Sequence record: OP114734.1 | Length of the DNA stretch: 64,000 bases | Strand: one strand, 5' to 3' | Origin: Escherichia phage vB_ESM-pEJ01 | Shown here: positions 1 through 64,000 of the stretch, one piece after another | Numbering within the stretch: the first letter of the stretch is position 1 | How the letters are laid out: each line of letters opens with the position of its first letter | Notes under the pieces: generated by a model | Databases searched by the model: none | Told to the model about the DNA's origin: nothing | The model's input: only the letters and a program-made list of their open reading frames with translations | Position numbers and translations under genes: made by a program

Positions 1-36
1 GTAATAAATAAAACGGGTACTATACGAGGACTTCTT

Positions 37-291
37 ATGACAGAAGACATTTTGTTAAAACTCTATGATCGTCTGGATAACGAATTGGCAACATTGCGGG
101 GTGAAGTTCTCTATTTGTCTAAATGCAATACAGATCTGCTTAAGCAGATTGCAGAAAGGGATGATCAAATAAAATCCCTTTCAGGTGCATTACGTGATCG
201 CGACAAGGCATTAGAGATTTTACAGCGTGTTACCAATAAGGAAGAATTAAAAGACTTCTTACATGGTTATGCTCATGCTATCGATCTATAA
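37..291 (+). CDS. hypothetical small protein (84 aa, predicted coiled coil)
   Basis: ATG preceded by GAGGA; heptad-like charged/leucine pattern; followed by hairpin terminator; no family recognised. Confidence 0.4.
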   Translation: MTEDILLKLYDRLDNELATLRGEVLYLSKCNTDLLKQIAERDDQIKSLSGALRDRDKALEILQRVTNKEELKDFLHGYAHAIDL

Positions 292-295
292 TAAA

Positions 296-325
296 AAAGC
301 CCGTCATTGACGGGCTTAATTTTTA
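296..325. terminator. bidirectional intrinsic terminator hairpin between convergent ORFs
   Basis: stem AGCCCG/CGGGCT with 7-nt loop, A-run before and T-run after. Confidence 0.6.
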
Positions 326-1351
326 ATATGTATCAGCTAATTTAATTATGTTATCAAGTTCCGTGATTGGTAAAGTTTCTGTGTATCCATCTTTCAACAT
401 GGATTTATCAACAACGCCACAATGATAAGTTCTCTTTATTTCCTTTTCAAGTTCCCACGGAATCCAGCCATCAACACTTTGTTTGACGTAAACAAGTTTG
501 TGAACAAACTTAGATTTCTGCATATGTTGTTTCATTCTGGTTTCCGGTAATTCATTGGTTACACCAAACTTTATAAATTTATCATCTAACGTCTGGATAT
601 AAAAATATCCCATCTCAGATGGACGATAGCCAGAAGAACTACATTTCGGACACCCTTTAGCATTTCTGTTGAACGTACAATATCTTACGGAAAATTCTGC
701 ATCATGTTTTGTACATTTAAGTTTTATCCATGAATTTGCAGTACCTATCCATTCACCATCGACACCTATATATTCATACCCTAACTTTTTACATTTATCT
801 TCTATTCTAGATAGTGCATCTTCCACGGGAACGACATATTCCATCTTAAATTGTTCAGCCGCGCATTTCTGACAACCACATGTACCATGATTTTTAAAAT
901 CAAAGAACTTTGTATTCTTCCAAATATGGTCATGTTTCTTGCATCTAAGAATCATCTTAGTAATTTGTGATTTCCACCCACCAACAAATCCCAAAAATTC
1001 ATAATCAAGATCTTTACATTTTTCTTCAATGAATTTGGTTGCTTCCTCTTCTGTCATAACTCCCCTACATTGAGGGCAACCAACAATAACCTTTTTAGCA
1101 TAGAAACTATTACTGGAAACATCATAGACAGATCCATGCTTATTGCATTGGATAACAGATCTAGTCAATTTTCCTTTCCATTCTCCAGAAAATCCTAAAA
1201 ATGTATGGTCGACAAGTTTACACCTCTCAATAACTTTGTCCGCAAATTCTCTAGGAGATTTTGTTACTTTGTTTACTCTGTATTCTATTTCTTCCGGTTG
1301 ACGAAGATCATAAACGTGGGGATTGCTCCCCACGGAATTAATATTAAGCAT
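323..1351 (-). CDS. putative nuclease-like protein with three Zn-ribbon repeats and C-terminal GIY-YIG/T5orf172-like motif
   Basis: three ~55-aa repeats (Y-E-F-L-G-F..G-E-W..C.K-H..G-C-P-x-C); C-terminus GYFYI...KFGVT...R..QH; start moved to ATG at 1351 (RBS GGAAGGA), overlapping gene 2 stop. Confidence 0.5.
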   Translation of the reverse strand: MLNINSVGSNPHVYDLRQPEEIEYRVNKVTKSPREFADKVIERCKLVDHTFLGFSGEWKGKLTRSVIQCNKHGSVYDVSSNSFYAKKVIVGCPQCRGVMTEEEATKFIEEKCKDLDYEFLGFVGGWKSQITKMILRCKKHDHIWKNTKFFDFKNHGTCGCQKCAAEQFKMEYVVPVEDALSRIEDKCKKLGYEYIGVDGEWIGTANSWIKLKCTKHDAEFSVRYCTFNRNAKGCPKCSSSGYRPSEMGYFYIQTLDDKFIKFGVTNELPETRMKQHMQKSKFVHKLVYVKQSVDGWIPWELEKEIKRTYHCGVVDKSMLKDGYTETLPITELDNIIKLADTY

Positions 1352-2165
1352 CCTTCCACACCTTCCTTGCATCATAGTTTTTACCTTTAGAAACAAATTT
1401 ATATGTGTTAAGGTAGATAATATTGCTCCAGTCTTTCGGGCTAATCTCAACAAGTTTTGTTTTAATGTGTCCCGGTAGATATGCTTTGATCATGTGATCA
1501 CTTCCACGCATACCTTTTACATCGCTCCATTTGATTTTTAAGCGTGTTTTATTGCTCAAGGTAGGCGTAGATGCATATTGCTTTAAAAGTGCTTCCAGAA
1601 ACTGCTGACGGGCTTTAGGCGTTACATAGTGTAAGTTAAGACCCAACATTACAGTATTACCCGCCTTTGTCTTAGAATCACCCAGACAAATGATCAGCGG
1701 GAAAACATCCCAATATGGCAAAGTGTCTTTATACTTCGCATCATACATAAAGGTATAGATTCGCCCTACTTGCGGTTTTACAATCTGGTGTCCCTTTATT
1801 CCTGCTTTTATTGTTTTAGTAAACCACTCCTGTGATTTTTCTTTAGGACGACTCTTTGATACAGCACGCATAGACGCACGAAAATCATTAATCATCATCA
1901 TTGCGCGTTGCTGCTTATTGAGACCCTTTGCGCCTTTCCCTTTTAGTTTTTCAACTTCTATTGCTGTTTTAATTTCGCTGGCATAACGAGACATACTTTT
2001 AGTGAAAGTCGCATAGGCTACTCCCTTAGAATCTGCAAATGCTTTAGCTGTCATACCTTTGGCTTTTGCTTTCGCAAATTCTACACCCAATTCGACCCAC
2101 TGTTTAGACTTTCGCTTTTGGGGAGACGGCTTTTCGTCTTCTGTGATTATTTCAAATACGCTCAT
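1344..2165 (-). CDS. 2: DNA end-protector protein gp2
   Basis: 273 aa, lysine-rich N-terminus; position and orientation match T4 genes 2-4-53-5. Confidence 0.8.
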   Translation of the reverse strand: MSVFEIITEDEKPSPQKRKSKQWVELGVEFAKAKAKGMTAKAFADSKGVAYATFTKSMSRYASEIKTAIEVEKLKGKGAKGLNKQQRAMMMINDFRASMRAVSKSRPKEKSQEWFTKTIKAGIKGHQIVKPQVGRIYTFMYDAKYKDTLPYWDVFPLIICLGDSKTKAGNTVMLGLNLHYVTPKARQQFLEALLKQYASTPTLSNKTRLKIKWSDVKGMRGSDHMIKAYLPGHIKTKLVEISPKDWSNIIYLNTYKFVSKGKNYDARKVWKDA

Positions 2166-2176
2166 AATATTATCCT

Positions 2177-2650
2177 CTATTTGTTAAGCCCTTTAAAGCC
2201 AAATACTTTCTTTAATGCATGTTCGGTTATGATCTTAAACTCCATGTTATGCTTTTGGCATAATTTCACGGCAGCTAACCATTTTTCAGTATTTTTTGTG
2301 TACGTCCATACTTCATGCATATACCGTTGCTTTGTCTTCGCGGTCATTCTTTTTGGCTTTTCCGGTGGCCTTGTCTCTTTAGCTGGTTTAACTTCCCATA
2401 AATGCTCCTTGCCATCATCAAACTTAACGTAAAAATCCATAAAGTATCTGTGTCTTTTTCCGTCTGTTGATGACTCATAAGGAATTACTACGGTCTCAGA
2501 TCCCCATTTTGCAACTCTAGGATTGCGGTCTAGCCACTGCATGATCCATCTTTCCCAGCTTGAACGGTATGTGATTTTCCGTATATCCCCTTTATACTTT
2601 TCCTTATTCTCAGGAACATACTTGCCCTTATAAGTGTTAGATCCTCCCAT
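2177..2650 (-). CDS. 4: head completion protein gp4
   Basis: 157 aa; synteny between gene 2 and gene 53, divergent from gene 53. Confidence 0.7.
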   Translation of the reverse strand: MGGSNTYKGKYVPENKEKYKGDIRKITYRSSWERWIMQWLDRNPRVAKWGSETVVIPYESSTDGKRHRYFMDFYVKFDDGKEHLWEVKPAKETRPPEKPKRMTAKTKQRYMHEVWTYTKNTEKWLAAVKLCQKHNMEFKIITEHALKKVFGFKGLNK

Positions 2651-2665
2651 TTTAGCACCCTTTAT

Positions 2666-2673
2666 TATAAATA
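2666..2673 (+). promoter_or_regulatory. T4-type late promoter TATAAATA upstream of gene 53
   Basis: exact TATAAATA about 33 nt upstream of the gene 53 ATG. Confidence 0.5.
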
Positions 2674-2705
2674 CATAATACTATTTATCAATTGAGGGTG
2701 CTAAA

Positions 2706-3260
2706 ATGCTCTTTTCTTTCTTCCCTGCCATAGAATACAACGGCAAGATGATTACTGACATTGTGCGCAATTACCGCGCATATTTCAACGCAATAATTTC
2801 TGATTATAACATACAAACATATTACATTCAAGGTAGTCCACGACCGGAACAGGTTGCATATGAAGTATACGGAAACCAGCAACTTTATTGGATCTTGCTG
2901 ATGCTTAATGACGTATACGATCCGTTTCATGACTGGATCACCGATCAAGAGACAGCATATGAATCAGCCGAACAACGATATGCAAATGTAGGAGGAAATC
3001 AAGTATTATATCACGTTGATATTGACGGAAACAAGTATTGGAATCTTACCGAATATCCGAAAGGATCAAGCAATTGGTACGACAAAGGGGATATTCATCA
3101 CCGTCATTTGCAGTTTCATGGTGCACTGTCGGCGGTAGACACACTGGAAGATGCGATCCTCCGCAACGAGGAACGACGCAAGATCAAGATCATAGATCCT
3201 ACACAAATTAAACAATTTATTAACGCATTCATTCGAGAAATGGAAAAGGCTGATGTGTAA
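2706..3260 (+). CDS. 53: baseplate wedge protein gp53
   Basis: N-terminus MLF.FF..IEY and motifs YYIKGSPRPE, YGN.QLYW, KIKII match my recollection of T4 gp53; synteny. Confidence 0.85.
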   Translation: MLFSFFPAIEYNGKMITDIVRNYRAYFNAIISDYNIQTYYIQGSPRPEQVAYEVYGNQQLYWILLMLNDVYDPFHDWITDQETAYESAEQRYANVGGNQVLYHVDIDGNKYWNLTEYPKGSSNWYDKGDIHHRHLQFHGALSAVDTLEDAILRNEERRKIKIIDPTQIKQFINAFIREMEKADV

Positions 3261-3271
3261 GGTGATTAATT

Positions 3272-5071
3272 ATGCTAATGTTTAATAACTCCGTTAAATG
3301 GTTTACCGGAATTGTAGAAAACAGGGAAGACCCATTAATGTTAGGCCGAGTTCAGGTTAGGATTCATGGTATACATCCTTCGCTATCCGCACACGGTGAC
3401 ATTCAAGGTCTTCCAACCGAAGATCTATTATGGATTACTCCAGTACAAGATATTACAAGCGCGGCGATCTCCGGTATAGGTCAAAGCCCTACTGGTATTG
3501 TTGAAGGTTCAATGGTATTTGGTTTGGCCTTAGATGAACGTTATTTAAACTGCGTTATTCTGGGTACTATTGCCGGACAATATACAGAGAAACCACTCAC
3601 TACAGAAGGTTTTTGCGACCCTTCTGGTGCATATCCGCGTTATATTGGTAATGATGTTAATATTCTTGCTCGTGGTGGTATTAACCCAGAAACCGGACAA
3701 ACAACAAAACCTGATAGTGTCTATATTCGAGATGAAAACACTGGAGTTGCAGTAAATCCAGACGACGAGCCATTAGACCAAATTCCGGTTGACGATAACC
3801 CAGAATACACAATAGAAAAAATGCTGCGGGGCGATGAGGGATATCGCGAGAAATGGTATCTTGATTCAGAAGGATATCCGACAATAGGCATCGGGCATTT
3901 GATCATTTATAAGAAAACCAGTGATCTGGGTATTATCAATAATGAACTTTCTAAGCTGGTAGGGCGTGAAGTTACAAACGGAAGACTTACCGCCGAAGAA
4001 GTTAGCAAAGTATTTGCTGACGATATAGAAAAGACTCGCCGTGATATGCGTAAACATCCACGCATTGCACCAGTTTATAATAAATGTAATGCTTCTCGTC
4101 GTATGGCATTAGAAAACATGGCGTTTCAAATGGGCGTAGGCGGATTGGGTAAATTTAAAAATAGTCTCGCTGCAATGTTAGCAGAAGACTGGAAAAAAGC
4201 CTATGATGGATTGCGTCAATCAGTATGGGCTAATCAAACTCCAGGACGTTCTAGCCGTGTTTCTAAAATTATTCTTACTGGTAACTTAGAATCATATGGC
4301 GTAATTGCTCCAAAGAAAGAGGAATCAATTTCGGATGATCCGCGAGCACGTTTGAGAAATGCCCGTATTGCTGCCTATAAGACGCAGAGAGCAGAAGAAG
4401 ACCCAGAAGCACCGTTTACCCCACAAGACACACGAATCATGTTTAAAGAGCCTAAGAGTTCGTATTCTGCAAGGTATCCATATAACCATGTGTACGAGTC
4501 AGAGAGCGGTCATATTATCGAGATTGATGATACTCCTTCTCATGAGCGATATCATCGTAAACATCCTTCTGGTACATTTGAAGAAACCAGACCGGACGGA
4601 ACGAGGGTAGAAAAGATTGAAGGCGATGATTATCTGATCGTTAAACAAGGCCGGAAAGTAAACGTCAAGGGTAATTTGCAAGTTGTTGTTGAAGGTGACG
4701 CGCAAGTTTATTATATGGGTAATGTGATGCAAACCGTTGATGGTAACGTCACTGAATTTATTCGTGGCAATGTTAATCAGACCGTTGAAGGTACTGCTAA
4801 CATGCATGTTGTTGGTGATGTTATCGCACAGCTTGACGCTAATTTGACGGCTAACGTCAAGGGTAATGCTGAATTAATGATCGATGGTAACACTACCGAA
4901 ACAATTAAAGGTAACTATGATTTAACCGTTGAGGGTAATTTTAATATGACAGTCAATGGCACTAAATCAGATCAGGTTAATGGTGACTGGTCCCGTAATT
5001 GTGGTGCAAGCGTTAAAGATATTGCATCTGGTACAGTTAAAATTGATGGTAGCCGTATTGATCTTGGGTGA
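3272..5071 (+). CDS. 5: baseplate central spike / tail lysozyme gp5
   Basis: N-terminal OB region (WF.G.VE...LGRV.VR.HG), central T4-lysozyme-like domain (EGY..KWYLDSEGYPTIGIGHL), C-terminal beta-helix octapeptide repeats (V.G.). Confidence 0.95.
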   Translation: MLMFNNSVKWFTGIVENREDPLMLGRVQVRIHGIHPSLSAHGDIQGLPTEDLLWITPVQDITSAAISGIGQSPTGIVEGSMVFGLALDERYLNCVILGTIAGQYTEKPLTTEGFCDPSGAYPRYIGNDVNILARGGINPETGQTTKPDSVYIRDENTGVAVNPDDEPLDQIPVDDNPEYTIEKMLRGDEGYREKWYLDSEGYPTIGIGHLIIYKKTSDLGIINNELSKLVGREVTNGRLTAEEVSKVFADDIEKTRRDMRKHPRIAPVYNKCNASRRMALENMAFQMGVGGLGKFKNSLAAMLAEDWKKAYDGLRQSVWANQTPGRSSRVSKIILTGNLESYGVIAPKKEESISDDPRARLRNARIAAYKTQRAEEDPEAPFTPQDTRIMFKEPKSSYSARYPYNHVYESESGHIIEIDDTPSHERYHRKHPSGTFEETRPDGTRVEKIEGDDYLIVKQGRKVNVKGNLQVVVEGDAQVYYMGNVMQTVDGNVTEFIRGNVNQTVEGTANMHVVGDVIAQLDANLTANVKGNAELMIDGNTTETIKGNYDLTVEGNFNMTVNGTKSDQVNGDWSRNCGASVKDIASGTVKIDGSRIDLG

Positions 5072-5079
5072 GGTAACTA

Positions 5080-5646
5080 ATGGTTGAAATTCTTCCGATG
5101 AGTTCAAAATTGGAGGATATCAGCGAGCGAGAAATCTTTGAGGTGGTGTTCTCTTATAAAGCAACGCCACCGGATGCAAATACCACATACACGATTAAAG
5201 AGTTTAAGATCAGCGAGTATCGCCCTAATAAGGGCGTTACCGTTGAAGAAACTAAAATATCTGGTGAGTATCGGGATAGTTTTTCGCTTGGCGCGGATTC
5301 TCTTAAATATATAACGAAAGATAGAATTAAAAAATCTGCCGGAAGTTTTGATGATTTACCAGATCCAACTACCGCAGATCTATATTATTTTAACGCTCCT
5401 ACACGTCTACAGGAGGTTTATACTTATAAAGTAACCCTAACCTATATCCAATCTGTTTCAGAGTCTTCTGGTGGTTCCGGTGAAGGAAATAGTGGTGGTT
5501 CCAATAGCCGAGAGGGTGCTGGTGAAACTAATCCGCCTCCGGTAGTAACCGAGCACACAATAGAGAAAGTTTATACTCAAACCGTTTTTGGAAATTGGGA
5601 TGTGTGGAGTAAACAGTTAAGAGATTATGTACATAGGGGTGTTTAA
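5080..5646 (+). CDS. hypothetical protein at the gene 5.1 position
   Basis: 188 aa, RBS GAGGT, Gly/Ser-rich linker; position between gene 5 and the PAAR gene. Confidence 0.5.
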
Positions 5647-5939
5647 TGGCTGGATTATCCTACGATAAAGCTAAAACTACAGGGCACGGAAACTACCCAC
5701 CTACGGTAATTAATGCAACTCAATCTAAGGTATTTGTTGAGGGTATCCCTGTATTAGTCGAAGGAGACCCAATTACACCACATACAAAAACAACAAAGCC
5801 TTATGATACACACGGGGGAACTACGGTCGCCAGTACCCCGAAAGTATTTGTTACCGGAAAGAAAGCAATTCAAATGGCAGATCGTATTAGCTGTGGCGAT
5901 ACCGTCGCTATGGCATCACCGAAGGTATTCATAAAATGA
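5646..5939 (+). CDS. 5.4: PAAR-repeat spike tip protein gp5.4
   Basis: 97 aa, same length as T4 gp5.4; start overlaps upstream stop (TAATG); immediately downstream of gene 5. Confidence 0.8.
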
Positions 5940-7840
5940 CAAAGCAAAAGATTACACAAATTCCTGATATTTTTAATGCTGCTACATTCGATGAAATTAA
6001 AAGCGCATTAACAGACTGGATGAGAAACCAGGAAGAATTTAAAGATTTTGATTTTAATGGTGCTGGTATTAACGTATTGATGGACTTGCTCGCATATAAC
6101 ACTCTGTATATTCAGCAATTCGCTAACGCCGCGCTATATGAATCTTTTATCAGAACGGCAATTAAGCGTAGTTCAGTTGTTCAAGCCGCGCAAGATTTAG
6201 GATATTTGCCAGCAAGTAAAACTAGTGCATCGACTACAATTATGTTGCACGTAACACATCCGCGAAATCCGGCAAGTATTCGAATCCCACGAGGAACTAA
6301 ATTTATTGCAAGTGTGGATCGCCAGACTTCTTACCCGTTTGTGACTACAGAAGACGTTGTGAGCGTTTTAGGTTCAAATGGTTTATATACGCCTATGCTT
6401 AAAGTCGCACAAGGTCGTATTGTTCGTACAGAGATGTTATTTGATCCGAAGAAACAAATTCTGATCCGCGATCCTGATATTGACCGCGCTCAGGTTAAGT
6501 TGTGGGTAGATGGTGCTGAATGGAAAGACTGGACGCGAGAAAGTATTGTTAATGCAACTGGCGCTAGTAATATTTTCTATATGCGTGAAACCGTAGACGG
6601 ACATACTGAAATTTTCTTTGGTGAGGGTGAATCAACTTTATCTGCCGCTGGCGGTGCACTGGAAGCAAATTATATTGGTGGACTTAAGCCGTCAACTGGT
6701 GCTAATATTGTTATCGAATATATCAGCACTAAAGGCGCGGAAGCAAACGGTTCAGTTAATTTCACATACGCGGATACATTGGCATCAATTTCTATTGTTA
6801 AAATTATTGATAATCCGACAAATGATCGTGATTATGTCGGTGCAGATGGTGGTGGTGATCCTGAATCAATCGAACGTATCCGTGAACTTGCTCCGGTAAT
6901 GCGTGAATCTCAGCGTCGTTGTGTGACTGCTTCCGACTATGAGGCTTTTGTGTCTAGCCGTTTTGGTAGTATTGTTCAGGCGGTACAATGTTTCACCGAC
7001 CGAGAAAAACCGGGTTATGCTTTTGTTGCTGTTAAGCCTAAATCTGGCTTGCGCTTGACAACCGTTCAAAAAGAAGATATGCGGGATTATCTGGCAAAAT
7101 ATAACCTTGCCCCTATCACGCCGAGCATCATTGACCCAAACTATCTGTATATTAAACAGAATATTAAAGTTTCCTATTCAATCAATGACTTATCAGAATC
7201 AGAGCAGTGGCTGCGCGGTGCGGTTATTGATCAGATTGATGCATATTATACCGACGAAGTGGAAATTTTTAACCAGACCTTTAGTAAGTCTAAAATGCTT
7301 GCGCGTATTGACAAAGCTGATGTATCTGTGATAGGTTCTAGTGCAGAAATCGAGATGGTGCGAGAGATCGACAACTTCTATAAAGCACCGATGGCTGGAA
7401 TCAAGTTTTTAAACCAGTATAAGAGCGGAATCAAGTCTAGTTCATTCAACTTCGAAAAGGACGACAAGCAATATCCAATCCATTATGTAAGTACAGAAAT
7501 GAACAAAGAATCCGGTTTAGCTAAATTGCTGGTTGGACCTTTCCCTGTTGATTCTACAATCGCTTTACCGCACTATTCCGGCACTGATTTTGATAAAGAG
7601 GTTATTGACGGGGCGGACCTATACTTTGAGGTTGGAGAGGTTCAGCATTATGACGACCTTATTTCATGGGATCTGGGTAAACTGAATATCAATAGCGATC
7701 GCTTTACTGGTTCATATATTGAGTTGACAGCTAAACCGATTGCTGATAACATCTTTACTAAAGACGGTTCTTTGATCGTGTTTGAAAACGATCTCCGTCC
7801 TCAGTACACAACTATTAGTCTGGAGGCAATTGCTCAATGA
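5936..7840 (+). CDS. 6: baseplate wedge protein gp6
   Basis: 634 aa; synteny 5-6-7-8; ATGA overlap with neighbours. Confidence 0.9.
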
Positions 7841-10800
7841 TTAAAGCGCCTAGTGTAACTAGCTTGACAATAGAAAAATTGTCTGCTAATCAGGCGTATA
7901 TCACATGGGATGACGTAGGCGAAAACTTCTTTTATTTTGTGGAGTTAGCCGAAACCAGAACACGAGACGGGGAGATCATCCCCGTCGATGAGTTAAGCTG
8001 GGTAAACCTGGGATATACTGCCGAACAAAACTGGTTTGAGGATAAAAACCTTTTTCCAGAATATTATTACAAGTTTCGTGTAGCAGTAGCCGCAGAAGGA
8101 TTTGAACAAAGTAAATGGGTTGAGACAGAAGAGTTTCAGACATTTAAAACAAACGCATATAATTTTTCTATGATGCGAGAGTTCAACCTTGCAAACGAGT
8201 TTATAAAGGAAAAATTTACATACGATAATCGAGAGTATGTCAAGTTTAATACTGACCTGATTCAAGCATCATTGATGAAGGAAGATTTTGTCTTTAGTCC
8301 TGAATATGCAAACATGACAAATATCTCAAACTACATTGTAGTTGATGAGAACTTTCATGAAATACAGGACCACATAGAAAAAGTTTGTACTGATATAAAC
8401 CGCACTATGTTAGCGGAAATGAACGGTGTTTTGTACCTTTTCGAACGGTTCCAGCCGATCGTGAAAGTGTCAAATGATAAAGGCCAATCATGGAAAGCAT
8501 ACAAGGCTTTTAATGACCGTGTAGGCAATCCGGTTTCCCGTACATGCGTTTATCAGTCTAAAACCACTACTTACGTTTTAGGATATGACCGAATCTTTTA
8601 CGGACGACAAGCGAACGATACTCGATGGAGCGCGGACGATGTTCGATTTAGTGATGATACGATCACTTTTGCAAAGGTCGGTGACGAAAACGATTTAGGC
8701 TTTGACGTTGAGGTCTTTGGTGTATTTTCCAGATTAACAGGTGATACCACAAAATACGCCGAAGCTATGGCGTGTAGTGATGACTATTTGTGGGTTGGTG
8801 CTAAAGATGTTATTCGCCGGATTCGTCTTAAGAATACTCCTGTTGATACCGTACAGGGTTCGCCTACGTTTGGAGAAAAAATATTCGATCCTGATGTTAT
8901 CCGAGTAACAGGAAATGATAAAGCTGTCATTCAGAAAATGGATGTGATCGACGGTAAATTGCTTGTATTTGTTACGGGTGAAGTTAAACAGCGTTATCAA
9001 GATCCAACTAAACCAGAAAACGTTGTTCCGTCAGATGATGCGGGTGTATACTTAATAGGGAGTGATGGTCTGTCTTTTCAGAGAGTATTTGGCAACACTC
9101 CGCAGGAAAGGGAATATATTCAGCATGGGTTCAGTAATATGTCAACCAATGGTGATGAGGTGTTCATAAGCCATTATAATCATCACTTCGAAAGCATTTT
9201 ACCTGATCCAGAAACTGCCGAGAAATATGAATTGGGAGAAGCTGTAAAATATTCTCATGAGCCAACTTATCTAACTGATAAGAAAATACATCAAACTACT
9301 TTCAGAGCAAGTTATGATGATTTGCGTATTTGGGAGTTAGGACCGCAAGCGTATTATAATGAGGCCGATTATACATGGATGCGTCGAAACGGTGTCCGTG
9401 TGTGGATCACAAATGATAATCGCCCGTTGGTTGTTTATCCAGAGGTTATCTATACTCAAGAAGTTGATACATCTGGCATTCTTGACCAAAATAGGATCAA
9501 CCGAGAAGTTTATGATAAAGGGACCGTGACCTGTTATCTTAACAATGTTAAATTTGAAGGATTCAAACAATATGCATCCGGTGTAATGTTCCATAAAAAC
9601 ACAGGAGAGATCATAGGATTCTATCAATTTAATTATCGTGTTCGTGATCAGGTTGGTGTATATTGGAAACCTACAAATGTAGCATTTGTTGCTGAATTGC
9701 AAAATCAGGTTCGAGAGGTTCCCTGGGTTCCGGTTCACTACGATCGAGAGCAAGATCCAGATTTGCGGCCTTTACTGAATAAGATGACCCCTGATAGCTT
9801 TTTACTTGAGAACGAAAATTTCAGAAAATTCTCTGAATATTATCTGCAATTCTTAAGTGATGGTTCAGGAACATATTATAATAAACTAAAAAATCTGATT
9901 AAAAACAAATATCCACGCGAGCAAGATGCATATGAGTATCTTTGTTCAGAGATGAACAAACGAAACATCTATGCAGATAAAAACAAGCGAGATGCGGTCG
10001 TAAGATTCTTTGAATCCCGCAAATCAGATTTTTATTCCACTAAAGGCGTGGAGGCTTCTTATAAGTTCTTGTTTAAGCTACTTTATAATGAAGATGTGGA
10101 AATTGAGGTTGAATCACAAGCCGGACTAGAGTATGATATTGTTGTTAGTTCAACGAACATTGACGAGGATATCGTAGGTCGCACGATTTATACTCCAACC
10201 GGACGGGCTAACGTGACGTATCTTGAAAGGGAATATGAAGGTGGTCGCCTACGCTGGCGAGTAACCATTCATAACCTGATCGGGCGGTTCGAAGAAGGAC
10301 AAGTGATCAAATCAGAGAAAACAGCGTTTGAAGGGATGATCCTTGTTGGTGTACGTGGTAAAGAGTTGTTGAGTAGTTCAATCGACTATATCAACCGATC
10401 ACGAAGCCAATACACCATGAAGATTAAAAGTGCATTGCCAGTTTCGCGCTATGCAAATGATGTAATGCGATTCGTTCATCCTGTCGGCTTTGGGTTTATC
10501 GGTGTTACCCTGCTTACAATGTTCATTAACAGCGGGTTAAGCATGAAGCACACCGAGACTATAATTCAATCTCTGAAAAATTATAAGTTTGACAGCGGAT
10601 TGCCTAGCGTGTATCCTGATCGGGTGGCAGACCTTGACGTTGACGGAAACATTAAGAAAGACCCGCTTACCGGAAAAGCATTATATTTGACTTCACCTTT
10701 AATCGGTGATGAATTTCCGGTTCCTCCTGAATATGATCAGGAGAACAGCGAATTGTTCCACGGACTTAAAGCAAGCGAACGAAGATTTGCAATGAGTCCA

Positions 10801-10923
10801 CTGTTTGACCAGTCGGCGGTAACATTCTCTATGTTCCGTGAGCTTGTGGATAAACGGTTGAAGGATAATATAGGGAATCCACGCGATCCGAAGAATCCGA
10901 CACAGAGGAAAATTAATGGCTAA
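7837..10923 (+). CDS. 7: baseplate wedge protein gp7
   Basis: 1028 aa (T4 gp7 is about 1030 aa); synteny. Confidence 0.9.
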   Translation: MIKAPSVTSLTIEKLSANQAYITWDDVGENFFYFVELAETRTRDGEIIPVDELSWVNLGYTAEQNWFEDKNLFPEYYYKFRVAVAAEGFEQSKWVETEEFQTFKTNAYNFSMMREFNLANEFIKEKFTYDNREYVKFNTDLIQASLMKEDFVFSPEYANMTNISNYIVVDENFHEIQDHIEKVCTDINRTMLAEMNGVLYLFERFQPIVKVSNDKGQSWKAYKAFNDRVGNPVSRTCVYQSKTTTYVLGYDRIFYGRQANDTRWSADDVRFSDDTITFAKVGDENDLGFDVEVFGVFSRLTGDTTKYAEAMACSDDYLWVGAKDVIRRIRLKNTPVDTVQGSPTFGEKIFDPDVIRVTGNDKAVIQKMDVIDGKLLVFVTGEVKQRYQDPTKPENVVPSDDAGVYLIGSDGLSFQRVFGNTPQEREYIQHGFSNMSTNGDEVFISHYNHHFESILPDPETAEKYELGEAVKYSHEPTYLTDKKIHQTTFRASYDDLRIWELGPQAYYNEADYTWMRRNGVRVWITNDNRPLVVYPEVIYTQEVDTSGILDQNRINREVYDKGTVTCYLNNVKFEGFKQYASGVMFHKNTGEIIGFYQFNYRVRDQVGVYWKPTNVAFVAELQNQVREVPWVPVHYDREQDPDLRPLLNKMTPDSFLLENENFRKFSEYYLQFLSDGSGTYYNKLKNLIKNKYPREQDAYEYLCSEMNKRNIYADKNKRDAVVRFFESRKSDFYSTKGVEASYKFLFKLLYNEDVEIEVESQAGLEYDIVVSSTNIDEDIVGRTIYTPTGRANVTYLEREYEGGRLRWRVTIHNLIGRFEEGQVIKSEKTAFEGMILVGVRGKELLSSSIDYINRSRSQYTMKIKSALPVSRYANDVMRFVHPVGFGFIGVTLLTMFINSGLSMKHTETIIQSLKNYKFDSGLPSVYPDRVADLDVDGNIKKDPLTGKALYLTSPLIGDEFPVPPEYDQENSELFHGLKASERRFAMSPLFDQSAVTFSMFRELVDKRLKDNIGNPRDPKNPTQRKING

Positions 10924-11911
10924 TGAAAATAGTGTGATCTATCGCTCAATCATTACTAGTAAATTCAGAACGGAAAAACTTCTGAATTTCTATAATTCTG
11001 TAGGCGATGGGGCAAATCAAATTACAATTTATGGAACGTTTGGACGTTCGGAGCCGTGGTCAGAAAACGAAAAAGAGGTGGGCTTTGCCCCACCTTATCC
11101 GACCGATTCAACGGCTGGTGTTGTTGATATGTGGACCCATATGATGGGGGCGGTTAAGATTAACAAATCACTTCTTGATGCGGTTATCCCTCGTAAAGAT
11201 TGGGGTGATACCGGACAGGATAACCCGCGCACATTCTTTATCAATGACATTGTTGTTGTCAACTCAGCACCATATAACAGAACTGATGTTGGTAGCGGCT
11301 GGATGGTGTATCGCGTAACCGATGTTCCTGATCGCGGTTACTGCTCGATTTCAAGCATTGACGCTAAAGTAGAGTGTTTGAAGTTGGGCGGAAAGTGGAC
11401 ACCCACGCATGAATCAATTGCGCCACCTGTAGGAAAGGGCGATTCTATTGATATGGGTGATGGGTATCGTTGGGAATATCTGTACACAATTCCACCTGAT
11501 GCGGCGATCAACCGTTGCACCAATGAACATATTGTTGTACCGTTCCCCGATGAACTGCGACAAGATCCGGCGCGTTGGGGATATGATAATGTGATCACCT
11601 GGTATAATGACTATAATCTGCTTTATCGGCTGAAAGTAGTAACTTTGCGTTTTCAGGCTTATATGGACTCTGCGCAATTCCCAACTACCGCGTTAGTGGG
11701 TAATACTGGTTTCCGTCAGTTAAGCATTATCCTTAACCCATTGGAAAAGAAAGCACGCCCTAGCGATCCAGACGTTAAAGCGGTTCAAGATAAGTACCGT
11801 CCGCAAGACTTAGAGCCACACTCAGGCGAAATGATCTACATGGAAAACCGACAACCTATCGTTCGGTCATTAGATCAAACAGAACTTGTTTCTGTATTGT
11901 TTGAGTTCTAA
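10916..11911 (+). CDS. 8: baseplate wedge protein gp8
   Basis: 331 aa; synteny; overlaps gene 7 stop. Confidence 0.9.
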   Translation: MANENSVIYRSIITSKFRTEKLLNFYNSVGDGANQITIYGTFGRSEPWSENEKEVGFAPPYPTDSTAGVVDMWTHMMGAVKINKSLLDAVIPRKDWGDTGQDNPRTFFINDIVVVNSAPYNRTDVGSGWMVYRVTDVPDRGYCSISSIDAKVECLKLGGKWTPTHESIAPPVGKGDSIDMGDGYRWEYLYTIPPDAAINRCTNEHIVVPFPDELRQDPARWGYDNVITWYNDYNLLYRLKVVTLRFQAYMDSAQFPTTALVGNTGFRQLSIILNPLEKKARPSDPDVKAVQDKYRPQDLEPHSGEMIYMENRQPIVRSLDQTELVSVLFEF

Positions 11912-11925
11912 GTGTATGATTTAAA

Positions 11926-11952
11926 AGCCAATTCGAGAGAGTTGGCTTTTTC
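11926..11952 (+). terminator. intrinsic terminator after gene 8
   Basis: hairpin AGCCAA...TTGGCT followed by TTTTT. Confidence 0.6.
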
Positions 11953-11963
11953 CATTTTTGGTG

Positions 11964-11991
11964 TTGACAATCTTATTTGGTAAGGTATAAT
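11964..11991 (+). promoter_or_regulatory. sigma70-like early promoter (TTGACA-N16-TATAAT) driving the inserted cassette
   Basis: -35 TTGACA 11964-11969, -10 TATAAT 11986-11991; leader begins ACACACAT as in the PeSL units at 52-60 kb. Confidence 0.6.
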
Positions 11992-12020
11992 ACACACATC
12001 TAAACAACGGAGGATAAATT

Positions 12021-12278
12021 ATGGCACGTCGTAAATTTACAGATAATTGTGAAGCAATTCAGGTATCCCCTTGCGGTTGGGATGTGATCGCGAATGGTGA
12101 AAAGATCGGAGAGATCATCGATCATACTCATTCATCACTAGCCGATTATACCGATGAACTATGGGAGGGTATCAACTTCATGAATGACACTAAACGATTC
12201 AAGACTATTGATGAAGCTATACATTTTGTGTATAATCCAACTTTCGGTATGTGGAGTGATAGAAAATGGCACGCGTAA
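12021..12278 (+). CDS. hypothetical protein (85 aa)
   Basis: ATG with RBS GGAGGA; first gene of the inserted cassette. Confidence 0.5.
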   Translation: MARRKFTDNCEAIQVSPCGWDVIANGEKIGEIIDHTHSSLADYTDELWEGINFMNDTKRFKTIDEAIHFVYNPTFGMWSDRKWHA

Positions 12279-12598
12279 ATATTAAATTGCATTACACAAT
12301 GAATAAAGCTAAGTTCCCAATGCAAAAGCATTACTATGGTCTACGTGCACAAGATCCTAAACTCTATGGTACTCATTGGTTTTGTAAACATGATAACCAA
12401 TGGCACACATACGAAGAAATGCACGAGATGATGAAACAGGGTATTGAATTTAGTTATTCTAATTATGACCATCGTATAACTTGCATTCGAAAATTGAAAC
12501 GATGGATTCGTAAGAATCCGCAATTTAAAAACTTTGTGTTCTTTATGTCTCATACTTATCTGGGGCATAGCGTTACCGTAACAGCAAAGGTTAAATAA
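12266..12598 (+). CDS. hypothetical protein (110 aa)
   Basis: overlaps upstream ORF by 13 nt and downstream ATG by TAATG, suggesting translational coupling. Confidence 0.5.
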   Translation: MARVNIKLHYTMNKAKFPMQKHYYGLRAQDPKLYGTHWFCKHDNQWHTYEEMHEMMKQGIEFSYSNYDHRITCIRKLKRWIRKNPQFKNFVFFMSHTYLGHSVTVTAKVK

Positions 12599-13437
12599 TG
12601 GCACGACTTTCTAAACAAGAACAAAAATTACACGACCGAGCAATGGAGTTGATTAATTCAGATCGTCCATTGACATTTGAAGAAAAAGAATTTTGCTATA
12701 ATAACTATCATGGCGATGGGCTAGGTGGTTCCGGTGCATTCTTTACCCCAGAATGGCTTGCCTGGGATTTTACCATTGACGCACACTGCACAGGAAAAGT
12801 ATTAGATCTTTGTGCTGGGATCGGTCGCTTATCTTTTTGTATGTTACATCGTTGTAAGCCAGAAAAGATCGTATGCGTCGAACTCAATCCAGAATTTGCG
12901 CGGATTGGCAAGAGACTATTACCGGAGGCAGAATGGATCACCAGCGATGTATTCGAATTTGAGTCAAACGAAAAATTCGATGTGGTGATCAGCAATCCAC
13001 CTTTCGGGAAAATCAATACAACCAACACAAAGGATGTATTTGAGTACACTGGCGGCGAATTTGAATTTAAGGTTATGACATTAGGCCAGAAGTTTGCCGA
13101 TGTTGGCTATTTTATTGTTCCTGTGGGTTCCGCTGGTTTTGCTTATTCCGGCAGACCTTATTATGACGGGACCATGAAGTCTAATAAATATATAAAATGG
13201 AGCAAACAAACTGGTTTGGTGACTTATGCCGGATGTGGGATTGATACATCAATCTATCGCGATGAATGGCACAGTACCAACGTTTTAACAGAAGTGGTTG
13301 AGGTTCGGTATTACGAGAAAGAAGCCGTAGAAGCGCCTAAATCACGCCCTAACGAACAAATAGAAGAAAGTAAGGAGATTACCTTACCGAAACAGGAAAG
13401 CGAGTCTTGGACGCTCTCAGATTTGTTTGACATTTAA
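12598..13437 (+). CDS. putative N6-adenine DNA methyltransferase, gamma-class motif order
   Basis: FFTP motif, then AdoMet motif I VLDLCAGIGRL, then catalytic NPPF about 60 aa later. Confidence 0.7.
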   Translation: MARLSKQEQKLHDRAMELINSDRPLTFEEKEFCYNNYHGDGLGGSGAFFTPEWLAWDFTIDAHCTGKVLDLCAGIGRLSFCMLHRCKPEKIVCVELNPEFARIGKRLLPEAEWITSDVFEFESNEKFDVVISNPPFGKINTTNTKDVFEYTGGEFEFKVMTLGQKFADVGYFIVPVGSAGFAYSGRPYYDGTMKSNKYIKWSKQTGLVTYAGCGIDTSIYRDEWHSTNVLTEVVEVRYYEKEAVEAPKSRPNEQIEESKEITLPKQESESWTLSDLFDI

Positions 13438-13441
13438 TTAT

Positions 13442-13467
13442 AAGCCGTCCTTGTGGGCGGCTTTTTT
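13442..13467 (+). terminator. intrinsic terminator after the methyltransferase cassette
   Basis: hairpin AAGCCGTCC-TTGT-GGGCGGCTT followed by TTTTT. Confidence 0.65.
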
Positions 13468-13477
13468 GTATGTATTT

Positions 13478-13485
13478 TATAAATA
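13478..13485 (+). promoter_or_regulatory. T4-type late promoter TATAAATA upstream of gene 9
   Basis: exact TATAAATA 28 nt upstream of the gene 9 ATG. Confidence 0.55.
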
Positions 13486-13512
13486 ATACATCATAACATG
13501 AGGAATTAAACA

Positions 13513-14367
13513 ATGGCACAAGTTCCAAAGAAAAGAATAGACACAGGTACTGTCGGCAATCCATCGACTGGCGATATCTTATATGATGGCGGTAATAAAA
13601 TTAACGATAACTTTGATTCAATATATGACGCATTTGCTGATCAGCGGTTTAAAGACGTAGACCACGGCGTGGGAAGAATGGTTATTCATGCAACCGGATA
13701 CTATCAGAAGCATCCACGTCAAAGCTACGCTGGTTCCGCTGTTGAGATTGGGAGTCTACACGATATCGATACAACTCAAGGCGCACTTATTGCTATTCTA
13801 CCTAAAGCAAAGGTCGGTGAGGGTGTTGTATTCATAAATAGTAACGGTAGCCTTTCAACGACGACACCGCTCAATATTCGAACTCAAGCAGGTGATTCTA
13901 TTAGCGGTTATTCCGGTGATGCTACAATAACACAACCATTTTCAAAAGTCACTGTTTGGTGTACTGCCGTTGAAGGTAGTCGCGTAACATGGCGATTGGG
14001 TATTGAAAGTATGTTTACCGATACAACAACGCCATTAGATAAAACAGTTAACGTAACTGGAGTAGCAACAAACGTTGCTATTGCCGCAAAAACAGAATAT
14101 GTTTCCATCAAATTATTAACTACCGCTAGCAATACATCCGGTTCAAAAATGCGTTCAAGTGAAACGCTACTGATGATTGATTCTAAAGCCGGAAAAGTTT
14201 ATGCGACGGAATATGCAGTTTTGCAGAAGACAGAAGATGAACTATACACGGTTCGTTATTTCATCGGTTCCGGCGATAAAGTATATGCAGAGTATAAGGC
14301 TACTGGCGAAAATATTCGTTTAGCAGTTAAAGCCGTAGACACTATTAAAATCGGGGTTGCTACATGA
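13513..14367 (+). CDS. 9: baseplate long-tail-fibre socket protein gp9
   Basis: 284 aa; synteny 8-(insert)-9-10-11-12; N-terminal G.GD.L..GG.KINDNF motif shared with gp10. Confidence 0.85.
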   Translation: MAQVPKKRIDTGTVGNPSTGDILYDGGNKINDNFDSIYDAFADQRFKDVDHGVGRMVIHATGYYQKHPRQSYAGSAVEIGSLHDIDTTQGALIAILPKAKVGEGVVFINSNGSLSTTTPLNIRTQAGDSISGYSGDATITQPFSKVTVWCTAVEGSRVTWRLGIESMFTDTTTPLDKTVNVTGVATNVAIAAKTEYVSIKLLTTASNTSGSKMRSSETLLMIDSKAGKVYATEYAVLQKTEDELYTVRYFIGSGDKVYAEYKATGENIRLAVKAVDTIKIGVAT

Positions 14368-16166
14368 AACAATTAATTAATATCGGTGACGTTGTTGATG
14401 ACGGTACAGGTGATTATCTAAGAAAAGGTGGTCAAAAGATTAATGACAACTTTTCTGAACTTTATACTAAGCTGGGGGATGGTGATATCCCTCATGCATC
14501 CGGCGCGTGGAAAACTCACACACAACCAGTATTAAAACCAAATTTTGGTGATGCATGGGCGATTAATACAACGAACAACGCTGTTTCTGTTGAATTGCCT
14601 AAAGGAAGCGCGAGTGATTATAATAAAACAATTAAACTTCGTGATGTTTGGCGCTCATGGGCTGCACATAACGTAACGTTGAAGCCAGCACAAGGTGATA
14701 CCATTAAGGGGTCTCCAATCGACCGTGAGTTGTATAAAGATTTCATGGATGTTGAATTGGTTTATTGTGCGCCCGGACGTTGGGAATATGTCGAAAATAA
14801 ACGAGTAGATACTATCACCACTTCCGATTTAAGCACAGTCGCTAAGGAAGTTTATATTGCAACCGAAGGACAAACAGACTTCCCTAATGTGTTTGGTTCC
14901 AATACTTACAATATTCGAAATGTTGAAGTGTATTATCGCGGTAACTTGCTTTATTATGGCAAGGATTTAACCGATGATTCTAACTATGGTTCAATCGGTG
15001 AAAACGGTGATATTGTTCCTCTTGACGGTAAAAGCATTAAATTACGCTTCCCTTGTTCGGCGGGTGATACCATTCAAATCATCACTTATATGGACGGTAT
15101 CGCATCCTTCCGGTCAAGCTATATTACTCATACAATCCGCGTTTATGAAACAGGAATGACCACTTTGGAATCCATCCCAGGTGAAGTTTGGGTCGGTGAA
15201 CTTGCTAATAAGAAAGAGTTTACTAATGCTGAATTAGGCGTAAGTAAGCGAGATCTTATTAATCCAAATTCATTTGAATTGCTGATCAACGGCACACAAA
15301 TGATTAAAGCGGGTGATGCGGATTTACCTTCCTTTATTTGTGAAGGTGCTGACGGTGAAACGGAAGAAACCTGCGTACTTGCTGGCGGTCAATGGGTGGA
15401 ATCTGGTGAAGATTATTCATTAATGTTTGACGAAAACAGCGTGGTGACTGGTATTAAATTATCTAAAGCACTAGATAACAGAGACACTATCACAATTCGC
15501 TGGTTTAATAATGATATCGGAACATTAATGGAATGGGACGGTGTAGGCGGTATTAAAGAAAAAGCAGATAAAATTTATCTTAATAACGAAGATGAAGTTA
15601 CTCTGACAAATCGAATTGAATATACCGATTTCCAGAATCCAAGCCAAGCAACTAAACGCCCAATGGAAGATTATACAGGTCGTGTGATGGATATCTATTC
15701 CATCTTTGATATTTTCCATCCTATAGGCACAATTTATGAAAACGCGCATAACCCAGCTAACCCGGCGACATATATGGGAATTGGTACATGGGTACGTTAT
15801 GCGGAAGGAGAATTTCTGGCTGGTTGGTCTTCTGACGCAAGCGATCAAAACTTCGCACTAAACAACAACGATCTTGATACACATGGTCAACCTACACACA
15901 CCGCAGGTGGTAACGGTGGTGATGTTGCATACCAGATCAAGAAAAATATGATTCCTGAATTACAGAGCAACGATCGAGTTCTTGTAAAAGATGATAACGG
16001 AAATATTATTATCGGTGGTTGTCAGGTAGACCCTGATGCAGTAGGTCCAGCGTTTACCAAATATCGAGAAGATAATGTTAAAGTTAATCAGGGAAATACC
16101 GATCCATCAATGATGGGTATTCTTCCTCCATACAGAACTGTCTATCGTTGGCTAAGGGTAGGTTAA
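14364..16166 (+). CDS. 10: baseplate wedge / short-tail-fibre attachment protein gp10
   Basis: 600 aa (T4 gp10 about 602 aa); synteny; ATGA overlap with gene 9. Confidence 0.9.
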   Translation: MKQLINIGDVVDDGTGDYLRKGGQKINDNFSELYTKLGDGDIPHASGAWKTHTQPVLKPNFGDAWAINTTNNAVSVELPKGSASDYNKTIKLRDVWRSWAAHNVTLKPAQGDTIKGSPIDRELYKDFMDVELVYCAPGRWEYVENKRVDTITTSDLSTVAKEVYIATEGQTDFPNVFGSNTYNIRNVEVYYRGNLLYYGKDLTDDSNYGSIGENGDIVPLDGKSIKLRFPCSAGDTIQIITYMDGIASFRSSYITHTIRVYETGMTTLESIPGEVWVGELANKKEFTNAELGVSKRDLINPNSFELLINGTQMIKAGDADLPSFICEGADGETEETCVLAGGQWVESGEDYSLMFDENSVVTGIKLSKALDNRDTITIRWFNNDIGTLMEWDGVGGIKEKADKIYLNNEDEVTLTNRIEYTDFQNPSQATKRPMEDYTGRVMDIYSIFDIFHPIGTIYENAHNPANPATYMGIGTWVRYAEGEFLAGWSSDASDQNFALNNNDLDTHGQPTHTAGGNGGDVAYQIKKNMIPELQSNDRVLVKDDNGNIIIGGCQVDPDAVGPAFTKYREDNVKVNQGNTDPSMMGILPPYRTVYRWLRVG

Positions 16167-16167
16167 T

Positions 16168-16812
16168 ATGATTTCTAAAACACGTTCAAAAGCTAGTGTA
16201 TTTTCCAGCGATGCGGCGTTTATTTCATACGATCCAGGATCGAAAGATCCTGTTATCGGTGGTTCTCGTCCAATTGGTGGCGTTAATGTCGATCAATCAA
16301 GAAAAGGTTCCTATGTAAACAACGTTCAATCTGCAATTGATGACCTTTATTCATTGTCAATGATCCGAATTGGTGATGTGTTGGTTACAACCAACTCAAC
16401 TCCACCACAAGCCGCAGGACAGATTGAAACTCTGTCATTTTCTGGTTCTGTTAACAATCAACATAATCCAGACGCAAACAAAGTATTAATTGATGTTTTG
16501 GGTTATCCATTTATTGTTGATGTTGGGTCTTCCGGCGTTTCTCTATGTGAGAAAGTAACGGAAAAATTTACCGAACTAATGAATAAAAACATTATGTTCA
16601 AAGAAGTAAAAAGAAAAGGAAGTGGCAACGACCAATTAGAAATTCATTATATCGATTCTCTTGAACACCCACCAACCGATATTAACAAGTACGGAATTAC
16701 AATCACAGGAAATGTTGATTCTCCTGCTCGTGTTGGTTATGGTTCATGGTCTCGACTGGGTACAGAAGAGAAATTTGGAACTACCCTATATTATTTCAAA
16801 CGTATTGCATAA
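16168..16812 (+). CDS. 11: baseplate wedge protein gp11
   Basis: 214 aa; synteny. Confidence 0.85.
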   Translation: MISKTRSKASVFSSDAAFISYDPGSKDPVIGGSRPIGGVNVDQSRKGSYVNNVQSAIDDLYSLSMIRIGDVLVTTNSTPPQAAGQIETLSFSGSVNNQHNPDANKVLIDVLGYPFIVDVGSSGVSLCEKVTEKFTELMNKNIMFKEVKRKGSGNDQLEIHYIDSLEHPPTDINKYGITITGNVDSPARVGYGSWSRLGTEEKFGTTLYYFKRIA

Positions 16813-16823
16813 GGTGATGTATA

Positions 16824-18224
16824 ATGGCAAACAATACTATTAACCATGTAAAAGACGATGCTCAATACGTCAAGTTTAACCCTGTAAACGATTGGCCTCA
16901 AAGCATTACCAACGTACAAGCGGCTTTAGCCGCTATTAATGGCTTTGCCGTAAATGGATTACCGGACGCTACGGAAGATACAGCCGGGATCGCTGCAATC
17001 GCAACTCAGGAAGAAGTAAACGACGGCACTGTAGACAATAAGATCGTGACTCCAAAAACACTAGCTGTTAAAATGTCACGTCCAGATGCTACAAAAGAAG
17101 TAAAAGGAATTACCCGATTTGCCACGATGGAAGAATCGCTGCAAGAGAGCAACGAGAACATGGCAATCGGTCCAGACACACTAAACCATTACTTCACCAC
17201 TAAAAAAGCGTCAGAGAGCGTTCAGGGGACTATTAAGATATGTTCTCTTGAGGCGGCAAAGATTGGCAGCGATGACACAATGGCAGTAACACCTAAAAAG
17301 ATGCACACTGCCATTGCACAGATTGTGCCGGGATTAATTCCAGATCAAAACACAGCAACCGAAAGCGCACAGGGTTTAGTTCAGTTAGCAACTAATGCGC
17401 AGGTTTTACAAGGCCAGATTCGAGAAGGTTTTGCAATTAGCCCTTATGCATTTGCAAATGCTCGCGCCAATGAGAATCAGGCGGGTACTGTTAAGATCGC
17501 CAGCCAGTCACAGATGAATGCTGGTTCAGATGATACTGTAGTTGTTTCTGCTAAGAAGTTTGCAAGCACTAAGGCAACAACGTCTCAATACGGCATTGTT
17601 AAACTACGAGACACCGTAGGAAGTGAGGCTAACGCTGCACTATCAGCAAATGCTAAGGTTCTTCCTAGCACTGGCGGTACGGTAAGCGGAAACGTCTATA
17701 AAGGTTCAAACTCAGACGGCAACCAGTTTGTTACTAAAAATGAATTAGCGAATCACGCAATGCCAATTGGTGGTATTATCCTTTCTGGATTCAATGCCGA
17801 TCGAGGTGACTTTCTGATCTGTAATGGTCGTTCACTGAATAAAAATCAATATCCGCAATTATTTTCTGCGATTGGTTATACCTTTGGTGGTTCAGGTGAC
17901 AATTTTAATATTCCTGATATGCGCGGTTTAGTTGCTCGTGGTTGCGATCATGGAAGAAACCTTGATCCAGGTCGTCGATTTGGTTCTTATCAAGAAGACG
18001 CAATGCAGAGAATTACTGGTAAATTCCCTGTAGCTGACCGCTGGCGCGGTTGGTATGGTGGCGCATTTACTGCACAGCGCGGTCAATGGAGCACGAACTA
18101 TAAAAACGGTGGTGGTGATGATTGGGGTTCTACTGTTAACTTTGATTCAGGAAGATCCGTAAGAACGGCTAACGAGACTCGCGTCAAGAGTCTGGCATTA
18201 AACTATATCATAAGGGTGCGCTAA
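16824..18224 (+). CDS. 12: short tail fibre protein gp12
   Basis: C-terminal tail-collar-type motif (IILSGFNADRG...YPQLFSAIGYTFGG...FN.PDMRG); synteny. Confidence 0.9.
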   Translation: MANNTINHVKDDAQYVKFNPVNDWPQSITNVQAALAAINGFAVNGLPDATEDTAGIAAIATQEEVNDGTVDNKIVTPKTLAVKMSRPDATKEVKGITRFATMEESLQESNENMAIGPDTLNHYFTTKKASESVQGTIKICSLEAAKIGSDDTMAVTPKKMHTAIAQIVPGLIPDQNTATESAQGLVQLATNAQVLQGQIREGFAISPYAFANARANENQAGTVKIASQSQMNAGSDDTVVVSAKKFASTKATTSQYGIVKLRDTVGSEANAALSANAKVLPSTGGTVSGNVYKGSNSDGNQFVTKNELANHAMPIGGIILSGFNADRGDFLICNGRSLNKNQYPQLFSAIGYTFGGSGDNFNIPDMRGLVARGCDHGRNLDPGRRFGSYQEDAMQRITGKFPVADRWRGWYGGAFTAQRGQWSTNYKNGGGDDWGSTVNFDSGRSVRTANETRVKSLALNYIIRVR

Positions 18225-19993
18225 TGATTGAACAATTAAACATCCACGAGATCCCACATGTTGACGGTGTACCAAGCGAAGGACAGCACCGTATTAACTG
18301 GATCAAGAATGGCGAATGTTTAAGCGCAGCAACGACACAGACTGGCAATGACGGGACGCTTAACCGCGCCCCTGTTGCAATTCAAGAAAACGTTGCACGC
18401 GTAAACGAAAACGCAAAATCAACCGTCGCTAAAGTTAACGAGGTTGTAACGGCGGTTAACGATATTAAAACAACTTTAGGGGTAATTTCTGACGGAAGTA
18501 TCATTGATGTGGTTAACCAGACTGTCGCAAAAGTTGAATCCGTCGAAGAGAACTTAGGAGAAACAGCAAGAACTCTGCAAACAACGGTAGACGCTGTATC
18601 AGAACTTAACATCAAGATTGGTGATCGCCCCGCTGCCGATCCGAGCACAAGAACAATCTATGATGACATTTCTTTCATCAAACAAGAAATGGGTTCTTAT
18701 CCTAACTTTAATATCAATGGTTACCCTGATGCTGGTAGTTCCGGTTCTGGCATCAAATACCGAGTTATTCAGAATACCGCAGCATTAAATGACCACGGTC
18801 GCCGAATCATTCAGCTTGAAAACGACTGGCAAGATTCTGACGTAGGCGAGTTAACAAAACAAGTTAACAAAATGCGCAGTGAGATCGGCGACACGTCTCT
18901 TGCAACACAAGAAAATGTGTATGTTCGTCTCCGCACCAACGCAAGAAACATTGCTAACTTATCAAACGAAGTTCTAGAAGTCAAGAAAGCAATTTTGTTT
19001 GATTCAATCCCTGATATCGGGACTAAAGTCACTACGCTGGGAACTAATTATGAACGTCTAAACAATGATGTTAATGGTGTAGATTCCGGTATTCGTCCTC
19101 GTCTTCTGGCTGTCGAGAATAAGATCGGAACGCCTCAATCGGCTGGAAGCATTGACTATCGATTAACCAACACAGAGCGAGAATTTTTAGATCTTAAACA
19201 GGTTGTTGGTGTAAGCGGTGCTGACGGTTTGCGCGGTGAAGTTGTTCGACTTTCCAATGAGATTGGCACTGACAGCGATCGACATACTCTAGCCGGACGT
19301 CTTAAAGTTGTAGAAAACACTCAGGGTCGGTTAGAAGCAAGAGTACAGGACATGGAACAGATTGTAGGTGATCGCGAATCAGGTTTGACCGCTGGCGTTA
19401 TTAAACTATCAAGTGATATCTATGGCGATGATGGTTCAGAAGATCCATTTACTCAGAAAGGCGTGATTAAAATCGTCAAAGAGCTACAAACATCTAACGG
19501 AAACAAAGTAGATGATGTACCTGATGACGGTTTCCATTATCTGCGTAAGCGCGGAGAATGGGTGCAAGTTGCATATGCTACTGGAGCATTTAAAAATACC
19601 GCAGATATTACGGTTGAACTTGACGAACAGGATGTTTATAAACCGATTCCGCTTAACGACATGGCGGAAGAAGTTAATTCTCGTCAAATGGTGAAAAGTG
19701 AATCTGTTGTTACCGTTCAGGACAAAGGTTTATTCCGTTGTGTATTCCGTTGTGATGTACAAGCTCAACATAATGCAACATTCATTGTTGCGATTTTCAA
19801 AAATGGACAGATGGTACATGAAGCGAAAAATGGTCATTACGGAACAGACGAATTGATCAGCTATTCTACCAGTGCTTTCCTAAATATTGAAACGGGAGAT
19901 CAGATTAACATCCGTATTAAGGGTGTATCTGCCGAAGCAGTAGCACAGCCAGTACAAATTAAAGAGTTCCTCTTTGGGATTTCTCCGGTATAA
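18224..19993 (+). CDS. wac: fibritin (whisker antigen control) with C-terminal extension
   Basis: coiled-coil body; foldon-like motif DGFHYLRKRGEWV at about residue 435, followed by about 135 extra residues; synteny after gene 12. Confidence 0.85.
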   Translation: MIEQLNIHEIPHVDGVPSEGQHRINWIKNGECLSAATTQTGNDGTLNRAPVAIQENVARVNENAKSTVAKVNEVVTAVNDIKTTLGVISDGSIIDVVNQTVAKVESVEENLGETARTLQTTVDAVSELNIKIGDRPAADPSTRTIYDDISFIKQEMGSYPNFNINGYPDAGSSGSGIKYRVIQNTAALNDHGRRIIQLENDWQDSDVGELTKQVNKMRSEIGDTSLATQENVYVRLRTNARNIANLSNEVLEVKKAILFDSIPDIGTKVTTLGTNYERLNNDVNGVDSGIRPRLLAVENKIGTPQSAGSIDYRLTNTEREFLDLKQVVGVSGADGLRGEVVRLSNEIGTDSDRHTLAGRLKVVENTQGRLEARVQDMEQIVGDRESGLTAGVIKLSSDIYGDDGSEDPFTQKGVIKIVKELQTSNGNKVDDVPDDGFHYLRKRGEWVQVAYATGAFKNTADITVELDEQDVYKPIPLNDMAEEVNSRQMVKSESVVTVQDKGLFRCVFRCDVQAQHNATFIVAIFKNGQMVHEAKNGHYGTDELISYSTSAFLNIETGDQINIRIKGVSAEAVAQPVQIKEFLFGISPV

Positions 19994-20000
19994 GAAATTA

Positions 20001-20022
20001 AAGGGGCGTTAAGCCCCTTTTT
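20001..20022 (+). terminator. intrinsic terminator after wac
   Basis: hairpin AGGGGC-GTTAA-GCCCCT followed by TTTTT. Confidence 0.65.
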
Positions 20023-20039
20023 CGTTTATAGGTGATATT

Positions 20040-20972
20040 ATGTCAGGATATGTAACCAATAACCCAAGAGAATTAAAAGACGCTATTCTGCGTCGTTTAG
20101 GCGCACCAGTAATTAACGTAGAAGTAACAGAAGACCAGATTTACGATTGTATTCAGAGAGCATTAGAACTCTATGGGGAATATCATTTCGATGGGGTGAA
20201 TAAAGGATATAAAGTATTTCGTGTTAGTGCAGAGCAAGCGCAACACGGGGTATTTGATTTAAGCGATTCTGGAGTATTCGCAGTAACTAAAATAATTCGA
20301 ACAAACGTAGGTAGCGCGGCTACGATGGATGGTACTGCCGTTTATCCGTGGTTTACTGACTTTCTGTTGGGTTTAGCTGGTGTAAATGGCGGTTTAGGAT
20401 CTGGCTGTAGTAAATTTTATGGTCCAAATGCAATGGGTGGTGATCTAGGATATTTCGAACAGCTTATGAGCTATAGAGCCACTATGCAAAATATGCTCAA
20501 TCCGCTGCCAGATTATTGGTATAACAGCGCAAACGGACAACTTAAGATAACAGGAAACTTCCGAGAAGGTGATCTCATTGTTGTTGAATTATATGTTAAA
20601 AGCTATGTAGACGTTCCTGATATGATCGGCGCGGTTGCTGGTTATGCTCATGCGGGAGGATGTTCTACCGCTGGCGGGATTAGCGCCGTTTATGATAATC
20701 CAACTGCTGGTTTAAGCGGGATTGTTGCTGGCATGGGACCGATCAGTGAGAACAAGCAGGGCGCATATAATAACCGTTGGGTTAAAGACATGGCAACCGC
20801 TTTCACTAAGGAGGTGTGGGGGTCTATCATGGCTAAACATCAAGGTCTGCAATTACCCGGCGGTGTCACTGTTGATGGTATCCGAATCATTGAAGAAGCA
20901 CGCGCCGACATTGAGAAATTGCGACAAGAACTAGAATTATTAGATCCTCCGTTCGGCATCCTCATGATTTGA
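20040..20972 (+). CDS. 13: neck protein gp13
   Basis: N-terminus [24 protein letters not shown]...[20 protein letters not shown] matches T4 gp13 as I recall it; C-terminus LDPPFGIL. Confidence 0.9.
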
Positions 20973-21008
20973 TTTATTGGGGGAGTATTCCCCCATTTGG
21001 AGTAACAT

Positions 21009-21749
21009 ATGTTTAACAACACTCTTTTTGCTCGCCTTGAATCGCAAAAGGATTATGAGAATACACGACAAACAGAGATTCTTAATCCTTATGTGAACTT
21101 TCACAAATATACAAATACTCAGACGTTAGCCGACGTTATGGTCGCCGAGTCTATACAAATGCGCGGCGTCGAGATGTACTACATACCGAGAGAATTTGTT
21201 AAACCTGATATGATATTTGGGGAGGACGTACAAAGCAAATTCACTAAGGCGTGGAAGTTTGCAGCGTACATAAATTCTTTCGATGGGTATGAGGGTGCTG
21301 GCAATTTCTTTCAATCTTTCGGTTATACCGCTAATGATGAATTAACCATAACCATAAATCCAAATTTATTCAAACATCAAGTAGACAACCAAGAGCCTAA
21401 ATCCGGCGATTTGTTTTACATTCCTATGAGCAACGATTTATTCGAAATCTCATACGTCGAGCCATATCAGCCGTTTTTTCAGGCTGGCAAAAATGCCATG
21501 CGTAAAATTATTGCAGAGAAATTCGTGTATAGCGGTGAGGAATTGCGACCAGAATTACAACGCAATGAGGGAATTAATGTTGATGAGTTTGCGGATCTGG
21601 ATCTTGCACCGATCACTAATCTGGACGGGTTAACAGATATCAACTTAGATCAGTACAAAGAAGATAAGCAATTCAGAAGCGAAGGACAAGATTTTATTGA
21701 TCCGTTTGATCCTATTAATGGCAAGGGTTCACCTTTCGCCGATTTTTGA
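21009..21749 (+). CDS. 14: neck protein gp14
   Basis: 246 aa; synteny 13-14-15. Confidence 0.85.
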
Positions 21750-21775
21750 TAAATACTCATAAACAAGGGGGTCAA

Positions 21776-22609
21776 ATGTTCGGTTGGCACTATAATTCGT
21801 CAATTAGACGGTATATTGTATTGCTGGGTAATTTATTCTCCGGCGTACAAATTAAAAGGGTGCGTAGTGACGGTGAGCGGTTTATTAAAGTTCCTATCAC
21901 CTACGCAAAGAAAGAAAAATTCATGATGAGTCTGGACAAATATAACAATATCTCAAGTGAGGAAGACGTAGCAAAGGTAGAAACTATTTTACCGCGTATG
22001 TGTCTTTCTTTGATTGATATGACATACGCCCAGAACTTTAAAACCAATATTGCAAATAAGACAGTACCAAAATATACGGCTGATGGAATCAGGAGCGTAA
22101 CACAATATAATCCTGTACCATATAAGTTTACTTTCGAGTTAGGGATTTATACGCGTAACGAAGATGATATGTTTCAAATAATTGAACAGATTCTTCCTTA
22201 CTTCCAGCCTCATTTTAACTGTAAGATTAAAGAACTACACGGTAATGATGTATGGATTGATCGAGATATTCAGGTCACAATTAGTTCTATTACTCCAGAT
22301 GAACAGGTAGGCGAAGATAAGTTTTCTCGTCGTCGTCTTGAGTGGACCATTATGTTCGAATTTATCGGGTTTATATATCCTCCAGCTACCGACGTTAAGG
22401 GGGAAATTAGAACGATTTATCTTGATTTTCATGCCAATTCTCGTGAATTGAATCCTAGCGGTAATTTTGAATCAGTGGATCACGAGGTCGTTAAACGTGA
22501 CGTCGAGCAAGAAGATTGGGACGGAACTATCAAAGAATCATATTCTAGTGATATTCCAATACCAGTTGCACCGACTCCACCGGGTCCACGTAGTGTAAGA
22601 GAATTTTAA
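21776..22609 (+). CDS. 15: tail sheath stabiliser / tail completion protein gp15
   Basis: start moved to ATG at 21776 (RBS AAGGGGG) giving MFGWHYNSS.RRY...FIKVPITYA, which matches the T4 gp15 N-terminus. Confidence 0.85.
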   Translation: MFGWHYNSSIRRYIVLLGNLFSGVQIKRVRSDGERFIKVPITYAKKEKFMMSLDKYNNISSEEDVAKVETILPRMCLSLIDMTYAQNFKTNIANKTVPKYTADGIRSVTQYNPVPYKFTFELGIYTRNEDDMFQIIEQILPYFQPHFNCKIKELHGNDVWIDRDIQVTISSITPDEQVGEDKFSRRRLEWTIMFEFIGFIYPPATDVKGEIRTIYLDFHANSRELNPSGNFESVDHEVVKRDVEQEDWDGTIKESYSSDIPIPVAPTPPGPRSVREF

Positions 22610-22622
22610 GAGGTAATTTATT

Positions 22623-24943
<2,321 letters not shown>

Positions 24944-24974
24944 CGATAATGCATAAAAAGATGAGGAAATTCTA

Positions 24975-26972
24975 ATGACTCTATTATCACCGGGTTTCGA
25001 AACGAAAGAAACTACTCTCTCCACTACCATTGTGCAATCTGCGACTGGTCGCGCGGCACTGGTGGGTAAATTCCAATGGGGTCCAGCTTTCCAGATTATT
25101 CAAGTAACTAATGAGGTTGAATTAGTTAATAAATTTGGTCAGCCGGATAATAACACCGCAGACTATTTCATGAGCGGGGCTAACTTCCTCCAGTATGGTA
25201 ATGACCTGCGTGTTGTTCGTGTACTGAATAAAGAAAAAGCAAAAAACGCAACTGCACTGGCTGGTAACGTCGAGTTTGAAATCACAAACGAAGGTTCAAA
25301 CTATAAGGTTGGCGATAAGATTAAAGTAAAATATCAAAATACGGAAATTGAAACTGGCGGTAAAGTTACTAAAATCAGCGCAGAAGGTAAAATTAAGGGT
25401 ATTTTTATTCCAACTGGCAAGCTGATTGCACACGCAAAAGCAATCGGGGTATATCCAAAACTGGAAGGGTACACCGTAGAAATCACTTCTGAAACAGGTA
25501 ACTCAGGCGCATCGATCACTGTATCTGGGATTGTAGTAGACTCCGGTCTTCTCTTAACGGATCTGGAAACTTCCCGTGCCAATATCACAAGTCAAACTTT
25601 CTTGACTAAACTCAAGAAATATGACATGCCAGCGGTAAGCGCGATCTATGCTGGTGAGATTGGTAACTCTCTGGAAGTTGAAATTCTGGCACGTAGTGCG
25701 TTTAAGAATACTGCACCGGATCTGACCATGTATCCTTATGGTGGCGAGCGCACCGCAGCACGCAACCTGATTCCATACGCACCGCAGAATGATAATCAAT
25801 ATGCGTTTATTGTTCGTCGCGATGGTGTTGTGGTAGAATCCTATGTACTGTCTACTCTGAAAGGGGATAAAGACGTATACGGCAATTCTATCTATATGGA
25901 CGACTTCTTTGCTCGTGGTTCTAGCCAGTACATCTATGCAACCGCTCAGGGCTGGGTAGATGGTTTCAGTGGCATTATCTCTCTTGCTGGCGGTGTTTCT
26001 GCGAACGAATCCAGCACGAGTGACCACAAAAATGATCCGTTCATCGGTGCGATGATGCAAGGTTGGGATCTGTTCGCTGAACGTGAATCTATTCACGTAA
26101 ACCTGCTGATCGCTGGCGCGTGTGCTGGTGAGAGTGACGCATTTTCTACTGTACAGAAACATGCTGTTTCTATCGGTGACGAGCGTCAGGATTGCTTAGT
26201 AATGGTTTCCCCTCCGCGTAGCACTGTTGTTAATATTCCGGTGACTACCGCAGTAGACAACCTGATCCACTGGCGAGAAGGTAGTAATAGCTACACAGAC
26301 AACAACATGAACATTAATACCACTTACGCGGTTATTGATGGTAACTACAAATATCAATATGACAAATACAACGATGTAAACCGTTGGGTTCCGTTGGCTG
26401 CTGATATTGCTGGTTTGTGTGCTCGTACTGATGCTGTATCTCAGCCGTGGATGAGTCCGGCAGGTTATAACCGTGGTCAGATTATGAATGTTGTTAAGCT
26501 GGCTATTGAGCCTCGCAAGGCGCACCGTGATCGTCTGTATCAGGCCGCAATTAACCCGGTAATCGGTGCTGGCGGTGAAGGGTTTATCCTGATGGGTGAT
26601 AAAACTGCTACGACTGTTCCTAGCCCGTTTGACCGCATTAACGTTCGTCGTTTGTTTAACATGCTGAAAAAGAATATCGGCGATTCAAGCAAATACAAAC
26701 TGTTTGAAAACAACGATAACTTTACTCGCGCTTCCTTCCGTATGGAGGTTTCGCAATATCTAAGCACGATTCGCTCTCTGGGCGGCATTTATGACTTCCG
26801 AGTACAATGCGACACCACGAACAACACGCCGGATGTAATTGATCGTAACGAATTTGTTGCTAGTATGTTCATCAAACCAGCAAAATCGATCAACTATATC
26901 ATGCTCAATTTCACTGCTGTTGCAACTGGTGCTGATTTTGACGAAATTATCGGTCCAGCTAACCAGGCATAA
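24975..26972 (+). CDS. 18: tail sheath protein gp18
   Basis: 665 aa; N-terminus MTLLSPG...; synteny 17-18-19. Confidence 0.95.
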   Translation: MTLLSPGFETKETTLSTTIVQSATGRAALVGKFQWGPAFQIIQVTNEVELVNKFGQPDNNTADYFMSGANFLQYGNDLRVVRVLNKEKAKNATALAGNVEFEITNEGSNYKVGDKIKVKYQNTEIETGGKVTKISAEGKIKGIFIPTGKLIAHAKAIGVYPKLEGYTVEITSETGNSGASITVSGIVVDSGLLLTDLETSRANITSQTFLTKLKKYDMPAVSAIYAGEIGNSLEVEILARSAFKNTAPDLTMYPYGGERTAARNLIPYAPQNDNQYAFIVRRDGVVVESYVLSTLKGDKDVYGNSIYMDDFFARGSSQYIYATAQGWVDGFSGIISLAGGVSANESSTSDHKNDPFIGAMMQGWDLFAERESIHVNLLIAGACAGESDAFSTVQKHAVSIGDERQDCLVMVSPPRSTVVNIPVTTAVDNLIHWREGSNSYTDNNMNINTTYAVIDGNYKYQYDKYNDVNRWVPLAADIAGLCARTDAVSQPWMSPAGYNRGQIMNVVKLAIEPRKAHRDRLYQAAINPVIGAGGEGFILMGDKTATTVPSPFDRINVRRLFNMLKKNIGDSSKYKLFENNDNFTRASFRMEVSQYLSTIRSLGGIYDFRVQCDTTNNTPDVIDRNEFVASMFIKPAKSINYIMLNFTAVATGADFDEIIGPANQA

Positions 26973-27006
26973 TCAGTAAATTAGCATAGTTTAAAAGTTA
27001 AATCAA

Positions 27007-27025
27007 GCGGGGAGAAGTTCCCCGC
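27007..27025 (+). repeat. 19-nt hairpin GCGGGGAGAAGTTCCCCGC upstream of gene 19 (copy 1)
   Basis: 7-bp stem and 5-nt loop; identical copy at 27553-27571. Confidence 0.5.
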
Positions 27026-27045
27026 TCTATTAAGGAATATCAATT

Positions 27046-27540
27046 ATGGCACTCGATTTGAATGATATTACACGCGGTTTCGAGTCTGGCGATTTTGCTC
27101 GTCCTAACCTGTTTGAAGTTGAGATCCCTTATTTGGGGCAAAACTTTAAGCTGATGTGTAAAGCCGCAACTGTTCCTGCTGCAACCGTAGAAAAAATTGC
27201 TGTAGGCTATCAAAACCGTAAAATTAACATCGCTGGCGACCGTGTATACGACGACTGGACCATCACTGTATTCAACGACGACGCACACAAGATCCGTGAT
27301 GCTATCGTCGCATGGAGCGATCAGACACACGGTACTGGTTCGGCGATCACTGGTGCAACTCCTGCACAATATAAGAAACAAGCTATTGTTCGTCAACTTA
27401 ACCGTAACACCGAAGCATCAAGCGAAAAAACATTGTACGGTATTTTCCCGACTAACGTTGGTGAAGTAACCCTCGATTGGGATCAAAACAACGAAGTTGA
27501 AACGTTTGAAGTTACTTTTGCTATCGATTGGGTAGAATAA
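27046..27540 (+). CDS. 19: tail tube protein gp19
   Basis: 164 aa (T4 gp19 163 aa); synteny. Confidence 0.9.
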   Translation: MALDLNDITRGFESGDFARPNLFEVEIPYLGQNFKLMCKAATVPAATVEKIAVGYQNRKINIAGDRVYDDWTITVFNDDAHKIRDAIVAWSDQTHGTGSAITGATPAQYKKQAIVRQLNRNTEASSEKTLYGIFPTNVGEVTLDWDQNNEVETFEVTFAIDWVE

Positions 27541-27552
27541 ATATATTATCAC

Positions 27553-27571
27553 GCGGGGAGAAGTTCCCCGC
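27553..27571 (+). repeat. 19-nt hairpin GCGGGGAGAAGTTCCCCGC downstream of gene 19 (copy 2)
   Basis: identical to 27007-27025. Confidence 0.5.
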
Positions 27572-27598
27572 CTAATTTCTCCCAATTCGAGGTGAATA

Positions 27599-29164
27599 AT
27601 GTTTAGTAGATTAAAAATGCTTGCGCGTTGGGCTGATTTTGACAACGACAAATACGAAGAACAAATTAAAGATAAAGCAGAGTCTATCGCCGCACCTAAA
27701 AATAATGATGGTGCTACGGAAGTAGAAATTAATGATAATTCTCCGGCTAGCGCATGGAACTCTCTTACCCAGCAATTTTACAGCACCGACCAGAAAATCA
27801 GCACAACTAAGCAATTAGTTAACACATATCGCGGTTTGATGAATAACCATGAAGTCGAAAACGCTGTACAAAATATCGTTAACGATGCGATTGTATTTGA
27901 AGACGGTCACGATGTGGTTTCATTAAATCTTGAGGCGACTGGTTTTAGTGAATCTGTAAAAGAGCGCATTCATGAAGAATTTAAAGATCTTTTAAACACT
28001 ATCCAGTTTGAGAAACGCGGTCAGGATATGTTCCGTCGCTGGTATGTCGATTCGCGTATTTTCTTCCATAAAATCATCGGTAAAAATCCAAAAGATGGTA
28101 TCGTAGAATTACGCCAACTTGATCCGCGAAATCTTGAATATGTTCGCGAGATCATTACAGAAGACACACCGGAAGGTAAAATTTATAAAGCAACGAAAGA
28201 ATATTTCATTTACACTGTAGGCAATAGCTCTTATTGCGCAGGTGGTCAAGTATTCTCTCCTAATAGTCGCGTTAAAATCCCGCGTAGTGCCATTACATAC
28301 GCTCATAGCGGCTTGATGGATTGCGATGATAAATATATCATTGGTTATTTGCATCGGGCTGTTAAGCCAGCAAACCAGCTTAAATTGTTGGAAGACGCAA
28401 TGGTCGTTTATCGTATCACGCGTGCACCGGAACGCCGAGTGTTCTTTATTGATACCGGAAACATGAACAACCGCAAGGCTGCACAGCACATGAACTCAGT
28501 GGCACAGTCTTTTAAAAACCGCGTTGTTTATGATGCATCGACTGGTAAACTTAAAAACCAGCAAGCAAACCTATCAATGACAGAGGACTACTGGTTACAG
28601 CGTCGAGATGGTAAAGCAATCACCGATGTTACTACTTTACCCGGTGCATCTGGTATGAGTGATATCGATGATATTCGCTACTTTAACCGTAAATTGTATG
28701 AAGCGTTGCGTGTACCATTGTCCCGTAGTAATCTCTCTGATGCTAATATGGTTATTGGTGGTGATGGTTCAGAAATTACGCGCGATGAGTTGGAATTTTC
28801 GAAATTCATTAGAACTCTGCAAACACAGTTTTCGGAAGTATTGCGCGATCCACTTAAATATAATCTGATTCTTAAAAATGTAATTACGGAAGACGATTGG
28901 GATCGTGAAATAAATAATATCAAGGTGGTTTTCCATCGGGACTCTTATTATACAGAAGTTAAAGACGCGGAAATTTTAGAACGTCGAATCGGTCTAATCG
29001 AACGTATCGCCCCTTACATTGGTAAGTATTTCTCTAACCAGACAGTGATGCGTGACATTCTGAAATATACCGATGACCAGATGGACACCGAGAAGAAACA
29101 GATCGAAGAAGAAGCGAACGATCCGCGCTTTAAACAAACTCCCGATGAAATAGAGGATTTTTAA
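27599..29164 (+). CDS. 20: portal vertex protein gp20
   Basis: 521 aa (T4 gp20 about 524 aa); synteny 19-20-67-68-21-22-23. Confidence 0.95.
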   Translation: MFSRLKMLARWADFDNDKYEEQIKDKAESIAAPKNNDGATEVEINDNSPASAWNSLTQQFYSTDQKISTTKQLVNTYRGLMNNHEVENAVQNIVNDAIVFEDGHDVVSLNLEATGFSESVKERIHEEFKDLLNTIQFEKRGQDMFRRWYVDSRIFFHKIIGKNPKDGIVELRQLDPRNLEYVREIITEDTPEGKIYKATKEYFIYTVGNSSYCAGGQVFSPNSRVKIPRSAITYAHSGLMDCDDKYIIGYLHRAVKPANQLKLLEDAMVVYRITRAPERRVFFIDTGNMNNRKAAQHMNSVAQSFKNRVVYDASTGKLKNQQANLSMTEDYWLQRRDGKAITDVTTLPGASGMSDIDDIRYFNRKLYEALRVPLSRSNLSDANMVIGGDGSEITRDELEFSKFIRTLQTQFSEVLRDPLKYNLILKNVITEDDWDREINNIKVVFHRDSYYTEVKDAEILERRIGLIERIAPYIGKYFSNQTVMRDILKYTDDQMDTEKKQIEEEANDPRFKQTPDEIEDF

Positions 29165-29383
29165 ATGAAACAATTTATCGAAGCAATTAAAACTCGCGAT
29201 CTAACGCTGATCGAAAAAGAATTTGATAAGATCATGGAGGCTAAAAAAGCCCAGATCATCGAATCCCAGCGTGTCGAAATCGCATCCAGTGTCATGATCG
29301 AAGGTGAAGAAGAACAAGACCGCGATGATGAGGACAACGAAGATCGCAAAGACGATAAAAAAGACAAAGAAGACGACGAATAA
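29165..29383 (+). CDS. 67: prohead core protein gp67
   Basis: 72 aa with highly acidic C-terminus; synteny after gene 20. Confidence 0.7.
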   Translation: MKQFIEAIKTRDLTLIEKEFDKIMEAKKAQIIESQRVEIASSVMIEGEEEQDRDDEDNEDRKDDKKDKEDDE

Positions 29384-29395
29384 TAGGAAGCCAAC

Positions 29396-29803
29396 ATGAT
29401 TAAAGATTTTACTCCTAAAGCTGACTTGGAAACTTTTCTGCCGGAAGCACAGGAAAAATTGGACATGTTGGCTATGTTTGAGTCAGAAGAACTATTGAAA
29501 ATCGTTGAAGGTATCGCCGAAGATGAGCCGGAATTGGCTGTAGCAATGCTGTCTATCATCGACGGAATCACTGTAAACGAGGCAATGGTTAAACATGTAA
29601 ACGCACGCGGGGAAGTTGCACGTAAGAAAGATCGCAAAACCCGTGAGCGTAATGCTTACATGACTACTGGCCTAAGCAAAGCTAAACGCCGTCAAATTGC
29701 CCGTCGTGCTGCAAAAACCAAACGTGCAAATCCATCTATCGAACGTCATGCGGAACGTAAGCGCAAAAAAGCAATGCGTAAACGTAAGGCGTTAGGATTA
29801 TAA
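29396..29803 (+). CDS. 68: prohead core protein gp68
   Basis: 135 aa, basic C-terminus; synteny. Confidence 0.7.
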   Translation: MIKDFTPKADLETFLPEAQEKLDMLAMFESEELLKIVEGIAEDEPELAVAMLSIIDGITVNEAMVKHVNARGEVARKKDRKTRERNAYMTTGLSKAKRRQIARRAAKTKRANPSIERHAERKRKKAMRKRKALGL

Positions 29804-29814
29804 CAGGAAACAAC

Positions 29815-30510
29815 ATGGAAAAGAACGAATTACTGATCGAACAATGGGGCGTTCCTTGTGCTCGCGGTAGTTCGTCATTGCTTGAATCATTTGATGATAA
29901 GGCTACAGGAAATCTCTATATTCAAGGGATTTTCCTGCAAGCCGAAACAGTAAACCGTAATAAACGCTGGTATCCTCGCAGCGTTCTAGAAAATGCGGTT
30001 ACTAAATACATACATGAACAAGTTGAGACACATCAAGCTCTAGGCGAACTTAATCACCCAGCAAGAGCAATGCCAGATCCATCGAATGCTTGCATCATAA
30101 TTGAAAAATTGTGGTGGGAAGGTAATAACGTGATGGGTAAAGCCCGTGTTATTGAAGGGGATAAAGGCGCAGGTGATAAACTTGCCGCACTGATTCGCGC
30201 TGGCTGGATTCCTGGCGTTTCATCCCGTGGATTGGGTCGGTTGAAAGACTCTGGACGCGGATACAATATTGTACAGGAAGGGTTTGTGTTGACGGTTGGT
30301 GTTGATGTTGTATGGGGTCCGAGCGCACCAGATGCGTGGGTAACTCCGGTGGTTGAGTCAACGGATAGCGATTCTAGCGCGTCAGACGCACCAGAAAGCG
30401 TTAAAACCGAAAAAGTGACTAACCCTACAGCCCCACAACAAAACATCGTAGAATCGAATAATAGCGCGTTTATGGCGCTCGCAGAAGCGTTATCTAAACG
30501 CTATAAATAA
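29815..30510 (+). CDS. 21: prohead core protease gp21
   Basis: 231 aa; synteny before scaffold gene 22. Confidence 0.85.
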   Translation: MEKNELLIEQWGVPCARGSSSLLESFDDKATGNLYIQGIFLQAETVNRNKRWYPRSVLENAVTKYIHEQVETHQALGELNHPARAMPDPSNACIIIEKLWWEGNNVMGKARVIEGDKGAGDKLAALIRAGWIPGVSSRGLGRLKDSGRGYNIVQEGFVLTVGVDVVWGPSAPDAWVTPVVESTDSDSSASDAPESVKTEKVTNPTAPQQNIVESNNSAFMALAEALSKRYK

Positions 30511-30541
30511 TAACGTCGTTATCAACAAGAAGGTTATAACC

Positions 30542-31336
30542 ATGCTTAAAGAAATGCTGCTCGAAGAAGCAAAACAGATCACCGTAGACGTTGCTCTCGA
30601 TGACCTGTTTGAATCCGTCGAACTGTCGCCGGAAGTAAAAGAAAATTTTGGTACTATCTACGCTCAAGCGGTAAAAGCTAATGCTGTTGCACTGGCAGAA
30701 AGCCACATTGAAAAAATCGCCGCTAAAGCCGATGAACTGGTAGAATCAAAGGTCGAAGAAGCACGCACCGAGATTGAAACCAAACTGTACGAAGATGCAG
30801 ATAAATTCCTGAATCACTTAGGCGCTAAATGGCTGGCAGAAAATAAAGAAGCCGTCACCCGTAATATTAAAGCGGATCTGTGCGAATCCCTGATTGGTTC
30901 TCTGAAAGATGTTTTCGTTACTCACAATGTTGTAGTACCGGAAGAATCTGTAGACGTTGTTGCTGAACTGGACGAAGCACTCAAAGAAGAAAAAGAAAAA
31001 ACTTCTGAACTCTTTGATGCCAAACTGCAACTTGAAAGCGAAATTCGTGGCATGAAGCGCGAACAAGCGATCAATGAAAGCACGCGTGATCTTTCCGATA
31101 CTCAGAAAGAAAAAGTAACCGCGCTGATTGAAGGTCTGGAATATAGCGAAACTTTCGATAAGAAATTAACTGCAATTGTCGAAATGGTTGCTAAGAAAGA
31201 AGACAAACCAGCGAAGATTGAAGAATCACTAAATACTGATGCCGACAAGCTGAATGTTATTGCAGAAGCTGTCGAAGAATCAGAGAAAAAAGCAACTGTA
31301 GATTCCGGCGTATCTCGCTACCTGAATTTCATCTAA
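30542..31336 (+). CDS. 22: prohead core scaffold protein gp22
   Basis: 264 aa, acidic alpha-helical composition; synteny. Confidence 0.85.
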   Translation: MLKEMLLEEAKQITVDVALDDLFESVELSPEVKENFGTIYAQAVKANAVALAESHIEKIAAKADELVESKVEEARTEIETKLYEDADKFLNHLGAKWLAENKEAVTRNIKADLCESLIGSLKDVFVTHNVVVPEESVDVVAELDEALKEEKEKTSELFDAKLQLESEIRGMKREQAINESTRDLSDTQKEKVTALIEGLEYSETFDKKLTAIVEMVAKKEDKPAKIEESLNTDADKLNVIAEAVEESEKKATVDSGVSRYLNFI

Positions 31337-31354
31337 TGTAATTCAAATCTACTT

Positions 31355-31362
31355 TATAAATA
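31355..31362 (+). promoter_or_regulatory. T4-type late promoter TATAAATA upstream of gene 23
   Basis: exact TATAAATA about 34 nt upstream of the gene 23 ATG. Confidence 0.6.
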
Positions 31363-31395
31363 CTTTAGGTTAACAACAAACAAGGTTTAAAGAAC

Positions 31396-32982
31396 ATGAA
31401 AACTACCAAAGAACTGATGGAAAAATGGTCCCCACTGCTGGAAAACGAAAAACTGCCGGAAATCGCAACTGCGTCTAAGCAGAAACTGGTTGCTAAAATT
31501 CTGGAATCTCAGGAAGCGGATTTTGCTGTAGACCCGATCTATAAAGATGAAAAAGTTGTTGAAGCATTTGGTGGCTTTATCGCAGAAGCAGAAGTTGCTG
31601 GCGACCACGGTTACGATGCAAATAAAATCGCCGCAGGTCAAACTACTGGTGCAATCACCAACGTAGGTCCGGCTGTTATCGGTATGGTTCGCCGTGCTAT
31701 TCCTAACCTGATCGCATTTGATATCTGTGGCGTTCAGCCGATGAGCACCCCGACTAGCCAGATTTTTGCAATCCGTTCTGTATACGGTGCTGATCCGCTG
31801 AAATCCGGTGCTCGCGAAGCATTCCATCCGATGTTTGCACCTGATGTATTCCATAGCTCTCTTGCTGCTAAAGATGCTACCGCACAGTCTCCGCTGGGTA
31901 CTGCGTTCCAGAAACTAACTATGTCCAATGCTATCAATGTTGGTGATATTGTTTATCACGTATTCGCAGAAACTGGTATTGCTTATCTGCAAAACGTTTC
32001 CAGTGCACAGGTTACTCCGGCGAAAGTAGGTCAGGAATCCGAAGATGAAGTTGTAACCAAACTGATCGAAGAAGGCAAACTGGCAGAAATCGCGCATGGC
32101 ATGGCTACTTCCATTGCAGAAATTCAGGAAGGCTTTAACGGTTCCAGCAATAACCCGTGGTCTGAAATGTCAATGCGTATCGACAAACAGGTTGTTGAAG
32201 CGAAATCTCGCCAACTGAAAGCTCGTTACTCTATCGAAGTTGCGCAGGATCTGCGTGCTGTACACGGTATGGACGCTGACGCTGAACTGAATGCTATTTT
32301 GGCTAACGAAGTTCTGTTGGAAATCAACCGTGAAATCGTTGATGTAATCAACTTTACCGCTCAGGTTGGTAAAACTGGTATGACTCAGACCGTTGGTTCT
32401 AAAGCTGGTGTATTTGACCTGCAAGACCCGATCGATACTCGCGGTGCTCGTTGGGCTGGTGAATCCTTCAAATCTCTGATCTACCAGATCGACAAAGAAG
32501 CTGCTGAAATCGCTCGTCAGACTGGTCGCGGTGCTGGTAACTTTGTTATCGCTTCCCGTAACGTTGTAAACATTCTGGCTTCTGCTGATCAGGGTATCAG
32601 TCTTGCTATGCAGGGTGCTGCAAAAGGTCTGAATACCGACACCACTAAAGCTGTTTTCGCTGGTGTTCTGGCTGGTAAGTACAAAGTGTTCATCGACCAG
32701 TATGCTCGTCAAGACTACTTCACCGTAGGTTACAAAGGCGACAACGAAATGGATGCTGGTATCTACTATGCTCCGTATGTTGCTCTGACTCCGCTGCGTG
32801 CAACTGACCCGCAGTCTTTCCACCCGGTTCTGGGCTTCAAGACTCGCTATGGCATCGGTATTAACCCGTTTGCAGACAGCAAATCCCAGGCACCGTCCGC
32901 TCGCATCACCTCCGGTATGTTGAGCAAAGACAGCGTAGGTAAAAACGCATACTTCCGTCGTGTATGGGTTAAAGGTTGCTAA
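31396..32982 (+). CDS. 23: major capsid protein gp23
   Basis: 528 aa; strong codon bias typical of a highly expressed gene; paralogous to downstream gp24 (shared ELMQDLEA and SANPY motifs). Confidence 0.97.
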   Translation: MKTTKELMEKWSPLLENEKLPEIATASKQKLVAKILESQEADFAVDPIYKDEKVVEAFGGFIAEAEVAGDHGYDANKIAAGQTTGAITNVGPAVIGMVRRAIPNLIAFDICGVQPMSTPTSQIFAIRSVYGADPLKSGAREAFHPMFAPDVFHSSLAAKDATAQSPLGTAFQKLTMSNAINVGDIVYHVFAETGIAYLQNVSSAQVTPAKVGQESEDEVVTKLIEEGKLAEIAHGMATSIAEIQEGFNGSSNNPWSEMSMRIDKQVVEAKSRQLKARYSIEVAQDLRAVHGMDADAELNAILANEVLLEINREIVDVINFTAQVGKTGMTQTVGSKAGVFDLQDPIDTRGARWAGESFKSLIYQIDKEAAEIARQTGRGAGNFVIASRNVVNILASADQGISLAMQGAAKGLNTDTTKAVFAGVLAGKYKVFIDQYARQDYFTVGYKGDNEMDAGIYYAPYVALTPLRATDPQSFHPVLGFKTRYGIGINPFADSKSQAPSARITSGMLSKDSVGKNAYFRRVWVKGC

Positions 32983-33067
32983 TATAAGCCATTCCTGAAA
33001 AACTCCGGTCGGGTGCAATACCCGACCTATCATAAACCTTATGACAGTGTAAAGTGTTAATTCCAAA

Positions 33068-33096
33068 GGGAAGACTCGAAAGGGTCTTCCCTTTTT
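33068..33096 (+). terminator. intrinsic terminator after gene 23
   Basis: hairpin GGGAAGAC...GTCTTCCC followed by TTTTT. Confidence 0.7.
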
Positions 33097-33112
33097 GCGT
33101 ATTATATCCCGT

Positions 33113-33120
33113 TATAAATA
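33113..33120 (+). promoter_or_regulatory. late-promoter-like TATAAATA in the 23-24 intergenic region
   Basis: exact TATAAATA just after the gene 23 terminator; target unclear. Confidence 0.45.
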
Positions 33121-33481
33121 AGGTTGCAAGCCTATATTCTATTGGGAGCGAAAATAGATACACACAACAAAGACAGGAAGATGCAGAACATCGGTGGGTT
33201 GCTAGCCTAAATCCGGTGGCTATGATATGTGATTTCTTTTGATGCTGGATTTATTAAAACACAACAAACAATTCCACCAATTTTCGTAGTAACTGCATGG
33301 CAAAGGGACCAATGAATGAAATGAGCGTTCATGTTGATATTGGGTCGGATAGATTTGGTAGATATACAGATCTGGTGTATGCCGACCTTGTTATGACATT
33401 CCAGTGTGACGCTAGCGGTAATTTTTGGTTTTGGTACGCTGTTCCCCGAATTAACCCAAAATTCTCCATAAGGAGGAATGC

Positions 33482-33634
33482 ATGAGTAAGAAAGAAAACA
33501 GCTATGTTATGACTCGTAAGGAATACAACGAATTGATGTTAGCATTAGCTTATGCAATTATTCGTTCTGATCATGCAATTAATCTGGTAAACAAAGTTAA
33601 CCGTAGCGTTGATAATGTTTCTAGGAAGAAGTAA
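33482..33634 (+). CDS. possible small protein (50 aa)
   Basis: ATG preceded by strong RBS AAGGAGG; lies in the 23-24 intergenic region. Confidence 0.35.
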   Translation: MSKKENSYVMTRKEYNELMLALAYAIIRSDHAINLVNKVNRSVDNVSRKK

Positions 33635-33673
33635 GTTTATTTTTGGAATCCTTTGGATTCCTTTTTCTTTTTG

Positions 33674-33681
33674 TATAAATA
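33674..33681 (+). promoter_or_regulatory. T4-type late promoter TATAAATA upstream of gene 24
   Basis: exact TATAAATA about 38 nt upstream of the proposed gene 24 ATG. Confidence 0.55.
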
Positions 33682-33718
33682 TGATATATCCATTAAGGCA
33701 AATACAGGATTCATAAAC

Positions 33719-34960
33719 ATGACTCATATTTTTACTGAACTGTTGCGGGAATCTACTTCCTCAGTAGCTAACCAGACAGCGCGACCGCAACTATTATCAT
33801 TAACTCGCGCGGTAAACAACCTGATTTTCTCTGATCTGGTAGCAATCCAGCCAACGGATCAACCAGTATCTGCATTGTACGGCCTACGTTATCTTAATCA
33901 TGATGGTCAGATGACTTTCCGAACTGCTGCGACCTACGGTGGCGCGGCTGGTGATCGCACAGAGATTGAAGAGTTTTCAAAAGAAAAATCTTATGAAGAA
34001 GGCGCACTATTCAAATCAGGCGATGTTGTATACGAAGTTGTGACCGCTGGTACAGTCGGTGAAGATGCCGCAACTCCAGAAGCTGCGATCTTTAAAGGCG
34101 TAATGACAAACAAAATTCGTTTCTATAGCGATTGTGCATCGGTAGAATACTTTGAAGATAAAAACACCGAAATTTCGTCTACCTCTATGCAGTTTGATAA
34201 ATGGCAGGTTAATGTAGGTTCTCGTAAACTGAAAACCTCATTCACGACCGAATTGATGCAGGATCTTGAGGCAAGCCAAATCAACTCTGAAAACTCTGTA
34301 ATTGATCTTCTGGCTACTGTTGCTTCCGAAGAGATCAACAAAGATATTATTCAGAAGTTGATCACTGTATCATCTCGCTATAAAATTAAAGGGATCACCC
34401 CTGATGGCGTACTTTCTCTCGTTAGCGTTCAGGATGCACCAACACAAGCGCGTGAACTTTACCGCTACGCGTGCGAAATGAGCAATCAAATGTTGCGTAC
34501 TTCCTCCTTTGCTGGTACATACGTTTTGGCTTCTTCTCGCGTGGTTGGCCTCCTGCAATCTACCGGGTGGATGGAAGAAACCGACAATGCTCTAAGCGAA
34601 GGTCGTCTACGTTGCGGTCTGGAAGTGTACGCAGACACGACAACACCTTTCGATTATATGCTCGTTGGTTGTAAGCACATGATCGGTGATATGGAGAGTG
34701 TAGGTTCTCTGTTCTACTCCCCATATACAGAAGCCGACGGCGCTGGCGCGTATAAGAGCGTAATTGACCCTAATAGCTTCCAGCATCATGTAGCTATTAT
34801 GAATCGTTATTCACTCTCTGTCAACCCATACACATCAAAAGTTGATCAGGAAGAACACCAGGTCATCAAGGGTGACGATTGGGGTAAAATGGCTGGACGT
34901 TCAGAAATGTCCTACATTTTAGGAATCGAACTGCCACCGCTTGAGATTGACAACGCTTAA
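33719..34960 (+). CDS. 24: capsid vertex protein gp24
   Basis: start moved to ATG at 33719 giving MTHIFTELLREST..., matching the T4 gp24 N-terminus region (ELLRESTT); gp23 paralog. Confidence 0.9.
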   Translation: MTHIFTELLRESTSSVANQTARPQLLSLTRAVNNLIFSDLVAIQPTDQPVSALYGLRYLNHDGQMTFRTAATYGGAAGDRTEIEEFSKEKSYEEGALFKSGDVVYEVVTAGTVGEDAATPEAAIFKGVMTNKIRFYSDCASVEYFEDKNTEISSTSMQFDKWQVNVGSRKLKTSFTTELMQDLEASQINSENSVIDLLATVASEEINKDIIQKLITVSSRYKIKGITPDGVLSLVSVQDAPTQARELYRYACEMSNQMLRTSSFAGTYVLASSRVVGLLQSTGWMEETDNALSEGRLRCGLEVYADTTTPFDYMLVGCKHMIGDMESVGSLFYSPYTEADGAGAYKSVIDPNSFQHHVAIMNRYSLSVNPYTSKVDQEEHQVIKGDDWGKMAGRSEMSYILGIELPPLEIDNA

Positions 34961-35548
34961 CTAAATATCTAACCAAGACAAGTCAGATCCGCCCAAGATT
35001 TTTTCGACGGCGGATCTATTTTCTTGATGATATAAGTTAAAACATGGTATCCCATGTCTACGGGCAACATAAACAGCAATTCGAGTTCCTCCCGAAACGA
35101 TTCCATTAACTTCTTTCGCCCAGAATATCACACAATCTACAGGATCATCAAGTGTCTCACCTAAGACTTGAGCAACATTTCTAGAAAACAGATTTTGCAT
35201 GTATAACGGTATAGAACGAGGATTATCATAAACGTGTTCTAATTCATCCATCGCCAGATTCTTTTGTTCTAAGGTTTGCCATGCAATAACATCATGACCG
35301 TTATGCTTATGGTCATAAAACTTCCAAATTGGAATGAAAATTTTTCTATAATCTGGATCGTAATACTTCATGAAAGCATTGTCCATACCGTAAGCCCCTC
35401 CAGAATGCGCTACAACGCGATTTTCTGACAATACCCTCCCAATGGTACTAGCCATTATCAAAATGTCGTTAGGCGCTTTTCTAGAGCCTATCAAAGCACA
35501 TCTACGAAGTGGTTTTACTCCAAATAGATCTTGTAACTGGTCAAACAT
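34961..35548 (-). CDS. DprA/Smf-like (SLOG-type Rossmann) domain protein
   Basis: ALIGSRKAP...RVVAHSGGAYGMD resembles the DprA motif (GSR...SG.A.GID); second glycine-rich segment VSGGTRIAVYVARRHGIPCF; RBS GGAGGA. Confidence 0.55.
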   Translation of the reverse strand: MFDQLQDLFGVKPLRRCALIGSRKAPNDILIMASTIGRVLSENRVVAHSGGAYGMDNAFMKYYDPDYRKIFIPIWKFYDHKHNGHDVIAWQTLEQKNLAMDELEHVYDNPRSIPLYMQNLFSRNVAQVLGETLDDPVDCVIFWAKEVNGIVSGGTRIAVYVARRHGIPCFNLYHQENRSAVEKILGGSDLSWLDI

Positions 35549-35691
35549 AATATTTCCTCCATAGAAAGCAATATCATACTACAAGTTAATAACAAATGCA
35601 AGTATCCGCGTAGCGGAAGCGAGCACAGCGAGCAATAAAAACACTTCCAGTAATTGATTAATAAATGTTCGAAACAAATTTTTATTATTCT

Positions 35692-35727
35692 ATAAGATAA
35701 GTCTTCGTTTTGATCATAATTTAATCA
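35692..35727. repeat. imperfect direct repeat copy 1 in AT-rich intergenic region
   Basis: 26-nt core TCTTCGTTTTGATCATAATTTAATCA identical to 35851-35876. Confidence 0.5.
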
Positions 35728-35840
35728 TACATGTAAAAACTACACAAAAGGATATCGCTTCGCGAACCCCTACGGAGTATAACATTTGTGTTACAATATG
35801 TAGTGATTAATAATTAACCAAAGATACATTTTCTATGTTC

Positions 35841-35876
35841 TAAAGATCTTTCTTCGTTTTGATCATAATTTAATCA
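35841..35876. repeat. imperfect direct repeat copy 2
   Basis: same 26-nt core, 149 bp downstream of copy 1. Confidence 0.5.
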
Positions 35877-35927
35877 AACAGTATTAATATTGTGCACATG
35901 TAAACTAAAATTATGTTAATAACAGAT

Positions 35928-35958
35928 ACAAAAAAGCCGCCCAGAAGGACGGCTAATG
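35928..35958 (-). terminator. intrinsic terminator after the 145-aa gene
   Basis: on the - strand: hairpin AGCCGTCC/GGGCGGCT followed by UUUUUU. Confidence 0.55.
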
Positions 35959-35962
35959 TTAA

Positions 35963-36400
35963 TTATTTGTTGATAACGATCTGATTTCGGCGAATGGTAA
36001 CATTACTCTTAGAGATGATCAGATCATCCGGCACTACGTTAGTTTTGTATGGTTGGAATCGAACAAGCATCTGATTGCGTTTAGACCATTCCTTAATCTT
36101 GATTTCCATCTGGATATTGTTGCCTACGTGAGCAACCGCAATTTCACCTTTATTCTCATAGACCCACTTGCTGGTAACGTCTCCAGCAAAAGCCTTAATA
36201 ACTTGCAATGCTTCGTCGTATGCGGTAGAGCTGTGAACTTTCAGAAGGCCAGCCGTAGCAAGACGGGAGCAGGTGATCGCCGGAGATTGCCAAACATCAA
36301 CATTAATTTGCTCAATCAGAGTAACACCGCCCTGATCAACTGCTTTGAATGCTTCGAACATTGCCTTTTTCATTGCTACGTGGTTTTTACGGAATTTCAT
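35963..36400 (-). CDS. hypothetical protein (145 aa)
   Basis: ATG with RBS GAGGTG; no family recognised. Confidence 0.5.
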   Translation of the reverse strand: MKFRKNHVAMKKAMFEAFKAVDQGGVTLIEQINVDVWQSPAITCSRLATAGLLKVHSSTAYDEALQVIKAFAGDVTSKWVYENKGEIAVAHVGNNIQMEIKIKEWSKRNQMLVRFQPYKTNVVPDDLIISKSNVTIRRNQIVINK

Positions 36401-36446
36401 AATTAGTCACCTCTATTGATTAGTTATTCAGAATATTAATTACAAA

Positions 36447-36722
36447 TCAGGACATTGCCCGTTTGAATGCGTCCATTATAACAGTGTTATTTGGCTTGTC
36501 AACACGTTTTTGAACTTTATTTTTAAATTTTTTGTTGATGTGGTGTTTACGATAAACAACCTTTTCACGATTGGCGTAAGACTCTCGTGCATCTTTTACC
36601 ATCAACCATGCCTTAGCCGCATCTTGTCCGCTGATCCCGCCAATCTTCTTAGCAATATCAACAAAATTAAGACCGTGGTCTTCGCGTAGCATGTAAACCA
36701 TTAACGCTGTTTTCTTGTCCAT
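36447..36722 (-). CDS. hypothetical basic protein (91 aa)
   Basis: lysine-rich C-terminus; abuts the upstream ORF. Confidence 0.45.
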   Translation of the reverse strand: MDKKTALMVYMLREDHGLNFVDIAKKIGGISGQDAAKAWLMVKDARESYANREKVVYRKHHINKKFKNKVQKRVDKPNNTVIMDAFKRAMS

Positions 36723-36919
36723 TACTTCGCCTCATTGACGATTAACAGGATAGTGATCAGTACCGGAAACTGGATCATGACAGTACCAAAAAACCGGATA
36801 AACGCATTTTCTGACTTCCACACATGACATGCGACTAGCTGATAGACCATTGTTGCAACCAAAGCCAGAAAATACATCTCGATTGGTGCTTCTTTGATCA
36901 ATCGTACAATCTCATTCAT
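36722..36919 (-). CDS. small predicted membrane protein (65 aa)
   Basis: two hydrophobic segments; downstream of an early-type promoter. Confidence 0.45.
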   Translation of the reverse strand: MNEIVRLIKEAPIEMYFLALVATMVYQLVACHVWKSENAFIRFFGTVMIQFPVLITILLIVNEAK

Positions 36920-37046
36920 ACTTCACCTCATACATTCATAAACACAACAACGAATAATACAGTAACAGTTATCAACGCCATTTTCAACCCCATATTCATA
37001 ATATTTTCTTCTCCTCACTATGGACAGTAGCATGTCGATGCGTGCC

Positions 37047-37074
37047 ATTATAGGCATCTAAATCGCTCTGTCAA
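37047..37074 (-). promoter_or_regulatory. sigma70-like promoter (TTGACA-N16-TATAAT) downstream of hoc
   Basis: - strand -35 at 37069-37074 and -10 at 37047-37052; directed at the small ORFs at 36.4-36.9 kb. Confidence 0.55.
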
Positions 37075-37086
37075 GCACAAAAACAA

Positions 37087-37114
37087 AAAAGCCACCCCGA
37101 AGGATGGCTGATAG
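37087..37114 (-). terminator. intrinsic terminator after hoc
   Basis: - strand hairpin with UUCG loop (AGCCAUCC-UUCG-GGGUGGCU) followed by UUUUUU. Confidence 0.65.
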
Positions 37115-37120
37115 ATTTCA

Positions 37121-38335
37121 TTAAGCAGGATGCGTTTCACGAATGCGTAGAACTCGCTCTAACGTATCTCGGTCCAGTTTATGTAACTCTTTGGAATGAT
37201 ACATGAAACCATTGCGAGATTCCATGCAAGTGCAGTCACTATATTTTTCTTCCGCTGCCGCGATTGTCTCCAGATCTTTGGCGTACTTGCTGGTTGAATA
37301 AACTTCTCTGTTACGCCACTCTAACCCAGCCTCATTGAATTTAACAATCTCGTCAAATACCCACCATCCAATGTAGATAAATGAAGTTTTGCGCCACGGG
37401 ATCGGGTGTACGTAACGAAACATTTTAACAACTTCCATTGAACATTTTCTACTTGTACTTGTTGCAACTTCTACTGTTTCATCTTCGATCTGTTGATATA
37501 GTTTAGCAACACACCAGAATTTGGCTGTGTCATCGTAAGTAGCACTCTCTTTGAACAGATGACCGTCTGGAGTGATAGAAAATCCTTCCAGTGCTTCGCC
37601 AACCTCACTACCGATCAGAGTCGGTGGTATTTGCCCTTCGCGCTGCAAATACCAGTTATATTTGATCGTCAAATTAGGCATACCGCTAGAATCGCCTACA
37701 ATGTTCTCTGACACAACATAATTAAGTAAGATCTCATTACCTAGTGCCACGGTCTTTGATTCCACCACATCCTGATCTACGTTCATTGTTGCCAGCATGA
37801 TTTTAGTCGATGCGCTAGCGGCTGAATCTTCCGACTCACCCCACACTTTTACAGTATACACGCCGTTTTTATCTGCTGTAAATTCTTGGATCGTAATATC
37901 CTTTTTTGTGTCTATAACGCCATCGCCCTTACTCCAACTATAATGTAGTTCATAGTTGTCTGATGGAGTCTTCCCACCCGAAAATTTTACTGTTGCATGT
38001 AATTCTACGTTTGTTTGTGATGATACGTAGAAATGCTGCGGTTCGGTGATATTTACGATTAATTCAGCTTCTTCAATGAGGAAAACTTCAGATTCTACTG
38101 ATGTCATCGTATCGGTATCCTGTACCGTTACTTTATAGCTACCCGCATTTTCACTTGTTGCGTCTGCTACAGTTAGCGTAGCTGTGCTATTTTCATGCGG
38201 TTGGTCGTCTTTTGTCCATGTATATGTCAAATTGCTGGGTAATGGTTCGTCACCCGCTACAGTCGCCGTTAAGGTGAAACCATCTCCAGCAAGAAAACAT
38301 CTTTTGTCAGATTTAATTGATACTGTGAAAGTCAT
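37121..38335 (-). CDS. hoc: highly immunogenic outer capsid protein Hoc
   Basis: N-terminus MTFTV; Ig-like repeats; C-terminal capsid-binding region YVHPIPWRKTSFIYIGWWVFDEIVK...ESRNGF matches T4 Hoc (YVHPLPHR...GWWVMDEIQK...ESRNGY). Confidence 0.85.
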   Translation of the reverse strand: MTFTVSIKSDKRCFLAGDGFTLTATVAGDEPLPSNLTYTWTKDDQPHENSTATLTVADATSENAGSYKVTVQDTDTMTSVESEVFLIEEAELIVNITEPQHFYVSSQTNVELHATVKFSGGKTPSDNYELHYSWSKGDGVIDTKKDITIQEFTADKNGVYTVKVWGESEDSAASASTKIMLATMNVDQDVVESKTVALGNEILLNYVVSENIVGDSSGMPNLTIKYNWYLQREGQIPPTLIGSEVGEALEGFSITPDGHLFKESATYDDTAKFWCVAKLYQQIEDETVEVATSTSRKCSMEVVKMFRYVHPIPWRKTSFIYIGWWVFDEIVKFNEAGLEWRNREVYSTSKYAKDLETIAAAEEKYSDCTCMESRNGFMYHSKELHKLDRDTLERVLRIRETHPA

Positions 38336-38504
38336 ATAAAGCCACTCCCATAGAAAATCCGAATTTAATTAATTGAAATAGTTGATTGCCATCAACCAGA
38401 TAACCATTGCGAGATTCCAATACATGAGTATTAGAATAGTGATGCCACGAGGCCGAAATAGTATCGATCTCGTCTGGGTATTTGTTCTGTTTGATGTAAT
38501 ACAT
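38313..38504 (-). CDS. small ORF resembling the Hoc C-terminal tail (possible remnant)
   Basis: contains ESRNGYLVDGNQLFQ, like the Hoc C-terminus; in frame with the upstream inh-like ORF but separated by two stop codons. Confidence 0.3.
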   Translation of the reverse strand: MYYIKQNKYPDEIDTISASWHHYSNTHVLESRNGYLVDGNQLFQLIKFGFSMGVALYDFHSIN

Positions 38505-38600
38505 TGATTTTGTTAGACATGTAGTATCCTCTTTTTAATTGCATAACGGAACTACAATTAAAATTATAACAAATATTTCACAACTTTTATCACCCAAAAA

Positions 38601-39326
38601 TTACTTGAGTGTGTGGAATTGGCTGTGTTTAGTCTCTCGCACCTTGACAGACCCATCGCGTTTGATATAATAGATCAGCGACTTGAGGGTGTCGTGTACA
38701 TACGCGTGCGGGAAACGTTCTGGATACTTCTTCCAATCTGGAGTATTAACGATCCAGTCGAAAATCCACCACGGGCAGGAGTAGTAACCACGACCGCCAC
38801 CGATCAAGCAAATGGTCGGACGGAAGCCAGTAAGATCGCAAAATGAATCAGTGTCATGTGCTGGGGAACGATGCTCTGCTTCGTTAGAGAAAATGTTGGC
38901 TACCGGAGATTCCACTTTAACTTCCGGTGCTTCTTCAACATATGACTTAACTTCTTCGACCACTGGTTCAACTGCCGGAGATTCTTCTTTTGTTTCTTCA
39001 ATGACGATCTCAGGTTCTTTCATTGCTTCAACCAGAGACGGATCAACTTCGTCGAATACCACTTTATCATCTGCGGTGTCTGCTGCCAGAATAAGATCGT
39101 TAATACTGGTTCCTTCCGCCGGAGTTTCTTCTTCCATTTCGGAAGCCAGTTTAGTTAATTCTGTTTCTACGAACTCGATCATGTTCTCTAGCGAGAGCGT
39201 CTTTTTGACCTTTATATCAAATTGTTTTGCGTAGTCCGCTAATTCTGTTTTAGCGACTTTCTGTGATTCTTTGTCGTCGGACGCCGCAATAGCGCGGAGT
39301 TCTTCGAAATATTCTTTATCAAACAT
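38601..39326 (-). CDS. Inh-like head protein (by position) with acidic low-complexity centre and Hoc-like C-terminal motif
   Basis: position between hoc and uvsW as for T4 inh; E/P/V-rich acidic linker; C-terminal CPWWIFDWIV resembles Hoc GWWVFDEIV. Confidence 0.45.
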   Translation of the reverse strand: MFDKEYFEELRAIAASDDKESQKVAKTELADYAKQFDIKVKKTLSLENMIEFVETELTKLASEMEEETPAEGTSINDLILAADTADDKVVFDEVDPSLVEAMKEPEIVIEETKEESPAVEPVVEEVKSYVEEAPEVKVESPVANIFSNEAEHRSPAHDTDSFCDLTGFRPTICLIGGGRGYYSCPWWIFDWIVNTPDWKKYPERFPHAYVHDTLKSLIYYIKRDGSVKVRETKHSQFHTLK

Positions 39327-39352
39327 GTTATTCTCCTGATTGGGGGTGTTTG

Positions 39353-39360
39353 TATAAATA
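39353..39360 (+). promoter_or_regulatory. T4-type late promoter TATAAATA upstream of uvsW
   Basis: exact TATAAATA 37 nt upstream of the proposed uvsW ATG. Confidence 0.55.
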
Positions 39361-39396
39361 TTTGTATACTGTATTTATTGAGTGAGGCTATTCGCT

Positions 39397-40899
39397 ATGC
39401 AAGATATTAAAATTCACTTTCTGAACTACTCCCATGTTCAAATTGAATGTAGCGATTCAATTTTATTAGAAATGCGAGATTATTTTAGTTTTGAAGTCGA
39501 GGGAGCGCGGTTTCAAAAAAGATTTAAGTATGGTGGATGGGATGGGCGTATTCGTCTTTTAGATTACAACGGAAAGCTGCCAATCGGCCTAACTAAAACC
39601 GTGGGAATCTTCGCTAAAAATATGGGCTATAGCGTATGGGTAGATCCTCGCTTATTCGAAAAAGAACAAGTTACAGAAGAAGAAATTACAAAATGGTGTA
39701 ATGACTTAGAATTATATTCCGGTGCTAACAGGATCACCCCGCATTGGTATCAATCAAAGGCCGTCTTTGAAGGTATTCATCATAAACGCCGTATGTTAGT
39801 TTTGCCTACGTCCGCTGGTAAATCTGCGATTGCTTGTATGTTGTCTCGTTGGTACTTAGAGAACTACGAAGGGAAAGTGTTGATCATCGTTCCTACCACG
39901 TCGCTAGTGCTGCAAATGCGTGATGACTTTGTTGATTATCGCCAGTTTCCTTATGAAGCAATTCATACTATCATGAGCGGTACTAGTAAACACGTAGGTG
40001 ATCGCCTGATCGTTGTTAGTACGTGGCAATCTGCATGTAAACAACCTCGTGAGTGGTTCCAACAATTCGGGATGGTTATTGTTGACGAATGTCATAAAGC
40101 CACTGCTAAAAACCTGCTAAACATCGTTACTGATATGGATCATTGCCAGTTCAAAATCGGTATGACTGGTTCCCCGAAAGAATCAAAGTGCCATTTAATG
40201 CAGTATGTCGGGCTTTTCGGTGATATTTCTAAGATCGTGAGTATTGACCGCCTGATGGAAGAAGGCCAGGTGACAAAACTGAAAATTAACTGTCTTTTCC
40301 TTCGTTATACCGATGAGGAATGTAGCGCGGTTAAGGGGCGAGAATATGCGGAAGAGATCAAGTATATTACGTCTAACCCACGACGAAATAAGTTTGCTTG
40401 TAATTTGGCGCTAAAACTCGCTAAGAAGGGCGAAAACGTATTCCTGATGTTCCGCAATACTAAGCACGGAAAACTTATGTATGACGCGTTACAGAAGGTA
40501 CACGACAAGGTTTATTATATTGACGGTGGAGTTAAGACAGAAGAACGTGATGAATTTAAGAAAATGGCGGAGGGTGACACCGGGATCATTTGTGTTGCGT
40601 CTTATGGTGTGTTCTCTACTGGTGTTTCAATTAAGAATTTGCACCATGTTATTTTCGGTCATCCAGTGAAGGAATCAACTATCGTTCGTCAGAGTATCGG
40701 TCGTGCATTGCGCAAACATGGTTCTAAGGATATTGCAACGGTCTGGGATCTTATAGATCATCTGGCGGTGAAGACAAAGAGCAAGAATGCTAAGAAACAG
40801 TTTAGTCACCTTAATTATGCTCTTAAACATGCCCTTGAAAGAATAAAAATTTACAACACCGACCGATTTGAATATGTCACGAAAACCATCGAGATTTAA
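39397..40899 (+). CDS. uvsW: UvsW DNA/RNA helicase
   Basis: start moved to ATG at 39397 (MQDIKIHF..., T4 UvsW begins MDIKVHF); FSFE..G.RF..RF.YG.WDGRIRLLDYN and Walker A LPTSAGKS match T4 UvsW. Confidence 0.9.
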   Translation: MQDIKIHFLNYSHVQIECSDSILLEMRDYFSFEVEGARFQKRFKYGGWDGRIRLLDYNGKLPIGLTKTVGIFAKNMGYSVWVDPRLFEKEQVTEEEITKWCNDLELYSGANRITPHWYQSKAVFEGIHHKRRMLVLPTSAGKSAIACMLSRWYLENYEGKVLIIVPTTSLVLQMRDDFVDYRQFPYEAIHTIMSGTSKHVGDRLIVVSTWQSACKQPREWFQQFGMVIVDECHKATAKNLLNIVTDMDHCQFKIGMTGSPKESKCHLMQYVGLFGDISKIVSIDRLMEEGQVTKLKINCLFLRYTDEECSAVKGREYAEEIKYITSNPRRNKFACNLALKLAKKGENVFLMFRNTKHGKLMYDALQKVHDKVYYIDGGVKTEERDEFKKMAEGDTGIICVASYGVFSTGVSIKNLHHVIFGHPVKESTIVRQSIGRALRKHGSKDIATVWDLIDHLAVKTKSKNAKKQFSHLNYALKHALERIKIYNTDRFEYVTKTIEI

Positions 40900-40942
40900 T
40901 AAATAGGGGCTTTAATGCCCCTTTATTCTACGGAGATTAAAA

Positions 40943-41179
40943 ATGATTAGCTTTAAACGTTTTTTGGTTGAGGCCGCTATTGACGGTTTCATGCGTAAGA
41001 TTTATTCTTGTAATACTATCGAGGGATTAAATGAACTTGAGGCATATTATGAGAAGCGCAAGAAAGAAACAGAATTGAAACCTGCTGATGATATTTCGAT
41101 CCGTGATGCCATCGCTGGACGCCGTAAGCAACTGGAAGCGGACAACGAGCCGGAAGAGGAGCCGGAAGAGGATTTTTAA
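40943..41179 (+). CDS. uvsW.1: UvsW.1-like small protein
   Basis: 78 aa immediately downstream of uvsW, as in T4. Confidence 0.6.
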   Translation: MISFKRFLVEAAIDGFMRKIYSCNTIEGLNELEAYYEKRKKETELKPADDISIRDAIAGRRKQLEADNEPEEEPEEDF

Positions 41180-41183
41180 GATA

Positions 41184-41209
41184 TAAAAAAGCCCCATCAA
41201 TGATGGGGC
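41184..41209 (-). terminator. hairpin terminator (- strand) between uvsW.1 and the uvsY upstream ORF
   Basis: palindrome GCCCCATCA/TGATGGGGC with A-run on + strand (U-run on - strand). Confidence 0.5.
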
Positions 41210-41247
41210 AAAATAAACCAATTAAAATCGGTTATCAACAAATTACA

Positions 41248-41418
41248 TTAACAGCATTGTTTGCTCTACGAGTTGTTCTTGTTCTTCGCCGTTCGCATCT
41301 TCACTAATCGAACGTTCTGTTACTAGCTGTAAGCAGTAGCCAGTGTGAACAACGCCGTTTTCTGTCTGGACGGATAACGCATCCTCGACAGGTTGTTTAC
41401 AACAAATACAGATTTTCA
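41248..41418 (-). CDS. small Cys-rich protein (56 aa) at the uvsY.-2 position
   Basis: manually found ORF MKICICCKQP..., below the track length cutoff; position only. Confidence 0.4.
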
Positions 41419-41440
41419 TAAAAATTCCTCCTGCATGTAT

Positions 41441-41848
41441 TTAGCGACCAGATTCCAGCATACGCAATTCTATAGCATTCTTGATCGCAAAGCCACGAGA
41501 TTTAACGATATCAAGTGCGCGACCAGCAAAATCCATTACCATCTGGTAATATGCAATTTTCGTATCAAGCGGTAAGATCTCGTCGTCTGCTGCCATGACA
41601 ACTTTCAATTCTGATTTCTCATATTCAGCACGACACCAGTCATCACTACGGTTAGTGTAAAAATCAAGACGATTTTTCATAGCCTTTTTCTTTTTAGCCT
41701 CAAGAGCAATCGTCTCTCTTTTCGCCTCGCTGTAAATCCTTAACCACTTTGAGTATACTACCGGATTATTCAGCGCCTCCCATTGCAACTTAGTCGCATC
41801 GATCTTCATGTCAGCTTCTAATTGTTCTTTCAAATCGTTTAGGTCCAT
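41441..41848 (-). CDS. uvsY: recombination mediator UvsY
   Basis: 135 aa; KLQWEA.NN...YSKWL and C-terminal KSRGFAIKN match T4 UvsY (KSRGFAIKH). Confidence 0.9.
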   Translation of the reverse strand: MDLNDLKEQLEADMKIDATKLQWEALNNPVVYSKWLRIYSEAKRETIALEAKKKKAMKNRLDFYTNRSDDWCRAEYEKSELKVVMAADDEILPLDTKIAYYQMVMDFAGRALDIVKSRGFAIKNAIELRMLESGR

Positions 41849-41895
41849 AATATCCCCTTATTCACACTAAGACCTATATCATATCACACACAAAA

Positions 41896-42294
41896 TCACT
41901 TTGCAAGTCTTATGCGTAGTTGTTCAAGATCATCTGGGTTATCTATTACTGAAAAGTAGATTGATACTATGATCGAGTTGTCATCATACTGCGGAGTTAC
42001 TTCTACTGTCAGGTTTCGGACCCGTGGTTCATAGTTTCGGATCGCCTCATTGATGTTTTTTGATAAGGTATCCACTGTCAGTGGGTTCATGTTCTCAAAC
42101 AGTGATTTATTGAGATCGCATCCAAACAGTGGATCAAATGGACGAGATCCTTTGCGAGTAGTTACGATCAGTAGAATAGAATCCTTAACCGCTTTAATCC
42201 CTATGTTCTTTTTAACGTCGTTATTCCACGATCTGGATATATTGAGATCCAAATCAGTATACATCTGATTAATAGTTGCCATGTTATACCTCAA
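41896..42294 (-). CDS. 25: baseplate wedge protein gp25
   Basis: 132 aa; TTRKGSRPFDP.FGCDL and FSVIDNPDD..Q match T4 gp25. Confidence 0.9.
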   Translation of the reverse strand: MRYNMATINQMYTDLDLNISRSWNNDVKKNIGIKAVKDSILLIVTTRKGSRPFDPLFGCDLNKSLFENMNPLTVDTLSKNINEAIRNYEPRVRNLTVEVTPQYDDNSIIVSIYFSVIDNPDDLEQLRIRLAK

Positions 42295-42920
42295 AGAATT
42301 TTAAGGAAACTGGATAGACCTGATAATGAATATACACCAGATTCCCCGCATTCGCACTTGATCGGTACTGCCAGCGTGATTTGATTTCTTGTTAGCTCGT
42401 CGATCACTTCTTCCACTTTATCCGTGGTAAGCATATCCAGCACGCGGTCAAAGTCCTGTGCGTTCAGGTCGTCTATATTGAATTGCTGATCGCCGATCAC
42501 GATATATTCGATACATGCAATTACCATCTGCATAATATCAACATCTTCTGTAAACTTAGGTTGACGAAACTTGATTTTTACTTGTCCTAAGTCTAGAATA
42601 TATGGTTCAACTTCTGGTATCTGTGTGCGTGAAACATCAAGAGAGTATACTTTCTCTTTATTGCATACACCACACACCCAAGTAGCATCAATTTTCATCT
42701 TATTGAGGCTGTGACACCATAAGAGAAGAAAAATATATTCTGCTTCGCATTTCTCTAGCTCTAATGCATTGATCCCCGTACATTCATGTATGATCTCTAT
42801 AACAACCTCTGACAGCTTGCCAGTCTCTTTTGCTGCTACCAGTTTTTGAAATTCGCCGAAGGTGAAAGCACGGGCGTGTATCAACTTTTCGCCTAATTGG
42901 ATCTTGAAAAAGTATTGCAT
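42291..42920 (-). CDS. 26: baseplate hub subunit gp26
   Basis: 209 aa; synteny 25-26, divergent from 51; ATGA overlap with gene 25. Confidence 0.75.
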   Translation of the reverse strand: MQYFFKIQLGEKLIHARAFTFGEFQKLVAAKETGKLSEVVIEIIHECTGINALELEKCEAEYIFLLLWCHSLNKMKIDATWVCGVCNKEKVYSLDVSRTQIPEVEPYILDLGQVKIKFRQPKFTEDVDIMQMVIACIEYIVIGDQQFNIDDLNAQDFDRVLDMLTTDKVEEVIDELTRNQITLAVPIKCECGESGVYSLSGLSSFLKIL

Positions 42921-42990
42921 AATAAAACACCCTTTATAAACACATAGAATTATTTAGTATTTTATAAATACCCGAAAGGGGGATTATACC

Positions 42991-43761
42991 ATGAATATTA
43001 TCCGAATAAAACTACCGGAAGGTGTGCAGAGATTTAAACCATTCACGGTAAAAGATTATAGAGATTTCCTTCTGGTGTCAACTGAAATTAAGATGAATCC
43101 AGAAGAAGAACAAACGATTCTTGATGAGCTATTAGAAGAAATATATCCAGACGTAGATCCGGCATTTCGTGAATATATTTTCCTGAATGTCTTTACTAGT
43201 TCAATTGGTAAAACTAAGATACCGCTTTGTTTTACTTGCCCGACTTGCAACAAAGAAAGAAGAATGTTGCTTAACTTACAGGTTGAAGCACTAAAACCAA
43301 TCGTTCTAGAGGCCGCAGGGCTTAAAATAACTTTCCGGTATGTTAAACCATCAACCGACTATGCAAAAACGTTTCTGGATGCGATAGAGCGTGTATCTGA
43401 TGGTATTAATGACTATCTATGGACTGAATTGCCGGAAGAAGTTAGAGAACAGGTTATCGATTCAATCTCATTTTCTGAATTTGAAGAAGTTGTTAAGCAG
43501 ATGCACACAATCAAGATCGAACAAAAGATATCTTGTTGTGAGAGTCATGACCTGAAATACATAGGTCTTCTTCCATTATTCAAATTGTTGTTGAATCCAG
43601 ATGAGTTATTCATCTTTTATCGAATAAACCATCTATTGGCAAAATCAAATTATTCTATCAGTGATCTTATGGACATGTTACCCGTCGAGAGAAACATTGC
43701 ACTGACACTGGTCGAGAAAGACGTAAAAGAGGCAAACAATGCAAAGAACGGGGTTTCCTAA
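42991..43761 (+). CDS. 51: baseplate hub assembly protein gp51
   Basis: 256 aa; synteny 26-51-27; Cys pairs CFTCPTC. Confidence 0.75.
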   Translation: MNIIRIKLPEGVQRFKPFTVKDYRDFLLVSTEIKMNPEEEQTILDELLEEIYPDVDPAFREYIFLNVFTSSIGKTKIPLCFTCPTCNKERRMLLNLQVEALKPIVLEAAGLKITFRYVKPSTDYAKTFLDAIERVSDGINDYLWTELPEEVREQVIDSISFSEFEEVVKQMHTIKIEQKISCCESHDLKYIGLLPLFKLLLNPDELFIFYRINHLLAKSNYSISDLMDMLPVERNIALTLVEKDVKEANNAKNGVS

Positions 43762-44848
43762 TGTCTCAATAAAACTTTATCAGGATTATGAGGCATTTCT
43801 AAATCATCGCTTTATAGAATTGGGTGCTACCTTTGTTACAATGACTCTGCGTGATTCGATTCGTGGGGTGAACGAAGGATTGTTGCAATTCTATGATAAT
43901 AAGGCGATGCATACAAAATTAAATGGACGAGAGATCATTCAGATTTCGCTATCCACTGCTAATACAGATGAAGTGTTTAACCGAATCTATGGGATCTCTC
44001 ATAGTAATGTAACGATTGACCAAAAATCTGACAACATTTTAACATTCCAGTTAAAGAGCTATCACGAAACACTAAACCTTAAATTTTCTCGCTCATTAAC
44101 AAATAACGCTGTTAATAACGTAACTAGCATGATCGATGCCATCTATAAGGAAGTTCCTTTATGGAAACCTACTATAAAGGGTGATAACGTTGTTATTCCT
44201 CGTTGTCCGTGGGTTAGTACCATAAATGACTATATGGATTTTGTTAGGGTATACGGGCAAAGCGTAGAAACCGAGTCTTTCGTGTATTGCTGGGAAGATT
44301 TTGATGGTATAACGATCGCTGGACACGATACAATATTAAAAAATGAGCCAATACCAGCTATAATCTGTGAGCCTAGACTCATGGGGCAATTTATTGATAT
44401 GTCGCCTAATCTGATGGTTTTTAATTTCGAGTGGCAGACTAAGAGCAATGCTAAAGTTAAAAATTCATTTAGCAATGTGACATACACAACTATTGATTTT
44501 GTTACTAAGCAGTATAATAAAATTGTTGTTGGTAATGGGGATAATATTGCACACTTTGCTCATGGTGGCGCTTATGGTAATTTAACTTATAAGAATGCGT
44601 TTTTGGAAGGTTCTAAACTTGCCACAATAGAACAATATGATTCATATGCTACCGCCGTGTGTCACGGTAATTTTTCGTTGCGCCCTGGTATGGTTATTCG
44701 ATTCTTTGATGAGAAGCAACAAGCACGCAATGATTTTATTGTTGACGAAGTGGTGCATGAAATTAGCCGAGAGCAATCATTAACTCACCTGTATATGATC
44801 GGTAACAGCGAAGAATTACAGGAAGTCAAATTTGAAGGTAAGATATAA
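43739..44848 (+). CDS. 27: baseplate hub protein gp27
   Basis: 369 aa; synteny 51-27-28-29. Confidence 0.8.
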   Translation: MQRTGFPNVSIKLYQDYEAFLNHRFIELGATFVTMTLRDSIRGVNEGLLQFYDNKAMHTKLNGREIIQISLSTANTDEVFNRIYGISHSNVTIDQKSDNILTFQLKSYHETLNLKFSRSLTNNAVNNVTSMIDAIYKEVPLWKPTIKGDNVVIPRCPWVSTINDYMDFVRVYGQSVETESFVYCWEDFDGITIAGHDTILKNEPIPAIICEPRLMGQFIDMSPNLMVFNFEWQTKSNAKVKNSFSNVTYTTIDFVTKQYNKIVVGNGDNIAHFAHGGAYGNLTYKNAFLEGSKLATIEQYDSYATAVCHGNFSLRPGMVIRFFDEKQQARNDFIVDEVVHEISREQSLTHLYMIGNSEELQEVKFEGKI

Positions 44849-45366
44849 TGACAGAAACTAAACCTATGTTAAAATTTGTTGTTCCTGTAAAAAAATTAGA
44901 GATAAACGGGAAACATATCAAGATCCCAAAAATGGGGATTAAGCAACATCGATTATTAAAAGATGTTCGTAGCTGTGATGAAACATTAAAGATTCTTCTT
45001 GATTCAATCTGTCCTGGGTTAAACGCTGCCGAGTCTGAATTGGTTATGCTTAACCTTTGTGCGTTTAATGGTAAGTGTCTGGAAGAAAAAGATGGTCTTA
45101 AGCTGTCTGATGTGTATATTTGTACAGAGACTGAATTTACTTTAAATGGTAAAGTCTTTAAATTTAAAAATCCAATGTATACTTCTGACCCCATTATCGA
45201 TGACGCTGATTTCTTGAGTCATCATTATCACGATCCTAGCGTAGACTTCCATGATTTCCCAGCTTTTATTATGGATTGGGCTACAGGATTAAGAAAAACT
45301 ATTGCACTGGATACACCGGAAGGTACTATCTATGGTGGAATTAACATATTGGATCGCCTATCATGA
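44848..45366 (+). CDS. 28: baseplate hub distal subunit gp28
   Basis: 172 aa; synteny. Confidence 0.75.
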   Translation: MTETKPMLKFVVPVKKLEINGKHIKIPKMGIKQHRLLKDVRSCDETLKILLDSICPGLNAAESELVMLNLCAFNGKCLEEKDGLKLSDVYICTETEFTLNGKVFKFKNPMYTSDPIIDDADFLSHHYHDPSVDFHDFPAFIMDWATGLRKTIALDTPEGTIYGGINILDRLS

Positions 45367-47096
45367 ATGACGCATTAACATCATTTCGCGGGATGCGCAA
45401 GGAAGCGGAAGAAAACCCGATTGATAAACTTAACAAATTAGATAAACTTGATTCTATTGATAATTTGCAAGCCGCTACCGAATTGGTGGCGGAGACAGTA
45501 GAACAAAAATCTAATGAAGTTGTTGGTGCGGTAGAGGATAACACCGCAGCCAATGAATTGACGGCAGAGAATACCCAATCTACCGCTGGTAATACCCAAA
45601 AAACTTATGAAGAATTGCAAAAACTCAATAATTTCTCTTCTCAGATGAATGAGAAATTACGTGGTTTTGGTGTTATGATGGAACGTAGATTTGGTGTTGT
45701 CAGTAAAATGGCTAGCGGTATTGGTGCGATTGAAGAAGCACTGAAAAAACCGGAACAGCCGCAAACAATGCCATCACCTCAGCCAGTTTTGCCTACTGTA
45801 CCGGAACAGCCTAATAATGACAACTATCAAGGTCTTCCAAAGAAAAAACCAGATGTTGAGGAACGGAAGAAAAAGAACGCCACAGATAAGCGTAATGCCG
45901 ATTCTATGGAAAATCTTCTTAAAGTTGTTCGTGGAGGATTTAAAGAAACCATAGGTATCTCTAATAAGGTCTTAGGGATGTTATTTAAGATCACCTTGAC
46001 CGCTATGGCAGAAGCCGCAAAATGGGGCGCTATTTTGATGGGTATTGTTTTTGCCATCGACACCCTTATGATTCATTTCAGATATTGGAGTGATTTATTC
46101 GAAACAAAATTTGATGAATTTATGGATAAGGCCGGAGAATGGGCTGGACCAATTAGCGATATCTTAACCACGATTCGTCAAGTTCGAGATTATTGGTCTA
46201 AAGGCGAATATGGAGAATTAATTAAATCTCTTGTTATGGGTATTGGTGATGCATTCTATAAAACCTTTATCCAACTTGATCGAATTATCACTACTGGTAT
46301 TGCTAAAATTCTTCGCATGATCCCCGGTATGGGTGATTATGCCGATAAGTTAGAATACGGTGCTTTAAAGTCTGCTGTTGCTAAAGGCTATAAGCCAAAT
46401 GAAAGAGAACTTGAATTAATGGATAAGGTCGAGTCTGAACACGAAGAAGACAAATATGGAGAGCGCACAGGATGGACAGGAAAAGCCCGTGATATTGGCG
46501 AAGCTATTGGGGATTCTATTAAGGATAAAGTTAACGAAGGTCTTGTTAGTCTGGGCTGGAGAGATCAAAAGGATGTTGACGCAGAGAAACGACAAGAAGA
46601 ATTAAAACGCGGGGAATACAAGTCTGTTTCTGCTGAACAACGATCTGCTAGTCGTAAACTTAAAATTAAAAGTGAGGGAGCGATCAATAATATTAATGAA
46701 GTTATGGAGAATTTGAGCGGTGACTATGACAAAGAAAGAATGGGAGAGTTGAAAAAGGATATTGATGTTTACCGTGAGCAAGTTCAAGATCCTACATTAG
46801 TTGAAAGTGATCGTTCTCAGTTAGAGCGTCTTATTGAAAAATTTGATGAGATGTATGCTGATAAAACTAAGGGTGTGGTTCCAACTAATCCTGTTCCTGC
46901 AACTGAAACGGAAACAGCAAAACAAGCGGAACGTACTGAACAAATGCAGAAACAAGCTGCAATCCAGCAACAAACGACAAATCAGACCTCAAACGTAAAT
47001 AATACACAAATTGTAACAAACAATAGAACTATTAAACAGGGTGCACCAACAACTAGAATTGATGCTCCCGGTACAATTAATATGGGGAACTTTTAA
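45363..47096 (+). CDS. 29: tail tape-measure / baseplate hub protein gp29
   Basis: 577 aa (T4 gp29 about 590 aa), coiled-coil rich; synteny. Confidence 0.8.
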   Translation: MNDALTSFRGMRKEAEENPIDKLNKLDKLDSIDNLQAATELVAETVEQKSNEVVGAVEDNTAANELTAENTQSTAGNTQKTYEELQKLNNFSSQMNEKLRGFGVMMERRFGVVSKMASGIGAIEEALKKPEQPQTMPSPQPVLPTVPEQPNNDNYQGLPKKKPDVEERKKKNATDKRNADSMENLLKVVRGGFKETIGISNKVLGMLFKITLTAMAEAAKWGAILMGIVFAIDTLMIHFRYWSDLFETKFDEFMDKAGEWAGPISDILTTIRQVRDYWSKGEYGELIKSLVMGIGDAFYKTFIQLDRIITTGIAKILRMIPGMGDYADKLEYGALKSAVAKGYKPNERELELMDKVESEHEEDKYGERTGWTGKARDIGEAIGDSIKDKVNEGLVSLGWRDQKDVDAEKRQEELKRGEYKSVSAEQRSASRKLKIKSEGAINNINEVMENLSGDYDKERMGELKKDIDVYREQVQDPTLVESDRSQLERLIEKFDEMYADKTKGVVPTNPVPATETETAKQAERTEQMQKQAAIQQQTTNQTSNVNNTQIVTNNRTIKQGAPTTRIDAPGTINMGNF

Positions 47097-48154
47097 TGAA
47101 AATTAGTGTTATCAATGATGCCGTTGATAGCTTTAAAGCGGGGGTTAAAACCTCCGCTGGTTTTACCTCAAAAAATAAAGGGAAAACATTAACCGCTCAA
47201 TTCCCCGCTGAACGTGCTAGCGGTAATGATGCTAGCGGTTATTATATCAACGACTTATATAATAATGGTCTGTTATTCACTGCATACGATTATACATCTC
47301 GTACTACTGGTTCGTTGCGTGATTTCAGGAAAAAGAAAAATGTTGCTAGCGGTTTTGGTGGTAGCGTTAATATCGCTGGTTTTGATTTAAATTTGGGTGG
47401 GAGAAATGCTGCATTTGACCGAGAGGCAATTGCTAATATTCTTCTTCCTCGTAGTCAATCTGACGTTGACGCTGCTAGCCATAAGTTTAATGATGTTGGT
47501 GAATCTGTTATTTCTCGCGGTGGTGGTACTTTAGGCGGTGCTCTTTCTAATATGGCATCTACTGCCGTTTTTGGTGGTATCGAAAGTATTACTGGTGGAT
47601 ACCTTGCCGATCACGGTGAACAGATTTATAATACTGCGCGAAGCATGTATGCTGGTGCTGACGCACGAACTAAAAACTACGTATGGCATCTAACCCCACG
47701 TAGTATTGAAGACCTTCGCAATATTCTGATCATATACGAAACGTTTTTAGAGTTGTCTTATGGGTCTAGTGGTATTTCCAGCACCGCAAAAGAATTAAAA
47801 GCGGAAGTTGATGCGTGGTATAAAAATACACTATTGAGAAAATCCACCCCAGAGGAAGCGAAGAGAAATGATACTCTGTTTGAAGGGATCACCGATTTTC
47901 TATCAAACGCAATTACTGTATCTAACCCGACAATATGGATGATCTCTAACTTCGGCAAGCGTACATCGTTTGAAGGGCGTAGCGATGCATTTGGTCCCGC
48001 TCAGATCTCAAGTGTACGTCTGGACAAGTCGCCTGATGGTAAGTTTAATGGCCTTGCTATTTCTCCTAACTTGCCCAGTACATTTGTTCTGGAAGTATCA
48101 TTTAGAGAGATCTTGACACTTTCCCGTGGTACTATATTTGGGAGTGTGGTATAA
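47096..48154 (+). CDS. 48: baseplate-tail tube junction protein gp48
   Basis: 352 aa; synteny 29-48-54. Confidence 0.8.
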   Translation: MKISVINDAVDSFKAGVKTSAGFTSKNKGKTLTAQFPAERASGNDASGYYINDLYNNGLLFTAYDYTSRTTGSLRDFRKKKNVASGFGGSVNIAGFDLNLGGRNAAFDREAIANILLPRSQSDVDAASHKFNDVGESVISRGGGTLGGALSNMASTAVFGGIESITGGYLADHGEQIYNTARSMYAGADARTKNYVWHLTPRSIEDLRNILIIYETFLELSYGSSGISSTAKELKAEVDAWYKNTLLRKSTPEEAKRNDTLFEGITDFLSNAITVSNPTIWMISNFGKRTSFEGRSDAFGPAQISSVRLDKSPDGKFNGLAISPNLPSTFVLEVSFREILTLSRGTIFGSVV

Positions 48155-49086
48155 TGTTTGATTTAAATGATTTTAACGAACAAGCCGCTAACCTTGACTT
48201 TCAGCGATCTAACTTATTCAGCGTGGCATTTGCCACCACTCCAAGTAATAAGACACAAGCGATCCTAGAAAGTATGGGCGGTGCGGTATATGATATTATA
48301 CCAAATGCATTAAATGACTATTTCGGGATTACTCGTGGTGATTATACTGACGCATTAACAAATCTTGCTGTACAGGGTGTTAGGCGTGCTGTTGATTCAT
48401 CCGGTGTCAAAAAGTATCTTTTAGGTGCAATGTCATCCCGCGTAGTTCAATCTCTTCTGGGGCAATTTGATGTTGGTACATATGCGCTTGACTGGTTCAA
48501 TATGGCATATAAGACAAGCGGTCTTCTGGTGTATGCTGTTAAGGTTCCAGAAAACAGATTGAATTATGAAATGGACCGTAACCACAATGCGCCAAACATT
48601 CGAATTACCGGACGTGATTTTGATCCGCTTGTATTGAGCTTTAGAATGGACTCCAGCGCATCAAACTATAGAGCAATGCAGGATTGGGTTAACTCAGTAG
48701 AAGACCCCGTTACAGGGCTTCGTGCGCTTCCTGTTGACGTTGAAGCAGATATTCAGGTTAACTTACATAACCGAATGGGAGTTCCTCACACGATCATGAT
48801 GTTTAATGGTTGTGTTCCTGTTGGTGTGAGTGCACCGGAATTAACCTATGAAAATAACAACGAAATTACAACATTCGATGTTACTTTTGCGTATAGGACT
48901 ATGCAAACTGGTGCTGTAGGAGAGCAAGCCGCTCGAGAATGGATTGAGGATAAGGCAATAAACGCAATAACAAACACTTTCGGCAATAATTTACTTGATA
49001 GTGGGTTATCTGCTGCTGGTAATGCTTTATCGCGTCTAAATGGCGTTGGTGGACGTGTGGTGAATACTGTCACTAACTGGTTCTGA
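48154..49086 (+). CDS. 54: tail tube initiator protein gp54
   Basis: 310 aa; synteny; shares the FEVTFA motif family with gp19 and gp48. Confidence 0.8.
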   Translation: MFDLNDFNEQAANLDFQRSNLFSVAFATTPSNKTQAILESMGGAVYDIIPNALNDYFGITRGDYTDALTNLAVQGVRRAVDSSGVKKYLLGAMSSRVVQSLLGQFDVGTYALDWFNMAYKTSGLLVYAVKVPENRLNYEMDRNHNAPNIRITGRDFDPLVLSFRMDSSASNYRAMQDWVNSVEDPVTGLRALPVDVEADIQVNLHNRMGVPHTIMMFNGCVPVGVSAPELTYENNNEITTFDVTFAYRTMQTGAVGEQAAREWIEDKAINAITNTFGNNLLDSGLSAAGNALSRLNGVGGRVVNTVTNWF

Positions 49087-49092
49087 TAAACG

Positions 49093-49120
49093 AAAGGCGG
49101 GGATAATCCCCGCCTTTTTA
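49093..49120. terminator. bidirectional terminator between gene 54 and the convergent lipoprotein gene
   Basis: hairpin AGGCGGGG-ATAAT-CCCCGCCT flanked by A-run and T-run. Confidence 0.65.
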
Positions 49121-49603
49121 TTTTGCTAAATCATTGCAATATTTTAGTGCCTTAGTTTGAAATTCTGAGCTGTTAAGTTCTTCATAACGGTCATAATCAC
49201 CGTTTAATGCTGCCTTTCTTGCTTCTTGCTCTATCTGCATGTCAGACATGATAATACAGCGATCCCGCGCTTTCATCTTCTCAAGTTGTATAGACTCTTC
49301 TTTCTGCTTGCGCAATTCTTCTTGACGCTTCTTTTCTTCTTGTGCTTTCTCTTCCCGCGCTTCTTTGATTGCCTCCTTGAACATCTGCGTTTGTGGTGCT
49401 AAACCAACTTTAACTCGATCTACGTCTCGACGTTCCATTTTAGAAATAAAGCATGATTCGATCTGATCATCACTTGCATATGCTGCTTTACATTCACGAA
49501 GCAAGAAAACCGGATCTGATTTAGCATTCATCATAGCTTCCATGTTGGCACAACCAGTAAGCATGAATGCAGCCGCAAGACCAATCAGTTTAATCATTTT
49601 CAT
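49118..49603 (-). CDS. putative lipoprotein
   Basis: N-terminal signal peptide with lipobox LTGC (MKMIKLIGLAAAFMLTGC); charged coiled-coil middle region. Confidence 0.6.
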   Translation of the reverse strand: MKMIKLIGLAAAFMLTGCANMEAMMNAKSDPVFLLRECKAAYASDDQIESCFISKMERRDVDRVKVGLAPQTQMFKEAIKEAREEKAQEEKKRQEELRKQKEESIQLEKMKARDRCIIMSDMQIEQEARKAALNGDYDRYEELNSSEFQTKALKYCNDLAK

Positions 49604-50424
49604 TTAGTCACCTCACCGAAAATTGTAAATTGTCTACGATTCTCATCGCCGAAAGATTCTACTACGTCGTTTACCTTGACGCAAGTCCCTCGCGGTAAAA
49701 TTACTTCACATTCGCAAGGGTTCCATGCAATTGACCCAACAACAAAACCTTTATGATCTTTTACGTCAATTACCCATGATACATTACAAGAATGTTGCAT
49801 CTTTCCGGTCATTGATTCATATCGATTCTCACAATAAAGGCTAGTGCTGTTTGATAGCCATCCTCCAAAGATGATCGGTGTCATGCTGGTAGATACAAAG
49901 TTTTTAAAGGTAAACTCCTTATCTTCAATGATACGCTCTATTGTCTGAATGTCAAGATGTTGACCTCGATAAAGAGTACCGTTTAACTTTTCGGTTTTAT
50001 CCATGACACAATCCATCAAATCAACAATCTCTGATATCTCATCGGTCATGTCTTCTTCCCCTAAGAGAGCACCATTTACCCATTCGTATTGTTCAGACAC
50101 ATAATCACAGATTGCATTATATTCTGCTGGGGTTATGTTGTTATGTTTGTAATGTTTGAATACATTATCTCCAAAGTCTTCGGAGTGTACTTCATACATC
50201 ACATTAATGATTTTCTTGACAAATCCATAATCTTGTGTCTCGCGCTCAAGGAAGCGGATAACCTTCACATAATCATCAAAGTTAATCTGATCGCTGATCA
50301 TCTCAGTGATCATGTAACCATTAATCCCCTCAATGTCATATGTTTCGATGTAATTATCCATACGTTCCATCATTGATTCGCGTGATTCTTCTGAAAGACG
50401 AAAATCCTGTAATTTCTTGAACAT
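49600..50424 (-). CDS. Alt-like ADP-ribosyltransferase paralog (short form)
   Basis: R-S-E triad: LYRGQ, FVSTS, CECEVILPRG; aligns with the C-terminal domain of the adjacent 683-aa Alt (YRG, KNYVSTS, IFGGW, ECEILLPRG). Confidence 0.7.
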   Translation of the reverse strand: MFKKLQDFRLSEESRESMMERMDNYIETYDIEGINGYMITEMISDQINFDDYVKVIRFLERETQDYGFVKKIINVMYEVHSEDFGDNVFKHYKHNNITPAEYNAICDYVSEQYEWVNGALLGEEDMTDEISEIVDLMDCVMDKTEKLNGTLYRGQHLDIQTIERIIEDKEFTFKNFVSTSMTPIIFGGWLSNSTSLYCENRYESMTGKMQHSCNVSWVIDVKDHKGFVVGSIAWNPCECEVILPRGTCVKVNDVVESFGDENRRQFTIFGEVTK

Positions 50425-50440
50425 TTTAAACCTCCCATAT

Positions 50441-50476
50441 AACAGAAAACGGGGCTAGTATAAAACTAGTCCCCGT
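50441..50476 (-). terminator. hairpin terminator after alt
   Basis: - strand hairpin ACGGGGACTAGT/ACTAGCCCCGT followed by UUUUCUGUU. Confidence 0.55.
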
Positions 50477-50485
50477 TTGAGTCAA
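50457..50485 (-). promoter_or_regulatory. putative promoter TTGACT-N17-TATACT overlapping the hairpin, upstream of the Alt-like gene
   Basis: same architecture as the PeSL-like units at 52-60 kb. Confidence 0.45.
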
Positions 50486-50502
50486 CCATTATTTCTTAAA
50501 AA

Positions 50503-52554
50503 TTACATTTTAAATTTATCTGGCATTGCGTCTACAGATACCAGATCAGCGATAAGCTGACGTAGAGTTGCCTTATCTGCTTTCTTACGTTCGGTTTTAG
50601 CTTCGCTAATGAAGCTGGAGAAAGACAGGTCAGAAGCAGGTTTAATAACACCTTCACGGATGAATGCATCACCGTCCGCGATCATCTCGCCAGATTCTTG
50701 TAATGCTGCCAGTTCATTTTTGTTCATAATATGTGCCTCAATGTAATAAGTTTCTTGTGAATCAGTCGATGCCGTGGCACTAGTTACCGTATCAAAGGAT
50801 AACACAACACCGCGAGGAAGTAAAATCTCGCATTCTTTGTAAGCAAATGCTTTGTTACCTACTGGCAATACAGGGATGTTTTCCGCGCCAGCAATGGAGA
50901 AAGCAACATTAGCGCCACCTTCACCGCGAGAGCCAGCCATAGAATCAACACCAGCAACGGCACTAGCCACGTTTGCATTCCAGCCGCCAAAAATGTTAGG
51001 TGCAAGGGAAGTGCTCACATAGTTTTTAAAGTAAAACGCTTTTTGCTTACGTGCAGTTTCCCACATTTGCGACCGGAAGTCCATACCACGATACAGAATA
51101 GTACCCGGATCAAGTTTAACGCCATAGTTGGAGAAGGCATTATCCAGTGCATCGCACATCTTGACCAATTCTTCTGGATCTGCGATGCCTTCAAACTCTT
51201 CCAGCTTACGGTCGGTTAGGAAGTTGTTCATATTGATGTATGCTGCATCGGCATATTCGCTCAACACAAAACCTTCCGCGCCTGGCAGATCAAGATCAAT
51301 ATCTGCCATCATTTCACCCATGTTGCTAGCAATTGCTTCAAACATACCGGACGCAACATTACGTAGGGCATCGGTTTTAATCTGGGTGATATGACTACGC
51401 AGCATTTCAGCTTTTACATCTGCTGGCATAGACTGGTCTACTCGATCCATTGCCAGGGCGGTGATCTTGTTTTCGAATACTTCCTCGCTCATGATTTCTT
51501 TTAAGCGTTTGACCGAGGCTGCGATAACTTCCGCAGACAACGGATCATATTGATCCTGAACTTTTACCAGTTCGCTTACTGCGTATTTTGCATCGGCTTC
51601 GCTTTCAAAAATAGTACGCATGAAACCATAGCGAGTGATAATATCACTTGTCCAGTCATTCAGAGAACGGGCGGTTGAACGTTCTAAGGCTTGACGGTCA
51701 ATCAGAGTATTAAACTGTTTCTTAGGTTCGGCTTCGGTGATATCTTCTTCCGGTTTAAGATTAATTTTTTCTGGATGATTCACATAGTCGCTGTTATAGG
51801 TCGCTTGAGTTTTCAGCATTTCTTCTTTAGTCAAACGAGATTTAGCCGCTACGCGTTGTTCCGCTTCCGCGTTTCGTTCTTCTTCTGACACAAGACTAGC
51901 CGCATACGCTTCATCTTTAGTCAGAGATTCACCGGTAGCCTTAGATACCCAGCGATCACCTAAATCACTTTCTACTTTAGTGAACAGGGAATCATCAAGT
52001 TTAATCCCTTTAATCTTATCAATCGCCATACCGCGACGCTTGACAACAACTAAAGCGATCTTTTTGCTGGTCATTACTTCCTGCTGGAATACTTCAAACT
52101 TCGGTGTACGACGCACCAAACGCTCTATAACGCGCTTAACCAGTTCGGTCTTACCTTTCATGCGGGATACGTTAAAACGGAACATAACAGCGTCTAATTG
52201 CGCTTTACGGGCTGTTTCCATAACCACATCAAAAGCACTTGCCATAACTGCAATCGGGTTATCACCTAGACCATTTTTAAGCTGTACAATACGACCGCTT
52301 TTGTTCATTTCGCACAGTACAACATGTGCGGTCTTGTCACCCATACGAATGATTTTAGGTGTTTTGTTGGTGAAGTTACAAAGACGGACAATCACATCTT
52401 TATCGCGTGTCTGTACTGCAAAAAGCTGTTTAGGATTCTGCTTAGGCTTTAAGCACTGTACCGGGGCAATACTACCAAAGTTTTCTTCCTCTTCCGTCAA
52501 CAGCCATTTCTCGAAAGATTCAATCATTAGATCGTCGATTTCTAAGTTAAACAT
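50503..52554 (-). CDS. alt: ADP-ribosyltransferase Alt
   Basis: 683 aa (T4 Alt 682 aa); C-terminal ART domain with ILYRG, YVSTS, ECEILLPRG; position between gene 54 and gene 30. Confidence 0.8.
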   Translation of the reverse strand: MFNLEIDDLMIESFEKWLLTEEEENFGSIAPVQCLKPKQNPKQLFAVQTRDKDVIVRLCNFTNKTPKIIRMGDKTAHVVLCEMNKSGRIVQLKNGLGDNPIAVMASAFDVVMETARKAQLDAVMFRFNVSRMKGKTELVKRVIERLVRRTPKFEVFQQEVMTSKKIALVVVKRRGMAIDKIKGIKLDDSLFTKVESDLGDRWVSKATGESLTKDEAYAASLVSEEERNAEAEQRVAAKSRLTKEEMLKTQATYNSDYVNHPEKINLKPEEDITEAEPKKQFNTLIDRQALERSTARSLNDWTSDIITRYGFMRTIFESEADAKYAVSELVKVQDQYDPLSAEVIAASVKRLKEIMSEEVFENKITALAMDRVDQSMPADVKAEMLRSHITQIKTDALRNVASGMFEAIASNMGEMMADIDLDLPGAEGFVLSEYADAAYINMNNFLTDRKLEEFEGIADPEELVKMCDALDNAFSNYGVKLDPGTILYRGMDFRSQMWETARKQKAFYFKNYVSTSLAPNIFGGWNANVASAVAGVDSMAGSRGEGGANVAFSIAGAENIPVLPVGNKAFAYKECEILLPRGVVLSFDTVTSATASTDSQETYYIEAHIMNKNELAALQESGEMIADGDAFIREGVIKPASDLSFSSFISEAKTERKKADKATLRQLIADLVSVDAMPDKFKM

Positions 52555-52597
52555 TTTATATCCTCTAGTTGATAACCTATAAACCTATATTTATGAA

Positions 52598-52620
52598 AAG
52601 GGGGCTTAACGCCCCCCTTT
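52598..52620 (-). terminator. hairpin terminator upstream of alt
   Basis: - strand hairpin GGGGGGCGUUAAGCCCCC followed by UUUU. Confidence 0.6.
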
Positions 52621-52621
52621 A

Positions 52622-52834
52622 TTATAATGCACCATCGAGCAATTGCTCTAATGTGTATCCTGAATAGTCTTTTTCAATCAGGATATATTTTCCTACTCGT
52701 TTAATACAACCGCGCATTTCAACGTATTCTGCGTAGTTGATGGTGCGAGTTGTTCCATCTTCTAGCAAAGCAGTACCGATTTCGTTAATGCGGTCATAAG
52801 TTACGTCGGTAATGATGATTTCGATGTTAGCCAT
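52622..52834 (-). CDS. hypothetical protein (70 aa)
   Basis: start moved to ATG at 52834 (RBS AAGGAG); N-terminus MANIE identical to the ORF at 54721. Confidence 0.55.
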   Translation of the reverse strand: MANIEIIITDVTYDRINEIGTALLEDGTTRTINYAEYVEMRGCIKRVGKYILIEKDYSGYTLEQLLDGAL

Positions 52835-52870
52835 TTGATACTCCTTAGTAGTTCGTTTCGGTATGTGTGC

Positions 52871-52900
52871 ATTATAGGGGATCACCGATCCCCCTGTCAA
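52871..52900 (-). promoter_or_regulatory. PeSL-like early promoter unit 1 (TTGACA-N18-TATAAT, palindromic spacer)
   Basis: - strand -35 at 52895-52900, -10 at 52871-52876; spacer GGGGATC...GATCCCC. Confidence 0.6.
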
Positions 52901-52907
52901 CAACTTT

Positions 52908-53426
52908 TTAGTTATTTTTTAATTGTTCATCTTGCAATAATGCAATCACATGCTGGCGATGCTCTTCTGATTGAGGCACACCAAAAAAGTTTGTTTTGTA
53001 GAAATACTCTAATCGGTCTTCTCGTGTGCTCTCTTCCATCATGATCGCGGGTAGTCCGAGATTTCGGAAACGTCGCTTTTCTGCTGGCGTAAAATCACTG
53101 TAATACAACATAGAATCATCATTACCAGCAATGCTAAACTCATCCTTCATGAAAGAGAATATTGCGTTTAAACGCTGTTTACCGTCCACGATTTCGATCT
53201 CATAGCGAGAGCCATCATCAATCTTAGCCATTGCGATAGAGCCTACCGGAAAATCATTAATCATGTTTTCGATAAACATACGTTTGTTTTCGGTGTCCCA
53301 TACCAAAGGACGCTGATAATCTGGGTTCATGTTGATATAGCCATCTTCTAACCATGCCTCATAAACAGAGATGACAAAGTTTTTAGTATTGGTATAGTAA
53401 CGGCGTTTAGGCGTTAAACGGTTCAT
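52908..53426 (-). CDS. DUF262 / ParB-like nuclease-domain protein
   Basis: motifs NPDYQRPLVWD and VDGKQRLNA (DGQQR-type); start moved to ATG at 53426 (RBS AGGAG), 1 nt after the upstream stop. Confidence 0.65.
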   Translation of the reverse strand: MNRLTPKRRYYTNTKNFVISVYEAWLEDGYINMNPDYQRPLVWDTENKRMFIENMINDFPVGSIAMAKIDDGSRYEIEIVDGKQRLNAIFSFMKDEFSIAGNDDSMLYYSDFTPAEKRRFRNLGLPAIMMEESTREDRLEYFYKTNFFGVPQSEEHRQHVIALLQDEQLKNN

Positions 53427-53427
53427 G

Positions 53428-53760
53428 TTATAGTCTCCTGAATGGATCATCACGTAAATCAATATCTTTTAAGAACTCATCCCATGAATGGCGGATATTA
53501 TTCTTAATTCTCCAGATAAGCGAAGGGATTGAACGCTCTCCCATCTGGAAGTATGGATCATATGATCCGTATGCCCAATATGCTACTACAATTCCGCAAT
53601 CAGTGCAATAGTATTCTATCTCGCTTGCTGGCGACCAAAGTCCATCAATATGATCACGGATCTTGCTTTCAATGTTATGACTATGGCAATCAGGGCAACG
53701 GATGCAATGACCTTGTTTGTCATAATTTGACGTTAGCGAATACTTAAACAATCTCATCAT
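53428..53760 (-). CDS. Zn-ribbon protein (110 aa)
   Basis: CIRCPDC...H and CTDCG cysteine pairs; start overlaps upstream stop by 4 nt. Confidence 0.6.
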   Translation of the reverse strand: MMRLFKYSLTSNYDKQGHCIRCPDCHSHNIESKIRDHIDGLWSPASEIEYYCTDCGIVVAYWAYGSYDPYFQMGERSIPSLIWRIKNNIRHSWDEFLKDIDLRDDPFRRL

Positions 53761-54473
53761 AGATCCTTATTGGCTTCAAATACTGCCTTTGCGAATCCTC
53801 GCGGGGTAAGTGACCTGATAGTCTTTGTTCTGGTTCCTTTCCCGCCTAGCTTAGAATGCTGTTTACTGTACCCTTTATTAATCGGCAACGGTTTCTTTTC
53901 TGGCATTATAAAGCCTTGTCCGGTCCATAAGCAAGTCTTTTTCGGGTACATATCACGGGCGGCAATATACTCAGGAAACGTAGGATGTATATCATCTTCC
54001 GGCAAATAACCGCCATATTCCCACGGGTGGAACATGTAATCAGGCTTACGCCACATGCTAGAGATAACGCTTACAGGATTCTCTATCATGTAGGGAACTC
54101 CTAGCCATTCACCCAAATAAGCGGTTATTTTAGCTGCCCGTACATCATGAACTTGAATCAACGGTCCTTGTTCTAGTTTCTTTCGTTCAAAGTGCGCAGC
54201 GCCACTAACAGCTAAATTGGTGCACGGTGGGAATGCAAAGATAATATCCGGTTTCCCCCATTCAAGGTCCATTGCTCTTTCCAGCCAGTTCAAATCAATC
54301 CAGGTGTTTACATAGGTAATGTTTTGATGTTCAAATCGGGTATTATATTTTTTGTATGTACCGTGGTCGCCATCGTCAGCATTAAAGCAGATCACCTTAT
54401 GACCTGCTTTAGCCCATTCTAACCCCATTATCCCCGATCCGTCAAAGTTGCAGAATATTAATTTTTGTTTCAC
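53757..54473 (-). CDS. compact DNA C5-cytosine methyltransferase-like protein (no large target-recognition domain)
   Basis: motif I FCNFDGSGIMG, motif IV FAFPPCTNLAVSGA (Pro-Cys), motif VI MIENPVS, motif IX-like IRSLTPRGFAKA in canonical order; GTG start overlapping upstream TGA. Confidence 0.65.
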   Translation of the reverse strand: MKQKLIFCNFDGSGIMGLEWAKAGHKVICFNADDGDHGTYKKYNTRFEHQNITYVNTWIDLNWLERAMDLEWGKPDIIFAFPPCTNLAVSGAAHFERKKLEQGPLIQVHDVRAAKITAYLGEWLGVPYMIENPVSVISSMWRKPDYMFHPWEYGGYLPEDDIHPTFPEYIAARDMYPKKTCLWTGQGFIMPEKKPLPINKGYSKQHSKLGGKGTRTKTIRSLTPRGFAKAVFEANKDL

Positions 54474-54721
54474 GCTGCCCCCATTGGTTTGATAGTAACA
54501 GAATCTAAAAGACCTTTGTTAGCCAGTTCGCGGCAAGTTTTCAGATCCGCAACTTCCCAGCCAGCCGCAATCAGGTTATCGATTAGGCTGTTAGCAACTT
54601 CTTCGCTCATGAAAGAGCACTGTTTGCCGATGGTGTAGCGTACACGCTGTAATTTCAGTTTACGGAAGCCTTTAACGTTCAGGTCTTTAGCGATTTTCTT
54701 TGCGGTTTCGATGTTAGCCAT
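54470..54721 (-). CDS. hypothetical protein (83 aa), first gene of the four-gene operon
   Basis: ATG with RBS GGAGAA directly downstream of PeSL unit 2; N-terminus MANIE. Confidence 0.55.
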   Translation of the reverse strand: MANIETAKKIAKDLNVKGFRKLKLQRVRYTIGKQCSFMSEEVANSLIDNLIAAGWEVADLKTCRELANKGLLDSVTIKPMGAA

Positions 54722-54761
54722 TGTTTGATTCTCCTAAGTGGTATCTCGTCTTGATGGTTGT

Positions 54762-54790
54762 ATTGTAGGGGAGTTATCCTCCCCTGTCAA
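54762..54790 (-). promoter_or_regulatory. PeSL-like early promoter unit 2 (TTGACA-N17-TACAAT)
   Basis: palindromic spacer GGGGAGGATAACTCCCC. Confidence 0.6.
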
Positions 54791-54804
54791 CACTTTTTAT
54801 AAAA

Positions 54805-54972
54805 TTATTTGTTAATTTCTGGTGCGTTGCTAGGATAGTAACCTTCTTTAACTCCGAGATATTTCGCAACCATCCCTACAATCTTCTGTGCTACTACAAT
54901 GTCAAATTTCAGATAATCTTCGCCGTGGGTTTCAATGATATATGCTTCACATGCTGCTTTAGTCTCGAACAT
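54805..54972 (-). CDS. small protein (55 aa), paralog of 58083-58250
   Basis: manually found ORF MFETKAACEAYIIETHGEDYLKFDIVVAQKIVGMVAKYLGVKEGYYPSNAPEINK; RBS GGAGAA. Confidence 0.55.
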   Translation of the reverse strand: MFETKAACEAYIIETHGEDYLKFDIVVAQKIVGMVAKYLGVKEGYYPSNAPEINK

Positions 54973-55005
54973 TTTGATTCTCCTATTTCGTTTCGTTATG
55001 TGTGT

Positions 55006-55034
55006 ATTATAGGGGATCTCCAGATCCCCGTCAA
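55006..55034 (-). promoter_or_regulatory. PeSL-like early promoter unit 3 (TTGACG-N17-TATAAT)
   Basis: palindromic spacer GGGGATCTGGAGATCCC with two GATC. Confidence 0.6.
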
Positions 55035-55048
55035 CAACTTTTTTAAAA

Positions 55049-55330
55049 TTATTCGTGATTAGTTTCGATGTTGTGCATTTTGCACCAGTTCAGCCAATCA
55101 CCCAGATCCTGATAGTTAATGCTTTTATCTGCTGCCATCGTTTTTGTCTTGATACCCATATGTGCGTTATGAGTAAGCATTTTTACAGTGAACTCAATTT
55201 TATCACCTTTAGCTTTAACATCAACCAGTTTGGTCCACTGGCTACCAGCGCCGCGAATGTTCATACCAACGATGTTTCCGATGTATGCTTCTTTGTTTTT
55301 CAGGATTTCGGTTGCTTTGATGAATTTCAT
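55049..55330 (-). CDS. hypothetical protein (93 aa)
   Basis: ATG with RBS GGAGAA downstream of PeSL unit 4. Confidence 0.55.
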   Translation of the reverse strand: MKFIKATEILKNKEAYIGNIVGMNIRGAGSQWTKLVDVKAKGDKIEFTVKMLTHNAHMGIKTKTMAADKSINYQDLGDWLNWCKMHNIETNHE

Positions 55331-55363
55331 TTTTGATTCTCCAGTTCGTTTCGGTATGTGTGT

Positions 55364-55392
55364 ATTATGCTATGTTCTTACTTTGGTGTCAA
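55364..55392 (-). promoter_or_regulatory. PeSL-like early promoter unit 4 (TTGACA-N17-CATAAT)
   Basis: no spacer palindrome. Confidence 0.5.
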
Positions 55393-55400
55393 CAACTTTT

Positions 55401-55670
55401 TTAGATATTTTCAGAAATAAATTTTAAAACTTGACGTAAATGTTTCTCATCTTTGATAGTCGCCGGAAGTTCTTCTTTTACTTCCTGTGCAAGATAGATA
55501 TTTCCGTTCCAAGTGAAAGATCCGTCTTCGTTTACGCGATAGCTGAACATCCACTCGCAATCATTTTCGATTTCATATACACACAGAAGGGTGTAATCGT
55601 TAAAGCTATTGATTTCAAGGTCGAAGCCGTGACGTTTTGCAAAGTTGGTAGTGGTTTTAGTCAGCGCCAT
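55401..55670 (-). CDS. hypothetical protein (89 aa)
   Basis: ATG with RBS GGAGAA downstream of PeSL unit 5. Confidence 0.55.
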   Translation of the reverse strand: MALTKTTTNFAKRHGFDLEINSFNDYTLLCVYEIENDCEWMFSYRVNEDGSFTWNGNIYLAQEVKEELPATIKDEKHLRQVLKFISENI

Positions 55671-55710
55671 TGTTTGATTCTCCTAAGTGGTATCTCGTTT
55701 CGATGGGTGT

Positions 55711-55739
55711 ATTATGCTATAGGCGTGATCTGGTGTCAA
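55711..55739 (-). promoter_or_regulatory. PeSL-like early promoter unit 5 (TTGACA-N17-CATAAT)
   Basis: leader nearly identical to unit 6. Confidence 0.5.
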
Positions 55740-55763
55740 CAACTTTTTTAAAATTTTATGCAA

Positions 55764-55788
55764 TAAAAAGCCGACACTAAGGTCGGCT
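55764..55788 (-). terminator. intrinsic terminator after family member A
   Basis: perfect 7-bp stem AGCCGAC/GTCGGCT, U-run on - strand. Confidence 0.65.
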
Positions 55789-55795
55789 AATAAAA

Positions 55796-56104
55796 TCATT
55801 TAGACAAATAATCATTCAGTGCAATCCGGTCGGCATGTTCCGGCGTTACGTCAATCGCAATCAGTTTAACGCGTGCTTTCTTGCGACCTGGGTTTTCTCG
55901 TAACCAGTGCTCATGACCGTGAACATTTTTATACTGCGATGCTTCTTCGAAGGTACGGATCGGACCTGGGTAATCAGCGTAAAGGATCTCTAGGTCATCG
56001 GTGATGTAAAAATATACGTTGTAATTGCTGTTCTCTAGTTTAAGCAGAGACATTCGGAACATTGGGAGATTTTCGCGGGTAAATTCAAAGATATTATCTT
56101 TCAT
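55796..56104 (-). CDS. H-x-H-W family small protein A (102 aa)
   Basis: start moved to ATG at 56104 (RBS GAGGA); C-terminal HGHEHWLRENPGRKKARVKLIAIDVTPEHADRI. Confidence 0.55.
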   Translation of the reverse strand: MKDNIFEFTRENLPMFRMSLLKLENSNYNVYFYITDDLEILYADYPGPIRTFEEASQYKNVHGHEHWLRENPGRKKARVKLIAIDVTPEHADRIALNDYLSK

Positions 56105-56130
56105 AGTATTATCCTCAATAGTTGGATGAA

Positions 56131-56150
56131 ACGGGGGCTTAACGCCCCGT
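56131..56150 (-). other. hairpin of the GGGGC-TTAAC-GCCCC family
   Basis: same stem-loop as at 52601-52620 and, in the gene-sense orientation, 20002-20018. Confidence 0.4.
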
Positions 56151-56153
56151 ATA

Positions 56154-56441
56154 TTAAAACAGCCCTTCCTGTACACCGTAGTAGAGTTCATCGCTGATAA
56201 TTTCATTAATGCGACGGTGTGCATATTCCTGATTTGCGAAGTTGTCAGCAAGTTCTACTTTAGTTTCGCCGTCATGAGTCCATTTAGTGATAACTTTACC
56301 ATCTGCAAATTTGAAGTTGAACTCTTTAGCTACCGCATCGCGTACCAGACGTGCAAACTTGTTGTTGCGGATTGCATTGTCGGTTTCGTGTGCAGCGTGA
56401 GCGAATTTGTTAACTTTCAGAGTGATAGTAATGTATGCCAT
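56154..56441 (-). CDS. hypothetical protein (95 aa), paralog of 59727-60038
   Basis: RLVRDAVAKEFNFK versus REVRKALAKEFNTK in 59727-60038; RBS GGAGAA. Confidence 0.55.
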   Translation of the reverse strand: MAYITITLKVNKFAHAAHETDNAIRNNKFARLVRDAVAKEFNFKFADGKVITKWTHDGETKVELADNFANQEYAHRRINEIISDELYYGVQEGLF

Positions 56442-56487
56442 AATTTGATTCTCCTAGTTAGAAAGTGTATCTCGTTTCGATGGGTGT

Positions 56488-56516
56488 ATTATGCTATACA
56501 CCCGATCTTATGTCAA
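56488..56516 (-). promoter_or_regulatory. PeSL-like early promoter unit 6 (TTGACA-N17-CATAAT)
   Basis: leader nearly identical to unit 5. Confidence 0.5.
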
Positions 56517-56522
56517 CACTTT

Positions 56523-56801
56523 TTATAAAATAATTTTTTGATATTTTTCTATGATGTTCGTGTAAGTCACATCAACCGCTATCACCGTTGCTTCGAATCC
56601 ACCGTTTAGCCAATGGCTATGGTCATGATCGTGAAAGAAACCAAGACCAGTACGAAGACCTTCTTTATATTCGGCGCGTACATTTAGATCATCATCGATA
56701 AACAGATAAAACCATGAATTTTTACTAGGATTGATGATACAACCTTTCAGATTAGGGAGAATATCACGACTAAGAATAAACTTATCACCTACTTTGAACA
56801 T
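56523..56801 (-). CDS. H-x-H-W family small protein B (92 aa)
   Basis: start moved to ATG at 56801 (RBS GAGGAA); C-terminal HDHDHSHWLNGGFEATVIAVDV. Confidence 0.55.
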   Translation of the reverse strand: MFKVGDKFILSRDILPNLKGCIINPSKNSWFYLFIDDDLNVRAEYKEGLRTGLGFFHDHDHSHWLNGGFEATVIAVDVTYTNIIEKYQKIIL

Positions 56802-56815
56802 AATATTTTCCTCAC

Positions 56816-57124
56816 TTATAAAGTTTGACCGTTGTTTTTCGCGTAATGCTGAATGCGTGCTTGATCTGCTTCCGCTGGTGATAGATTCCATGCAACCACT
56901 ACAACTTCTGACGCATCGTCATCCGTTTCTGATACCCAATGATTGTGATTCATACAGTTATTTGCTATCGAGTGAGCAAATGATTTCATCACTGGAGACG
57001 TATAATCATAGTAACGGATTTTCAGATTTTCATCAACATACAAGTAGATCGTATAAGGTTTATATTCAGTAACCAGTAACAGACAGTTACGCAATTCTGG
57101 GAAAATCTTTTTAGTTAATTTCAT
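56816..57124 (-). CDS. H-x-H-W family small protein C (102 aa)
   Basis: start moved to ATG at 57124 (RBS GAGGA); C-terminal HNHWVSETDDDASEVVVVAWNLSPAEADQ. Confidence 0.55.
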   Translation of the reverse strand: MKLTKKIFPELRNCLLLVTEYKPYTIYLYVDENLKIRYYDYTSPVMKSFAHSIANNCMNHNHWVSETDDDASEVVVVAWNLSPAEADQARIQHYAKNNGQTL

Positions 57125-57125
57125 T

Positions 57126-57344
57126 TTATAATCCTCGGTCTCGGCTATAGTACACGGTACGCCATACAATTTCATGTTTCGTGTCGCTCCAGCACACGAT
57201 CTCATTTACTCTTAAATCTTTGTTATCAACAAAAGATGAACATTGTGACGCTTCTTTCATCATTTTATCTGCTGTTTTCTCATCAAATACAGCACAGATT
57301 TCTTTATACACTCGATAATCTTTGAATTGACTCTGAATACCCAT
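57126..57344 (-). CDS. hypothetical protein (72 aa), tandem paralog of 57304-57561
   Basis: SQFKDYRVYKEI...KMMKEASQC versus SKFKEYKAYQQI...KMMEDASKC. Confidence 0.5.
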   Translation of the reverse strand: MGIQSQFKDYRVYKEICAVFDEKTADKMMKEASQCSSFVDNKDLRVNEIVCWSDTKHEIVWRTVYYSRDRGL

Positions 57345-57561
57345 AATTAACACCATTCCAACCAATTGTTTTTGAGAAAACGTCTATCCACTGTTGAGTG
57401 TAGCATGTTTCTTTCCATGATACAATACGAGTGGAATAATGGTTTTTGTTTCCAGAAAAGGACGGGCATTTTGATGCATCTTCCATCATCTTTTCGGCGA
57501 ACTCTGGTGCGTATACTCGCAGGATCTGTTGATATGCTTTGTATTCTTTAAATTTGCTCAT
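57304..57561 (-). CDS. hypothetical protein (about 85 aa), tandem paralog of 57126-57344
   Basis: overlaps the downstream paralog by about 40 nt; start ambiguous (57561 or 57567). Confidence 0.5.
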   Translation of the reverse strand: MSKFKEYKAYQQILRVYAPEFAEKMMEDASKCPSFSGNKNHYSTRIVSWKETCYTQQWIDVFSKTIGWNGVNYGYSESIQRLSSV

Positions 57562-57826
57562 AATCATTCACTACCTTATCAGCTTCTTTTGTTGTTTTTA
57601 CATCAACTGCGATAACTCGTAAAGGTTCGTCATGGTTCCACCAGTGGTCATGAATATCAGCTTGTGATTTATCACCAAAGGAATCACGAATATCATTTTT
57701 ACATTTATAGCTAATGTGACCTTCATAGTCAACATAAAGGTAATTATCGAAAATCGGCGTTTTTAAGATCATACCGAAAAATCTTTCTTTGTGTGTCTTA
57801 TCCAGCGTTACAGTAATTCGCATCAT
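57548..57826 (-). CDS. H-x-H-W family small protein D (92 aa)
   Basis: RBS AAGAGGAA; C-terminal IHDHWWNHDEPLRVIAVDVKTTKEADKV. Confidence 0.55.
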   Translation of the reverse strand: MMRITVTLDKTHKERFFGMILKTPIFDNYLYVDYEGHISYKCKNDIRDSFGDKSQADIHDHWWNHDEPLRVIAVDVKTTKEADKVVNDYEQI

Positions 57827-57838
57827 AATATATTCCTC

Positions 57839-58018
57839 TTAGAAAGGGATGGTCATTTCTTGAGCTTGTACATTCTCGTTAGGATTAAACTTCATCCAAC
57901 CGATATTGTCTACCAGCATATGTACATTTTTATCATATCCTACGTGAGTAGTCAACACTAAATGTGCTTTACCTTCAACGATGATTTCCATGTACTTCTG
58001 AACTTCGATAGCTTTCAT
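57839..58018 (-). CDS. hypothetical small protein (59 aa)
   Basis: manually found ORF MKAIEVQKYMEII...; RBS GGAGAA downstream of PeSL unit 7. Confidence 0.45.
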   Translation of the reverse strand: MKAIEVQKYMEIIVEGKAHLVLTTHVGYDKNVHMLVDNIGWMKFNPNENVQAQEMTIPF

Positions 58019-58050
58019 TTTGATTCTCCGTTTGTTGTCTTGATGGGAGT

Positions 58051-58079
58051 ATCTTACTACTCCCTTTAATCATTGTCAA
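58051..58079 (-). promoter_or_regulatory. PeSL-like early promoter unit 7 (TTGACA-N17-TAAGAT)
   Basis: palindrome GGGAGTA...TACTCCC overlaps the -10. Confidence 0.5.
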
Positions 58080-58082
58080 CTA

Positions 58083-58250
58083 TTATTTGTTAATTTCCGG
58101 TGCGTTGCTCGGATAGTAACCTTCTTTAACACCTAGATATTTTGCAACCATTCCGGTGATCTTCTGTGCTACTACGATATCGAATTTCAGGTAGTCTTCA
58201 CCGTGGTTTGCTACAATGTATGCTTCGCATTCTGCTTTAGTCTGGAACAT
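58083..58250 (-). CDS. small protein (55 aa), paralog of 54805-54972
   Basis: start moved to ATG at 58250; MFQTKAECEAYIVANHGEDYLKFDIVVAQKITGMVAKYLGVKEGYYPSNAPEINK. Confidence 0.55.
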   Translation of the reverse strand: MFQTKAECEAYIVANHGEDYLKFDIVVAQKITGMVAKYLGVKEGYYPSNAPEINK

Positions 58251-58284
58251 TTTTGATTCTCCTATATCTCGTTGGTATGTGTGC

Positions 58285-58313
58285 ATTATAGGGGATCGGT
58301 GATCCCCTGTCAA
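58285..58313 (-). promoter_or_regulatory. PeSL-like early promoter unit 8 (TTGACA-N17-TATAAT)
   Basis: spacer GGGGATCACCGATCCCC on the - strand, same palindrome arms as unit 1 with inverted centre. Confidence 0.6.
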
Positions 58314-58320
58314 CAACTTT

Positions 58321-58623
58321 TTATTCTTCATCTTTATCTTGATATGCGTACTTCATAAATTTGTCTGCTACTTTGTCCGCGTTTTCAGGTTCTACGTCTG
58401 ACGCTAGGACAACAGCTAGTTCGGTTTTGTCGTTTCCATCATACCAATGATTATGAGTGTCGTTTTCTTCGATATAAAACGAATCGTTTGGAGTTGTGCG
58501 ACAATATACGTCTAAATTCCCATCGATATAAAAGATCCAATCCGAATACAAAATGATTGTTTTAGCAAGATTTTTATTGTCTCTTACAAAAGGTTCCGCG
58601 ACAAATAGCTTAGTTTGTTCCAT
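58321..58623 (-). CDS. H-x-H-W family small protein E (100 aa)
   Basis: start moved to ATG at 58623 (RBS GAGGAA); C-terminal HNHWYDGNDKTELAVVLASDVEPENADKV. Confidence 0.55.
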   Translation of the reverse strand: MEQTKLFVAEPFVRDNKNLAKTIILYSDWIFYIDGNLDVYCRTTPNDSFYIEENDTHNHWYDGNDKTELAVVLASDVEPENADKVADKFMKYAYQDKDEE

Positions 58624-58639
58624 AATATTTTCCTCAAAA

Positions 58640-58828
58640 TTATACAGCTTCGTAAACTTCCCAATGTTCAGCACCAACACGCTTAACGAAAAGGTTTTCT
58701 TTGATGTTATTCATAAACGTCTGGATGGATTTAATGCGGTTGGAAGGTTTCCAGTCTTCGTTGGCATTGCGGTGATACATAATATTACCAGTTCGCTTAT
58801 ATTCAGCAACCATTTTAAGACCACACAT
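58640..58828 (-). CDS. hypothetical protein (62 aa)
   Basis: ATG with RBS GAGGA; preceded by hairpin 58848-58866. Confidence 0.5.
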   Translation of the reverse strand: MCGLKMVAEYKRTGNIMYHRNANEDWKPSNRIKSIQTFMNNIKENLFVKRVGAEHWEVYEAV

Positions 58829-58847
58829 AATATTATCCTCAATTTGT

Positions 58848-58866
58848 GGGAGAGTATTACCCTCCC
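58848..58866 (-). other. hairpin GGGAGAGTATTACCCTCCC (degenerate PeSL-like element)
   Basis: palindrome containing a TAATAC -10-like hexamer; no clear -35. Confidence 0.35.
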
Positions 58867-58884
58867 GATTATTGTTATACTACA

Positions 58885-59187
58885 TTACGCAAAATGGCGT
58901 GTCAATGCTTCTTTTGCTGTTCCGCTAAGATTCTCGATCTCTCCTGGCATAACATCAACCGCCAGAACTTCTACAACATCCTCTGATCCTAACCAGTGAG
59001 TATGACCTTTGTAGAACTTGATATCCCATTTATCGCTATCGCTAGCCCACCACACATCACCGTCTATAAAGTTGATGTAAAGCACACTACGACACATTGA
59101 ATTAGTTACTTTCAATACTGCGCCTTTCATCTCTTCCACGGTATGGTCTTCCATTTTGAAGACCTCGCCTACCTTAACTTTTGCCAT
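58885..59187 (-). CDS. H-x-H-W family small protein F (100 aa)
   Basis: start moved to ATG at 59187 (RBS GGAG); C-terminal GHTHWLGSEDVVEVLAVDVMPGEIEN. Confidence 0.55.
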   Translation of the reverse strand: MAKVKVGEVFKMEDHTVEEMKGAVLKVTNSMCRSVLYINFIDGDVWWASDSDKWDIKFYKGHTHWLGSEDVVEVLAVDVMPGEIENLSGTAKEALTRHFA

Positions 59188-59188
59188 G

Positions 59189-59455
59189 TTACATGCTCCG
59201 AATATGTTTAGATGCATCTTCCAGTTCGTCGATAGTGACACTGTGAGCCAGTAAGTGTACTGGTTGTGGTTCTTCACCTTCCATAGTATTGATCAGATGA
59301 CCGTTTCCTGGGTGGAATGTATCGTTGCCGTTCCAAATAGCATACACATCATCTTCTGTTACGTAGATAATAAGTCCAATCGGTGATTCTGGTAATTGAA
59401 AAATTTTACCCACTGCATCTTTGCGATTGTTTACGATATCTTTTACTGTCTTCAT
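59189..59455 (-). CDS. hypothetical protein G (88 aa), possibly a divergent family member
   Basis: RBS GAGAGG; YVTEDDVYAIW...H.....LLAHSV..DELEDA loosely resembles the family layout. Confidence 0.5.
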   Translation of the reverse strand: MKTVKDIVNNRKDAVGKIFQLPESPIGLIIYVTEDDVYAIWNGNDTFHPGNGHLINTMEGEEPQPVHLLAHSVTIDELEDASKHIRSM

Positions 59456-59474
59456 TTAGTTACCTCTCGTTAAA

Positions 59475-59654
59475 TTACATCACAATCACGCCAGCCGTTG
59501 AAAGTTGATGTTTCAACTGAGCATTTTCTGCTACTGTCAAATCAATGATTTCTTGTGACGCTGCAATCATATAGCCATTGGTGATATTGTTTTGCATCAG
59601 TTCAATGGTCTCTTCGTTGTAGCGGATTTTAGCGATGATTTCGTTGAAGTTCAT
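59475..59654 (-). CDS. hypothetical small protein (59 aa)
   Basis: manually found ORF MNFNEIIAKIRYNEE...; RBS GGAGAA downstream of PeSL unit 10. Confidence 0.45.
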   Translation of the reverse strand: MNFNEIIAKIRYNEETIELMQNNITNGYMIAASQEIIDLTVAENAQLKHQLSTAGVIVM

Positions 59655-59688
59655 AATTGATTCTCCTAGTTCTTTTCGGTATGTGTGT

Positions 59689-59718
59689 AGTATAGGGGAG
59701 TTTAACCTCCCCTGTCAA
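59689..59718 (-). promoter_or_regulatory. PeSL-like early promoter unit 10 (TTGACA-N18-TATACT)
   Basis: palindromic spacer GGGGAGGTTAAACTCCCC. Confidence 0.55.
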
Positions 59719-59726
59719 CAACTTTT

Positions 59727-60038
59727 TTAAAGTTTTTCCATGATAACGGTCATAATTACATCTTCTGCGCGAGCGGTCAGATTATCGGCGTCAGCATGTG
59801 GGCGGTTGGTTGTTACAGAGATAACACCGTTGCGCACTGGTTTAATATTGATATCAAGATGGTCCGCGAAACGTTCGCCAGTTACAGAATGAATTTTGGT
59901 GTTAAATTCTTTTGCCAGTGCCTTGCGAACTTCACGAATCAGGGTAGCGTTTTTCAGTTGGTTCTCCGCGCTCATGGTCTTCTGGGTGTTCATGGTTCCG
60001 TCGAAGTCAATCATTGGCAGCGTTACGATGTATTTCAT
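59727..60038 (-). CDS. hypothetical protein (103 aa), paralog of 56154-56441
   Basis: RBS GGAGAA downstream of PeSL unit 11; shared REVRKALAKEFNTK region. Confidence 0.55.
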   Translation of the reverse strand: MKYIVTLPMIDFDGTMNTQKTMSAENQLKNATLIREVRKALAKEFNTKIHSVTGERFADHLDINIKPVRNGVISVTTNRPHADADNLTARAEDVIMTVIMEKL

Positions 60039-60083
60039 TTTTGATTCTCCGTTTAAGAAAGTATGTTTCGTTTTGATGTGTGT

Positions 60084-60112
60084 AGTATAGGGGATATGTG
60101 ATCCCCTGTCAA
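60084..60112 (-). promoter_or_regulatory. PeSL-like early promoter unit 11 (TTGACA-N17-TATACT)
   Basis: palindromic spacer GGGGATCACATATCCCC. Confidence 0.55.
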
Positions 60113-60125
60113 CAACTTTTTTGAA

Positions 60126-60602
60126 TTATTTTTCTTGATGCTCGCGCTCGTACTTTTCGAAATAAAATTCTACTGGCTGGTCATGAATTGACAGCAAGCC
60201 AAAGCGTTTAGCCGCTCGCAATCCCATATTGCGCTGAATGTACTTCTGGAAGTTCTCGCGTATACACTTACGCCAGTATTCTAAGCCCATACAGCTTTTA
60301 TAAAGATTGCATTGCACACACGCCGGATTCATGTTATCAAGTATATCATGTTCCGGTTTATGCATTCCTACAACCTTATACTTCCACGATCCATCATCAT
60401 TACGGGCAATTCGTCCATTTTCATCATAGACTACCTTTGAGCGTCGCAATACTGGTTTGATGTGGTCTGCGTGCCAGCGATCCCCTAGTTCCTCGCCACA
60501 ATAGGCACAACGTCCACCGTATTTCATTTTCAGGATCTGGCGTTGCTCTTTCTTTGACAATTTTTTAGGTTTAGGGGCTTTCGCCCCTTCATTATCACAC
60601 AT
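60126..60602 (-). CDS. HNH endonuclease-family protein
   Basis: C-x2-C...H-A-D-H...C-x2-C (CAYCGEE, WHADHIKP, CVQCN); ATG overlaps the ligase stop by 8 nt. Confidence 0.7.
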   Translation of the reverse strand: MCDNEGAKAPKPKKLSKKEQRQILKMKYGGRCAYCGEELGDRWHADHIKPVLRRSKVVYDENGRIARNDDGSWKYKVVGMHKPEHDILDNMNPACVQCNLYKSCMGLEYWRKCIRENFQKYIQRNMGLRAAKRFGLLSIHDQPVEFYFEKYEREHQEK

Positions 60603-62091
60603 CGAATACCTCTTTTACTGTATTTGCAGTGGTCTTGTCGTAGCGAATACGTTTGATGATTGGGAGAAATAAAGAGAACTCCGGTTCATCTTCTTTACGT
60701 GATTTGCTGCGGATATACCCGTTGCATGTCATCTCAATGACTTTTCCGATCAGGTTATGCCGATCAGCCCATAACATTTCTCGGTCAAGTTCATTTCGAC
60801 GATCGAACGGAATTACACGTTCAATACCATCATCACATTTTTCGGTTGTAGTGTCGGTTAATCCCGATCCGGTGTTAGTCATCATTCGTCCGCACGCACT
60901 ACGGACAGTAAAACCGCCTACCTTATTAGGATCTTTACTATGCGGATATACATCAACAATTTCAGCGTCGAAGTCAATCACTTCTTTAAATTTAACCTGG
61001 TCTTTACTACGGCGATCTTCAAATACACCATGTAAATTTTTAAGGATAATACCTTCTAAGCCCATGTTTACATAGCGATGATATACTTCGCGAGCTTCAT
61101 CGATATTGTTAACTACAGTGTTTTCGATTATCTGAACACGAGGATCGTTAAGTTCTTCAACAATCTGTTTTAGTTCTTCGAATCGATCTTTATATTGCTT
61201 AGTTGCTTTCTCGTTTCCGTAATACACATCACGGTCGATAACATCCCAGACAGTATAAACAATACATTGGGCTTCTTCTTTTGGAATAGTTCCTTTAAGT
61301 GATTTGTTGAGGATACCATTTCCGGTCTGACGATCTGCAACAACGGATTCTTTCACTGCTTCCGCTACTGGCGTTAATGGCATTTCCTCTTCTTCAAATA
61401 TCCATGACAGAGTACCATCATAAACGCTTTCAACGAAGTTCTGCGCTGGTGTTTGCGAAAGGGTAGGCATATATACCAATTCGCCATCTAGAACAATTCC
61501 ACGGCCTCGTAGACGCTCTAAAACCGCAAACAAATCATCAAGTCCCTGATAGGTATTACCTGAACGGGTATAGATTGCTAATGTTTCCCCGTCAATATCA
61601 GCCATACCACGAGCGCCATCGCTTTTAAGTTGTGCATACGCCGGATACTTGATATTAGCAATAGTCTTATCAGAACATGACGATGCAAGGTGGCACGGCT
61701 GCTGGGGGATCAGTTTCTTCCATACCTTGTTTGCAGTGGTAGCGGAACAACCGCATTCCAGATCACGATTCAGGACCATCATTGCAACTTTAGCATCATC
61801 TTCTGACAAGCAAGTCAGAGTATCGGTAACTAGCTGTAATGCTGCGTTACCAGTTACTTGACGCGTGGCAAGTTTATTTTTAAAGACCTGTAATGCACCG
61901 GATAAAGACAATACAGACGAATAACGCGATGGTTTATCGTATTTCTTTACGCCAAACGTAACCTGTTTGCAATATGCCAGATAAAAGCATTCTTTCAGAG
62001 TTTCATTGCTTGCGGATTCTTTCAGGATCTTTTCTTTCAGCGATGTTTTGTCGGTCGCTGCAAGCTGGTTAATGATATTAAGAATTGACAT
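60595..62091 (-). CDS. 30: ATP-dependent DNA ligase gp30
   Basis: start moved to ATG at 62091 (RBS GAGGTG; track used GTG); adenylation motif KSDGAR, RDLECG and LASS motifs match T4 DNA ligase. Confidence 0.9.
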   Translation of the reverse strand: MSILNIINQLAATDKTSLKEKILKESASNETLKECFYLAYCKQVTFGVKKYDKPSRYSSVLSLSGALQVFKNKLATRQVTGNAALQLVTDTLTCLSEDDAKVAMMVLNRDLECGCSATTANKVWKKLIPQQPCHLASSCSDKTIANIKYPAYAQLKSDGARGMADIDGETLAIYTRSGNTYQGLDDLFAVLERLRGRGIVLDGELVYMPTLSQTPAQNFVESVYDGTLSWIFEEEEMPLTPVAEAVKESVVADRQTGNGILNKSLKGTIPKEEAQCIVYTVWDVIDRDVYYGNEKATKQYKDRFEELKQIVEELNDPRVQIIENTVVNNIDEAREVYHRYVNMGLEGIILKNLHGVFEDRRSKDQVKFKEVIDFDAEIVDVYPHSKDPNKVGGFTVRSACGRMMTNTGSGLTDTTTEKCDDGIERVIPFDRRNELDREMLWADRHNLIGKVIEMTCNGYIRSKSRKEDEPEFSLFLPIIKRIRYDKTTANTVKEVFDV

Positions 62092-62557
62092 TTTCACCTC
62101 GTTTTGTTAAACGTTCACGAATATCATTGAGGATACTACAAAATTCCGATTCAGTCAATATAGTCTTTAACGGATCAGTTCCACCTATGCTATGACGTAA
62201 TTTCTTATTTCCGGTAGCGAGTAATGCTTTACAAAATTCTGGGTTATTCCGTGCCATCGTAACAAATGCCAGATGTACCAGTCTGTAATAATGCTCACTC
62301 ATTCGATGAATCTGGCGACCCTGAAAATATAACAGGTGATTCTCAATCTTTTCAGTTCTTCCGGTTCTTTTTGCTTTGCCACCGTGCATCAAAAAGATTT
62401 CTCTTTGTCTCTGGGGGTTCTTAAATCTTAGCCCCTGTAAAAATCCTTCTGTGCTGTTAATATCGCAACCAAATAAACGGAATGGTCTTTTATTGAAATT
62501 ACTCAATTCACCCGATGGATAAGGTCCACCCGCATAGATATCAATTTCAGAAGTCAT
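62078..62557 (-). CDS. NADAR (YbiA-like, DUF1768) domain protein
   Basis: IYAGGPYPSGELSNF, STEGFLQGLRF and ALLATG parallel the E. coli YbiA motifs (FSNF, TSEHYFQAQKF, ALLLAT); stop overlaps the ligase start. Confidence 0.75.
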   Translation of the reverse strand: MTSEIDIYAGGPYPSGELSNFNKRPFRLFGCDINSTEGFLQGLRFKNPQRQREIFLMHGGKAKRTGRTEKIENHLLYFQGRQIHRMSEHYYRLVHLAFVTMARNNPEFCKALLATGNKKLRHSIGGTDPLKTILTESEFCSILNDIRERLTKRGENVNS

Positions 62558-62710
62558 TGAAACTAATCTCGCTAATTAGAGAGAACGGATCATAATCGTC
62601 ATTAGGAATATCGATAGTAATCGAATGAGGATTTACCCATACACCAAACTGGCCTTCTTCGGTGAATACTTCGGTATGGATTTCGTGGATGTTTACATTC
62701 ATAGTTTTCA
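62551..62710 (-). CDS. possible small protein (53 aa)
   Basis: manually found ORF MKTMNVNIHEIH...; overlaps the NADAR start by 7 nt; weak support. Confidence 0.3.
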
Positions 62711-62794
62711 TAATAAAATTTCCTTAATAATCAATAACTTACAAAATCATATAGCCAAAATATAGGCGGGATTATTTCCCGCCGTTTAAAATCA

Positions 62795-63118
62795 TTAACC
62801 GTAAACTACCACAATATTCTGTTTGTGTGTTACAGTCCATTTCAGGTCGATCTCTTCTTCCTTCTTAACGCCGTTAATAACGTCTGGATGAGGAACTTTA
62901 TTAAGTTTCCCATGAGGAAGCAATACAGTCTTGCCCAGCAATTCTTTATCAACGTTATCACCGATATCAATAATTTTACCGACTAAAGGAATCTCTCCCA
63001 TAGTTCTTTTTTGCTCGATGATAATACCAAAATCGCTCTTTACTTCTGTCCCTGCGCTTTCCGCTTTAGCTTCAATGATCACATAGTCACCAAGTGCTTT
63101 AGGAGTTTTAACGGTCAT
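62795..63118 (-). CDS. 31: GroES-like co-chaperonin gp31
   Basis: 107 aa; GDYVII...GE.P...NVPHP pattern matches T4 gp31 (GEYVIL...NVPHP). Confidence 0.75.
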   Translation of the reverse strand: MTVKTPKALGDYVIIEAKAESAGTEVKSDFGIIIEQKRTMGEIPLVGKIIDIGDNVDKELLGKTVLLPHGKLNKVPHPDVINGVKKEEEIDLKWTVTHKQNIVVVYG

Positions 63119-63154
63119 AATTTTCTTACCTCTTCAATTCATCTCAATAGTAAA

Positions 63155-63766
63155 TTATTTATATTTCGCGACCTTTGGATTTCGCCGCAGACCGGAATGT
63201 ATTTGCGCTATACAACAATAAGAAACATTAAACATATCAGCTATAATTTGCTTCTTAACTTTTCCTTTAAGCCGCATTATTTCTTCGACTTGCGCATTTG
63301 TCAGTTTTGCCCGTGAGTGGTTTTCACCGACATTGTTATTGAGTCCAGTTCTAAATGAATGTCTCATATTTTCTAGTAAGGTTACTATTTCTAGATTCCA
63401 CACATAATTGCAGGTTTTTACACCATTGATGTGATTAACCTCAAGTCCGGTAACGTCTCCTAGAAATGCATTTGCTACAAGTCGATGTATCTTTTCGGCT
63501 TTAACTGAGATTTTACCATTGTCGTTTTGTTTTGACAATGTTGAATAATAATATCCATATCGGTCTAAAATTGGTTTTATTATTTTACCAGCACGTTTTT
63601 GTTTTACGAGCTTAATATTACCGGGAGAAACTTCTCTATAAAATTCGATACTTCGGTCAATAGATCTCAACCTACCATAATTAGAGATTTCATACCACGG
63701 ATAACCTACAGCTTGTCTCCATTCTTCCGGTGCTGGTAATATGATATTATCATCTTTTGTTTCCAT
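63155..63766 (-). CDS. HNH homing endonuclease (NUMOD4 / HNH / C-terminal HTH)
   Basis: WYEISNYGRLRS (NUMOD4-like), HRLVANAFLG...EVNHINGVKT (HNH), C-terminal helix-turn-helix-like NVSYCCIAQIHSG; start moved to ATG at 63766 (track used TTG). Confidence 0.75.
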   Translation of the reverse strand: METKDDNIILPAPEEWRQAVGYPWYEISNYGRLRSIDRSIEFYREVSPGNIKLVKQKRAGKIIKPILDRYGYYYSTLSKQNDNGKISVKAEKIHRLVANAFLGDVTGLEVNHINGVKTCNYVWNLEIVTLLENMRHSFRTGLNNNVGENHSRAKLTNAQVEEIMRLKGKVKKQIIADMFNVSYCCIAQIHSGLRRNPKVAKYK

Positions 63767-63768
63767 TG

Positions 63769-64000
63769 TCAACTGCCACCGTGAATTTCGACGATCTGCG
63801 CTGGAGTCAGCCCGTCCACATTAATCAGACTATCAAGCCCAAAACTACGGAAACCTTCAACTGCAATTTCATATACTGGCAAAGATGTTTCTGATTCTTT
63901 ACGCGGTTTTTCAACATTCGGAACTAACCACTTTTCGTATGTTTCGAAAGGCATCAGTGCCGGATCTCGCGTGGCGATCATATCTCGGACAGTACCATCT
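63769..64000 (-). CDS. partial CDS (C-terminal part; 5' end lies beyond the window)
   Basis: reading frame stays open to the window edge; identity not recognised. Confidence 0.4.
   Translation of the reverse strand, partial: DGTVRDMIATRDPALMPFETYEKWLVPNVEKPRKESETSLPVYEIAVEGFRSFGLDSLINVDGLTPAQIVEIHGGS

Follow-up and report, generated by a model that had tools for sequence, protein, structure and literature searches.

The 414-bp gap between two minus-strand genes at positions 35549-35962 of the window (the whole 64-kb stretch of phage DNA that was analysed) may control sigma-70 transcription as a conserved cis-regulatory DNA element to which the host DNA-bending protein Fis probably binds. We put the probability of this reading at roughly 0.4. 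The 26-nt direct repeat found in the gap is the core, and the best-kept part, of two ~149-bp tandem modules.

The window was assigned to Krischvirus, the group of RB49/Phi1/JSE-like T4-type coliphages. The gap is flanked by a DprA-like gene (34961-35548, - strand) and a gene for a 145-aa protein (35963-36400, - strand); its limits, its place between two minus-strand genes and its AT-richness (30% GC) agree with the initial annotation. That annotation had also stated that no open reading frame (ORF) with a ribosome-binding site is present, and this holds. The sole ORF of at least 30 aa in the gap (35579-35677) has a TTG start without a Shine-Dalgarno sequence and is disrupted by a 1-nt indel in 13/17 close relatives. 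The 32-aa ORF annotated in some records was rejected as coding, because an indel breaks it in most relatives. An all-frame peptide comparison between lineages found no conserved gap ORF in the distant relatives; it gave only short matches in multiple frames, as expected with conservation at the DNA level. No tRNA or tmRNA was found in the gap.

Exact copies of the repeat, TCTTCGTTTTGATCATAATTTAATCA, were confirmed at 35702-35727 and 35851-35876. There was no other copy in the window even when up to three mismatches were allowed, and none is expected from shuffled sequences. The flanks had been described as similar, and the likeness indeed reaches 38 nt at 89% and, over a longer span, ~78 nt at 78% (35655-35731 versus 35804-35880), which gives a module spacing of 149 bp. 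Tandem Repeats Finder called no 149-bp array in the gap, since the units diverge too far in their 5' halves to be aligned. Read on the minus strand, each module opens with a palindromic site of 15 bp, the 3' half of which is where a -35 hexamer would be expected; a TATA (-10-like) box comes 17 nt later. Beyond an AT-rich stretch there is a second site, which lies 56 nt from the first in the window and 53-65 bp from it in modules overall; GC-rich triloop mini-hairpins follow. A third cassette, made up of hairpin H3 and the promoter TTGCAT-17-TATGAT, directly precedes the DprA-like gene. The units of one genome are always each other's closest relatives, and the exact identity of the 26 nt is attributed to gene conversion, which homogenises the modules, together with constraint on the site.

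A pair of regulator binding sites had been among the functions proposed for the repeat. The regulator-site option was supported, but the sites number four and not two: each repeat copy holds a 15-bp palindromic site (GATTAAATTATGATC, - strand) that fits the Fis high-affinity consensus, and each of these is paired with a second site at a distance of 56 bp. For the high-affinity sequence of E. coli Fis, PMC3302801 cites GNNYAWWWWWTRNNC and PMC6907758 gives GNTYAAAWTTTRANC. In the 64-kb window GNNYAWWWWWTRNNC has 7 matches, 4 of them in the gap (35656, 35712, 35805 and 35861), and in a 162-kb Krischvirus genome 11 matches, 4 of them within the gap. Simulated genomes never had more than 2 matches per 500 bp, and 0.06 matches are expected from the gap's own composition. 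The 17-bp palindromes were found nowhere else in the window.

A site logo was built from 28 positionally homologous sites in 6 lineages. G(-7), Y(-4) and A(-3) in the left half and C(+7) in the right half were present in 28/28 sites, and T(+3) and R(+4) in 27/28; the centre was all A/T and the remaining positions were variable. The logo thus has the G(-7), C(+7), Y/R(+/-4), A/T(+/-3) and AT-rich centre of the Fis consensus, which the four gap sites match exactly, and 4/5 substitutions inside the sites fell on N or W positions. Host Fis probably binds the four gap sites; the consensus that points to it is degenerate, and a different dimeric protein could recognise this palindrome. The boxes of IHF (WATCAANNNNTTR), Fur (TGATAATnATTATCA), CRP, ArgR and PurR, compared by eye, misfit in length or in conserved positions. 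Dam GATC sites were likewise rejected as the shared feature, as they misfit and GATC is unconserved in the relatives.

A terminator scan located the intrinsic terminator of the upstream 145-aa gene at 35935-35954 (- strand, AGCCGTCC-TTCT-GGGCGGCT, then a T-run). Its counterpart in RB49 is the published terminator at 97821-97838, which is the sole prediction in the gap in the RB49 genome papers, and similar copies of the terminator segment occur in the window at 13440-13487 and 37069-37112. A near-consensus Fis-type site follows at 35881-35895 (- strand, GCACAATATTAATAC; one mismatch, A for T at +3), 20 bp before site L-A; its homologues in lineages L005, L050 and L052 have the full consensus and lie 18-20 bp upstream of the left site. 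Repeat copy 1 (35851-35876), which reads TGATTAAATTATGATCAAAACGAAGA on the minus strand, contains the Fis-type site L-A (35861-35875), and the last six bases of this site (ATGATC) occupy the position expected for a -35 hexamer. Unit alignment and promoter scoring placed a degenerate -10-like box of module A, TAGAAC, at 35837-35842 (- strand), where the relatives have TATAAT, 17 nt after the site. The partner site R-A (35805-35819, - strand GGTTAATTATTAATC) is 56 bp from L-A. An extended -10-like element, TGTTATACT (35776-35784, - strand), was recognised from the sequence and the unit alignment; it abuts hairpin H1, and L005 has TGTTAAAAT and L050 a similar element at the same place.

In module B, repeat copy 2 (35702-35727) contains site L-B (35712-35726), a -10-like box, TATAGAAT, lies 17 nt after it (35687-35694, - strand), and R-B (35656-35670, - strand GAACATTTATTAATC) is 56 bp from L-B. 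The site spacings in the window are 20, 56, 93 and 56 bp, of which 56 and 93 bp are non-integral helical turns. Beyond module B there is a conserved GCTCGC-TGT-GCTCGC element (35619-35633, - strand), with 0 polymorphic sites among 9 Krischvirus genomes. It is a direct repeat in the window; L050 and L054 have an inverted-repeat (hairpin) counterpart. A position-weight scan gave a moderate score to a proximal sigma-70-like promoter of the DprA-like gene, TTGCAT-17 nt-TATGAT (35573-35601, - strand), with a predicted start near 35566; its -35 hexamer is TTGTAT in most relatives. The Shine-Dalgarno sequence of this gene, GGAGG (35556-35560, - strand; ATG at 35548), is annotated as the ribosome-binding site in phage Makalu_002.

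Conservation and covariation had been suggested as a check on the gap, and both gave positive results, since the modules are kept in relatives and compensatory changes are seen in the hairpins. The only conserved structures in the gap are three mini-hairpins of 4-5 bp, all on the minus strand. H1 (CTCC-GTA-GGGG, 35767-35777), with compensatory changes across 6 lineages, is CTCC-GTA-GGAG in 16/17 Krischvirus genomes of the variant table and C(GNA)G in most lineages. One nucleotide separates H1 from H2 (TCGC-GAA-GCGA, 35755-35765), beyond which there is a T-rich tract. H2 contains GCGAAGC, which it has in 4/6 lineages, with GCGTAGC in a fifth. H3 (TCCGC-TAC-GCGGA, 35605-35617), identified by compensatory changes and folding, ends 3 nt before the proximal -35 hexamer. 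Mini-hairpins with GNA triloops of the d(GCGAAGC) type, studied by Hirao and co-workers, are said to be extraordinarily stable. H2 and H1 resemble this type; H3 differs from it in that its GNA-type loop is on the opposite strand in some lineages. The window's units fold no better than shuffles (z-scores -0.4 to -1.4), whereas the modules of L052 and L054 are strong AT-rich dyads (z-scores -3 to -6). A whole-module hairpin or cruciform was rejected as a conserved feature, since it is significant in L052 and L054 but in neither L005 nor the window.

At this position 2-3 modules are retained in six more diverged relatives. The modules are syntenic in L005, L050, L051, L052 and L054, in which the neighbouring protein is 86-50% identical, and L072 (92% identical) also keeps them. 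Copy number is variable, with 3 modules in L050. In the diverged relatives the sequences differ and the Fis-critical positions are invariant. Within Krischvirus the modules are under purifying selection: 5/167 sites are polymorphic, compared with 56/340 at codon position 3 (p = 3.7e-6). The modules change at about the rate of codon positions 1 and 2 and ~5x slower than position 3 or synonymous sites, and the linkers beside them evolve fast (15/39 polymorphic sites).

An exact-pattern scan of viral contigs with TTCGCGAAGCGATAT returned mostly chance matches and no new lineage, and a metagenome scan returned close relatives only. No such gap was present beside the distant DprA-like homologues in Bragavirus and Karamvirus. 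A homologue of the module was found in E. coli prophages, at the edge of a 1.3-kb gene-free region and accompanied by two C(GAA)G hairpins, which also resemble the d(GCGAAGC) type. The gene-free region has 7-10 iterons; these differ between two related prophages, as does the N-terminal half of the protein encoded downstream. The prophage module stands beside iterons and not before a DprA-like gene, which indicates that the module is not specific to that gene. An Rfam search of the prophage region at permissive thresholds gave nothing credible, and the proteins flanking the iteron region had no PHROG, Pfam or NCBIfam assignment, save a small terminase further off.

The 17-nt spacing from site to TATA box is kept in 5/6 lineages, and relatives have strong in-module promoters (e.g. 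TTGAAC-17-TATAAT in L054). In L005 the promoter is elsewhere in the module, as TTGACA-17-TGTAAT overlapping the right site. An equivalent of the proximal promoter occurs in most relatives; it is among the top scorers in L050-L052, ranks lower in L005 and is missing in L054. The in-module -10 boxes of the window lineage are poor and the modules are nevertheless almost invariant, which suggests that promoter strength is not the conserved property. The published promoter predictions for RB49 have no early promoter inside the gap.

Measured from the predicted starts, the module promoters have Fis-type sites at ~-37 and +20, and for the proximal promoter the sites are at about -97 to -302. The two sites of each module promoter would be occupied by a dimer that bends DNA, with E. 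coli Fis the likeliest candidate, and these same sites would stand upstream of the proximal promoter. Through the bound protein, the growth state of the host would gate sigma-70 (early) transcription across the gap and into the DprA-like gene, and the mini-hairpins might serve as attenuators. Fis as the protein, the direction of regulation and transcription as the output are what we infer here from the sequence.

Among known systems, the promoter-early stem-loop (PeSL) cassettes of RB49 and phi1 come from the same phage group as the gap (Arbiol et al. 2010, PMC2839356; Comeau et al. 2014, PMC4122927). Like the gap, they are intergenic, with an AT-rich tract and a sigma-70-type promoter, which in the gap is a predicted one, and their GC-rich stem-loop likewise overlaps the promoter or lies next to it. 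The gap can be divided into three PeSL-like cassettes (terminator and module A; H1/H2 and module B; H3 and the proximal promoter), in each of which the stem-loop precedes a promoter-like element, and the hairpins covary. The dispersed copies of the terminator segment and the portability of the module between genomes are also PeSL-like. However, PeSLs are ~50 dispersed, near-consensus strong promoters, each before an ORF, whereas two of the three cassettes in the gap have no ORF and only the third has a Shine-Dalgarno sequence and start codon downstream. The in-module promoters of the window are weak, with strong boxes in relatives, and the modules and the 26-mer are unique in the genome and form no dispersed family; only the terminator segment recurs. 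The defining feature of the gap, its pairs of Fis-type palindromes, is unmentioned in the PeSL papers, as are tandem modules.

The Fis arrays of E. coli (the upstream activating regions of rrnB P1 and tyrT, and the autoregulated fis promoter) likewise have several 15-bp GNNYAWWWWWTRNNC sites, some ~20 bp apart, in very AT-rich DNA adjoining sigma-70 promoters. The fis promoter has sites near -42 and +26, and the gap sites, predicted to lie near -37 and +20 and so to bracket the promoter core, recall this arrangement. Unlike these arrays, the gap has no site at the classical activating position -71, its sites are putative, and whole modules are tandemly duplicated in the genome of a virulent phage.

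The main alternative, though a somewhat unlikely one, is that the gap is instead a replication origin of the T4 oriF/oriG kind, at which host polymerase transcribes from a promoter into AT-rich DNA that unwinds easily. The annealed transcript could then form an R-loop that primes leading-strand synthesis, with the Fis-type sites bending or organising the DNA and the very stable mini-hairpins on the displaced strand. T4 origins consist of a promoter and a downstream AT-rich unwinding element, and oriE has an early promoter and repeated elements (PMC3016281). No other 400 bp of a 162-kb Krischvirus genome are as AT-rich as the gap, which has promoter-like geometry and is situated where late gene 24 (+ strand) meets minus-strand genes, ~5.5 kb from uvsY; T4 oriF (uvsY), oriG (gene 34) and oriE combine a promoter with an AT-rich region and are likewise near a strand switch beside late genes (PMC3016281). 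Cumulative GC skew was uninformative on this point, as it merely tracks the direction of transcription. The T4 origins have no sequence similarity to the gap, and oriF and oriG, unlike the gap, use MotA-dependent middle promoters.

The genome has no second cluster of such sites, as against ~50 ordinary promoter cassettes each in RB49 and phi1, and the conservation of the modules despite weak -10 boxes in Krischvirus would also suit an origin. The repeats of oriE, however, are 12-nt direct iterons, and those of the gap are 15-bp palindromes. Evenly spaced direct repeats and an adjacent initiator gene, typical of iteron-type origins (T4 oriE, plasmids), are both missing: the window has no iterons and no initiator gene adjoins the gap. 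True iterons occur only in the prophage homologues, where the module and its two C(GAA)G hairpins adjoin the iteron-bearing region, but this region could instead be for packaging or regulation. The strong dyads of L052 and L054 would likewise fit an origin, but the window shows only weak dyad symmetry over whole modules and L005 shows none. A wider form of this reading, also somewhat unlikely, is that the tandem modules are a Krischvirus origin with a Fis-organised sigma-70 promoter and R-loop priming, the portable module of Fis-type sites, a -10 box and two C(GNA)G mini-hairpins being an origin-activating promoter beside the prophage iterons. If true, the Krischvirus origin would be a counterpart of oriF/oriG in T4-type phages without MotA.

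The palindromes could also be operators of a phage-encoded dimeric DNA-binding protein, such as gp24.3/DUF2774 (36447-36722), and form a phage-autonomous switch, but we regard this as improbable. The order of DUF2774 gene, 142-151-aa gene, gap and DprA-like gene is constant in all gap-bearing relatives; DUF2774/gp24.3 is, however, present in phages without the gap (e.g. CC31), and the module-bearing E. coli prophages have no DUF2774 gene nearby. The structure predicted for DUF2774 is all-helical and includes a short segment, residues 20-45, that resembles a helix-turn-helix, but the protein has no Pfam HTH match, PDB sequence relative or solved relative, and the single-sequence AlphaFold model of gp24.3 is of low confidence (pLDDT 63). 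These palindromes are absent elsewhere in the window and genome, as expected of a dedicated operator, but their conserved positions are the Fis-critical ones.

A small RNA locus, which the initial annotation had offered as another option, was unsupported, and it is very unlikely that the gap is the source of a small regulatory RNA, or of two, or of a structured leader, with the repeats as duplicated RNA genes. The compensatory changes in the three mini-hairpins are in its favour, but only these 4-5-bp structures are conserved, the window's units fold no better than shuffles, and conservation follows the protein-site logo and not a base-pairing pattern. The extended -10-like element ahead of H1, H2 and the T-rich tract might start an RNA, but the transcript from this element to the T-tract would be only ~30-40 nt, and the gap has no unit of plausible length that runs from a promoter to a terminator. 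Each copy of the 26-nt repeat precedes or spans its own module's -35 position and would thus be mostly untranscribed from that module. No Rfam match was obtained in the gap even at E = 0.1, and none in the gaps of relatives. Least probable of all is that the gap has no function and was left behind by recombination between PeSLs or by the deletion of a gene, with the repeat a neutral duplication: the PeSL model predicts recombination between such cassettes (PMC2839356), module copy number varies and gene conversion does homogenise the units of one genome, but the recombination scar earlier proposed is contradicted by the slow evolution of the modules beside fast linkers, by their retention in lineages with only 50-86% neighbour-protein identity and by the expectation that tandem repeats in a recombination-proficient T4-type phage should vanish quickly unless selected.

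No description of this element was found in the literature, nor was a paper on Fis sites in the early regions of T4-type phages, or a Krischvirus transcriptome or origin map. RB49-type DNA has ordinary cytosine and is thus readable by host DNA-binding proteins. If the sites bind Fis, a virulent T4-type phage would be reading the growth-phase signal of its host directly, via a nucleoid protein. Should the gap prove to be an origin, the MotA-less pseudo-T-even phages, several of them in phage-therapy use, would have their first candidate. Whichever reading holds, the module common to Krischvirus and E. coli prophages shows that virulent and temperate phages exchange small non-coding control modules.

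The sequence is that of a Krischvirus, an RB49/Phi1/JSE-like "pseudo-T-even" coliphage, and the 1.6-kb stretch around the gap (35549-35962, between two minus-strand genes) is 95-99.8% identical to 58 phage records, with phage kvi as the best match. Upstream of the gap lies the gene of a 145-aa protein with no assigned function (35963-36400, minus strand; RB49p165, phrog_15652). Downstream is the gene of a DprA-like/SLOG protein (34961-35548, minus strand; RB49p164, phrog_768), convergent with the plus-strand gene 24 (capsid vertex). Both gp24.3/DUF2774 (36447-36722, minus strand) and hoc are farther upstream, and gp24.3/DUF2774 keeps its position two genes from the gap in every gap-bearing relative. 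Residues 20-45 of gp24.3/DUF2774 (LNFVDIAKKIGGISGQDAAKAW) have the look of a helix-turn-helix; a single-sequence AlphaFold model of the protein is all-helical and of low confidence (pLDDT 63). Across many genera, 980 phage records encode a homologue of the DprA-like protein; one of these records names it a YspA SLOG family protein, possibly a hint of a role in nucleotide signalling or counter-defence and not in recombination.

The 26-nt direct repeat described in the initial annotation was recovered as exactly two copies (35702-35727 and 35851-35876), where chance predicts none, and the window holds no third copy even at three mismatches. Similarity continues around the repeat, at 89% over 38 nt and at 78% over about 78 nt (35655-35731 versus 35804-35880), with a period of 149 bp, defining two tandem modules, A and B. 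The absence of a credible ORF also held: the sole candidate (32 aa) starts with TTG, lacks a Shine-Dalgarno sequence and is disrupted by a 1-nt indel in 13 of 17 close relatives. No peptide from the gap is conserved across distant relatives, and neither a tRNA nor an Rfam family was found in it.

No other 400-bp window of the genome is as AT-rich as the gap (28.7% GC versus a mean of 40.6%). Along its minus strand, the intrinsic terminator of the upstream gene (35954-35935) and a variable linker come first. Module A follows, with a near-site (35895-35881), a left site inside the repeat (L-A, 35875-35861), the box TAGAAC and a right site (R-A, 35819-35805). Next are TGTTATACT (35784-35776) and two mini-hairpins, H1 (CTCC-GTA-GGGG, 35777-35767) and H2 (TCGC-GAA-GCGA, 35765-35755, with a T-rich tract after it). 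Module B comprises a left site inside the second repeat copy (L-B, 35726-35712), the box TATAGAAT and a right site (R-B, 35670-35656), and is followed by a GCTCGC-TGT-GCTCGC element, the hairpin H3 (TCCGC-TAC-GCGGA, 35617-35605), a proximal promoter (TTGCAT-17-TATGAT, 35601-35573) and the GGAGG Shine-Dalgarno sequence and ATG of the DprA-like gene. Copies 80-83% similar to the terminator segment (AT-rich lead, GC hairpin and T-run; 35910-35957) occur at 13440-13487 (minus) and 37069-37112 (plus); both are intergenic and behave as the dispersed repeats of the PeSL (promoter-early stem-loop) type described for RB49/phi1.

The modules were also found at the same syntenic place in six more diverged lineages, represented by an IMG/VR contig (L005, DprA-like protein 86% identical), L072 (92%), and the metagenomic contigs L050, L051, L052/L053 and L054 (69, 59, 56 and 50%). 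In all six the same modular architecture occurs in two or three tandem copies, at 40-65% sequence identity. Bragavirus Pm5461 and Karamvirus CC31, T4-type phages that are more distant, have the DprA-like gene in the same neighbourhood without the gap, which restricts the element to the Krischvirus-like clade. Units of one genome are always mutually closest (0.66-0.88 versus at most 0.65 between most genomes), so the modules evolve in concert, which accounts for the exact 26-nt identity; the two copies in L072 differ at four positions. About 170 extra bases separate the last module of L005 from its DprA-like gene (2230-2440). They include a long imperfect hairpin (GGTGATACCCTAAAA...TTTTAGAGGGTATTGTGA, inner CGCT-TCTGAG-AGCG), have no Rfam match, and may represent either an insertion or a structured leader. 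In L052, positions 2527-2633 matched the Rfam sRNA STnc100 weakly and below threshold (32.7 bits versus a gathering score of 47, E = 8e-4); the matched stretch takes in the upstream gene's end and its terminator, and the terminator probably drives the match.

Alignment of the units revealed two conserved features, a pair of palindromic 15-mers and, in five of six lineages, a TATA box exactly 17 nt past the left one. The 15-mers match the published high-affinity Fis sequence GNNYAWWWWWTRNNC (PMC3302801), and the minus strand of the repeat (GATTAAATTATGATC) agrees with GNTYAAAWTTTRANC (PMC6907758) at 12 of its 13 specified positions. In a logo of 28 positionally homologous sites, G -7, Y -4, A -3, T +3, R +4 and C +7 are invariant or nearly so, the centre is all A/T, and -6, -5, +5 and +6 vary; the invariant positions coincide exactly with those known to matter for Fis. 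A degenerate Fis pattern matched seven times in the 64-kb window and 11 times in a complete 162-kb Krischvirus genome, with four matches in the gap in each case and only singletons elsewhere in the genome. Simulated genomes never gave more than two matches per 500 bp, and at the gap's own composition 0.06 are expected versus 4-6 observed in four lineages. Spacing is likewise conserved (upstream to left site 18-20 bp, left to right 53-65 bp).

Among nine Krischvirus genomes, module A is 4.4% polymorphic, module B 1.3%, and the GCTCGC element and H3 0%, compared with 38% for the linker after the terminator; in the two flanking genes, third codon positions are 14% and 20% polymorphic, and first and second positions 2-3% (modules versus position 3, Fisher p = 3.7e-6). 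Four of five substitutions inside the four sites (17 genomes) fall on N or W positions. The hairpins are short, and in the window they fold with unremarkable energy. Across lineages their outer pairs vary in a compensatory manner, and inner pairs and triloops are conserved; H2 includes GCGAAGC in four lineages, with GCGTAGC as the variant of a fifth. Covariation supported the pairing (paired cells 95.8% and 100%, versus 78% and 81% shuffled and 17-54% with slid partners). The window has G at 35768 where the other genomes of the 17 have A; H1 thereby has a T-G wobble in place of a T-A pair and retains its stem.

A sigma-70 promoter of perfect consensus with a TG extension (TTGACA-16-TATAAT, 36475-36502, minus strand) precedes the 145-aa gene and is the counterpart of the published RB49 early promoter Pe:98401. 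The published RB49 predictions list that promoter, and for this gap a terminator and no promoter inside. In the relatives, good sigma-70 promoters are predicted inside the modules, with the final six left-site bases in the role of the -35 hexamer: TTGAAC-17-TATAAT in L054 and ATGATC-17-TATAAT in L052 and L054. L005 instead has TTGACA-17-TGTAAT, its -10 taken from the right site. A strong antisense promoter built on the left site is predicted in several relatives. In the window lineage the in-module boxes (TAGAAC, TATAGAAT) are degenerate and only the proximal promoter scores reasonably; its equivalent is clear in L050-L052, weaker in L005 and missing in the scan of L054.

Of 5426 complete E. 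coli genomes, 53 have a single chromosomal copy of a 76-bp homologue of module A (82% identical). It lies in a prophage, at the margin of a 1.3-kb region devoid of genes (L073 3926-5192, which is E. coli H2 chromosome NZ_CP028733.1 2553383-2554649; L075 1296-2674). Past it are two adjacent C(GAA)G mini-hairpins, an order that matches module A, H1 and H2 of the gap, then more mini-hairpins, a GCGAAGC/GCTCGC-like element, two further consensus Fis-type sites and 7-10 iterons; at least five of the region's mini-hairpins are perfect GC-rich triloops. The iterons read (A)CCTACAC(T) in one prophage versus TTCAGGGGCAA in a related one, and the downstream proteins (333 and 313 aa) have only their C-terminal halves in common. 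The remainder had no matches to phages in the collection. The region looks like an uncharacterised origin or packaging-control region with swapped specificity.

The element is non-coding, selected, unique in the genome and organised around predicted protein-binding palindromes, and our preferred explanation is a cis-regulatory region. Its main rival is a T4-style origin, which combines a promoter with an unwinding element rich in AT (PMC3016281). Five points favour an origin: extreme AT content, the unique locus, the strand-switch position beside late genes, modules conserved despite weak -10 boxes, and the prophage homologue's iteron context. The logic and location of the gap recall T4 oriF, oriG and oriE, whereas its sequence does not. 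A dedicated phage-encoded regulator reading the palindromes is less probable and found no positive support, and the small-RNA and neutral-scar readings are each contradicted by several results.

Among described systems, the PeSL promoter-terminator cassettes of RB49/phi1 come closest to the gap, which has the same ingredients and portability. It departs from them in not being repeated at dispersed places and in not having an ORF after every cassette, and it adds Fis-type palindromes whose logo resembles, at the sequence level, the Fis-site arrays of E. coli promoters. The sites, with their geometry and conservation, come directly from the data; from these we infer the binding protein, the sign of regulation and the output: a DNA-bending dimer, probably host Fis, would occupy sites bracketing the weak sigma-70 promoter cores and lying upstream of the proximal promoter, and the mini-hairpins may act as attenuators, as described for PeSL stem-loops (PMC2839356). 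The output would be early transcription into the DprA-like gene that depends on growth state.

Follow-up and report, generated by a model that had tools for sequence, protein, structure and literature searches.

The closest described system is the head decoration protein Hoc of phage T4, whose C-terminal capsid-binding domain has been solved (PDB 8T1X; Fokine et al. 2023, PMC10385173). In T4 Hoc residues 281-376 this domain runs through the strands β1 and β2, a first helix, one or more further helices, strand β3, a loop and strand β4. Phages with two Hoc proteins, one of them giant, are also known, namely Serratia phage Muldoon (1174 aa and 314 aa) and Enterobacter phage PG7 (PMC10385173), and Salmonella phage CGG4-1 has a Hoc pair of 279 aa and approximately 944 aa. 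A third point of reference is T4 Inh (inh/lip). Its annotation, as a minor head protein that inhibits the prohead protease gp21, mentions no Hoc-type domain.

We analysed a stretch of 64,000 nucleotides from Escherichia phage vB_ESM-pEJ01 (OP114734.1; in the following, the window). The genome to which the locus belongs is that of a Krischvirus, an RB49/Phi1-like T4-type phage. On the minus strand the genes are arranged in the order inh, a 63-aa open reading frame (ORF) and hoc. As in T4, inh is located between uvsW and hoc, and inh and hoc are adjacent in most of the T4-like genomes examined. The hoc gene (37121-38335, minus strand) encodes a head outer capsid (decoration) protein of 404 aa with three Ig-like domains and a C-terminal capsid-binding domain. 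Residues 1-304 match the crystal structure of RB49 Hoc (3SHS, E 3e-190), residues 297-384 match the T4 Hoc chains 5VF3 and 8T1X (E 1e-15), and the protein belongs with phrog_1149 (Hoc-like head decoration, E 2e-81); Pfam returns PKD and Ig domains. The capsid-binding domain (approximately aa 306-390; 37166-37420, minus strand), placed by alignment with the T4 domain and other Hoc proteins, contains YVHPIPWR, GWWVFDEI, EW and ESRNG, the features described for T4 Hoc (PMC10385173). Downstream of hoc a terminator scan pointed to an intrinsic terminator-like hairpin and T-run at 37090-37109 (minus strand), with an 8-bp stem including five GC pairs, followed by TTTTTGTTTT. Between 36900 and 39500 no exact copy of the T4 late-promoter motif TATAAATA occurs on the minus strand; the sole copy is on the plus strand at 39353 and points towards uvsW.

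A preliminary description of this locus had pointed to GWWVFDEIV and ESRNGF in Hoc, to CPWWIFDWIV in the 241-aa ORF (38601-39326, minus strand) and to ESRNGY in the 63-aa ORF (38313-38504, minus strand). All of these motifs are present, and translation of 38313-39326 confirms that the 241-aa and the 63-aa ORF are in one frame with exactly two stop codons between them. From this a single Hoc-type module, split or decaying, had been proposed. We consider it very probable that two independent features abut here instead, namely the deletion stump of a second hoc gene (hoc2) and an intact inh with a Hoc-type tail.

Judged by its sequence, inh is complete and uninterrupted. Of its 241 residues, aa 1-66 form a helical domain, aa 67-160 an acidic linker of low model confidence and the C-terminal part a Hoc-type domain, as assigned by phrog_1051, the alignment with T4 Inh and AlphaFold. 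Residues 1-241 match positions 1-229 of the 229 positions of phrog_1051 (minor head protein inhibitor of protease, E 3e-76), and T4 Inh aligns end to end with 47% identity and an identical C-terminal end point. The terminus ...FHTLK* is the end point of T4 Inh and of every other Inh examined. The full-length match, the conserved C-terminus and the uvsW-hoc position mark the protein as an Inh, and we found no architectural difference from T4 Inh. Pfam and NCBIfam contain no model for either the Hoc capsid-binding domain or Inh.

If the stop codons had split one second Hoc module belonging to inh, through decay, sequencing error or programmed read-through, one would expect what is seen at first sight: two ORFs in one frame and 32 codons apart, the first with the WW motif and the second with ESRNG. 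We nevertheless give this reading practically no credence. The stop residue of Inh is that of T4 Inh and of 86 family representatives, and Inh possesses its own equivalent of the ESRNG loop. A BLASTP comparison of Inh with the 63-aa ORF finds nothing (E 7). In the spacer the homology is to the hoc2 start codon and the sequence upstream of it, and not to codons of a capsid-binding domain. The same layout recurs, 97-99% identical, in over 50 phages sequenced independently of one another, so that it is not a sequencing error. Neither a split gene nor read-through or frameshifting describes the arrangement, as the Inh homologues share their stop and the downstream ORF is the end of a different gene. 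That inh and the 63-aa ORF share a frame is coincidental; by chance this happens in one case out of three.

The reading as a split module is refuted by the alignment with Shigella phage JK32, which carries an intact hoc2 of 846 aa with approximately eight Ig-like domains and a complete C-terminal Hoc capsid-binding domain in one frame, as a Hoc decoration protein has. Like the two-Hoc phages mentioned above, JK32-type Krischviruses thus pair a giant Hoc2, composed of an Ig array and a capsid-binding domain, with an ordinary adjoining Hoc. In the window, unlike in those phages, the giant paralogue has been deleted to a stump, and remnants of this kind are not described in PMC10385173. From 38660 to 38290 (minus strand) the window aligns to JK32 as two blocks. 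The first, with 90% identity, extends from the 3' end of inh across the intergenic region and includes the first 32 nt of hoc2. The second, with 86% identity, comprises the last 116 nt of hoc2 together with the Shine-Dalgarno sequence and the start of hoc. In JK32 the two blocks are 2393 nt apart and have an AAC microhomology in common, which is located at the deletion junction in the window (38489-38491). As 2393 is not a multiple of three, the 2.39-kb deletion is frame-shifting.

Both ends of the former gene can be recognized. The 5' stump (38489-38520, minus strand) starts with the authentic hoc2 start codon (38518-38520) and retains ten codons, MSNKINVLHQ; JK32 is 90% identical between inh and hoc2 and at the hoc2 start (MSDKINILHQ). 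The former Shine-Dalgarno sequence of hoc2, AAGAGGA (38527-38533, minus strand), is conserved in JK32. Hence the 96 nt between inh and the 63-aa ORF are accounted for by the conserved hoc2 upstream region, this Shine-Dalgarno sequence and the first ten hoc2 codons. The 3' stump (38373-38491, minus strand), placed by codon alignment, holds the final 37 to 38 codons or so of the Hoc2 capsid-binding domain (..KYPDEIDTISASWHHYSNTHVLESRNGYLVDGNQLF) and matches JK32 hoc2 in BLASTN with 86% identity (E 2e-70). From the authentic start a frame-shifted ORF of 29 aa (MSNKINVLHQTEQIPRRDRYYFGLVASLF; 38431-38520, minus strand) can be read, which is a short form of the 54-aa Phi1 ORF168.1. The chimaeric 63-aa ORF, equivalent to RB49p168.2 and matching phrog_32100 (E 7e-47), begins at an internal out-of-frame ATG within the 5' stump, joins the Hoc2-tail frame at the deletion junction, reads through the old hoc2 stop, mutated from TAA to CAA at 38373-38375, and ends 23 nt inside the start of hoc. 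In JK32 Hoc2, aa 1-34 match phrog_19377, the family of Phi1 ORF168.1, and aa 809-846 match phrog_32100. The two families, catalogued with 'unknown function', represent here the two ends of one deleted gene. By these alignments the 63-aa ORF is an out-of-frame 3' stump of hoc2, a second Hoc paralogue, and a case of ordinary gene decay; the earlier suggestion of a decaying second Hoc-type module beside inh is borne out in this form.

An intact or nearly full-length hoc2 is found in six of 58 Krischvirus records (Shigella phage JK32, Brandy, SSG23, SFHK24, UPWr_E1 and G2248), four of which align over at least 80% of the query by megablast while UPWr_E1 and G2248 are more diverged. A metagenomic relative and an IMG/VR contig also possess an intact hoc2 upstream of hoc. 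The remaining 52 records contain the stump, with identical outer alignment limits in 51 of them. Retention of the stump in these 52 records could be accounted for by recent common ancestry or by some use.

The most probable history is the following. From the ancestral order of inh, hoc2 and hoc, an internal loss of approximately 2.32 kb of hoc2 would have occurred that is common to Phi1 and the window lineage. Phi1 retains 75 nt more than the window, with CAGAA repeats on either side, and a second loss of these 75 nt between the direct repeats would bring the total to approximately 2.39 kb compared to JK32. The upstream region, the Shine-Dalgarno sequence and ten codons would then have remained together with the last 37 or so codons, mutually out of frame. 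Later decay would have changed the stop from TAA to CAA and removed one arm of the hoc2 terminator hairpin, which is indeed gone in the window lineage, and the 63-aa ORF would be an accidental reading frame over the deletion scar.

The opposite direction, with the short state being ancestral and JK32-like phages having gained hoc2 by insertion of an Ig array into a small existing ORF, would fit the predominance of the short form in 52 of 58 records. It is very improbable in our view, as the short form holds just a C-terminal half-domain that is out of frame with its own start and is sensible only as a remnant. The nested two-step series of deletions from JK32 via Phi1 to the window has repeats at its junctions, the hoc2 stop and terminator are degraded in the short form, and giant second Hoc genes are present in other genera, as in the Gelderlandvirus CGG4-1 and in Muldoon.

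The relation of the 63-aa ORF to Hoc is significant. BLASTP aligns it with the Hoc tail over 39 aa (36% identity, E 5e-8), and the HMM of the Hoc capsid-binding domain matches with E 2.8e-12, at HMM positions 49-90 only. Compared to the T4 domain just the last 37 or so residues are retained: ESRNG is present and WW is not, and the contact region formed by β1 and the β1-β2 loop is wholly absent. With an incomplete capsid-binding domain and no Ig-like domain by Pfam, the product is no Hoc decoration protein. One could still imagine a functional mini-protein, selected after the deletion, such as a half-domain that rivals Hoc at the capsomer centre or tunes its loading. In the examined stump sequences of the RB49 type the ORF is uninterrupted and its ESRNG loop intact, it has a PHROG family of its own, and stand-alone capsid-binding-domain proteins exist, such as the 91-aa Hoc-like protein of Matisse. 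The latter is a complete domain, however, whereas the 63-aa ORF is without β1, β2 and the WW helix, which carry most of the gp23 contacts in T4 Hoc (PMC10385173). Direct reading of the sequence finds no Shine-Dalgarno sequence before its ATG, this out-of-frame ATG does not occur in JK32, and in genomes of the Phi1 type no start codon precedes the tail in its own frame, ORF168.1 being annotated in the other frame. Intact hoc2 tails are under strong purifying selection, differing by 13-21 nucleotide changes but only 0-1 amino-acid changes; in the stumps each of the four polymorphisms observed is nonsynonymous, with loss of the stop codon in addition. These substitutions suggest relaxed constraint, within a small sample of four polymorphisms. 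We therefore regard a selected mini-protein as improbable; the 63-aa ORF is most likely a pseudogene stump with less than half a capsid-binding domain and without function. Translation of this ORF, or of the 29-aa peptide, may still occur.

The tail of Inh is a different matter. The preliminary description had proposed a Hoc-type C-terminal module in this protein, and profile-profile comparison with the Hoc capsid-binding domain supports it (hhalign, probability 97%, E 9.3e-11). The domain (aa 168-241; 38604-38825, minus strand), delimited by hhalign, HMM, alignment and AlphaFold, consists of β1 PTICLIG, β2 GYYSC, a helix with PWW (W186, W187), DWK, a long helix, β3 VKVRE, the loop TKHS and β4 FHTLK, and thus has the order of elements given above for T4 Hoc. 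It is preceded by the helical domain and the acidic linker, and not by Ig-like domains as in T4 Hoc. The alignment of the C-terminal regions that had been proposed as a check is significant for the 63-aa ORF and Hoc, but not in pairwise comparison for Inh and Hoc within the window, where the eight residues WWIFDWIV alone match (E 0.058).

Convergence or chance between short motifs would explain such a match, the E-value of 1.3 for T4 Inh and T4 Hoc, and an Inh-Hoc identity of approximately 18-20%. This explanation seems barely tenable, since the joint alignment is collinear over approximately 60-75 residues and significant by profile comparison. Pairwise significance is reached in Aeromonas phages: in phage ZHF, Inh and Hoc align over 66 aa from PYW, the WW equivalent, through ESRN (35% identity, E 2e-8), and the window Inh matches ZHF Hoc with E 1e-5. 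Reciprocal HMM searches of 1491 ORFs returned Hoc, Inh and the stumps and no further ORF. Among 48,164 chains the solved Hoc domain is the top Foldseek match of the Inh domain model (pLDDT 94-98, from an 86-sequence alignment), with an E-value of 0.55 that is not significant alone. This model replaced one from the single sequence, which had a pLDDT of 47 and gave meaningless Foldseek results. The neighbourhood of inh and hoc in most T4-like genomes examined also argues against chance.

Homologue searches returned two sequences for the 63-aa ORF, 59 for the Inh tail, nearly all of them Escherichia coli fragments, and one for the Hoc tail; in view of the few phage proteins among them, diversity was gathered from phage records and IMG/VR. 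The Inh C-terminal query matched 87 representative clusters, all of 123-279 aa, with the module at the extreme C-terminus in nearly all. Near the inh fragments of E. coli, PADLOC identified no credible system among the ORFs. As far as sequence and predicted fold can tell, the last 75 or so residues are truly, if distantly, homologous to the Hoc capsid-binding domain throughout the Inh family. The tail would be an old, diverged paralogue sharing the order β-β, WW helix, helix, β, E-S/T-R-N loop and β, and as a feature it is independent of the adjacent 63-aa ORF. In the searchable literature, to which subscription titles do not belong, we found no paper on this relationship, and it may have been noticed earlier.

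The contact residues differ. In place of the YVHP..R motif of T4 Hoc with Tyr293, His295 and Arg300, Inh reads PTICLIG or NLQLIG, and other residues are found at His299/Arg300 and Trp306, so that several gp23-contacting residues of Hoc (YVHP strand, Trp306) are not conserved. The equivalent of the ESRNG loop is RE(S/T)RNS in most Inh proteins and R230-E-T-K-H-S-Q here, with the near-invariant Asn replaced by His and the Arg of the other Inh sequences examined by Lys.

The homology suggests how Inh might attach to the phage head. By analogy with Hoc it would dock on a capsomer of the major capsid protein gp23 via its Hoc-type domain. As the Hoc contact residues Tyr293, His295 and Trp306 are replaced, the docking state or face may differ from that of Hoc, e.g. 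the unexpanded prohead. A KEGG-based pathway description lists Inh as head-internal, which does not fit an external Hoc-like site. Going further, we tentatively put forward, as a possible but rather unlikely scheme, that Inh is a capsomer-docking protein: its Hoc-type domain would tether the N-terminal domain, which is helical and would be directed at the protease, to prohead gp23 hexamers. In that case Hoc and Inh would be paralogous adaptors that share a binding fold and use it at different points in head maturation, and the inh fragments without this domain in accessory regions of E. coli prophages, with strains EC24 and UTME-9 as examples of carriers, might act as decoys or dominant-negatives against Krischviruses. 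If true, capsomer docking would provide a physical mechanism for a long-annotated, little-characterised 'inhibitor of prohead protease'.

As both ends of a single deleted gene, phrog_32100 and phrog_19377 leave the list of hypothetical proteins. Phages of one genus acquire and lose giant second Hoc fibres, which bears on ideas about surface adherence by Hoc. For the T4 head protein Inh, on whose mode of action the searchable literature says little, the C-terminal third obtains a predicted fold and a likely binding role. The natural set of cargos of the Hoc binding domain, which is used in T4 display and vector engineering, would be widened, and the predicted docking of Inh is directly testable with existing T4 tools.

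On the minus strand of the window the gene order is inh (38601-39326, 241 aa), a 63-aa ORF (38313-38504) and hoc (37121-38335, 404 aa), with uvsW diverging from inh at 39382. This is the same arrangement as in T4, uvsW / (segE) / inh / hoc. The surrounding 2.4 kb share 97-99% identity with 50-odd Krischvirus phages of Escherichia and Shigella, including RB49, Phi1, JSE and GEC-3S, and residues 1-304 of the window Hoc are essentially those of the RB49 Hoc crystal structure 3SHS. Two perfect sigma-70 consensus promoters (TTGACA, 16 nt, TATAAT; 12/12 matches) were observed in the window, both probably early promoters: one at 38644-38671 (plus) with an extended TG, antisense within the inh 3' end and directed at uvsW, the other at 37047-37074 (minus), directly past the hoc terminator and directed into small ORFs at 36447-37057. 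A 195-aa ORF of the Phi1 ORF164 family (34961-35548, minus) contains a GSRKAP...HSGGAYGMD stretch that may resemble DprA/Smf-type Rossmann proteins.

The preliminary description had reported related C-terminal motifs in Hoc, the 241-aa ORF and the 63-aa ORF, the latter two in one frame. This observation is confirmed: all motifs were found as described, and single-frame translation of 38313-39326 contains two stops between the ORFs. BLASTP gives a significant match between the 63-aa ORF and the Hoc tail (E 5e-8, 36% identity over 39 aa), but the window Inh is not similar to the window Hoc at a significant level (E 0.058, with WWIFDWIV as the sole matching stretch), and the comparison of the 63-aa ORF with Inh gave no similarity. 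The proposed interpretation, a second Hoc-type module split or decaying across both ORFs, is partly right, as there is a decaying remnant and a Hoc-like Inh tail, but not one module split from Inh, the C-terminus of which is intact.

T4 Inh (226 aa) terminates with ...LIRETRNSSFVTLK and the window Inh with ...KVRETKHSQFHTLK, each followed by the stop. The C-termini of all Inh proteins collected from T4-like phages (among them Tequatrovirus, Gelderlandvirus, Pseudotevenvirus, Slopekvirus, Lazarusvirus, Tulanevirus and Ceceduovirus) lie at most two residues from this end point. A phmmer search of 1.84 billion representative proteins gave 87 clusters, every one 123-279 aa long, and in nearly all of them the module is the extreme C-terminus. 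Judged by these sequences, Inh is not split. In phage vB_Eco_TB34 (OX001802; locus L002:3071-3795) the annotation divides inh into two ORFs, 3071-3652 and 3658-3795, and splits uvsW too, which probably reflects frameshift errors of that assembly rather than biology.

The relation between the Inh tail and the Hoc capsid-binding domain becomes visible in other phages and in profile comparisons. Inh and Hoc of Aeromonas phage ZHF match each other with E 2e-8 (35% identity over 66 residues, from VPYWIHDWM to ESRN), and ZHF Hoc matches the window Inh with E 1e-5. HMMs built from 13 Inh tails and from 25 Hoc capsid-binding domains each recover the other family among 1491 six-frame ORFs, with no unrelated matches there up to E 10. 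With hhalign both families align over 57 columns (E 9.3e-11, probability 97%), and when jointly aligned they are collinear from beta1 to beta4. Common to both are the second Trp of the WW pair (the first being W or Y), the next Asp and Ile, the Trp in the (D/E)W(K/R) motif, and E-x-R-N. AlphaFold, supplied with an 86-sequence alignment, gave a confident model of Inh residues 161-241 (pLDDT 94-98), in which the predicted order of elements equals that reported for T4 Hoc (PMC10385173). Sequence and model together thus demonstrate homology and a common predicted fold.

The 63-aa ORF has a different origin. A metagenomic homologue carries it N-terminally extended by sequence resembling '..DEI..NEGLNW' of Hoc, and on this contig the homologous sequence closes a long open frame that has Ig-like domains and lies directly upstream of hoc. 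By tblastn a full second Hoc gene (hoc2), full-length or nearly so, was found between inh and hoc in 6 of 58 Krischvirus records; four of these align over at least 80% by megablast, while UPWr_E1 and G2248 are more diverged. Hoc2 of Shigella phage JK32 (846 aa) possesses Ig_3, I-set and PKD-like domains, then a complete capsid-binding domain. The window inh-hoc spacer aligns to JK32 in two blocks: one (90% identity) runs from the 3' end of inh through the intergenic region and the Shine-Dalgarno sequence into hoc2, of which it takes in the first 32 nt; the other (86%) holds the final 116 nt of hoc2 and continues through the hoc ribosome-binding site into the hoc start. Their spacing in JK32 is 2393 nt, not a multiple of three, and an AAC microhomology is common to both. 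Phi1-type genomes (about 12 of the 58 records, compared to about 40 with the RB49/window-type stump) keep 75 nt more of the hoc2 5' part, which the window lost between two CAGAA repeats.

The frame opened by the authentic hoc2 start ATG (38518-38520, minus; Shine-Dalgarno AAGAGGA at 38527-38533, minus) now encodes a frame-shifted peptide of 29 aa. The 63-aa ORF has its own ATG, out of frame and made by substitution (ATATTT in JK32, ATGTAT in the window), and only the frame-shifting deletion brings it into the frame of the Hoc2 tail. As the former hoc2 stop is now CAA (38373-38375), the ORF runs on and overlaps the hoc start; this run-on region has lost the 5' arm of the terminator hairpin seen in JK32. 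PHROGs catalogues both hoc2 stumps as separate unknown families (phrog_19377, matching Hoc2 residues 1-34, and phrog_32100, residues 809-846). The alignments establish the deletion history of hoc2, and the stump is ordinary gene decay of clear origin. Over 37 shared codons intact hoc2 genes have 13-21 nt differences and just 0-1 amino acid differences, and four stump sequences have 4 variable sites, 4/4 nonsynonymous. Against JK32 the window stump has about 5 nonsynonymous and 4 synonymous changes besides the lost stop; pN/pS in the same genome pairs is 0.13-0.17 for inh and 0.37-0.55 for hoc. These substitutions, small in number, fit relaxed constraint, and the stump is presumably inert.

Klebsiella phage Matisse encodes a 91-aa protein, in essence a complete Hoc capsid-binding domain on its own, adjoining a 177-aa Hoc with one Ig-like domain (L031:5322-5597 and 4778-5311), and in RB43 Hoc (L027:5293-5796) the domain is N-terminal. 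Salmonella phage vB_SnwM_CGG4-1 (Gelderlandvirus; L030:4632-7210) has a short 279-aa Hoc, then a giant Hoc-like gene of about 944 aa, and a homing endonuclease between inh and uvsW, like T4 segE. Vibrio phage VH7D has, downstream of its major capsid gene, a hypothetical protein of 165 aa (L033:3090-3587) whose match to the Inh module (HMM E 2.9e-10) is limited to the final ~34 residues of the module (helix, beta3, loop, beta4); in schizo-T4 phages this may be an Inh that is shortened or has diverged further.

Internal pieces of Krischvirus inh were also observed in 17 of 5426 complete E. coli genomes and in many draft assemblies, with 85-99% nucleotide identity (at least 95% in 15 of the 17), spanning gene nt 41-505, 145-559, 250-559 or 250-505. 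Pieces at L034:9001-9415 (EC24 chromosome), L035:3494-4517, L036:3402-3842 and L011-L016 correspond to window 38768-39182 (inh nt 145-559). The pieces break off where the Hoc-like domain begins or just inside it, and therefore lack this domain. In the three examined (EC24, UTME-9 and PigCaeca_2) they lie in a prophage accessory region from endolysin to serine recombinase, are called as ORFs of 98-163 aa and are the sole part there matching any phage record. The EC24 prophage adjoins a truncated ycdX, and a GIY-YIG/T5orf172 nuclease-like ORF lies next to its inh piece; in UTME-9 the piece is present twice in tandem. The pieces could represent a decoy or dominant-negative protein, or possibly debris of homing-endonuclease exchange, for which the segE adjoining inh in T4 offers a comparison.

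With respect to function, the Hoc-type domain of Inh would dock on gp23 capsomers. The gp23-contacting YVHP strand motif, Arg300 and Trp306 of T4 Hoc are absent from Inh; the loop reads TKHS in the window phage, where the Inh family has a near-invariant Asn (at least 90%) and the other Inh sequences examined have Arg-Asn (RNS). These altered contact residues suggest that docking would involve a conformational state or face other than that of Hoc. The N-terminal consensus of Inh, MxDxxxIxE, may resemble the I/L-x-E motifs for cleavage and targeting in T4 core proteins, and a KEGG-based description places Inh among head-internal proteins; an internal location is therefore possible.

Fokine et al. 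2023 (PMC10385173) described the Hoc capsid-binding domain, also fused to other cargo, together with giant Hoc proteins and two-Hoc phages, and Inh goes unmentioned. No paper linking Inh to Hoc was found in the openly searchable literature. The domain homology between Inh and Hoc is a new annotation of modest weight, and the mechanistic prediction that follows from it can be tested.

Follow-up and report, generated by a model that had tools for sequence, protein, structure and literature searches.

The alt locus of Escherichia phage vB_ESM-pEJ01 probably divides ADP-ribosylation between two ADP-ribosyltransferases (ARTs) encoded in a conserved cassette with a promoter-early stem-loop (PeSL) element between their genes: a late Alt that is packaged and injected, and a short ART that is newly made early in infection. 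The locus lies in the 64,000-nt stretch of sequence record OP114734.1 that was analyzed here (the window). Both enzymes look functional, and by sequence they are intact mono-ADP-ribosyltransferases of the Alt/VIP2 family with the R-S-ExE motif of the arginine type; their timing, packaging, arginine specificity, and targets are what we infer. Phage ARTs are central to host takeover, for which T4 Alt, ModA, and ModB serve as models; ModB also joins RNA chains to host proteins (RNAylation). The two ORFs were found on the minus strand exactly where the sequence-only reading had placed them, and the order along this strand is terminator, late-type promoter, alt, PeSL, short ART, overlapping lipoprotein-like gene, bidirectional terminator, and convergent gene 54 (Table 1).

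Table 1. Coordinates of features of the alt locus in the window, in minus-strand order.
Feature	Position	Strand	Basis
Intrinsic terminator upstream of alt, AAAGGGGGGC-GTTAA-GCCCCCTTTT	52596..52620	-	Read directly; RNA fold -17.7 kcal/mol
Late-promoter-like ATAAATA (CATAAATA), 33 nt before the alt start codon	52588..52594	-	T4 consensus TATAAATA
alt, full-length Alt-type ADP-ribosyltransferase, 683 aa	50503..52554	-	ORF, PHROG 802, T4 Alt similarity, AF2
Alt R489	51088-51090	-	ILYRG
Alt S514-T515-S516	51007-51015	-	YVSTS
Alt E574-x-E576 (E574-C-E576)	50827-50835	-	ECEILLPRG
ART catalytic module of Alt, residues 397-618	50701..51366	-	Pfam PF03496 at residues 425-610; hhalign
PeSL cassette, alt/short-ART intergenic	50446..50500	-	AT-rich tract, promoter, hairpin; GEC-3S promoter annotation
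Shine-Dalgarno GGGAGG, 6 nt before the short-ART start codon (50424-50422)	50431..50436	-	Read directly
Short Alt-family ADP-ribosyltransferase, 274 aa	49600..50424	-	ORF, Pfam, PHROG 15144, AF2, Foldseek, family profile, hhalign
Short ART R153	49966-49968	-	LYRGQ
Short ART S178-T179-S180	49885-49893	-	FVSTS
Short ART E238-C-E240	49705-49713	-	CECEVILPRG
161-aa lipoprotein-like ORF	49118..49603	-	ORF; PHROG 16112; signal peptide and lipobox LTGC
Bidirectional terminator hairpin separating the lipoprotein gene from convergent gene 54, at the end of the short-ART operon	49092..49118	.	Fold -19.6 kcal/mol, z -5.4

The window is that of an RB49-like (Krischvirus) T4-type coliphage; it shared 98–99% nucleotide identity with RB49-type Krischvirus phages (58 Krischvirus genomes), and the alt locus is flanked by gp48 and gp54 in synteny with RB49. 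The pair of alt and the short ART is already known, having been annotated since 2003 and in print since 2006. The RB49 record labels RB49p183 “similar to C-terminal part of T4 Alt protein,” and the RB49 short gene (ORF183c) was listed as a paralogous duplication of alt (Nolan et al., 2006; PMC1524935). The pair itself is therefore ordinary and no discovery, and it carries little weight for genome annotation because the genes are named in RefSeq and their paralogy is published. What is added here is the age of the short-gene family and the selection on it, the conserved cassette order, the identity of the PeSL, and the terminator and late-promoter-like signal before alt. The literature searched yielded no data on the expression, packaging, or activity of any ART from Krischvirus.

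The longer protein matched PHROG 802 “Alt-like” end to end (residues 16–683; E value, 1.4e-179) and T4 Alt with 27% identity over 695 columns (residues 31–681 against T4 15–679; E value, 9e-61). Like T4 Alt (gpAlt, 682 aa), with which it is collinear over the full length, it lies beside genes 48 and 54 and carries its ART domain at the same place. This collinearity and the shared gp48–gp54 neighborhood indicate that the protein is the T4 Alt orthologue, although the two are highly diverged. The AF2 model (pLDDT 82.7) is laid out as an N-terminal alpha/beta domain (~30–205), a helical region (~213–420), the ART domain (~397–618), and C-terminal helices. The N-terminal protease-site motif of the Alt family, L-x-E-V-F-D, was present in 58 of 63 Alt homologues but is degenerate in the window’s Alt, which reads L-M-I-E-S-F-E (M-I-E), a point against the packaged Alt proposed here.

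Both proteins exceeded the curated gathering score (23.4 bits) of Pfam PF03496 ADPrib_exo_Tox (Alt: 37.6 bits, E value, 1.9e-9; short ART: 59.3 bits, E value, 4.3e-16), and the short ART matched PHROG 15144 “ADP-ribosyltransferase” with an E value of 2.6e-198. Judged by these Pfam and PHROG scores, the motif matches lie well beyond chance. An R / S-T-S / E-x-E triad had been assigned to both ORFs, and every motif string quoted for it was found. The triad residues occupy invariant or near-invariant columns in the short-family and Alt-family alignments; R153 and R489 are invariant, as are S514, E574, and E576, together with R489, across 61 Alt homologues. When the family profile was compared with PDB sequences, YRG / STS / ExE aligned with Vis, CdtA, and iota-toxin Ia (E values, 5e-24 to 1e-20): the profile’s “tlYRg” with AYRG of Vis and VYR of CdtA and Ia, FVSTS (178–180) and YVSTS (514–516) with FTSTS of Vis and FISTS of CdtA and Ia, and E238/E240 and E574/E576 of the ARTT loop with EAEV of Vis and EYEV of Ia and CdtA. 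ExE instead of QxE suggests arginine specificity, and on this motif both ARTs would be arginine-specific.

The AF2 model of the short ART (pLDDT 92.5; pTM 0.89) shows an ART core preceded by a helical N-terminal part (1–~95). Foldseek matched it to Vis, C3, CDTa, iota-Ia, and Certhrax (E values, ~1e-10; prob 1.0), and the top 50 PDB matches were all C3, Vis, iota, CDT, C2, Certhrax, or Plx2A ARTs (E values, 1e-10 to 1e-8). Alignment of the triad with known ART active sites was the point on which the assignment had been said to stand or fall; the triad aligned in the sequence profiles, from which the residue-level correspondence to the toxins is taken, and the AF2 model has an ART fold, matched separately by Foldseek.

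Only residues 397–618 of Alt aligned with the short ART (residues 69–274; hhalign E value, 3e-55), which agrees with the earlier claim that the short paralog lacks most of the long N-terminal region; the C-terminal ~65 residues of Alt are missing as well. The protein consists of its own ~68-residue N-terminal helical extension and an ART module. It shared 37% identity with the neighboring Alt, over 109 residues only, and matched residues 413–593 of T4 Alt with 31% identity (E value, 8e-23). Homologues of the short family down to ~28–33% identity are 264–288 aa long and retain the triad. The short clade had 100% bootstrap support and fell outside the Krischvirus Alt clade, and dN/dS was 0.106 against an 83%-identical homologue. 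The short ART is an old, monophyletic, separately evolving family under purifying selection, and the description of it as “truncated” fails if a recent or degenerate copy is meant.

Tandem duplication has struck the alt locus repeatedly (RB68, JS98, and T4), and RB49ORF183c has been grouped with the alt duplications (Nolan et al., 2006; PMC1524935), so that the short ORF could be read as a functionless, decaying remnant of such a duplication, like T4 alt.-1 and alt.-2. This reading is hardly credible against a dN/dS of ~0.11, a dN of 0 at a dS of 0.10 against RB49, an R-S-ExE motif that is intact and invariant or near-invariant throughout so divergent a family, a confident AF2 fold, an own promoter with a strong ribosome-binding site, and a position kept in seven contigs of divergent relatives; selection and conservation together effectively refute it. 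Membership of the T4 ModA/ModB family was also rejected: no BLASTP match of the short ART to ModA or ModB had an E value below 1, and the protein belongs to the Alt/VIP2 family, with a canonical STS.

The claim that the short paralog has its own promoter-hairpin unit was borne out by the intergenic sequence. An AT-rich upstream tract (TAATTTTTAAGAAATAATGG) is followed by a -35 box TTGACT (50485–50480), 17 nt, and a -10 box TATACT (50462–50457), with 10/12 consensus matches. A bulged 13-bp hairpin (50447..50478; -20 kcal/mol; z -3.5) overlaps the -10 box and runs into TTTT, after which GGGAGG-N6-ATG was read directly. The GEC-3S record carries a promoter annotation at this site. With all components present, the unit is by its sequence a known PeSL element, as defined and classified in RB49 and phi1, where promoter and terminator activities were experimentally shown for other copies (211/210 and 206/205) and where PeSLs mediate module shuffling (Arbiol et al., 2010; PMC2839356). 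A stem-loop over the -10 box, as here, is among the two commonest arrangements in those phages (PMC2839356), but the present copy is conserved in position and structure across lineages whose flanking proteins are only ~45% identical. Promoter and hairpin are kept in L006, L011, L014, L017, and L018, with two compensatory pairs; in the hairpin, 98% of cells were paired compared to 32–52% in slid controls, a covariation signal from five sequences. The promoter is also retained in L012, with a different hairpin sequence. This conservation of position and structure across lineages suggests that the PeSL behaves as a fixed regulatory element and a possible recombination site.

That the two genes may be expressed at different times, as the sequence-only reading had suggested, is supported by the contrast between the sigma-70 PeSL and the terminator plus ATAAATA before alt; both sets of signals recur in divergent relatives. 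CATAAATA agrees with the T4 late-promoter consensus in 7/8 bases; its first base is C, and this consensus position varies among RB49 late promoters (PMC1524935). Sites of this kind stand at the same place in L006 (AATAAATA) and L012 (TCTAAATA), and such late-promoter-like signals upstream may be a further likeness to T4 alt. Counting against a late promoter are the incomplete match and the lack of enrichment of ATAAATA across the window (21 found vs. 23 expected). The copy before alt is one of only two minus-strand copies in the ~15-kb minus-strand gene block. The terminator scan gave a match on the opposite strand (52600–52616) at the terminator upstream of alt, which is annotated in the GEC-3S record and has a counterpart with a hairpin and T-run in L006. 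The GEC-3S annotation also places a terminator, on both strands, between gene 54 and the lipoprotein gene.

In T4, alt belongs to the late genes and its product is carried in the virion, whereas ModA and ModB are made early (PMC9697503); ~40 copies of Alt are located in the scaffolding core, and a small N-terminal peptide is removed by the gp21 protease (PMC9958956). In the division of labor proposed here, the upstream terminator would shield alt from upstream early transcription, and Alt is probably made late, packaged in the head via its N-terminal region, and injected with the DNA, so as to modify host proteins at once. The short ART would be an early enzyme, probably transcribed from the PeSL by unmodified host RNA polymerase in the first minutes. 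Read-through transcripts from alt would carry both hairpin arms and stop at the T-run, and PeSL-initiated transcripts would start inside the 3′ arm and escape termination. The T4 split between injected Alt and early ModA/ModB would then be mirrored functionally through an Alt-family domain not homologous to Mod. Against this scheme, the hairpin may only attenuate, in which case the short ART could also be made from late transcripts that read through from alt.

An (L/I)xE sequence resembling the Alt protease site was observed within the first 16 residues in 6/8 short-family members, compared to a background of 12–18%, and counts against a short ART that is exclusively newly made. Three members read (L/I)xEV, an echo of the Alt-family motif, and the N-termini of the two paralogs are similar within a phage (MFNLEIDDLMIE and MFKKLQDFRLSE in the window; MFDPQLLE and MFNANIKE in L006). 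In T4, gp21 cleaves small N-terminal peptides off Alt and the internal proteins (PMC9958956). The short ART might by this token also be head-packaged, protease-processed, and injected as a second effector, being an Alt copy without the internal domains that kept an N-terminal targeting/cleavage peptide; the PeSL promoter and read-through from alt would supply the protein before prohead assembly. We consider this unlikely. The motif is a short one in related sequences, and conservation does not extend beyond xE; moreover, the protein lacks the conserved Alt N-terminal alpha/beta domain, its only recognizable promoter is of the sigma-70 type and lies behind a terminator hairpin, and no internal-protein-like targeting peptides for comparison were found in the ~57 kb of RB49 and window sequence searched.

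The stop codon of the short ART overlaps the start codon of the lipoprotein-like gene (ATGA), so that the latter would be co-transcribed and probably translationally coupled with it. The lipoprotein-like ORF has four further conserved Cys and a charged, coiled-coil middle. Homologues occupy the same position in L006, L011, and L012, similar-length genes follow the short ART in L017 and L018, and the homologue in phage W115 is annotated “putative lipoprotein”; the G-C lipobox core and the four further Cys are invariant in a four-sequence alignment. The order alt, promoter-hairpin, and short ART is kept in seven contigs from divergent relatives, two of which are full-length (~168 kb), and the six that reach further all carry a ~160-aa lipoprotein-like gene and convergent gp54 after the short ART. 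L017 is mosaic relative to the window: nucleotide identity is ~93% in alt, ~70% in the N-terminal half and ~88% in the catalytic half of the short ART, 44–67% in the lipoprotein gene, and ~89% in gp54, the drop starting just past the PeSL.

The overlap, the strict pairing in the six contigs, the L017 mosaicism, and the module shuffling mediated by PeSLs (PMC2839356) would suit a functional pair of short ART and lipoprotein-like gene within an exchanged, PeSL-bounded cassette, acting as toxin and partner, in exclusion, or in counter-defence, with an ART target other than RNA polymerase; T4 Alt, too, has non-polymerase targets, MazF among them (cited in PMC9697503). However, export and disulfide bonding are predicted for the lipoprotein and the ART has no signal peptide, which makes direct neutralization unlikely, and no family or defence annotation was found for either protein. 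Co-transcription of unrelated small genes is also normal in T4-type early regions. On balance, the pairing is quite improbable as a functional one.

A broader proposal is possible but doubtful, namely that the two genes make up a module for host takeover or counter-defence, PeSL-bounded and exchanged independently, in which the fast-changing N-terminal helical half of the short ART retargets a conserved Alt-type catalytic core, or, as a variant, that the short ART is packaged via its Alt-like (L/I)xE peptide. Retargeting would give the short ART substrates unlike those of packaged Alt, for example by replacing the missing second Mod gene in RNAP alpha modification or by disabling a host defence or toxin protein; the variant would make this a phage with two injected ARTs. 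The preferred scheme of a late Alt and an early short ART would show ADP-ribosylation shared between injected and newly made enzymes in a T4-type phage with one Mod-type gene, compared to two in T4, and an Alt with a paralog reduced to the catalytic module could help separate the roles of the packaging/targeting domains from that of the catalytic core.

Among known systems, T4 ModA and ModB (~200 aa, early, and non-packaged) are what the short ART resembles in its proposed mode of action, as a small ART that lacks the N-terminal domains of Alt and follows an early sigma-70 promoter, but Krischvirus has a separate Mod-type gene elsewhere besides the short ART. In RB49 this gene, RB49p014, shares 33% identity with ModB, and each of the three Krischvirus records listed had a single Mod-type match, whereas T4 and many other T-even-type phages have two Mod-type genes, judged from two matching places per record. 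The C3-like and binary-toxin R-S-E ARTs (Vis, C3bot, iota Ia, CDTa, VIP2, and Tre1) have the same fold and YRG / STS / ExE motifs, but they are toxins secreted by bacteria, their delivery domains differ, and sequence identity is only 13–20%. In the tandem alt duplications (RB68, JS98, T4, and 44RR ORF187c/188c), a second copy likewise lies directly downstream of alt and before gene 54. That copy is either full length (685–708 aa, abutting alt), with two full-length alt genes each in RB68 (alt/alt.-2) and JS98, or broken into N-terminal fragments, as in T4, where alt.-1 and alt.-2 are fragments of a second copy; the window instead has a stable ART-module protein that lacks the other domains of Alt, has a promoter of its own, and forms its own clade. 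The closest counterpart is RB49 alt (RB49p184) with RB49p183 (ORF183c) and their Krischvirus orthologues (PHROG 802 and PHROG 15144), where the locus is the same as that of the window at 98.5% nucleotide identity and the short-ART protein is identical (100% to Krischvirus RB49). There is no substantive difference between the two; the small PeSL-flanked ORF RB49p186, further upstream in RB49, is absent from the window.

The sequence-only reading had placed two adjacent Alt-type ADP-ribosyltransferase (ART) ORFs of 683 and 274 aa in this phage, and ORF calling recovered both at exactly those positions. A lipoprotein-like ORF follows them, and genes 48 and 54 run convergently toward the block. 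The region shares 98–99% nucleotide identity with 58 RB49-type Krischvirus phages (including FL15, RB49, phi1, and GEC-3S), and the short ART is 100% identical in protein sequence to its Krischvirus RB49 counterpart. This counterpart, RB49p183, is annotated in GenBank/RefSeq as [quoted passage not shown], both genes are named ADP-ribosyltransferases in many Krischvirus records, and Alt/VIP2-family ARTs in T4-like contexts have been covered by a survey of viral NAD/ADP-ribose systems (PMC9503650). RB49p183 also appears in Nolan et al. (2006; PMC1524935) as a paralogous duplication of alt. The pair of Alt and short ART is real, correctly interpreted, and already known. The additions made here are incremental: an old and selected short family, a conserved three-gene cassette with its signals, and a mosaic region.

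Coordinates of the features discussed, in the window and in compared records
Feature	Record	Position	Strand	Basis or remark
Alt ORF, 683 aa	window	50503..52554	minus	ORF call
Short ART ORF, 274 aa	window	49600..50424	minus	ORF call
Lipoprotein-like ORF, 161 aa	window	49118..49603	minus	ORF call; overlaps short-ART stop codon by ATGA
Genes 48 and 54 (baseplate, tail-tube)	window		plus, convergent on ART block	PHROG 230 and 45
Second PeSL	window	52871-52900	minus	TTGACA-18-TATAAT
93-aa ORF after second PeSL	window	52622-52903		true start probably ATG at 52834
RB49p130 homologue	window	37-291	plus
Insertion relative to RB49, ~1.05 kb	window	~292-1343
Inserted ORF, ~350 aa	window	323-1375	minus	two CapR homology domains (Pfam PF21817, E 6e-15)
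Gene 2	window	1344-2165	minus
Site lacking the ~248-bp module	window	~52904-52910
Same module, present	RB49 (L001)	6834-7152		RB49p186 and its own promoter
184-aa ORF	window	52908-53462	minus	GmrSD_N / DUF262 (Pfam PF03235, E 3.9e-20)
110-aa Cys-rich ORF	window	53428-53760	minus	weak zinc-ribbon match, PF08271, E 3e-4, below cut-off
238-aa ORF	window	53757-54473	minus	RB49p189 counterpart
Abutting full-length alt pair	RB68 (L009)	650-4804
Abutting full-length alt pair	JS98 (L010)	2933-7147
alt, second copy left only as N-terminal fragments alt.-1, alt.-2	T4 (L004)	5066-7503

The Pfam family ADPrib_exo_Tox (PF03496) was matched above its curated threshold by residues 425–610 of Alt (E 1.9e-9) and residues 82–266 of the short ART (E 4.3e-16). 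In PHROGs, Alt corresponds end to end to phrog_802, “Alt-like RNA polymerase ADP-ribosyltransferase” (E 1.4e-179), and the short ART to phrog_15144, “ADP-ribosyltransferase” (E 2.6e-198); neither of the two ARTs nor the lipoprotein has an NCBIfam model. When the short ART was aligned with 27 homologues, Y108, R153, and S178 were invariant and N117, L120, E238, and E240 were at least 90% conserved, and 61 full-length Alt homologues drawn from an exhaustive search of representatives had Y434, D471, R489, S514, E574, E576, R581, and G582 invariant. Single-sequence phmmer searches of PDB sequences gave only marginal matches for the short ART (E 0.07–0.5) and none for Alt, so a family profile was needed. 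The short-family profile matched Vis (E 5e-24), CdtA (8e-21), and iota Ia (1e-20), as well as VIP2 and Tre1, with “tlYRg” aligned on AYRG/VYR, “FvSTS” on FTSTS/FISTS, and “EcEviLpRg” on EAEVLF/EYEVLL. The AlphaFold2 model of the short ART was confident (pLDDT 92.5, pTM 0.89), and the 50 top Foldseek hits listed against the PDB consisted only of R-S-E ART toxins (Vis, C3bot, Certhrax, CDTa, iota Ia, C2-I, and Plx2A; E 1e-10 to 1e-8, probability 1.0). Because the profile alignment puts the motifs on those of Vis, CdtA, and iota Ia and the fold agrees, the R/STS/ExE triad proposed for both proteins does align with known ART active sites, a residue correspondence that rests on profile alignment plus fold identity. 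These results support the interpretation of both proteins as ARTs. The ExE motif in both suggests arginine specificity, and the unlike stretch preceding it (FAYKECE in Alt vs. AWNPCECE in the short ART), together with a different STS-to-ExE insert, is compatible with the different substrates that had been suggested for the two enzymes.

Profile–profile comparison placed residues 69–274 of the short ART on residues 397–618 of Alt (probability 100%, E 3.3e-55). The AlphaFold2 model of Alt (pLDDT 82.7) comprises an N-terminal alpha/beta domain (~30–205), a long helical region (~213–420), the ART domain, and C-terminal helices; read together with the alignment, this indicates that the short ART is composed of its own ~68-residue N-terminal helical extension and the ART module. 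The short paralog had been described as truncated, without most of the long N-terminal region. The N-terminal domains of Alt are indeed absent, as are its C-terminal ~65 residues, but a recent truncation of the neighboring alt was rejected because the two proteins share 37% identity over 109 residues only, T4 Alt is matched better (31% over 181 residues, E 8e-23), and the short type forms a separate clade. In a neighbor-joining tree of the ART module, the eight short proteins (264–288 aa) and the Krischvirus-type Alts each formed a clade with 100% bootstrap, while the deep branching among Alt clades had <60% bootstrap. For the short type, an exhaustive search of 1.84 billion representatives yielded no more than about five clusters at 50% identity, and the other matches were mostly Alt-like proteins of 600–710 aa. 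A ModA/ModB-like label for the short ART was also rejected on sequence grounds.

Tandem alt copies are common at the alt locus, with two full-length genes each in RB68 and JS98, and the locus has repeatedly undergone duplication and decay. The paired alts of T-even phages split into two clades, each with 99–100% bootstrap. A pseudogene or decaying remnant of the T4 kind was ruled out for the short gene because its dN/dS is low (dN = 0 and dS = 0.10 against RB49; dN/dS 0.106 against the 83%-identical homologue of contig L017) and because its length, fold-defining residues, and triad are retained down to ~28–33% identity (P0011). In this it is unlike alt.-1 and alt.-2, which occupy the same position in T4 as fragments of the duplicated alt 5′ end. 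The short proteins make up an old family that is subject to selection.

A short-family gene was found in seven contigs from divergent relatives, lying after a long Alt gene in all seven. Identity of the short protein to that of the window was 83% in L017 (P0002), 63% in L018 (P0003), 48% in L014 (P0004), 44% in L006 (P0005), 45% in L011 (P0006), and ~30% in the ~168-kb contigs L012 and L013 (P0011). In the six contigs that extend further (all but L014), an ORF of 159–170 aa lies 3′ of the short ART gene and is followed by a convergent gene (6/6), which is gp54 by Pfam match in L006, L012, and L013 and which BLASTN comparison matched to gene 54 of the window in L017 and L018. In L006, L011, and L012, the ORF in this position is a homologue of the 161-aa ORF (E 1e-10 to 6e-30). 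When these four sequences are aligned, neither the G-C core of the N-terminal lipobox (L/M-T/F-G-C) nor four additional cysteines vary; the 161-aa protein is thus predicted to be an exported lipoprotein. Its lipobox in the window reads LTGC, its center is a charged coiled coil, and its only family annotation is PHROG 16112. The cassette of three genes is conserved together with its signals.

Nucleotide identity between L017 and the window changes in steps over the stretch 49100–52300. It is ~93% in alt, drops sharply to ~70% in the N-terminal half of the short ART gene just past the intergenic promoter element described below, returns to ~88% in the catalytic half, falls to 44–67% in the lipoprotein gene, and is ~89% in gene 54, so that the steps coincide with that element and with the two boundaries of the lipoprotein gene. 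The corresponding protein identities are 98% for Alt, 83% for the short ART, and 34% for the lipoprotein, which changes much more rapidly than the other two. Such stepped identity within 3 kb indicates recombination or strongly uneven evolutionary rates and suggests that rapid evolution is concentrated in the lipoprotein and in the helical N-terminal half of the short ART. The pattern fits modular exchange associated with promoter-early stem-loops (PeSLs), early promoters overlapped by a hairpin (PMC2839356).

The promoter–hairpin unit ascribed to the short paralog is present. On the minus strand, the alt/short-ART intergenic region reads TAATTTTTAAGAAATAATGG-TTGACT-CAAACGGGGACTAGTTT-TATACT-AGCCCCGTTTTCTG...GGGAGG-N6-ATG, in which a sigma-70 promoter (10/12 consensus matches, 17-nt spacer) is overlapped across its spacer and -10 box by a bulged 13-bp hairpin ending in TTTT (-20 kcal/mol, z -3.5). 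By its sequence, this element is a textbook PeSL. PeSL cassettes have been described for RB49 and phi1, with the stem-loop most commonly between the boxes or over the -10, and both terminator and strong promoter activities have been demonstrated experimentally for other copies (PMC2839356). The GEC-3S record annotates a promoter at the same position, and the element occurs with intact hexamers in L006, L011, L014, L017, and L018. Where stem columns changed on both sides, pairing was kept: 17/31 is C-G, A-U, or U-A, 18/30 is U-A or C-G, and 98% of stem cells are paired vs. 32–52% with the partner columns slid. In L012, TTGACA/TAGAAT is retained and encloses a hairpin that is unrelated in sequence (-22.9 kcal/mol, z -5.1). 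A second PeSL in the window, with 12/12 sigma-70 matches and a spacer that is nearly all GC hairpin (GGGGGATC-GGT-GATCCCC), precedes a 93-aa ORF.

Upstream of alt lies an intrinsic terminator (GGGGGGC-GTTAA-GCCCCC-TTTT), and after it comes CATAAATA, at a distance of 33 nt from the ATG. Late promoters of T4 have the consensus TATAAATA, the first position of which is variable in RB49 (PMC1524935). The ATAAATA motif is not enriched across the window (21 found vs. 23 expected), and within the ~15-kb block of minus-strand genes that strand has two copies only, one of them before alt. At the same position, L006 carries a terminator and AATAAATA, and L012 carries TCTAAATA. The operon is closed by a bidirectional terminator 3′ of the lipoprotein gene.

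T4 alt belongs to the late genes and encodes a virion component, and ModA and ModB are early proteins (PMC9697503); about 40 copies of Alt reside in the scaffolding core, and the gp21 protease removes a small N-terminal peptide (PMC9958956). By this precedent, the 683-aa Alt would be synthesized late, packaged, and injected, and the short ART would be a soluble early enzyme, its PeSL promoter being used by host RNA polymerase immediately after infection, in line with the different expression times that the sequence-only reading had considered. Transcripts coming from alt would carry both hairpin arms and terminate, and those begun at the PeSL would start inside the 3′ arm and escape termination. 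The literature search found no virion proteomics for Krischvirus and no experiments on when its ARTs are made, whether they are packaged, or what they modify.

The short ART could instead be packaged in the head as well. Across the Alt family, the N-terminal motif L-x-E-V-F-D is strongly conserved and 58/63 members have (L/I)xE, which fits a T4 prohead protease specific for (L/I)xE. It is suggestive that six of the eight short-family members also carry (L/I)xE among residues 1–16 (background, 12–18%) and that three of these have (L/I)xEV, but this is weak evidence for packaging, given how short the motif is and that the sequences are related to one another. The short-ART N-terminus, MFKKLQDFRLSE, was also compared with MKTYQEFIAE, an internal-protein-like capsid-targeting peptide of T4. 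With an ad hoc pattern for such peptides, the short ART was the sole match in the window and about 57 kb of RB49, and neither has annotated internal-protein genes, so this comparison supports an N-terminal targeting signal neither way. Overall, packaging of the short ART is considered unlikely, and an early soluble enzyme is the preferred reading.

Several other features of the window were recorded. An insertion relative to RB49 separates the RB49p130 homologue from gene 2, which are 30 bp apart in RB49; the C-terminal stretch of its ORF (GYFYIQT...KFGVT) resembles a GIY-YIG or T5orf172-type nuclease by eye, and the ORF is possibly a homing-endonuclease-like mobile gene. The 184-aa ORF contains the GmrSD_N / DUF262 domain only, without the DUF1524 nuclease half, which makes it a phage-borne fragment; the GmrSD family is otherwise known from host restriction enzymes, which T4 IPI* inhibits. 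The 238-aa ORF, whose RB49 counterpart is named “DNA methyltransferase”, had no Pfam match at E <= 0.01, and the Cys-rich ORF lies beside it. RB49 and most relatives carry a ~248-bp module that is absent from the window and is also missing from OZ035808, Cognac, ECD7, and KFS-EC. The case corresponds to the presence/absence polymorphism that Arbiol et al. (2010; PMC2839356) described for PeSL-flanked ORFans.

Krischvirus also has a Mod-type gene, RB49p014, which is 33% identical to ModB. Among the records listed, Mod-type matches occurred once in each of three Krischvirus records and at two places in many others, and T4 itself has modA and modB. With one Mod-type gene, Alt, and the short ART, the genus has at least three ARTs, a count to be read as a lower bound. 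Krischvirus is therefore like T4 in having at least three ARTs and unlike T4 in carrying an Alt-family domain in place of one Mod.
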